Origin: Chthonomonadales bacterium
Lineage (GTDB): Bacteria; Armatimonadota; Chthonomonadetes; Chthonomonadales; Chthonomonadaceae
Direction: 5' to 3'
Assembly (NCBI GenBank): GCA_038217285.1
Contig: JBBQPO010000151.1
Coordinates: forward strand, 1-15,177
DNA: 15,177 nucleotides
This document shows positions 1 to 15,177 of this stretch, in pieces. Both the position numbers and the translations under genes were made by a program. Position 1 is the stretch's first letter; each line of letters begins with the position of its first letter. The notes below the pieces were generated by a model. The model had not been told where the DNA came from, searched no databases, and was given only the letters and a program-made list of their open reading frames with translations.

Positions 1-73
1 GAATCATGTCGCAGTGGCCCGATCCCATCCCCCCCGTACCGATTACGCCGAAACGTACTTTGCCCGTCGCCAT
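1..73 (-). CDS. Gfo/Idh/MocA-family NAD(P)-dependent oxidoreductase, N-terminal fragment (runs off the window edge)
   Basis: Not in the ORF track. My translation from the ATG at 73-71 is MATGKVRFGVIGTGGMGSGHCDMI..., a Rossmann beta1 plus GxGxxG...H pattern typical of this family. A strong SD (GAAGGAG) lies 7 nt upstream. Confidence 0.8.
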   Translation of the reverse strand, partial: MATGKVRFGVIGTGGMGSGHCDMI

Positions 74-158
74 GCCCTATCTCCTTCCTCGCCCTCGAGT
101 GCCGTTGGTTACCTTGGAAATAGGTTCGGCGTTTACGCTGCCTTTCCCTGCCTGACCG

Positions 159-184
159 TGAAACCGGAAGGAAAACCGGGCGTC
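159..184 (+). promoter_or_regulatory. Putative ECF sigma-factor promoter (TGAAAC-N16-CGTC)
   Basis: TGAAAC at 159-164, a 16-nt spacer and CGTC at 181-184 match the B. subtilis SigM/SigW/SigX-type consensus. It sits about 40 nt upstream of the deacetylase gene. Confidence 0.5.
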
Positions 185-226
185 AAAAGGGAATGAGGGT
201 TCGAATGATAACGCCCTTTATGGGTC

Positions 227-1279
227 ATGAACAGAGGAAGTATGCAAACCAACCGAAGACGATTCTATGTTGCGGGCGCGCTCGCGCTCACGACATTTCT
301 GGGCTGCCATCGCGGCGGGGCATCTAACGGTGCCGTCGATGCGGTCGCCCTTACCCCGACGCAGAAAGCGAAACCGACCAGGCCGCCCGTGAGCATCGAG
401 GAGTTACAAAAAGCTAAAGTCAACGAGGCTGGGGTAGTTCCAATCCTGGAGTATCACGATGTCCTGCCGAAAGAACGCAGCATGGTGCGCAGCATCGACA
501 ACTTCAAACACGACCTGCAGCGCCTCTACGACGAAGGTTATCGCCCGGTTCTGCTCCGCAGCGTTCTGGATAATAAGATCGATCTGCCGATGGGCATGGC
601 CCCGGTGGTCTTTACCTTCGACGACGCGCGCAACAGTCAGTTCCGATATCTGCCGAACGGCGACATCGATCCAGCCTGCGTCATTGGGATATGGCAGGCG
701 TTCGCGAAGACGCATCCGGATTTTCCGATCAAAGCGACGTTTTATGTGCTGCCGGACGTCGGGTTTTGCGGGACCGACACCGCCGTAAAGAAGATGAAAG
801 CCCTCCTCACATTGGGCTGCGAAATCGGCAATCATACGGTGTCGCATCGGGCGCTTTCGAAACTCTCGGACGCCGAAGTGCAGAAAGAACTGGGGGACTG
901 TGTCGCAAAGATAGAGAAGCTTGCGCCGGGAACAAAAGTGGACACGGTAGCGCTCCCGATGGGCATCTCACCGAAAAACAGGAAGCTTCTCGCAGCCGGA
1001 ACGGGCAACGGTCAGGCGTATGCGAACCGGGCGGTCCTGCTCGTGGGCGCGAATCCGGCCCCAGCGCCGATCTCGAAGCGGTTCAATCCGATGCGCCTGC
1101 CGCGTATCCAGGCCTGCGAACAGGACAGCGGCAGCACCTTCTGGCTCGACCGGATCAAGCATGGAGAGATGGGCCGCTACGTCAGCGATGGCGACCCGAA
1201 CACGACGACGATCCCCTCTTCCCTGGAGAAGAAGTGCGATAAGTCGCACCTGAACGGCGCGACCCTGCGCGTCTACTGA
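227..1279 (+). CDS. Polysaccharide (possibly peptidoglycan) deacetylase, NodB/CE4 family, probable lipoprotein
   Basis: CE4 motif 1 (TFDD), metal-binding motif 2 (EIGNHTVSH) and an N-terminal PILEYH. The signal peptide has RRRFY, a hydrophobic stretch and lipobox FLGC. Alternative start ATG at 242. The 3' end overlaps the convergent argH by 7 nt. Confidence 0.88.
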   Translation: MNRGSMQTNRRRFYVAGALALTTFLGCHRGGASNGAVDAVALTPTQKAKPTRPPVSIEELQKAKVNEAGVVPILEYHDVLPKERSMVRSIDNFKHDLQRLYDEGYRPVLLRSVLDNKIDLPMGMAPVVFTFDDARNSQFRYLPNGDIDPACVIGIWQAFAKTHPDFPIKATFYVLPDVGFCGTDTAVKKMKALLTLGCEIGNHTVSHRALSKLSDAEVQKELGDCVAKIEKLAPGTKVDTVALPMGISPKNRKLLAAGTGNGQAYANRAVLLVGANPAPAPISKRFNPMRLPRIQACEQDSGSTFWLDRIKHGEMGRYVSDGDPNTTTIPSSLEKKCDKSHLNGATLRVY

Positions 1280-2673
1280 GGCGCACTTTGGTTATCGAAC
1301 CGCTCCCGTGCCTTGTCCAGTTGAACACGGACAGCGCTGGGAGCGGTTCCGCCCTGTGAGGTTCTGGCGGCGACACAGGACTGCACTGTCAGGACGGCCA
1401 GGGCTGCCTTCGTATTCTGCTCCAAGAGGGGCGAGAAAGCGGCCAGGGTCGCCCCGTCCAGATCTTCCAGCCCGATTTTCCGCTCCGTACAGTGCTGAAC
1501 GACCTTGCCGACGATGTGATGCGCTTCGCGAAACGGAAGGCCCTGCCGCACCAGATAGTCGGCAAGATCTGTTGCCGTCGAGAAGTCGCCTTGTGTGGCC
1601 GCGAGCATGCGGTCTGCGCGGAATCGGGCCGTCTCCAGGGTCTTACGCATCGCGGGGATCACGAGGAAGAGCGTGTCGATGGCGTCGAACAGCGGCTCCT
1701 TATCCTCCTGCATATCCTTGTTGTAGGCGAGAGGCAGACCCTTCATCAGGGTCAGCAGGCTCATCAGGTCGCCGTAGACCCGGCCGGTCTTGCCTCGGGC
1801 CAGTTCCGCGACATCCGGGTTCTTCTTCTGCGGCATGATGCTGCTGCCCGTCGTCACCGAGTCGTGCAGCGTGATCCAGCCGAACTCCGGCGCGTTCCAG
1901 AGGATGATCTCTTCCGCCAGTCGGGAGAGGTGCATCATGGTAATGGCGGCAAAGGCCAGGAACTCGATGGCGAAGTCCCGATCCGAGACTGCGTCGAGGC
2001 TGTTGGGAATTACGGAGGCGAAGTCGAGGGCCCTGCCGACCTGCTCACGATCGATGGGAAATCCGGTTCCTGCGAGCGCGCCTGCGCCGAGCGGCAGGCG
2101 GTTGATGCGGCGGCGGGTATCGGCGAGGCGTTCCCGGTCCCGATCCAGCATCCAGAAATAGGCGAGCAGATGATGCGCCAGTACGACCGGCTGTGCGTGC
2201 TGGAGATGCGTGAAACCGGGCAGGACTGTCTCCGTCTCGTTTTCGGCATGATCGAGCAGCGCCTGCTGCAGCGTCGCCAGTTCCAGATCGGTCCGGTCAC
2301 AGACTTCGCGCAGATAGAGGCGAATATCGGTCGCGATCTGATCGTTGCGGCTGCGGGCTGTGTGGAGCCTTCCGGCCACCGGGCCTAAGCGCTCCCGCAA
2401 GAGCCCTTCGACGGCGGTATGCACGTCTTCCGCGTCGGGAGGCAGTTCGACCGTTCCGGCAGCAAGATCCGTTTCCAGCGCCTTCAGCCCGGCAACAAGC
2501 TCGTCCGCCTTGGCCTGGGAGACGATCCCGGTCGTGCCGAGCATGGCGGCATGCGCGATGCTGCCCTGAATATCGTGTCGCCAGAGCCGCGCATCGAAAC
2601 GGAGCGAGTTGTTCAGCCGCTCGATGAGCGCATCCGTCGGCTCGTCAAAATGCCCGCCCCAGAGCTTAAGCAT
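1273..2673 (-). CDS. argH: Argininosuccinate lyase
   Basis: N-terminal KLWGG.F, HTARSRNDQ, GFTHLQHAQP, the fumarate-lyase signature GSSIMPQKKNPD and YNKDMQEDKE. Confidence 0.98.
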   Translation of the reverse strand: MLKLWGGHFDEPTDALIERLNNSLRFDARLWRHDIQGSIAHAAMLGTTGIVSQAKADELVAGLKALETDLAAGTVELPPDAEDVHTAVEGLLRERLGPVAGRLHTARSRNDQIATDIRLYLREVCDRTDLELATLQQALLDHAENETETVLPGFTHLQHAQPVVLAHHLLAYFWMLDRDRERLADTRRRINRLPLGAGALAGTGFPIDREQVGRALDFASVIPNSLDAVSDRDFAIEFLAFAAITMMHLSRLAEEIILWNAPEFGWITLHDSVTTGSSIMPQKKNPDVAELARGKTGRVYGDLMSLLTLMKGLPLAYNKDMQEDKEPLFDAIDTLFLVIPAMRKTLETARFRADRMLAATQGDFSTATDLADYLVRQGLPFREAHHIVGKVVQHCTERKIGLEDLDGATLAAFSPLLEQNTKAALAVLTVQSCVAARTSQGGTAPSAVRVQLDKARERFDNQSAPQ

Positions 2674-3952
2674 CGGTGCCCTGCTTCGTCTCGCCGCCGA
2701 TCAGCATCGGCTCGTCCCGCGCGCCGCCGAGAATTTTGCCCTGCTGTTTGAGCTGCCAGTAGAGTTTGGACTGCATTCCGTGCGTCTTCACCATGCCGAG
2801 CGAGTCGGCCTGGTTGAAGGTTTTGCTGTCGAACGAGGCCAGATCTTCATTGTAGAGCGCCGCTTCACTGCTTCGGCCGATCACCACGGCGCTGCCCTTG
2901 TTGAGCCGCATGATGACGGTGCCGGTGACCCTGTGTTGGACGCGGTTGATGAACGCCTCCAGATCCTCGCGCAGCGGGTCGAGCCACAGACCCTTGTAGG
3001 CCAGTTCACCCCACTCCCGATCTACCAAGGACTTGAACTTGAGCTCTCCTGCTGTGCAGACCAGGGCCTCCAGCGCCCGGTGCGCCGCGATCAGCACCAC
3101 AGCTGCGGGGCACTCATAGTTTTCGCGCACTTTTAGCCCCATCATGCGGTCTTCCATGATGTCGATGCGTCCTACCCCGTGTTCGCCGGCGATCTTGTTC
3201 AGTTCCACCACGAGTTCGAGGCTCGCGAGGCGCTCGCCGTCGAGGGAGACCGGAACGCCGTTCTCAAAGCCGATGTGGAGGGTGCGCGGCGCATCCGGGC
3301 AGTCGGCAATACTGCGCGTCCAGTGGAAGATCTCTTCCGGCGGCGCGTAGTCGGGCTCTTCGAGGCGTCCGCCCTCGATGCTGCGTCCCCAGACGTTCTC
3401 ATCCACGCTCCAGATCTTGTCCTTCGTCTGCGGGATGTCGAGGCCGTGCGCGTTGGCATATTCGATCTCTTCGCTGCGCGTCCAGGTGTCGCGCGTGCCG
3501 TCGGGCAGGCGACGACCTTCGCGCATCGGCGCGATGATCTCGGCGTCCGGCAGGAGCGTCCGCATGATATACTCGATGCGGAACTGATCGTTGCCCTTGC
3601 CGGTGCAGCCGTGCCCGAACGCGTTCACGCCGAGCTCCTTGGCTTTTTCGACCGCCTTCAACGCGATCAGCGGTCGGGCGATGCTGGTTGAGATCGGATA
3701 GCCTTGATAGTCGCCATTGGCGCGCACGGCAGGCCAGCAGAAATGCTCGACGAACATCTCCTTTGCGTCCACCGTGTAGTGCTCGGTCCCGAGCCGCACG
3801 GCGCGCTCCTCGGCGAGCTTGATGTCGTCAGCAGGCTGCCCGACATCGACAGTCACCGTGATTACGTGGTCAAATCCGTACTCCTCCCGCATCAGCGGTA
3901 TGCAGACGGAGGTATCCAGTCCGCCGGAGTACACCAGAACGATCTTCTTCAT
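2666..3952 (-). CDS. argG: Argininosuccinate synthase
   Basis: YSGGLDTS PP-loop, HGCTGKGNDQ.R and K.RE.YE.P motifs. Overlaps the argH start by 8 nt. Confidence 0.98.
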   Translation of the reverse strand: MKKIVLVYSGGLDTSVCIPLMREEYGFDHVITVTVDVGQPADDIKLAEERAVRLGTEHYTVDAKEMFVEHFCWPAVRANGDYQGYPISTSIARPLIALKAVEKAKELGVNAFGHGCTGKGNDQFRIEYIMRTLLPDAEIIAPMREGRRLPDGTRDTWTRSEEIEYANAHGLDIPQTKDKIWSVDENVWGRSIEGGRLEEPDYAPPEEIFHWTRSIADCPDAPRTLHIGFENGVPVSLDGERLASLELVVELNKIAGEHGVGRIDIMEDRMMGLKVRENYECPAAVVLIAAHRALEALVCTAGELKFKSLVDREWGELAYKGLWLDPLREDLEAFINRVQHRVTGTVIMRLNKGSAVVIGRSSEAALYNEDLASFDSKTFNQADSLGMVKTHGMQSKLYWQLKQQGKILGGARDEPMLIGGETKQGTDA

Positions 3953-3988
3953 CTTATCGAATGTCCTTAAATTTTATTGTTGACCGCG

Positions 3989-5473
3989 TCAGAGCCCGAC
4001 CATCAGGGCGACGAGCGCTTTCTGCGTATGGAGCCTATTTTCCGCCTGATTCAGGATCACCTCTTTGTGGGCCTCCATCACCTCCGTGGTGATCTCTTCC
4101 TCACGATGGGCCGGCAGACAGTGCAGAACGATCGCGTCCGGTTTGGCGTGCGCCATCAGCGCGGCGTTGACCTGATAGGGCGCGAAGATCGCCAACCGCT
4201 GCGCCTTCTCCTCTTCCTGTCCCATGCTGGTCCAGACGTCGGTATAGACGACATCGGCGTCCTTCACAGCCACAACGGGGTCTGTCACGACCGCGATTAT
4301 GGCTCCTGTCCCATTCTCCCCTGCCCCGATTCGCTGCGCCTCGGCCACGTACTCCGCCGCAGGTTCGTAACCGGTCGGGCAGGCGGCAGTTAAGTTTACC
4401 CCGACTTTGGCGCAGGCAAGCAGCAGCGCATGCAGCACATTGTTCCCATCCCCGACGTAGGCCAATTTGAGGTGATTGCCAAGCTTGCCTTTGGATTCAA
4501 TGATCGTGAGCAGATCGGCAAACGCCTGGAGAGGATGCTCCCGGTCGCTCAACGCGTTGATCACAGGAACCGTTGCGGCTGCCGCCAACTCCTCCACCGT
4601 TTCGTGCTTGAAGGTCCGCGCCGCGATGGCATCGACCCATCGCGACAGTCCCCCTGCCACGTCCGACACTGACTCCCGTACTCCTAATCCGACATCGCCA
4701 GGAGCAAGATAAATCGCATGGCCTGCCAGATGCGCCATACCCGCCTCGAAACTCACACGCGTTCGCAGCGAAGGCTTTTCGAACAGCAGGGCCAGCGTTT
4801 TCGGATGCGCAAAGTAGACGAACTTATCGTTTCGCTTTAGCGCCTTAAACCGGGCGGCAACTCCCAGCACTGCCATCACCTGTTCCGACGAGACGTCGAA
4901 CAGCGAAACGAGCGAGCGACCGCGCCATTTATCCATATCATCCTGGATCATGGATTTCAAGACCAATTCGCCTGCTGCATGCGATGCAGCCTCAGCACCG
5001 GCGGGTTGCCGCACACCCTCGCGTATCGAACTTCCGGCATCGCCGTCCTGCAGCGCCATAACCTCACGCCGAGTCCTCTCCAGCTCCACGCCGAGTTTCG
5101 CCAGCACACGTCCTGCCAGACCCTCGCCCTCGCGGATCAGGCCGAGCAGAATGTGCTCCGTTCCGATATAGTTGTTGCTCAGTTGTCGCGCTTCGTCGTA
5201 AGCCAGATCGATGATGCGCTTGGCGCGAGGCGTGAGCTGCATATCCTGGCCTATGCGTCCGTCTCCACGTGCCACTTGACGCTCGATCTCTGTGCGAATG
5301 CGGCCTAGAGAGATGCCCATTCCATCCAAAATACGAGCGGCCACGCTATCGTTCTCGCGTACCAGTCCGAGGAGCAGATGTTCGGTGGAGACATAGTTCT
5401 CCCCAAGCCTTCCGGCCTCTTCCTGGGCGAAGAATACGACGCGCCGTGCTCTCTCTGTAAATCGTTGCCACAT
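3989..5473 (-). CDS. argF: Fusion protein: ClpC-type N-terminal domain (two Clp_N repeats, aa ~1-143), linker, ornithine carbamoyltransferase (aa ~183-494)
   Basis: Single uninterrupted ORF with SD GGAGG upstream. The N-terminus has RFTERAR, STEHLLLGL, LTPRAK and GTEHILLGLIREGEG (Clp_N x2). The C-terminus has FEKPSLRTRVSFE, HPLQAFAD, DVWTSMGQE, HCLP and QAENRLH (OTC). Confidence 0.95.
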   Translation of the reverse strand: MWQRFTERARRVVFFAQEEAGRLGENYVSTEHLLLGLVRENDSVAARILDGMGISLGRIRTEIERQVARGDGRIGQDMQLTPRAKRIIDLAYDEARQLSNNYIGTEHILLGLIREGEGLAGRVLAKLGVELERTRREVMALQDGDAGSSIREGVRQPAGAEAASHAAGELVLKSMIQDDMDKWRGRSLVSLFDVSSEQVMAVLGVAARFKALKRNDKFVYFAHPKTLALLFEKPSLRTRVSFEAGMAHLAGHAIYLAPGDVGLGVRESVSDVAGGLSRWVDAIAARTFKHETVEELAAAATVPVINALSDREHPLQAFADLLTIIESKGKLGNHLKLAYVGDGNNVLHALLLACAKVGVNLTAACPTGYEPAAEYVAEAQRIGAGENGTGAIIAVVTDPVVAVKDADVVYTDVWTSMGQEEEKAQRLAIFAPYQVNAALMAHAKPDAIVLHCLPAHREEEITTEVMEAHKEVILNQAENRLHTQKALVALMVGL

Positions 5474-5561
5474 GGTTCCTGTCCTCCGTCCTGTCGTCAG
5501 CGTCGCGGCCCACCGTGCTTCAGAACACGACTAAGTAGTCGGTCATAGTTCCTTCGTACTT

Positions 5562-5674
5562 TTCCCGGCAATGAATTGCCGTTCTGAGAGGGTAAACCCG
5601 CCTTCGCGGGTTGGTTGCATTCAGTCCGCGAAGGCGGACTTGCCGTTTCAGCGCGGGGTTTCAACCCCGTGAAC
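5562..5674. repeat. 113-bp REP-doublet (REPIN-like) palindromic element, copy 1
   Basis: Four hairpins: CGGCAAT/ATTGCCG, AACCCGC/GCGGGTT, AGTCCGC/GCGGACT and CGGGGTT/AACCCCG. By hand alignment it is 98/113 identical, without gaps, to the reverse complement of 13516-13628. Confidence 0.9.
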
Positions 5675-5693
5675 GCAATCTACGAACAAACTA

Positions 5694-6938
5694 TCAGCCA
5701 CTATTAAGCGCCTGTTCAATAGTTGTCACGACTCGATCGCAGTCGGCATTGGTGACGACGAGCGGTGGGACGAAACGCAGGACGCTGTCGCTGGTCGCAT
5801 TGGCGACGATGCCGGCTTCCATCAGATATTTATGAACCGCCTTCGCGTCCGGTGTGCTGAGCTGTAAGCCGACCATTAGCCCACGTCCTCGCACCTCTTT
5901 GATCCGATCCGGCAACGCGTTCTGCAACTCCTGCAGGCGCGCCTTGAAGTAGCCGCCGACTTCGGCGGCGCGCTCCATCAAATGCTCCTCCTCCATCACG
6001 TCCAGCGTGGCGAGCGCGGCGGCGCAGGCGAGCGGTTGTCCGGCGAAGGTCGATCCGTGGTCGCCGGGAACGAGTGTGTTCGCAGCCGAACCCCTGGCGA
6101 GGCAGGCGCCCATCGGAAAGCCGTCGGCGATCCCTTTCGCCAGGGTGACGATGTCGCCCTGCACTCCGACGCACTGACTGGCGAGAAAATGGCCGGTACG
6201 GCCCATGCCGCACTGAATCTCGTCGAGGATCAACAGAACTTCAGCCTCATCACATAGGGCGCGCACGCCTGCCAGAAACTCGGGAGTCGCGGGATTGATG
6301 CCGCTTTCGCCCTGCAACGGCTCGATCATGACCGCGCAGGTCTTCTCCGTTATCAGTTCGTCCAGCGCCGCCAGGTCGTTGAGGGGCGCGTAGTGAAAGC
6401 CGGGAACCAGCGGCGCGAACGGGGCCTGATACTTCGGCTGCGCGGTCGCCGAGACCGCTCCCATCGTTCGGCCATGAAACGAGCCTGTAAACGTGATGAT
6501 CTCGAAGCAGTCCACGCCGCGCTTCTGCTTGCCCCACTTCCGCGCGATCTTCAGCGCGGCCTCGTTCGCCTCCGCACCGGAGTTGCAGAAGAACACCTTG
6601 TCCATATCCGCCAGTTTGCACAGTCGTTCCGCCAGTTTGGCTGCCAGCGGATTATGAAAGAGATTGCTGATGTGCATGAGCCGGTGCGCCTGTTCCGCGA
6701 TGGCTCCCGCCACCCTGGGATGGCAGTGCCCAACCCCGACCACGGCGATGCCCGATAGGAAATCGAGATACTCACGCCCCTCACTGTCCCACAGACGCGC
6801 TCCTTCCCCGCGCACGAACACGACAGGCTGACGGGCGTACGTTCCCATGATATAGTCACGGTCCAGCGCCATGATCGTTTCGGCGGCATTGGGCAGGGCC
6901 AGGAGGGCATCCTCTTCTTCCAGGAGGTAGGTACTCAT
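5694..6938 (-). CDS. argD: Acetylornithine aminotransferase (class III PLP-dependent)
   Basis: FFCNSGAEANEAALK, SFHGRT, EPLQGESG, LILDEIQCGMGRTG and the PLP lysine in TLAKG, plus arg operon context. Confidence 0.95.
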   Translation of the reverse strand: MSTYLLEEEDALLALPNAAETIMALDRDYIMGTYARQPVVFVRGEGARLWDSEGREYLDFLSGIAVVGVGHCHPRVAGAIAEQAHRLMHISNLFHNPLAAKLAERLCKLADMDKVFFCNSGAEANEAALKIARKWGKQKRGVDCFEIITFTGSFHGRTMGAVSATAQPKYQAPFAPLVPGFHYAPLNDLAALDELITEKTCAVMIEPLQGESGINPATPEFLAGVRALCDEAEVLLILDEIQCGMGRTGHFLASQCVGVQGDIVTLAKGIADGFPMGACLARGSAANTLVPGDHGSTFAGQPLACAAALATLDVMEEEHLMERAAEVGGYFKARLQELQNALPDRIKEVRGRGLMVGLQLSTPDAKAVHKYLMEAGIVANATSDSVLRFVPPLVVTNADCDRVVTTIEQALNSG

Positions 6939-6959
6939 ATTCGTTTCCTCTTCGTTCCA

Positions 6960-6992
6960 GTAGAGGTCGGCGCAGACAGAGACGCGCCGACC
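6960..6992. other. Intergenic hairpin (9-bp stem) preceded by GTAG; REP-like or RNA-stability element
   Basis: GGTCGGCGC (6965-6973) pairs with GCGCCGACC (6984-6992) around a 10-nt loop. GTAG is at 6960-6963. There is no U-tract on the sense strand. Confidence 0.45.
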
Positions 6993-7004
6993 AGGGTCTT
7001 ACGC

Positions 7005-9002
7005 TCAGTGATCGATGTAGTTTTTCGACACGCCAAGCTCCTCGGGCGCGTGCAGGCGCAGCATCTTCATCGCGATGTCGTGCGGCACATGGGCGGCGGT
7101 AGCCAGCGAGACGACGACCATCACGGTGATCGAAACGGGAACGCCCCAGATCGCGGGCTGCTCCATCAGAGTGCGAATCTGCGGACTGACCTCCCACAAA
7201 AGCCACTTCTTGTCGAGCGCCATCGAACAGACGATCGCCGTCAGCGACAGCAAGCCCCCTGTCAGCATTCCGGCAGCAGCGCCGTGGCGGGTCAAACCAC
7301 GCCACCAAGCGCCGAGCAGAAGCAACGGGAAGTAGGACGCCGCTGCGATGGCGAAAGCCCACCCGACCATCATGGCGATGTCGAAGGACTGTACCAGCAG
7401 TCCGAGCAGCATCGAAATGACGCCACACACGATGGCGGCGATCTTGAAGGCCTTCAGGCGGTCGCCCTGGGACGCATTGGGCCGCAGCATCTTGCCATAG
7501 ATATCGTGGGCCAGCGCGCCCGACATGCTGACCAACAGACCGGAGAACGTCGACATAAAGGCCGCGAACGCCCCGGCGCTCGTGATTCCGCTCAAGATCT
7601 GCCCGAGCAGCTTATTGCCGGTCAGCGCCATCGGCAGCTTGATCACGATGCTGTCGGTCGCATTGTTGGCGTAGAGGATCGGAAGAATGTTCCGTCCAAT
7701 GGCACCCCAGATAGGCGGGAAAAAGTAGAAGATTCCGATCAGAACCATAACCCATAGCGTCGTCCGCTTGGCGGATCTTCCATCCGGGTTTGTGTAGAAT
7801 CTCACCAGAATATGAGGCAGCCCCGCCGTACCACAGACCAGCGCCAGGATCAACGAATAGGTATAGAGCAGCGGATGCCCATACTTACCGGTCATGGTCC
7901 CGAACGGCTCGCTCCACTTCTTATTCGACTGCGCGTTCGGGATAGCGGAACCCGCAGCCATTAGTCCGCTCGTCTTCGTCAGAAACTCGATTTTCGGAGA
8001 GTTGCGAAGGTTCGCGCCGTCTTTCATGAGTGGATTTCCGGACTGCGTGGCCTTATAGGGATGAGACTCCAACACCGATCCGGCGGCAATGGTAATCCCG
8101 TGCGGCCATCCGCCCGCCGGACTGGTGGCGACAATCTGATCTCCCTGCAGGACGACCAGCGCACCGGCATGAAGCGGATCTTCGCCCGGTTCGAGTTTGC
8201 GCGCCGCCGAGACCTTATCGAGTTTCGCGCCGTCGGGAAAGGTGATTCGCGTGACGGGGCCCGACGCGAAGGCGACGGCGTTGGCCGGGGCACCGTCCTT
8301 GCCTTTGAAAGCGACCTTCGTCTCGTTCTCCAGTTTGGGCGTAGCCTTCGGGTTATCGACGTTCGCGGCGACGTTTGCAGGGTAGCCGCCATAGACCGAC
8401 ATCAATACGAAGACCGGAACGGAGATCGCGAACACTTTGGCCCAGTACTGAAACGCCTGGACGAAGGTAATGCCTTTCATTCCGCCAAGCGCCACATTGA
8501 ACGTGATGACCGCACCGACGACGACGATTCCAACCGCATAGGGCCAGTTCAGAATCAAGGCCATCGTCAGGCCCGCGCCCTTCATCTGCGGCATCGTATA
8601 GAAAAAACCGATGAAGAGCACGAAGATGACGGCGATCTTGCGGAACGTCGGGCTGTCAAAACGTCCCTCTGCGAAGTCAGGAACGGTGTAGGCGCCAAAA
8701 CGACGCAACGGCCCCGCGATGAAGAGCAGGAGAAGCAGATAACCGGTGGCGTAGCCGACAGGGTACCAGAGCGCGTCATAGCCGTTCTTCATCAACAGCC
8801 CTGCGATACCCATAAAGGAGGCTGCGGAGAGATACTCCCCCGAGATCGCGGAGGCGTTCCAGAAAACGCTGACCGACCGGCCAGCGACGAAGAAGTCGGA
8901 GGCCGATTTCGACATCTTCGTGGCATGGATGCCCAGCCAGACCGTCGCCGCGATGATGAGGATAACAAACGTAAGCGGTATCCACGCGATCCCCTCGGTC
9001 AT
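7005..9002 (-). CDS. Sodium:solute symporter, ActP/cation-acetate-symporter-like, with a large hydrophilic insertion
   Basis: Motifs DFFVAGR, NASAISGEYLSAASFMG, GGMKGITFVQ and GTAGLPHILVRFYT, and many TM segments. Start reassigned to the ATG at 9002 (MTEGIAW), which overlaps the DUF485 stop as ATGA; about 665 aa. Confidence 0.9.
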   Translation of the reverse strand: MTEGIAWIPLTFVILIIAATVWLGIHATKMSKSASDFFVAGRSVSVFWNASAISGEYLSAASFMGIAGLLMKNGYDALWYPVGYATGYLLLLLFIAGPLRRFGAYTVPDFAEGRFDSPTFRKIAVIFVLFIGFFYTMPQMKGAGLTMALILNWPYAVGIVVVGAVITFNVALGGMKGITFVQAFQYWAKVFAISVPVFVLMSVYGGYPANVAANVDNPKATPKLENETKVAFKGKDGAPANAVAFASGPVTRITFPDGAKLDKVSAARKLEPGEDPLHAGALVVLQGDQIVATSPAGGWPHGITIAAGSVLESHPYKATQSGNPLMKDGANLRNSPKIEFLTKTSGLMAAGSAIPNAQSNKKWSEPFGTMTGKYGHPLLYTYSLILALVCGTAGLPHILVRFYTNPDGRSAKRTTLWVMVLIGIFYFFPPIWGAIGRNILPILYANNATDSIVIKLPMALTGNKLLGQILSGITSAGAFAAFMSTFSGLLVSMSGALAHDIYGKMLRPNASQGDRLKAFKIAAIVCGVISMLLGLLVQSFDIAMMVGWAFAIAAASYFPLLLLGAWWRGLTRHGAAAGMLTGGLLSLTAIVCSMALDKKWLLWEVSPQIRTLMEQPAIWGVPVSITVMVVVSLATAAHVPHDIAMKMLRLHAPEELGVSKNYIDH

Positions 9003-9391
9003 TCCATCCCCTCTTCCTGCGGTGCGGTCGTCGTCGCCCCTACAGTGGTAGAAACCGCTGCAGGCAACATCGTACGCCCGATAGCCGTACACTCCGCTTC
9101 GATAGCGTCCGATTTCTGGACGAAGTAGGAGGAGAGAAGCCAGGTCAGGGGAAAGAAGCAGATCCCCAGAATGAGCCAGGTCAGGCTGAACCCGAAGAGA
9201 CGACTGTTCATCAGCGCAGGCTGGCTCTGGTTGAGCCAGGGAAGCGCCAGAAGCGGCAGCAGGAAGAGCGCTGCCACCTGCAGGCTCAATGCGGCTTGCC
9301 GCCGCATGACGACATGCAGGAGCTTCTCCTGTGTTTCTAAGGGTATCAGGCCGGGCGACGTTGTCGCGATGTCAGGAACCGTGTTGCTCAT
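8999..9391 (-). CDS. DUF485 (YjcH-like) small membrane protein, usual partner of ActP-like symporters
   Basis: Two TM helices in 130 aa, SD GAAGGAG upstream, and translational coupling to the symporter in the known DUF485-actP arrangement. Confidence 0.8.
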   Translation of the reverse strand: MSNTVPDIATTSPGLIPLETQEKLLHVVMRRQAALSLQVAALFLLPLLALPWLNQSQPALMNSRLFGFSLTWLILGICFFPLTWLLSSYFVQKSDAIEAECTAIGRTMLPAAVSTTVGATTTAPQEEGME

Positions 9392-9460
9392 CGGTGCGCA
9401 TTCTCCTTCGAAGGCTGAAACTGCCAGACACGAAACGTCGTGTCCGCGAATCGAGTCGGA

Positions 9461-10339
9461 TCAGGCATGAATCATCGTGCCAATACCGGTGTCGGTGAAA
9501 ATCTCGATCAGCAGCGAATGGGGTTGCCGCCCATCTATCAAGTGGGCACGACTGACGCCTCCCTCGATCGCTGCAATGCACGCCTCCAGTTTGGGGATCA
9601 TCCCACGCTCCGCTGCCCCGCTGGCGATCATCGCGCTCGCCCTGTCCGTATCCATACGCTGAATGAGGGAAGACTTGTCGGCATAGTCGGCATAGAGACC
9701 TTCTACATCGGTCAGCAGCACCAGTTTCGCCGCGCCCACCGCCGCCGCGATATGCCCGGCCACATGATCCGCATTGACGTTATAGCTCGCTCCATCCGGA
9801 CCGATCGCCACAGAGGAGACGACCGGGACATACCCATTGCCGCTCAGCAAGTTCAGGATTTCAGGATTAACCTGAGCGACCTCGCCTACAAACCCCAGAT
9901 CGCCGAGCGCTGACTCCATGCGATACGCCTGGATCAGGTTGGCATCCTTACCGCTCAATCCGACCGCTTTCGCGCCCTGTCGATTCAGGAGCGACACGAT
10001 GCCCTTGTTCGTCTTGCCGGTGAGGACCATCTCGACGATCTCCATCGTTGCGGCATCGGTCACGCGTAGGCCGCCGACAAAGGTCGGCTCCTGCCCCATC
10101 TGCTTCATCATCGCGCTGATCTCAGGGCCACCGCCATGTACAAGTATAGGTCGAATACCTACGTAGTGAAGCAGGGCAATGTCCTGCATCACCTGCATCT
10201 TCAGCGCCTCATCGATCATGGCGTTGCCGCCATATTTCACGACGATAGTCTTGCCGTAAAACTGCTTCAGGTAGGGCAGCGCTTCGATCAGGACCGCAGC
10301 ATGCTGACGAGGTTCAAGTTTATTGGTCATAGTTGGCAT
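9461..10339 (-). CDS. argB: Acetylglutamate kinase, arginine-sensitive (hexameric) type
   Basis: VVKYGGNAM, VHGGGPEI, GLRVTD, NVNAD and GMIPK. The N-terminal helix (L.EALPY) and C-terminal EIFTDTGIGT are the signature of Arg-inhibited NAGKs. Alternative start at 10330. Confidence 0.97.
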   Translation of the reverse strand: MPTMTNKLEPRQHAAVLIEALPYLKQFYGKTIVVKYGGNAMIDEALKMQVMQDIALLHYVGIRPILVHGGGPEISAMMKQMGQEPTFVGGLRVTDAATMEIVEMVLTGKTNKGIVSLLNRQGAKAVGLSGKDANLIQAYRMESALGDLGFVGEVAQVNPEILNLLSGNGYVPVVSSVAIGPDGASYNVNADHVAGHIAAAVGAAKLVLLTDVEGLYADYADKSSLIQRMDTDRASAMIASGAAERGMIPKLEACIAAIEGGVSRAHLIDGRQPHSLLIEIFTDTGIGTMIHA

Positions 10340-11563
10340 TTACGTGTGGTATTCGGCGTTGATTTTGATGTAGTCGTAACTGTAGTCGCACGTCCAGATC
10401 GTCGCGACTTCGTCTCCCATATTCAGATCCATCACGATCTGCACCTCTTTGCCAGTCAAGTAGTCGTGCGCGCCGTCGCGGTCGAACTCCACGCTGCGGC
10501 CTGCCGAGCAGACGATGTGCTCGCCGATTCGGACCTCGACTCCGCTTGGGTCGAAAGGAACCCCGGCGCGGCCTGCGGCCATGAGAAGGCGGCCCCAGTT
10601 CGGATCGTTACCGAACAGCGCCGTTTTGACGAGCGGTGATTCCGCGATGGTCTTCGCAATTCGGTGCGCTCCTGCCTCCGTCGCCGCGCCCCGTACCACG
10701 ACTTCGACAAGCTTCGTCGCGCCCTCCCCATCCCGCGCGATCTCCTTCGCCAGGCCGACACAGAGCCGAGTCAGCGCATCGACGAAATCCTCGAAGGCCG
10801 GGCCAGGTCGCGAGATCTCTCCCGCTCCCATCCCGGATGCCAGCAGCAGACACATATCGTTCGTACTCGTATCCCCATCGATGGTAACACTGTTGAACGA
10901 AACTGCCACCGCTCTGTTTAATGCTTCCTGGAGCAAGGCGGCCGGTAAGCGCGCATCCGTCGTGACGAACGCGAGCATTGTCGCCATGTTGGGCGCGATC
11001 ATTCCGGAGCCTTTGCACATACCGCCAAACCGAATCGGCGCCACCCACACATCCGAATCGGCCTCGAAGGCGCTGTGCTTAGGGTAGGTATCCGTGGTCA
11101 TGATGGCCCGGGCCAGCGTTTGATCGGTGTCGCCCTCCCGGTCCAGTCCGGCGACTGCCGCCTCGATGCCTGCCTGCAGTTTGTCCATCGGCAGCAGGTG
11201 CCCGATAATCCCGGTGGAGGCGGTGAGGACGGCGTCGGGCGGCAGATTGAGGCGACGACTGACCCACTCCGCCAGCGTCCGGTTGTCCTGATCGCCTTGC
11301 TCTCCGTTGCAGGCGTTCGCATTGCCCGCGTTGATGAGGACCGCGCGGGCCGTGCCGTTCTTGACGACGCGCCGCGAGTACTGTACGCAGGCGGCCTGGA
11401 CCCGGTTGGTCGTGAAAACGCCAGCGACCGCGCAGGCGCTCTCACTGACCAACAGGGCCAGATCCTCGCCCTCAGTCTTCAGGCCGCACCGTACTCCGGA
11501 GGCGACAAACCCTTCCGGAAACGTGATTCCCGCTGCCTCCGCCTGTTGCCATCGTATTAACAA
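10340..11563 (-). CDS. argJ: Ornithine acetyltransferase / N-acetylglutamate synthase ArgJ
   Basis: NAGNANA, STGIIG, IMTTDT, the autoproteolysis site KGSGMIAPNMA|TML, DGDTSTND, DGEGATK and DPNWGR. TTG start with SD GAGGAG 7 nt upstream. Confidence 0.97.
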   Translation of the reverse strand: MLIRWQQAEAAGITFPEGFVASGVRCGLKTEGEDLALLVSESACAVAGVFTTNRVQAACVQYSRRVVKNGTARAVLINAGNANACNGEQGDQDNRTLAEWVSRRLNLPPDAVLTASTGIIGHLLPMDKLQAGIEAAVAGLDREGDTDQTLARAIMTTDTYPKHSAFEADSDVWVAPIRFGGMCKGSGMIAPNMATMLAFVTTDARLPAALLQEALNRAVAVSFNSVTIDGDTSTNDMCLLLASGMGAGEISRPGPAFEDFVDALTRLCVGLAKEIARDGEGATKLVEVVVRGAATEAGAHRIAKTIAESPLVKTALFGNDPNWGRLLMAAGRAGVPFDPSGVEVRIGEHIVCSAGRSVEFDRDGAHDYLTGKEVQIVMDLNMGDEVATIWTCDYSYDYIKINAEYHT

Positions 11564-11574
11564 GACGTTTCTCC

Positions 11575-12114
11575 TCAGCTCGTCTGCTCTTTGTGGGGTT
11601 GAGCGGGGCGTACCGCCGCTCTATACGCGCTGGAACTCTTAATGCGTTCGAGTTGGCGTGTATGATGCCCATAGTGCGAAATTATGGTTGCGAGCCACTC
11701 TTTACCGTTCAGCCTGCCATATTGGAAATGCCAACTGACCTGCTTGGGATTGATGGGTCTGCCCGTCGATTCCGCCAGCCGAAGCAGCGAACCCGCGTGA
11801 TCTTTGCGCACGTCGTCAAAGGATCTCTTCCCGGCTCCGCGATAGAGCGAGCCCGCTTCGTACTGCAGCGAGCGTCCCCGTGTGAAAGCCTCCAGAATAT
11901 TGGCGACTCCATAGTTGACATCGGCCACATGCGCGACCATATCGCGTATACTCTTCGGACAGGAGCCGCGCATCCGAGCGCCCTCTTCGCTGACATCCTC
12001 GAGAAGATTATCAAAGACCCACCCCGCCACGAGACCCTCCTCCAGAAGGGCGTCCCAGTCCTTGGCCCGCACGAGAGGATCGATCAAAATTCGTTTCCGT
12101 ATCAGCTTTAGCAT
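11575..12114 (-). CDS. DinB/YfiT-superfamily protein (putative His-triad metalloprotein)
   Basis: SIRDMVAHVAD and ISHYGHHTRQL match the DinB four-helix-bundle His pattern. SD TAAGGA upstream. Tightly packed between argC (25-nt gap) and argJ (11-nt gap). Confidence 0.75.
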   Translation of the reverse strand: MLKLIRKRILIDPLVRAKDWDALLEEGLVAGWVFDNLLEDVSEEGARMRGSCPKSIRDMVAHVADVNYGVANILEAFTRGRSLQYEAGSLYRGAGKRSFDDVRKDHAGSLLRLAESTGRPINPKQVSWHFQYGRLNGKEWLATIISHYGHHTRQLERIKSSSAYRAAVRPAQPHKEQTS

Positions 12115-12139
12115 GGTAGATCCTTACTTATCCGTCTGC

Positions 12140-13180
12140 TCAGGGCCAAACCCCTCCCATAGCCAGTCCGTCTGTCTCGTTGAAACCGCACATCAGATTC
12201 ATATTCTGAATCGCCTGTCCTGCCATCCCTTTGACCAGGTTGTCGATCGCCGAGACGACTGTAACGCGGTTCAGGCGCGCGTCTACCGCCAGTCCGAGGT
12301 GGCACATATTCGAGCCCAGCGTCTGTTTCGTCGCGGGCAGGTCGTCGCGAACCGCCACAAACGGGGCATCGGCGTAGAACGCACTATACATCTTCAACAG
12401 TTCTTCCCGCGTTCCCTTCTCTTTAAGCATCGCATAACAGGTCGCGAGGATGCCGCGCGTCATCGGGATCAGGTGTGGGGTAAAGGTGAGAGCGACTTCA
12501 GCGCCTGCCACGAGGGACAAAGACTGCTCGATTTCAGGCGTATGACGATGGGTTCCGGCGATTTTGTAGGCGCTGACGCTTTCGTTTGCCTCCGGAAAGT
12601 GGTAGTCCTGGCTCCATTTCGACCGCCCCGCGCCGGAAACGCCCGACTTGGCATCGATCAGCACAGACGCAGGATCGACGAGTCCATTCACGAAAAGCGG
12701 CAGGAGAGCGATCAGCGAGGCGGTCGGGAAGCAGCCTGGATTGCCCACCAGGCGCGCTACCCGGATCGCTTCGCGATTTCGTTCCGGCAGCCCATACACG
12801 GCCTGTGCATTCCAGTCCGGGGCCGTGTGCGCCTGCTTGTACCATGTCTCATAGAGCGCTACATCCCGCAGTCGAAAGTCAGCGGAAAGATCCACCACCT
12901 TACACCCGGCCTCCAGGAGTTGTGGGGCGATATGCATCGCCTTTCCGTTGTCCTGCGCGAGAAACACGACATCGCACTGGGCTACCTCCGTGCCGTCGCC
13001 GTAACTTGAGAACACGATATCAGACCGTTTCGCCATCCCCGCGAACGCCGCCGACACCGGCTGGCCCGCATACGTTTCCGAAACCGCCGCGCGTACTCGC
13101 GCTCCAGGATGTGCCGCCAGCAGCCTCAACAGCTCGCCGCCACCATAACCGGAAGCTCCTACAATCGCTACGTCTATCAT
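12140..13180 (-). CDS. argC: N-acetyl-gamma-glutamyl-phosphate reductase
   Basis: GASGYGG, DLSADFRL, catalytic NPGCFPT, SGVSGAG, HRHTPEI and DNLVKGMAGQAIQNMN. SD GAGGAG upstream. Confidence 0.98.
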   Translation of the reverse strand: MIDVAIVGASGYGGGELLRLLAAHPGARVRAAVSETYAGQPVSAAFAGMAKRSDIVFSSYGDGTEVAQCDVVFLAQDNGKAMHIAPQLLEAGCKVVDLSADFRLRDVALYETWYKQAHTAPDWNAQAVYGLPERNREAIRVARLVGNPGCFPTASLIALLPLFVNGLVDPASVLIDAKSGVSGAGRSKWSQDYHFPEANESVSAYKIAGTHRHTPEIEQSLSLVAGAEVALTFTPHLIPMTRGILATCYAMLKEKGTREELLKMYSAFYADAPFVAVRDDLPATKQTLGSNMCHLGLAVDARLNRVTVVSAIDNLVKGMAGQAIQNMNLMCGFNETDGLAMGGVWP

Positions 13181-13211
13181 AACTCGCTCACTCCTCTTGC
13201 GCTACACAGAT

Positions 13212-13248
13212 AAAAATGAATTTGCCGCTCGGTCATGGGACCGGCGGC
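13212..13248 (-). terminator. Second terminator-like hairpin in the arg leader
   Basis: The sense strand reads GCCGC-CGGTC-CCAT-GACCG-A-GCGGC followed by AAATTCATTTTT. The U-tract is displaced from the stem, so strength is uncertain. Confidence 0.5.
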
Positions 13249-13259
13249 GGGCAGTTTCT

Positions 13260-13308
13260 AAAAAATGAACGCCGTCGGCCTCCCGGTTGGGGCTGCCCAC
13301 GGCTTTCA
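13260..13308 (-). terminator. Attenuator (conditional intrinsic terminator) of the arg operon leader
   Basis: The sense strand reads TGAA-A-GCCGT-G-GGC-AGC-CCC-AACC-GGG-AG-GCC-G-ACGGC-G-TTCA-TTTTTT. Its 5' arm contains CGTGGGC, complementary to GCCCACG at the leader stop codon. Confidence 0.75.
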
Positions 13309-13347
13309 GTCGGTTGGTATGTCACAGGACAACGACGCGGCGTGGGC
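13295..13347 (-). promoter_or_regulatory. Antiterminator stem of the arg leader
   Basis: GCCCACG (13347-13341) pairs perfectly with CGTGGGC (13301-13295), with nested GTCG/CGAC and TGTC/GACA helices. It is mutually exclusive with the terminator. Confidence 0.7.
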
Positions 13348-13409
13348 TATTTGCCTGTACGCTCGCGGCGACGGTTGATAAAACTGCTGCAGACGTTGTC
13401 GATGAACAT
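13347..13409 (-). CDS. Arginine-rich leader peptide MFIDNVCSSFINRRRERTGK (putative arg operon attenuator peptide)
   Basis: ATG at 13409, TAG at 13349-13347. The Arg codons CGT CGC CGC (GAG) CGT are clustered at codons 13-17. SD-like GAAGGA lies 11 nt upstream. It sits between the promoter and the terminator. Confidence 0.8.
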   Translation of the reverse strand: MFIDNVCSSFINRRRERTGK

Positions 13410-13445
13410 GGAAAATCTATTCCTTCATAAGTTGAAGACAGTAAG

Positions 13446-13475
13446 AGTATACCGGGCGGAACGCCATCATGTCAA
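13446..13475 (-). promoter_or_regulatory. sigma70-type promoter of the arg operon
   Basis: -35 TTGACA (13475-13470), 18-nt spacer, -10 TATACT (13451-13446), and an A-rich UP-like tract (CACAAACAAAAATCAAA) upstream. Predicted TSS near 13439. Confidence 0.85.
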
Positions 13476-13515
13476 CCGGATTTGATTTTTGTTTGTGAAA
13501 TTCCCTCGTGGAACT

Positions 13516-13628
13516 GTTCACGGGGCTCAAGCCCCGCGCTGAAACGGGAAGTCCGCCGTCGCGGACTCAAAGCCGCGAGTCCGCGAAGGCGGACTTCCCC
13601 TCTCAGAACGGCAATTCATTGCCGGGAA
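13516..13628. repeat. 113-bp REP-doublet (REPIN-like) palindromic element, copy 2 (inverted relative to copy 1)
   Basis: Same four-hairpin architecture as 5562-5674, with compensatory substitutions in hairpins 2 and 4. Confidence 0.9.
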
Positions 13629-13630
13629 CA

Positions 13631-13649
13631 GAGCAGGGGAATCCTGCTC
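13631..13649 (-). terminator. Possible terminator hairpin downstream of the hydantoinase B gene
   Basis: Plus strand GAGCAGG-GGAAT-CCTGCTC gives a 7-bp stem 3 nt after the stop codon. The T tail is weak (TGTT) and runs into the repeat. Confidence 0.4.
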
Positions 13650-13652
13650 GGC

Positions 13653-15177
13653 CTATTTCTGTCCCCAGCCGCCGCCGCCTGGTGTTTGCAGAGTCAAGAC
13701 TGTTCCTGCCGGGCAGGTTCCGCTCCATTTGCCAGGGAGGGTTACGGTTGCTTTTCCGGGGAGCGCAAGCGAATTGACGCCGACGGAGCCATCGTCGCCT
13801 CCGTGTGTTCCGAAGGGAGGATGGACGCGGCGTTCGGTCAGCAGGGAGACCTGGCACTCGGTAAGGAGTTCAACGCGGCGCAACAGGCCATTCCCGCCGT
13901 GATGCTTCCCTCCACCGCCCGTGTTGGGAGTGATAGAGTACTCCTGTATTCGCAGGGGATAGTGCGATTCCAGGGCTTCTACCGGCGTATTGCGGGTATT
14001 GGTCATGTGGGAGTGGACTGCAGCGAGGCCCGGTCCGAGTGATGAGGCCCCCGCTCCGCCGGCAAGGGTTTCGTAGTAGGCGAAGGGACGGGAACGCTGC
14101 GGGTCGTTACCTCCAATGGTCACATTGTTCATCGTTCCCTGGCTGGCGGCGGGCAGGAGATCCGGCGCTGCCTGTGCCAGAGCGCGTAGGCAGACATCGA
14201 CGATCCGTTGCGAGGTTTCGACGTTCCCGGCGGCGACAGCGGCGGGAAACCGCGCGTTGACGAGCGTTCCTTCCGGCGCGGTCACCTCGATGTCCGCAAA
14301 ACAGCCGGCGTTGGTGGGGATCTCCTCCTGGACAAGACAGCGCACGGCATAGTAGCAGGCCGAGCGTGTAATGGCTTCCGTCGCGTTTAGGGAGCCACGG
14401 GTTTGTGGTGCGGTTCCGGTAAAGTCGAAATGGATGCGCCCAGCCTCAGTGATCGACAGGGTGAGGACGATAGGGATGTCGGTATTGCCTGCGCCGTCGT
14501 CGTCCAGCACATCGGCAGCGACATAGGTTCCTGGAGGCAGGCGACGCAGAGCGGCCCGGATGGAGTAGGCGGCGAACGCGATGTTTTCCAGCGTTCGCAT
14601 TCGGAACTGGGCGACACCGTAGCGGGACAGGAGGGCTTGAAAGCGGCGGATTCCCGTCTCATTGGCGCCCACCTGCGCCGCGAGGTCTCCGCGCCGCTCT
14701 TGAGGGGTTCGGGAGTTGGCGCAGACAAGGTCACGTATATCCTCGCGAATCCTTCCTCGCTCGACCAGACGCACGGGCGAAAGGATCAGTCCTTCGTGGA
14801 ACAGTTCCGTGGAGAGCGGGAGCGAGCCGGGAGTGAGGCCGCCGATGTCGGCGTGATGCGCCCGACTGGCGACGTAGCCGACCGGGCGGGATCCCCGCCG
14901 TGAAGCCGGCAGGTAGACGGGCGCGACAAGTGTCAAGTCGGGGAGATGGGTTCCGCCGAGACGCGGATCGTTCGACAGCCACATCGTGCCGGGCGACCAC
15001 GGTACTCGTGGGCGCAGATGTTCCAGCATCAGCGGCATCGCCCCCAGATGCACGGTAATCTGGGCCGCCGGCGCCTCCTGGCGGCCCTCGCCATCGAAAA
15101 GGGCGCAGGAGTAGTCCAGCCGCTCCTTGATATTGGGCGAATAGGCCGTGCGTTCGAGTGTCGTGCCCATCTCCTCC
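13653..15177 (-). CDS. Hydantoinase B / 5-oxoprolinase family protein (5' end outside the window)
   Basis: EEMG..L.RTAYSPNIKERLDYSCA, GGTHLPD, RAHHADIGG, GNVETSQR, SQGTMNN, HMTNTRNTPVE and TPGGGGWG. The frame is open to the window edge (GAG GAG ATG), so Met at 15170 is probably internal. Confidence 0.92.
   Translation of the reverse strand, partial: EEMGTTLERTAYSPNIKERLDYSCALFDGEGRQEAPAAQITVHLGAMPLMLEHLRPRVPWSPGTMWLSNDPRLGGTHLPDLTLVAPVYLPASRRGSRPVGYVASRAHHADIGGLTPGSLPLSTELFHEGLILSPVRLVERGRIREDIRDLVCANSRTPQERRGDLAAQVGANETGIRRFQALLSRYGVAQFRMRTLENIAFAAYSIRAALRRLPPGTYVAADVLDDDGAGNTDIPIVLTLSITEAGRIHFDFTGTAPQTRGSLNATEAITRSACYYAVRCLVQEEIPTNAGCFADIEVTAPEGTLVNARFPAAVAAGNVETSQRIVDVCLRALAQAAPDLLPAASQGTMNNVTIGGNDPQRSRPFAYYETLAGGAGASSLGPGLAAVHSHMTNTRNTPVEALESHYPLRIQEYSITPNTGGGGKHHGGNGLLRRVELLTECQVSLLTERRVHPPFGTHGGDDGSVGVNSLALPGKATVTLPGKWSGTCPAGTVLTLQTPGGGGWGQK

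Follow-up and report, generated by a model that had tools for sequence, protein, structure and literature searches.

Tandem Clp_N modules without a motor are found in plant ClpT1/T2. Ornithine carbamoyltransferase (OTC) is usually trimeric; in the yeast arginase-OTC 'epiarginase', it is controlled by protein-protein contact rather than by classical allostery. McsB is, to our knowledge, the only writer of phospho-arginine (pArg). The head (N-terminal domain) of ClpC is the docking site of ClpC adaptors, and free pArg acts on it (PMC12583610). In mycobacteria, pArg and a pArg-binding ClpC1 are found without a known kinase (PMC13345244, PMC9604228), so that a lack of McsB does not rule out pArg. 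The oligomeric state of ClpC2 is altered by pArg, and ClpC2 was shown in 2026 to be a pArg-responsive repressor (PMC13345244); the precedent invoked in an earlier note on this DNA, a motor-less Clp_N domain acting as pArg sensor, is confirmed for ClpC2 by the same text. ClpC heads without a motor have only lately begun to be recognised as sensors.

In the window (the whole stretch of DNA analysed, 15,177 nucleotides), such a head is carried by an enzyme of arginine synthesis. A single ORF of the minus strand (3989-5473, 494 aa) includes a Clp_N head, a linker and an OTC; no AAA+ domain is detected in the 494-aa protein with Pfam or NCBIfam. This architecture, and its position in the argF slot of the operon, had been described in the earlier note and are borne out by the ORF, Pfam, NCBIfam and the operon order. 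The features are given below (coordinates, strand, nature; the basis of each is given in brackets).

3989..5473, minus strand: whole Clp_N-OTC gene, 494 aa (ORF translation, Pfam, NCBIfam).
5042..5473, minus strand: ClpC-type N-domain, residues 1-144, two Clp_N repeats (Pfam, PDB match, pLDDT).
5045..5151, minus strand: 107-nt run identical to the resident clpC, putative latest conversion tract, approximately codons 108-143 (sequence comparison).
4982..5041, minus strand: predicted disordered tether, residues 145-164 (pLDDT <50).
4496..4918, minus strand: OTCace_N, carbamoyl-phosphate-binding domain, residues 186-326 (Pfam).
4004..4471, minus strand: OTCace, ornithine-binding domain, residues 335-490 (Pfam).
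5477..5487, minus strand: Shine-Dalgarno-like GGAGGA and AGGA before M1 (sequence).
5694..6938, minus strand: argD, upstream operon neighbour (Pfam, NCBIfam).
2666..3952, minus strand: argG, downstream operon neighbour (Pfam, NCBIfam).

The Clp_N model matches two stretches of the 494-aa protein (117.2 bits; cut-off, 20.7; Pfam). OTCace_N and OTCace are matched over the residues given above with 142.5 and 191.3 bits, respectively (Pfam). The ClpB, ClpK and ClpG models match only the head region (NCBIfam/Pfam), and the two AAA+ modules and the M-domain that characterize the ClpC unfoldase are lacking. The argF equivalog TIGR00658 is matched with 372.6 bits (cut-off, 280.85) and NF001986 with 392.3 bits (cut-off, 306; NCBIfam). 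SxRTR, HPxQ, DxxxSMG and HCLP are taken here to be the catalytic motifs of OTC. SLRTR (S235-R239) and HPxQ (H313-Q316) are invariant in the 54/54 fusions aligned; D412..S416-M-G418 and H451-(C)-L-P454 show little or no variation among these 54 fusions. The gene order on the minus strand is argC, DinB_2, argJ, argB, SSF symporter, argD, Clp_N-argF, argG, argH. The sole other OTCace-family gene of the genome is pyrB (393.9 bits; cut-off, 263), which adjoins pyrC; a second OTC was therefore rejected. The genome is a metagenome bin (completeness, 95.3%; contamination, 0.88%). Judged from these scores and motifs, the fusion, which is the only OTC of the genome, is predicted to be a catalytically intact anabolic enzyme; the operon context (argC-J-B-D-F-G-H) and the sole-OTC status argue for an active enzyme. 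Production of the OTC part alone from an internal start (M175 or M180) was considered: no Shine-Dalgarno sequence precedes M175, and M180 has just a weak AGGA in front of it. The host is an uncultured soil or sediment bacterium of the Armatimonadota. The protein is labelled merely "ornithine carbamoyltransferase" in public databases.

The N-domain aligns without gap over residues 1-147 with solved N-domains of ClpC/ClpC1 (E ~1e-45, PDB search); 4Y0B and 4Y0C, grouped here with the stand-alone multi-Clp_N proteins, are distant matches in the same search. Head and resident ClpC N-domain share 94% identity, and AlphaFold2 models the head confidently as eight helices (pLDDT ~90). In this model, pLDDT <50 is confined to residues 145-164, and a helix, also present in the unfused OTCs of the family, is found at residues 160-178; the truly disordered tether would thus be of ~20 residues. 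The linker of ~40 aa described in the earlier note does exist as a stretch, only half of it being disordered in the prediction. The pTM (0.67) roughly equals the fraction of the protein that the OTC domain makes up, and the head shows no fixed docking on the OTC in the model. In the 95 relatives with a single module, the linker is not conserved and measures 26-188 residues (median, 58). A complex prediction for the unfused OTC of G036 and the neighbouring stand-alone Clp_N protein, made with separate alignments, gave a score of 0.00 and a mark of 0.32; it is uninformative both ways.

The homology between the fusion and clpC ends at the domain borders. The dS between the head and its own clpC is 0.37, vs 1.24 for clpC orthologues of the same genus. 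The longest stretch identical to clpC is of 107 nt (permutation P = 0.00015), and pS within it (5045..5151) is 0.00, vs 0.63 for clpC orthologues. A lower pS is also found in G075, and in a tree of Clp_N modules, those of G166 and G003 cluster with the ClpC of their own genome. This tree (69 rows, 148 columns) has 40/66 inner branches open and is used here only for three own-genome pairings; owing to its poor resolution, it cannot separate a single origin from several. These comparisons indicate that gene conversion from the genome's own clpC has recently replaced the head sequence, which makes the head a near-exact copy of the ClpC head. The clpC contig is assigned to the same cell via binning (0.88% contamination), the genome being a metagenome bin. 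The freshly copied head is tolerated, so that an interface co-adapted with the OTC would be unnecessary. The likeness of the head to ClpC may be a neutral product of conversion and not of selection. Between the same-genus fusions G000 and G087, pN is 0.125 in the head and 0.110 in the OTC domain, pS being at least 0.62 and saturated; the decay of the head, which the earlier note had named as a sign against its reading, is not seen. The protein change of fused heads is ~10x faster than that of ClpC heads (pN, 0.125 vs 0.011). The concerted evolution of clpC and argF is a clean example of a domain held as a paralogue mimic by gene conversion.

The eight pocket residues listed in the earlier note (T6, R8, T30, E31, T81, R83, T105, E106) are all present in the head (8/8). 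The equivalents of T7, E32 and E106 match the residues named in PMC12583610; the other five positions are those of the earlier list. The head of the genome's own ClpB has 6/8 of the same positions; the eight residues, in part generic to the Clp_N repeat, are therefore a poor discriminator of a pArg reader. In the genome-sampled panel of OTC-linked modules, all eight are kept in 5/26, pocket A in 13/26 and pocket B in 7/26; the full set of eight is retained by 26/26 ClpC heads in that panel. The head has 8/8 because it was copied very recently from clpC. The eight residues say little about independent selection on pArg binding; the argument drawn from them for pArg is weakened by the ClpB head, the recent copying and the 5/26 modules.

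The genome encodes a ClpC of 829 aa (contig C233) and two ClpS. McsB (PF00217) is found in 0/10 genomes of the window's family (G000 and 9 others) vs 102/201 genomes of the phylum sample. McsB missed via an assembly gap was rejected, since synteny shows a clean deletion of mcsB between Aminotran_4 and clpC. Of the genes that the earlier note had proposed to look for, clpC is thus present in the genome of the fusion, and mcsB is absent in 10/10 family genomes. This absence likewise weakens the case for pArg in the present genome. Nine of the 39 genomes with a Clp_N-argF link are without McsB. CtsR (PF05848) gives 0 matches in the genome of the fusion; MecA is likewise absent. R4 of the head, presumably the equivalent of the reported McsB target site on ClpC, is 89% conserved.

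Among the database relatives listed, Clp_N is found in 120/120 and OTC in 119/120; one head is found in 95, two in 22 and three in 2. Uniqueness of the fusion to this genome, which the earlier note had named as a sign against its reading, is thus not seen: 119/120 of the listed relatives carry both domains, and they come from many assemblies. Genome searches covered Armatimonadota; the scan of genome contigs used the word MWQRFTER, which is specific to the phylum. A full-length match is found in 32/201 sampled genomes of the phylum, and ORF mapping adds 4 further fusions and 3 split forms (G036, G127, G001), in which a Clp_N gene lies between argD and argF. The Clp_N family encoded separately beside argF is itself a conserved one; divergent in other respects, it has an invariant pocket B. 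Named records bearing the fusion belong to Chthonomonadales, Capsulimonadaceae and Armatimonadales, and no fewer than 8 families have kept the reading frame open. The branching of the OTC tree agrees with taxonomy; fused, split and bare forms are intermingled in the family of the window (99* support), and headless OTC loci amount to 7/33 in the OTC-tree panel (e.g. G022, G118, G006). The Clp_N-argF link is old in Armatimonadota, vertically inherited and lost in some lineages. It takes two forms: a fusion with 1-3 heads, or a separate Clp_N gene beside argF. In some orthologues, MshEN or T2SSE N-domains are inserted between head and OTC; 'RLG', which we take to be the canonical c-di-GMP motif of MshEN, is not evident in the MshEN insert of P0026 and P0003. 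P0036 has four Clp_N heads; in G040, of the same phylum, an ECF sigma factor carries a Clp_N domain. The inserts and the sigma-factor protein would suit the logic of a sensor array. In proteins with several heads, the distal ones have degenerated (16/29 without intact pocket). A whole-protein search of the protein atlas gave no usable match. No literature linking Clp_N to OTC, and no relevant paper on ClpC and arginine in Armatimonadetes, was found in a search outside which most subscription journals lie.

The leading reading, as in the earlier note, is that a ClpC head may tie OTC to proteostasis. That the head is a tethered mimic of the ClpC head, which would bind the ligands of that head and link OTC to the Clp network, is considered plausible, at somewhat less than even confidence. 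In its favour stand the conservation of the fusion, its tie to argF, the constraint on the head, the likeness to ClpC, the flexible tether and the ClpC2 precedent; against it count the lack of McsB, CtsR and MecA, the loss of pocket residues in many OTC-linked modules, the possibly neutral origin of the likeness to ClpC, the faster change of fused heads, the headless lineages and the placing of the clpC contig by binning. The head would be an autonomous module on a flexible tether and not a rigidly docked allosteric domain. We infer that it would bind whatever the ClpC head binds. Candidate ligands: pArg-type phospho-guanidino groups (the best candidate), ClpS, unfolded segments and the M-domain of ClpC. 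If trimeric, the OTC would display three heads, in relatives as many as nine. A ligand that tethers, clusters or occludes the OTC would put it under a signal read by ClpC; this effect on the OTC is likewise one that we infer. More tentatively, arginine synthesis may be wired at the protein level to a Clp proteostasis signal, the OTC heads being kept in register by conversion and reading the ligand of ClpC, either pArg-type (possibly written, where McsB is lacking, by a kinase as yet unknown) or the ClpC M-domain. In a bolder sub-reading, the pArg pocket would be re-used for carbamoyl phosphate, a near-isostere.

The heads could instead sequester what the ClpC head binds (pArg-marked proteins, ClpS, head-targeting natural cyclic peptides) and so buffer ClpC, the OTC serving as an abundant trimeric carrier. 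The presence of 1-3 heads per subunit, the conversion that keeps the head identical to its target and the precedent of ClpC2 as an antibiotic sponge (PMC13345244) agree with such a decoy, which is nevertheless unlikely: the link is specific to argF and survives gene splitting, the heads of many fusions share just 26-59% identity with the ClpC head, which would make them poor mimics, and the distal heads are degenerate. It is also rather doubtful that the head is a degradation or targeting handle, recruiting ClpC or an adaptor so that ClpCP turns over or remodels the OTC under stress or when arginine is plentiful. The ClpC head is indeed an adaptor docking site (PMC12583610), ClpC and two ClpS genes are present, and the conserved R4 would fit; however, there is no known mechanism for a ClpC-type head acting as degron on a substrate, MecA and McsB are absent, and a head-bound ClpS alone would not deliver the OTC to ClpC.

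A functionless passenger, i.e. an old fusion held by inertia and refreshed by neutral conversion, is improbable. Conversion requires no selection, and the heads change rapidly and have disappeared from some lineages, but the frame is open in all these families, pN is far below pS, heads are duplicated to 2-3 copies and the split forms are kept as conserved genes. Binding of a phospho-compound of the pathway, e.g. carbamoyl phosphate, as a substrate-holding or feedback site is very improbable. By our own chemical reasoning, carbamoyl phosphate comes close to being an isostere of the N-phospho-guanidinium group of pArg; the link is specific to an enzyme using this substrate, and pocket B is invariant in the stand-alone family. 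However, the pyrB of the genome, whose product uses the same substrate, is without Clp_N, and the pocket residues vary across many fusions.

The junction, for which a lack of read support would have counted against the reading of the earlier note, is supported by contig pieces from two studies, which run from the OTC through the linker into the end of the N-domain (X1 record 3: 4388-5074, 0 differences; X2 record 10: 4379-5117, 21 differences). This architecture recurs across many independent assemblies. An assembly chimera of clpC and argF, suggested by the exact 107-nt match, at which unitigs break and depth rises (5045..5151), is effectively refuted: besides the bridging pieces, 40/429 coding positions differ from clpC, neither flank is related to clpC, the argD-fusion-argG order is repeated in G087 and G075, and a swap within the identical run would still yield a head-OTC fusion. 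Misassembly was rejected on these grounds.

The locus shows a ClpC head on a core biosynthetic enzyme, a pairing seen phylum-wide as fusions, with several copies of the head and as separate genes. Should the head prove functional, it would be the first proteostasis-type reader domain controlling, or carried by, an enzyme of amino-acid biosynthesis, and would give a tractable handle on pArg pockets in McsB-less bacteria; the good expression expected and the simple OTC assay would make the system tractable. The same pocket question stands for mycobacterial ClpC1.

Compared with known systems, the head has the fold family and the length of the ClpC/ClpC1 N-domains of B. subtilis, S. aureus and M. 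tuberculosis (PDB 5HBN, 6CN8, 7AA4). In ClpC, the head is followed by AAA+ modules, an M-domain and a ClpP loop; in the fusion, the OTC is found in their place. Of the McsB-ClpC pArg system, the genome has the ClpC head and lacks McsB and CtsR. Stand-alone multi-Clp_N proteins are motor-less like the fusion head, but are neither joined to nor located beside a biosynthetic enzyme. Mycobacterial/actinobacterial ClpC2 resembles the fusion in having a motor-less domain like the ClpC head with an unrelated output module. Its output is a DNA-binding repressor, whereas that of the fusion is a metabolic enzyme, in which DNA binding and autorepression are not found. The domain of ClpC2 (PMC13345244) is ~40% identical to ClpC1 and keeps one pocket, whereas the fusion head is 94% identical to its own ClpC and probably held alike by conversion; by the same text, ClpC2 works in organisms without a known arginine kinase, and the fusion host is likewise without McsB. 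With an ordinary anabolic ArgF (TIGR00658), the fusion shares an equivalog score above the cut-off, the catalytic motifs and the operon slot, to which it adds an N-terminal extension of ~180 residues with a foreign domain. The proteins of epiarginase are unrelated to the fusion; the likeness would lie in control of an OTC by a binding partner.

The gene under study, a Clp_N-OTC fusion, occupies the argF slot of the window:

3989-5473, minus strand: Clp_N-OTC open reading frame of 494 aa (ORF call and translation).

By Pfam, the head of the protein (residues 1-144) has two Clp_N repeats (117.2 bits), and the ornithine carbamoyltransferase (OTC) part has OTCace_N at residues 186-326 and OTCace at residues 335-490; no AAA+ domain is found in the 494 aa. 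The C-terminal part is an argF equivalog (NCBIfam TIGR00658, 372.6 bits; cut-off, 280.85). Residues 1-147 align without gaps with solved ClpC/ClpC1 N-domains (E ~1e-45). The operon order is argC, DinB_2, argJ, argB, SSF symporter, argD, Clp_N-OTC, argG, argH. Pfam, NCBIfam and operon order thus bear out the earlier note, which had claimed Clp_N, a linker and a full OTC, lacking AAA+, in the argF slot; by these sequence matches, the protein is an ArgF member bearing a genuine ClpC-type N-domain. The OTC catalytic motifs are invariant or nearly so in 54 fusions. In the genome holding the window (G000; 6.21 Mb, 459 contigs, 95.3% complete), the fusion is the only OTC found, since the other OTCace-family gene is pyrB, adjoining pyrC; only three genes (ClpC, ClpB and the fusion) encode Clp_N. 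The symporter (695 aa, window 7005-9092; VC_2705 family match in two stretches) interrupts the arg operon and is also found upstream of argD in G087, a genome of the same genus. A second interruption of the operon, between argC and argJ, is the DinB_2 protein (179 aa, window 11575-12114). In G087, the argH match (fetched locus L013:5253-6401) is divided between two ORFs that overlap out of frame with each other, possibly owing to a frameshift or to an error in sequencing.

The head of ClpC is extremely conserved across the phylum: identity with the window's head is 78-94% for 25 of 26 panel ClpCs (55% in G003) and only 26-82% for the heads of other fusions. Over 143 codons, the fusion head and its own clpC (on two contigs of one bin, their linkage resting on binning) differ by a pS of 0.29 (dS 0.37), the clpC genes of G000 and G087 by 0.61 (dS 1.24) and the fusion heads of these two genomes by 0.75 (saturated); background pS is 0.62 for the OTC part and 0.59 for the ClpC AAA part. 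The homology between fusion and clpC starts at the start codon and stops at about codon 143. It includes a 107-nt identical run (permutation P = 0.00015), inside which (codons 107-143) pS is 0.00 against 0.63 for the clpC orthologues, and outside which (codons 1-106) the signal holds, at 0.41 against 0.60. From these sequence comparisons, the G000 head is the product of gene conversion, with clpC as donor; as the fusion occupies one and the same slot in G000 and G087, the overwriting followed the species split. G075 gives a similar but fainter signal, and the fused head of G166 and a stand-alone head of G003 pair with their own genome's ClpC in a poorly resolved module tree.

The possibility that the fusion is confined to a single genome is not borne out: in an even phylum sample, a single full-length match occurs in at least 32 of 201 genomes (8 family codes; the window's family contributes only 3 of its 10 genomes) among the matches listed. 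Clp_N is present in all 120 listed relatives (the best of 8000 scored candidates) and both OTC domains in 119; their named records are Chthonomonadaceae, Chthonomonadales or Armatimonadetes. Domain mapping gives one head in 95 of them, two in 22 and three in 2; one other has four heads and no OTC, on a 3.3-kb contig. Head-OTC genes account for 10 of 80 named loci of a species-genome collection (Chthonomonadaceae/Chthonomonadales, Capsulimonadaceae, Armatimonadales). The window and 32 fetched argF loci were mapped by ORF; as this panel was picked mainly for the fusion, its counts are no measure of prevalence. The fused form is found at 23 of the 33 loci (among them 2x head-OTC in G100 and G007, and a fused gene accompanied by a separate head gene in G085, G020, G184, G074 and G145), a split form, with stand-alone Clp_N directly upstream of unfused argF, at 3 (G036, G127, G001) and bare argF at 7. 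The OTC tree agrees with taxonomy and, within the window's family (support 99*), the three forms are intermixed, its three bare ones making up one sub-clade; OTC is therefore vertically inherited and its link to Clp_N is old. Bare forms look like losses of this link, which is specific to argF and persists after gene fission.

Other architectures were encountered. Some OTC orthologues or paralogues carry, between head and OTC, an N-terminal domain of type II/IV secretion ATPases, either MshEN (database relatives P0003, P0026, P0027, P0030) or the initial ~120 positions of T2SSE (P0085, P0095, L067:2497-4347); two such proteins have a plain head-OTC gene on their contig. In G040 (L060:2011-3801), Clp_N forms the C-terminal domain of an ECF sigma factor (regions 2 and 4), which recalls the logic of ClpC2. 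The head of a Clp_N and UVR-motif protein (G003, L058:1576-2478) groups with its own genome's ClpC in the module tree. A stand-alone Clp_N family of ~170 aa, encoded directly upstream of argF (L032:2506-3030, L061:4008-4535, L063:685-1203; 9 database matches), has as invariants HRFVHTEH, two Cys (C-x3-C), LTPR, DTRH replacing GTEH and a Trp-containing basic tail; pocket B (see below) is invariant and pocket A replaced. This family may bind metal or be redox-sensitive.

All eight residues claimed for the two putative phospho-arginine (pArg) pockets, A and B (T6, R8, T30, E31, T81, R83, T105, E106), are present in the fusion translation. Their specificity as a sign of pArg is low: the G000 ClpB head has six of them, so that they are partly generic to the Clp_N repeat, and all eight are kept in just 5 of 26 OTC-fused modules of the panel (pocket A intact in 13, pocket B in 7) versus 26 of 26 ClpC heads. 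When S/T and K/R exchanges are allowed, at least one pocket is kept in 117 of 120 proteins, a query-biased set. The OTC-proximal head is the ClpC-like one (both pockets in 19/25); distal heads are degenerate (neither in 16/29).

A search for the kinase McsB and for ClpC had also been proposed; G000 has clpC and lacks mcsB. PF00217 (McsB) occurs in 102 of 201 phylum genomes, immediately upstream of clpC in those with listed coordinates; the window's family (10 genomes) has no match. Genes in the sister family run Aminotran_4, small ORF, mcsB, clpC, and in G000, G087, G075 and G127 Aminotran_4, clpC; the absence is therefore a true deletion. McsB is present in 30 of 39 genomes with the Clp_N-OTC link (32 with a full-length match, 4 further fusions and 3 split forms), the exceptions being six of the window's family, G001, G074 and G168. 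CtsR and MecA were searched for in G000 and not found; two ClpS genes were. The fusion in G000 belongs to no McsB system. This is compatible with pArg, since mycobacteria, for which no kinase is known, are described as having pArg and a ClpC1 that binds it (PMC13345244; PMC9604228). Immediately before clpC, in the slot occupied by mcsA and mcsB in the sister family, McsB-less members of the window's family carry a stand-alone Clp_N gene (G036, L037:2861-3787, two heads, 308 aa; G022, L044:2378-2950, one head, 190 aa); the Clp_N search of G000 found none there.

The sole OTC of G000 is intact and carries a flexibly tethered, selected near-copy of the ClpC head; the number of heads varies among relatives. 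AlphaFold2, given an alignment of 54 fusions, yields a model with a mean pLDDT of 89.8 (below 50 only at residues 145-164) and a pTM of 0.67, which roughly equals the fraction of the protein taken up by the OTC domain. We read this prediction as a head without fixed position on the OTC. Linkers of 95 single-head relatives have 26-188 residues (median 58), show no conservation and abound in A, S, E and P. In the favoured but tentative reading, the head would be an independent module binding the ligands of ClpC heads and would act on the OTC by tethering, clustering or occlusion; a co-adapted interface would not be involved, because the OTC tolerates a head newly copied from ClpC. The closest working precedent would, by analogy, be ClpC2, whose oligomers are broken by pArg binding according to PMC13345244; PMC12583610 reports that the S. 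aureus ClpC head responds to free pArg at ~0.2 mM, arginine having no effect. That the head is a sponge for ClpC is unlikely, and its use as a degradation handle is equally so. Between G000 and G087, pN of the head is 0.125, close to the 0.110 of the OTC domain and far below pS. Purifying selection thus acts on the head, and the decay of the N-domain that would have told against the note is not borne out. Since the pN of ClpC heads is about tenfold lower (0.011), the fused head has fewer constraints than in ClpC. A head that is a passenger is somewhat less likely still, and a head serving as a carbamoyl-phosphate site is very improbable.

An assembly chimera is excluded with near certainty, because the head differs from clpC at 40 of 429 coding positions, its flanks are unrelated to clpC (28% and 33% identity) and the order argD - fusion - argG is also found in G087 and G075. 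The junction, for which a misassembly check had been advised, is supported by contig pieces from two studies (sets X1 and X2) that run from OTC through the linker into the last part of the head: X1 record 3 (4388-5074, 0 differences) and X2 record 10 (4379-5117, 21 differences). Unitigs break at ~5045-5185, at the run identical to clpC; there, ClpC heads from numerous organisms stack up and raise the depth. A hairpin-rich dispersed repeat of ~110-155 nt, which looks like a REP/MITE-type element, lies in the argD-argF spacer (window 5474-5693), with a second window copy at 13516-13628 and BLAST copies (86-91% identity) on 18 other G000 contigs; in three metagenome runs it makes the depth jump at 5555-5612.

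No description of a Clp_N-OTC fusion was found in literature searches, and databases label the protein only as OTC. It has a ClpC-type N-domain yet is no ClpC, because AAA+ modules are absent. By analogy, it would be most alike in working to the ClpC2-type motor-less Clp_N proteins, from which it differs in that its partner is a metabolic enzyme.

Follow-up and report, generated by a model that had tools for sequence, protein, structure and literature searches.

A conserved arginine-codon leader ahead of argC in the Chthonomonadaceae is a probable transcription attenuator of arginine biosynthesis

In enterobacteria, the trpL, hisL, leuL, thrL, pheL and ilvL leaders follow a common design, in which an upstream open reading frame (uORF) carries codons for the end product of the pathway, the RNA can adopt mutually exclusive 1:2, 2:3 and 3:4 pairings, and a terminator precedes the first structural gene. 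In these classical attenuators, the stop codon is positioned such that the terminating ribosome covers segment 2. For arginine biosynthesis, in contrast, the textbook picture is one of repression by ArgR instead of attenuation. The usual arg control in bacteria consists of ArgR or AhrC together with ARG boxes, i.e., a DNA-binding protein that acts at transcription initiation. In fungi, the arginine attenuator peptide encoded by the arg-2 or CPA1 uORF is a conserved peptide which arrests the ribosome when arginine is high and prevents scanning. Among RNA-level systems, the orf34 of the Salmonella speF leader contains consecutive Arg codons, at which ribosomes are reported to pause when arginine is low, so that the mRNA adopts an alternative structure (Ben-Zvi et al. 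2019, PMC6386406). T-box control of arginine genes in some species is described in another report (PMC1262725). The literature that we searched yielded no attenuator of the trpL/hisL type for an arg operon, a comparison outside which lie 14 predicted Deinococcus leader peptides (PMC4007540).

Here, we analyzed a 15,177-nt stretch of DNA (the window) from a Chthonomonadales bacterium. An initial annotation had proposed, on the minus strand, a promoter, a GAAGGA motif, a 20-codon uORF, the complementary stretches GCCCACG and CGTGGGC, a hairpin with a U-tail and the argC gene, and all of them were found in place. The sigma-70-type promoter (13446..13475, minus strand, as are all features below) consists of the -35 hexamer TTGACA (13475-13470), an 18-nt spacer and the -10 hexamer TATACT (13451-13446). 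It agrees with the consensus at 11 of 12 positions and is the top promoter-like site of the window; relatives keep TTGACA and TATA(C/A)T at unchanged spacing. Transcription would start near 13442-13439. The Shine-Dalgarno (SD) motif GAAGGA (13421..13426) lies 11 nt 5′ of the uORF start codon, and most relatives carry an AAGGA-like motif at a similar distance. The 11-nt gap between SD and ATG is rather long, which counts against an attenuator reading. The uORF itself (13347..13409) runs from ATG at 13409 to TAG at 13349-13347, and its 20 codons before the stop encode the peptide MFIDNVCSSFINRRRERTGK, in which Arg occurs only at codons 13, 14, 15 and 17, so that four Arg codons fall within five. 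In this regulatory stretch, CGT CGC CGC GAG CGT (R13 R14 R15 E16 R17; 13359..13373), all Arg codons are of the CGY type that a tRNA-Arg(GCG) would read, and a gene for such a tRNA is present in the genome.

The leader RNA comprises six segments, with segment 1 containing the Arg/Glu/Arg codons, segment 2 extending from the stop codon, segments 3 and 4 forming the arms of terminator T1, and segments 5 and 6 forming those of terminator T2. Segment 2 (13336..13347) has as its first base the G of TAG, the last base of the stop codon. Its GCCCACG stretch (13347-13341) is complementary to CGTGGGC (13301-13295) in the 5′ arm of T1, and this pairing constitutes the antiterminator 2:3. In hairpin P1 (1:2; -17.2 kcal/mol), the Arg/Glu/Arg codons at 13367-13359 serve as the 5′ arm and pair with ACGCCGCG (13343-13336) as the 3′ arm; P1 therefore takes in the regulatory codons and forms in competition with the antiterminator. 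The T1 hairpin (13271..13303; -23.5 kcal/mol) is built from the 5′ arm GCCGTGGGC (13303-13295) and the 3′ arm GCCGACGGC (13279-13271). It is followed by the U-rich tail GTTCATTTTTT (13260..13270), where the 3′ end of a terminated leader RNA would be expected, and the corresponding stretch of the aligned relatives is rich in U as well. T2 (13211..13248; -19.0 kcal/mol) comprises a hairpin at 13248-13224 (GCCGCCGGTC ... GACCGAGCGGC) and a tail, AAATTCATTTTTA, reaching to 13211, and it was found in 28 of 30 aligned leaders. The initial annotation was thus right about a hairpin terminator before argC, as T1 lies where it had been placed, and wrong about there being a single one, as two terminators stand in tandem; P1 and the conserved T2 are the two features absent from its description. 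A simple terminator scan of the window flagged neither T1 nor T2 because of their long loops and bulges.

The first structural gene behind the leader is argC (12140..13180), with its ATG at 13180 and the SD sequence AGAGGAG at 13197-13191. The remaining co-directional row (1273..12114) was assigned by Pfam to DinB_2, argJ, argB, an SSF transporter, argD, a Clp_N-OTCase fusion, argG and argH, which brings the arg genes downstream of the leader to argC, argJ, argB, argD, argF, argG and argH. The row is interrupted by gaps of 368 and 220 nt, and carAB lies outside it. Apart from the leader promoter, no promoter-like site scoring above 9/12 was found in the window. It is plausible, though less than certain in view of these gaps and the position of carAB, that the leader controls the whole arg operon, since the window holds no other good promoter.

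This leader very probably acts as a classical, ribosome-mediated leader-peptide transcription attenuator. It would respond to the level of charged tRNA-Arg and decide whether transcripts from the single strong promoter extend into argC and the following genes, and the operon would most likely be turned on when charged tRNA-Arg is low. With ample arginine, the ribosome would reach TAG and cover segment 2, whereby 3:4 (T1) could form and transcription would stop near 13260. If the ribosome had already gone, 1:2 would form, with termination as the same outcome. When arginine is scarce, the ribosome would wait at CGU CGC CGC and occupy segment 1, leaving segment 2 free to pair with newly made segment 3; T1 would then be blocked and the polymerase would continue. 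Such read-through would be halted at T2 unless this terminator were also bypassed, and one possible, hypothetical route of bypass is pairing of the freed segment 4 with segment 5. In this model, we infer that the uORF is translated, that ribosomes stall at its Arg codons, that both T1 and T2 terminate transcription, and how T2 is passed.

The leader folds with -91.5 kcal/mol (z = -3.2) and is more stable than all 200 dinucleotide shuffles. For the ribosome geometry, about 14 nt of mRNA were assumed to be covered 3′ of the P site. In nascent RNAs ending at 13292 or 13283, the antiterminator 2:3 forms when a ribosome sits on the Arg codons (-18.3 and -20.1 kcal/mol, respectively), 1:2 forms when no ribosome is present, and 2:3 is impossible with a ribosome at the stop codon. 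Among the nascent-RNA folds, the antiterminator thus appears only when a ribosome occupies the Arg codons. A check proposed by the initial annotation, equilibrium folding with masked ribosome positions, gave no switch, as T1 was kept in the minimum free energy structure even with the Arg codons masked. Under this mask, T1 at -23.5 kcal/mol outweighs an antiterminator of about -16 kcal/mol, and the switch is visible solely in nascent folds that end before the T1 3′ arm. Since T1 wins at equilibrium, the attenuator model needs kinetic, co-transcriptional folding; the trp attenuator likewise shows no switch in an equilibrium fold. Judged from the coordinates and the masked nascent folds, the ribosome geometry is as attenuation requires, whereas the equilibrium folds do not switch.

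Conservation of the Arg-cluster uORF in relatives, another expectation of the initial annotation, was borne out by an Arg run in 30/30 aligned leaders and an in-frame start codon in 29/30, the exception being cut by a contig end. In each of these divergent leaders, 3-5 Arg codons form a run whose position is constant, within segment 1 and 4-5 codons ahead of the stop, and 3 or 4 Arg codons fall within a span of five codons. The run is the only constant part of the peptide, the N-terminal part being unconserved, as illustrated by NRRRERTGK, SRRRRESFGI, SSRRRQRTGI, SRRRARARA and NRRREYIPR. Besides CGT and CGC, the uORFs of the relatives also use the synonymous codons CGA, CGG, AGA and AGG. The E-R-x-G tail is well kept in the closest relatives; elsewhere Q, A or C replaces E, and S, E, Y or H replaces R, with compensating changes in the paired strand. 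The constancy of this tail can therefore be attributed to RNA pairing with segment 2.

The antiterminator was also found to covary, as the initial annotation had anticipated. Its seven pairs are paired in 95.9% of 194 cells, and four of them change on both sides (9 cells); the observed value for 2:3 was reached by 0/500 shuffles, and slid controls were 21-58% paired. For the terminator-state hairpins, 93.8% of 828 cells are paired, with both-side changes in 12 of 29 pairs. Such changes occur in 4/10 pairs of helix 1 (the P1 main helix) and in 5/9 pairs of helix 4 (T2), where three further pairs never vary. At the last codon of the run, the wobble base and its partner form CG in 17, UA in 7 and UG in 4 leaders. 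Compensatory changes are thus present in the antiterminator and in all three hairpins (P1, T1 and T2), and these comparisons indicate that the Arg-codon leader is a real element.

A covariance model (R1) matched 28 of 42 genomes of the family (Chthonomonadaceae, Armatimonadota by record title) and gave 27 full leaders from 16/23 genera, with one true match per genome. Directly 5′ of argC lie 24 of these 27; of the other loci, two run into the end of a contig, and in one a further ORF and about 780 nt separate the leader from argC. The same layout in 27/42 family genomes, with 24/27 placed before argC, is more than chance would give. The 15 of 42 genomes without a full leader include a complete 3.4-Mb genome, where argC is preceded by a plain promoter without an Arg uORF. 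Several model matches were judged false or partial: hairpins alone, with neither an Arg uORF nor a downstream argC (L049, L050 and L055); a pair of terminators, with argC on a different contig (L052); and a promoter with a T2-like hairpin before argC, without a uORF (L048). BLAST with the leader DNA matched 8/40 relatives, and the best-kept stretch ran from the Arg codons through GCCCACG. A degenerate 33-nt pattern found 11 matching stretches in 185,579 species genomes, each of them in a record with Chthonomonadaceae or Chthonomonadales as its title. To our knowledge, the element has no cultured carrier.

Arg-run uORFs of a related kind were also seen before argC in two other families of the Armatimonadota. 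The upstream regions sampled across the phylum came from 40 of 144 argC-bearing genomes, taken by E-value after 8 with a model match had been dropped, and the sample may include Arg-rich ORFs that arose by chance in high-GC DNA. Only the Arg uORFs before argC in seven genomes (f29) are regarded here as real, while the f14 and f3 candidates are taken as leads.

The known regulators of arginine genes were looked for in parallel. No argR gene was visible to the initial annotation in the window, and the whole genome (95.3% complete) likewise gave 0 matches to either PF02863 or PF01316, both of which respond in control genomes; an ArgR domain occurs in 1/42 family genomes. The reported lack of an ARG box also held, with 0 matches to the E. 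coli consensus at up to 3 mismatches in the window. Searching the whole window against Rfam 15 with cmscan (E up to 10) gave no match on the leader, and the T-box model at the same threshold gave none in the window. Weak Rfam matches nearby were chance-level miRNA or sRNA hits on or across an upstream palindrome. No candidate binding protein was found encoded in the window. Upstream of hisG, two leuA-type genes and trpE in this genome, no uORF rich in His, Leu or Trp was seen, although the operon starts may lie elsewhere; these loci thus supply no second case of the mechanism in the lineage, a point against the attenuator reading. A genome-wide script that looked for leader peptides by their codon runs (His, Trp, Leu and others) together with an SD and a terminator was too crude, as it missed the arg leader and returned intragenic Trp matches, and it was set aside.

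Other explanations of the leader have to be weighed against these data. The core CGTCGYCGCGAGCGT shows no nucleotide change in the 11 closest leaders, and such invariance could come from a sequence-specific binder. A trans-acting factor, e.g., a protein, might then read the CGUCGYCGCGAGCGU / GCCCACG core and set 1:2 against 2:3, with the reading frame being incidental; since none of the known arginine regulators turned up in the genome, another one could exist. However, the distant leaders change these nucleotides and yet keep the Arg run, the in-frame start and the stop beside segment 2. Pairing alone explains the constancy of the E-R-x-G codons, the changes of which are compensated in segment 2, and the window encodes no candidate for the binder, so a factor-dependent attenuator appears very improbable. 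An arginine-responsive arrest peptide is extremely improbable. Here, the tail RRRER-x-G-x would act in the ribosomal tunnel and sense free arginine, as in the fungal peptide or TnaC, and the well-kept C-terminal E-R-x-G of the closest relatives fits this idea. Nevertheless, the motif varies together with the paired RNA strand, the N-terminal part is wholly unconserved, and a stall at the stop codon under high arginine would hide segment 2 with the same outcome as normal termination, so that the regulatory logic gains nothing from it.

The uORF could also sense translation in general, or the hairpins could be constitutive dampers, with the Arg run conferring no specificity. The terminators do form at equilibrium in every case, and short ORFs rich in Arg do arise by chance in high-GC genomes, which the upstream scans showed. 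Such chance does not account for 3-5 Arg codons at one place in 30/30 aligned and divergent leaders, nor for an element with a single true match per genome that stands solely in front of the arginine operon, and a non-specific leader is therefore considered improbable. From the comparative evidence, the most fitting interpretation of the leader is a classical attenuator whose specificity, for arginine, is new.

Beyond this attenuator, the tandem terminators allow a more far-reaching proposal. The 5′ arm of T2 could pair with the 3′ arm of T1 at 8/9 positions (duplex of -16.7 kcal/mol), and the 27 leaders with both terminators can form a 4:5 hairpin with a mean of -12.7 kcal/mol and a mean z of -2.0. 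In the present leader, 4:5 would join 13279-13270 to 13249-13240. The core pairs of 4:5 never vary and both arms are nearly invariant, as expected if each strand of segments 4 and 5 has two partners. This complementarity could be a by-product, since T1 resembles T2 and the A-rich flank before T2 complements any U-tail. It is possible, though rather doubtful, that the leader is a two-stage relay (1:2+3:4+5:6 versus 2:3+4:5), in which one stall on the Arg codons would open two successive terminators, and that it represents the Armatimonadota branch of an undescribed, multi-phylum and ArgR-free mode of arginine control.

A covarying Arg leader in a phylum seemingly without ArgR shows how such bacteria could regulate arginine synthesis, and arginine would be the amino acid added to the classical attenuation mechanism. 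The element also offers a compact part responsive to arginine or tRNA-Arg for reporters, and the tandem-terminator layout may show how a single ribosome stall travels along an RNA.

In comparison with the described systems, the argC leader shares the design of the trpL/hisL-type attenuators. It differs from them in sensing arginine, in belonging to the phylum Armatimonadota, in bearing no sequence or Rfam relationship to them, in its second conserved terminator, and in using the regulatory codons as the 5′ arm of 1:2. ArgR/AhrC control serves the same pathway with the same logic, off with ample arginine, whereas neither an ArgR domain nor an ARG-box-like site was found here. Like the fungal arginine attenuator peptide, the leader has a uORF ahead of an arginine-pathway gene with a response to arginine (predicted here), but the fungal system is eukaryotic, lacks a terminator and does not use a run of Arg codons as its sensor. 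An Arg-specific T-box would likewise be an RNA-level attenuator reading the charging of tRNA-Arg, but it binds the uncharged tRNA directly and without translation. The Salmonella orf34, in turn, precedes the polyamine gene speF and is reported to act through Rho-dependent termination, masking of the ribosome-binding site and RNase G decay, with no intrinsic terminator (PMC6386406), while the argC leader would work through two.

The leader lies on the minus strand before argC and begins with a promoter in which TTGACA (-35, 13475-13470) and TATACT (-10, 13451-13446) are separated by an 18-nt spacer. Matching the consensus at 11 of 12 positions, it is the top promoter match of the whole window, where seven other sites reach 9/12; in the window comparison, shuffles gave a mean of 4 promoter-like sites. 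The Shine-Dalgarno sequence GAAGGA (13426-13421) precedes a 20-codon uORF, MFIDNVCSSFINRRRERTGK, which runs from ATG at 13409 to TAG at 13349-13347. GCCCACG (13347-13341, segment 2) starts at this stop codon. Hairpin T1 (13303-13271), formed by segments 3 and 4, contains CGTGGGC (13301-13295) inside its 5′ arm and ends in the tail GTTCATTTTTT, to 13260. It is followed by hairpin T2 (13248-13224, segments 5 and 6) with the tail AAATTCATTTTTA, to 13211, the argC Shine-Dalgarno sequence (13197-13191) and the argC ATG at 13180. The initial annotation had proposed an arginine-sensing attenuator here, and each leader item it listed was recovered in place on the minus strand. The 270-nt leader folds at -91.5 kcal/mol (z = -3.2), better than each of 200 shuffles. 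The preferred reading is an arginine-specific attenuator of the classical ribosome-mediated kind, carrying a tandem terminator and belonging to an ArgR-less lineage, a predicted mechanism that we regard as probable.

In the masked folds, the ribosome was taken to cover about 14 nt of mRNA 3′ of its P site. Nascent RNA was folded at two lengths, with 3′ ends at 13292 and 13283. In the absence of a ribosome, P1, the hairpin between the Arg/Glu/Arg codons (segment 1) and segment 2, formed and segment 3 stayed free. When the RNA was masked from its 5′ end to 13359, to represent a ribosome on the Arg codons, the antiterminator between segments 2 and 3 formed at -18.3 and -20.1 kcal/mol, respectively, while masking to 13338, as for a ribosome at the stop codon, left it unable to form. 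This suggests that a ribosome on the Arg codons would mask segment 1 and thereby permit the antiterminator in nascent RNA, and that a ribosome at the stop codon would block it. The masking-dependent switch foreseen in the initial annotation thus appears in the nascent folds but not at equilibrium: once the 3′ arm of T1 is included, T1 (-23.5 kcal/mol) wins in all cases. According to these models, the switch must therefore be kinetic. The trp attenuator is likewise understood as a kinetic switch.

Of 40 related genomes, eight match the leader DNA. These eight belong to the window's own family, Chthonomonadaceae, and outside its genus only about 40 nt are kept, from the Arg codons through GCCCACG. 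In all nine loci the uORF ends N/S-RRR(R)-E-R-x-G-x-stop and precedes a gene with an ArgC N-terminus. A degenerate core pattern searched against 185,579 species, with one genome each, gave 11 matching stretches, all in records labelled Chthonomonadaceae or Chthonomonadales bacterium. A covariance model (R1) derived from 11 leaders matched 28 of 42 family genomes at E up to 0.01, and inspection confirmed the full leader in 27 genomes and 16 of 23 genera; second matches in G008 and G013 were judged false. The full leader stands directly before argC in 24 of the 27, two loci being ended by a contig edge. In the remaining genome (G020, locus L038), about 780 nt containing another ORF of about 200 codons separate leader and argC, which may represent an insertion between attenuator and operon. 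Two loci seem to carry a reduced leader: in L048 (G024, 1501-1597) a promoter and a T2-like hairpin immediately precede argC without the uORF, and L042 (G013, 1501-1628) has the Arg uORF and P1 with a T2-like hairpin as its sole terminator. G056 and G010 carry T1 and lack T2.

RNAalifold on nine leaders returned three hairpins, P1, T1 and T2. In P1, the second and third codons of the run and the codons for Glu and the fourth Arg pair with bases after the stop, and the Gly codon contributes to an inner GG:CC pair. In the 30-sequence model alignment, 93.8% of 828 cells of the terminator state are paired and both partners change in 12 of 29 pairs, although these counts lean towards that structure because the alignment was fitted to it. 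None of 500 shuffles reached any of five measures, and slid controls were 27-49% paired. The antiterminator pairing lies outside the R1 model; here 95.9% of 194 cells are paired (slid controls, 21-58%), and four of seven pairs, in nine cells, changed on both sides. The paired percentage, cell count and covariation score were each reached by 0/500 shuffles, and the pair number by 9/500. On this alignment evidence, column 117 in the 5′ arm of T1 is informative for both RNA states: it changes from U to C jointly with an A-to-G change in its antiterminator partner, and its terminator partner is pairable throughout. The conservation and covarying stems anticipated in the initial annotation were thus both borne out, with the leader in 27 of 42 family genomes and covariation in either state. 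Judged by these comparisons, the element is real and conserved.

The Arg run is the only constant amino-acid part of the uORF, and the N-terminal part is without any conservation. In the tail, GAG is replaced by CAG, GCG or GAA, and CGU by AGU, AGA, GAA, UAU or CAU, and the bases downstream of the stop that pair with these E/R codons vary in step. Because codon changes are matched in this way, the conserved E-R-x-G tail is best explained by RNA pairing. All Arg codons of the window's leader are CGU or CGC. ARAGORN detected tRNA-Arg anticodons TCG (two), GCG, CCG, CCT and TCT in the window's genome (G000) and found no ACG, a gene that may be unassembled in this 95% complete genome. Both codons would then be read by the GCG tRNA, a reading without ACG that is unusual for bacteria, and the run would report on the single tRNA-Arg(GCG).

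Several observations count against the attenuator reading. The spacing between the Shine-Dalgarno sequence and the uORF is long, about a third of the family genomes (15 of 42) do not have the full leader, and in the four of these whose 500 nt before argC were read, no Arg-run uORF was found. In addition, T2 needs explaining. T2 is present in 28 of 30 aligned leaders with a nearly invariant core, and its 5′ arm is complementary to the T1 3′ arm at all but one of nine positions (duplex, -16.7 kcal/mol). A hairpin between segments 4 and 5 forms in the 27 leaders with both terminators (mean -12.7 kcal/mol, mean z -2.0). This complementarity suggests a relay, tentative and rather doubtful, in which segment 4, once freed, would disable T2. 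The same pairing may instead be a by-product, since its core pairs show zero variation, T1 and T2 are alike, and the A-rich flank 5′ of T2 would match any U-tail.

The attenuator reading agrees with the search for other regulators. In line with the initial annotation, which saw no argR gene or ARG box in the window, the ArgR domains PF02863 and PF01316 gave no match in 95.3% complete G000, with control genomes responding, and no ARG box was present in the window at up to three mismatches to the E. coli consensus. Among the 42 family genomes, PF02863 turned up once, on a small contig of an assembly that is 70% complete. The leader itself had no match in Rfam 15 at E up to 10, so it contains neither a T-box nor a known leader family. 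The 450-nt regions preceding hisG, two leuA-type genes and trpE (C248, C53, C85 and C118) showed no uORF rich in His, Leu or Trp. This counts against the attenuator reading; arginine may therefore be the only pathway in G000 with a leader-peptide attenuator.

Behind the leader, all on the minus strand, lie argC, a DinB_2-family gene (11575-12114), argJ, argB, a sodium:solute symporter gene (7005-9092, 695 aa), argD, a Clp_N-ornithine carbamoyltransferase gene, argG and argH; a hydantoinase_B/oxoprolinase gene lies upstream, and carAB is located elsewhere. Given internal gaps of 368 nt (9093-9460, without a called ORF, before the transporter gene) and 220 nt, control of all nine genes by the leader is putative. 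The ornithine carbamoyltransferase (3989-5473, 494 aa) carries an N-terminal Clp_N (two repeats, E = 3e-34) fused to two OTCase domains. In ClpC, Clp_N binds phospho-arginine, so the fusion could give this arginine-pathway enzyme a regulatory or targeting domain related to arginine. A 68-nt near-perfect palindrome (13539-13606, both strands, -65.5 kcal/mol) stands between the hydantoinase gene and the promoter of the arg genes, and weak Rfam matches (miRNA, CRISPR-repeat) fall on it. At least a dozen contigs of G000 carry copies of the dispersed repeat family to which it belongs, and the palindrome thus resembles a REP-like element; a partial copy (5623-5651) lies in the 220-nt argD/OTCase spacer.

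Across 151 genomes of the phylum Armatimonadota, R1 found three further true cases, each before argC: one in the same order but a different family (uORF ...AERRRRERRESPAHDGQR) and two in family f29 (uORFs ...SPRRRARALGSASATRSA and ...LLRRRVRALGSAPATRLA). Inspection of argC upstream regions in 40 of 144 argC-bearing genomes added an LRRR-x-R uORF in five more f29 genomes, so that 7/7 sampled f29 genomes carry an Arg-run uORF. The f29 leader (L053/G168, L054/G152, L064, L065 and L068) is of a different type. Its uORF is nearly leaderless, with a start codon a few bases downstream of the -10 box, LRRR-x-R mid-peptide and a tail of conserved ALGSAPA type; three genomes have this uORF about 400 nt ahead of argC. 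Arg uORFs in families f14 and f3, sampled without a control, are candidate leads.

The full-text literature searched, which covers few subscription journals, yielded no arginine biosynthetic operon described as controlled by a leader-peptide attenuator with Arg codons, and an older prediction may exist. For Actinobacteria, the available text of Seliverstov et al. 2005 (PMC1262725) reports no RNA element upstream of arginine operons and cites T-boxes for arginine. Arginine is unmentioned in the main text of Naville and Gautheret 2010 (PMC2965389) as available, and the available text of Brewer et al. 2021 (PMC8632094) describes Cys-codon and other uORF motifs, none for arginine synthesis. In Deinococcus deserti, 14 leader peptides were predicted, according to the available text of de Groot et al. 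2014 (PMC4007540). The nearest published case found is Salmonella orf34 before speF (PMC6386406), in which, as its available text describes, pausing at two Arg codons alters mRNA fate; it differs from the argC leader in serving a polyamine gene and in its read-outs. The argC leader is best read as a known attenuator type with a new specificity, arginine.
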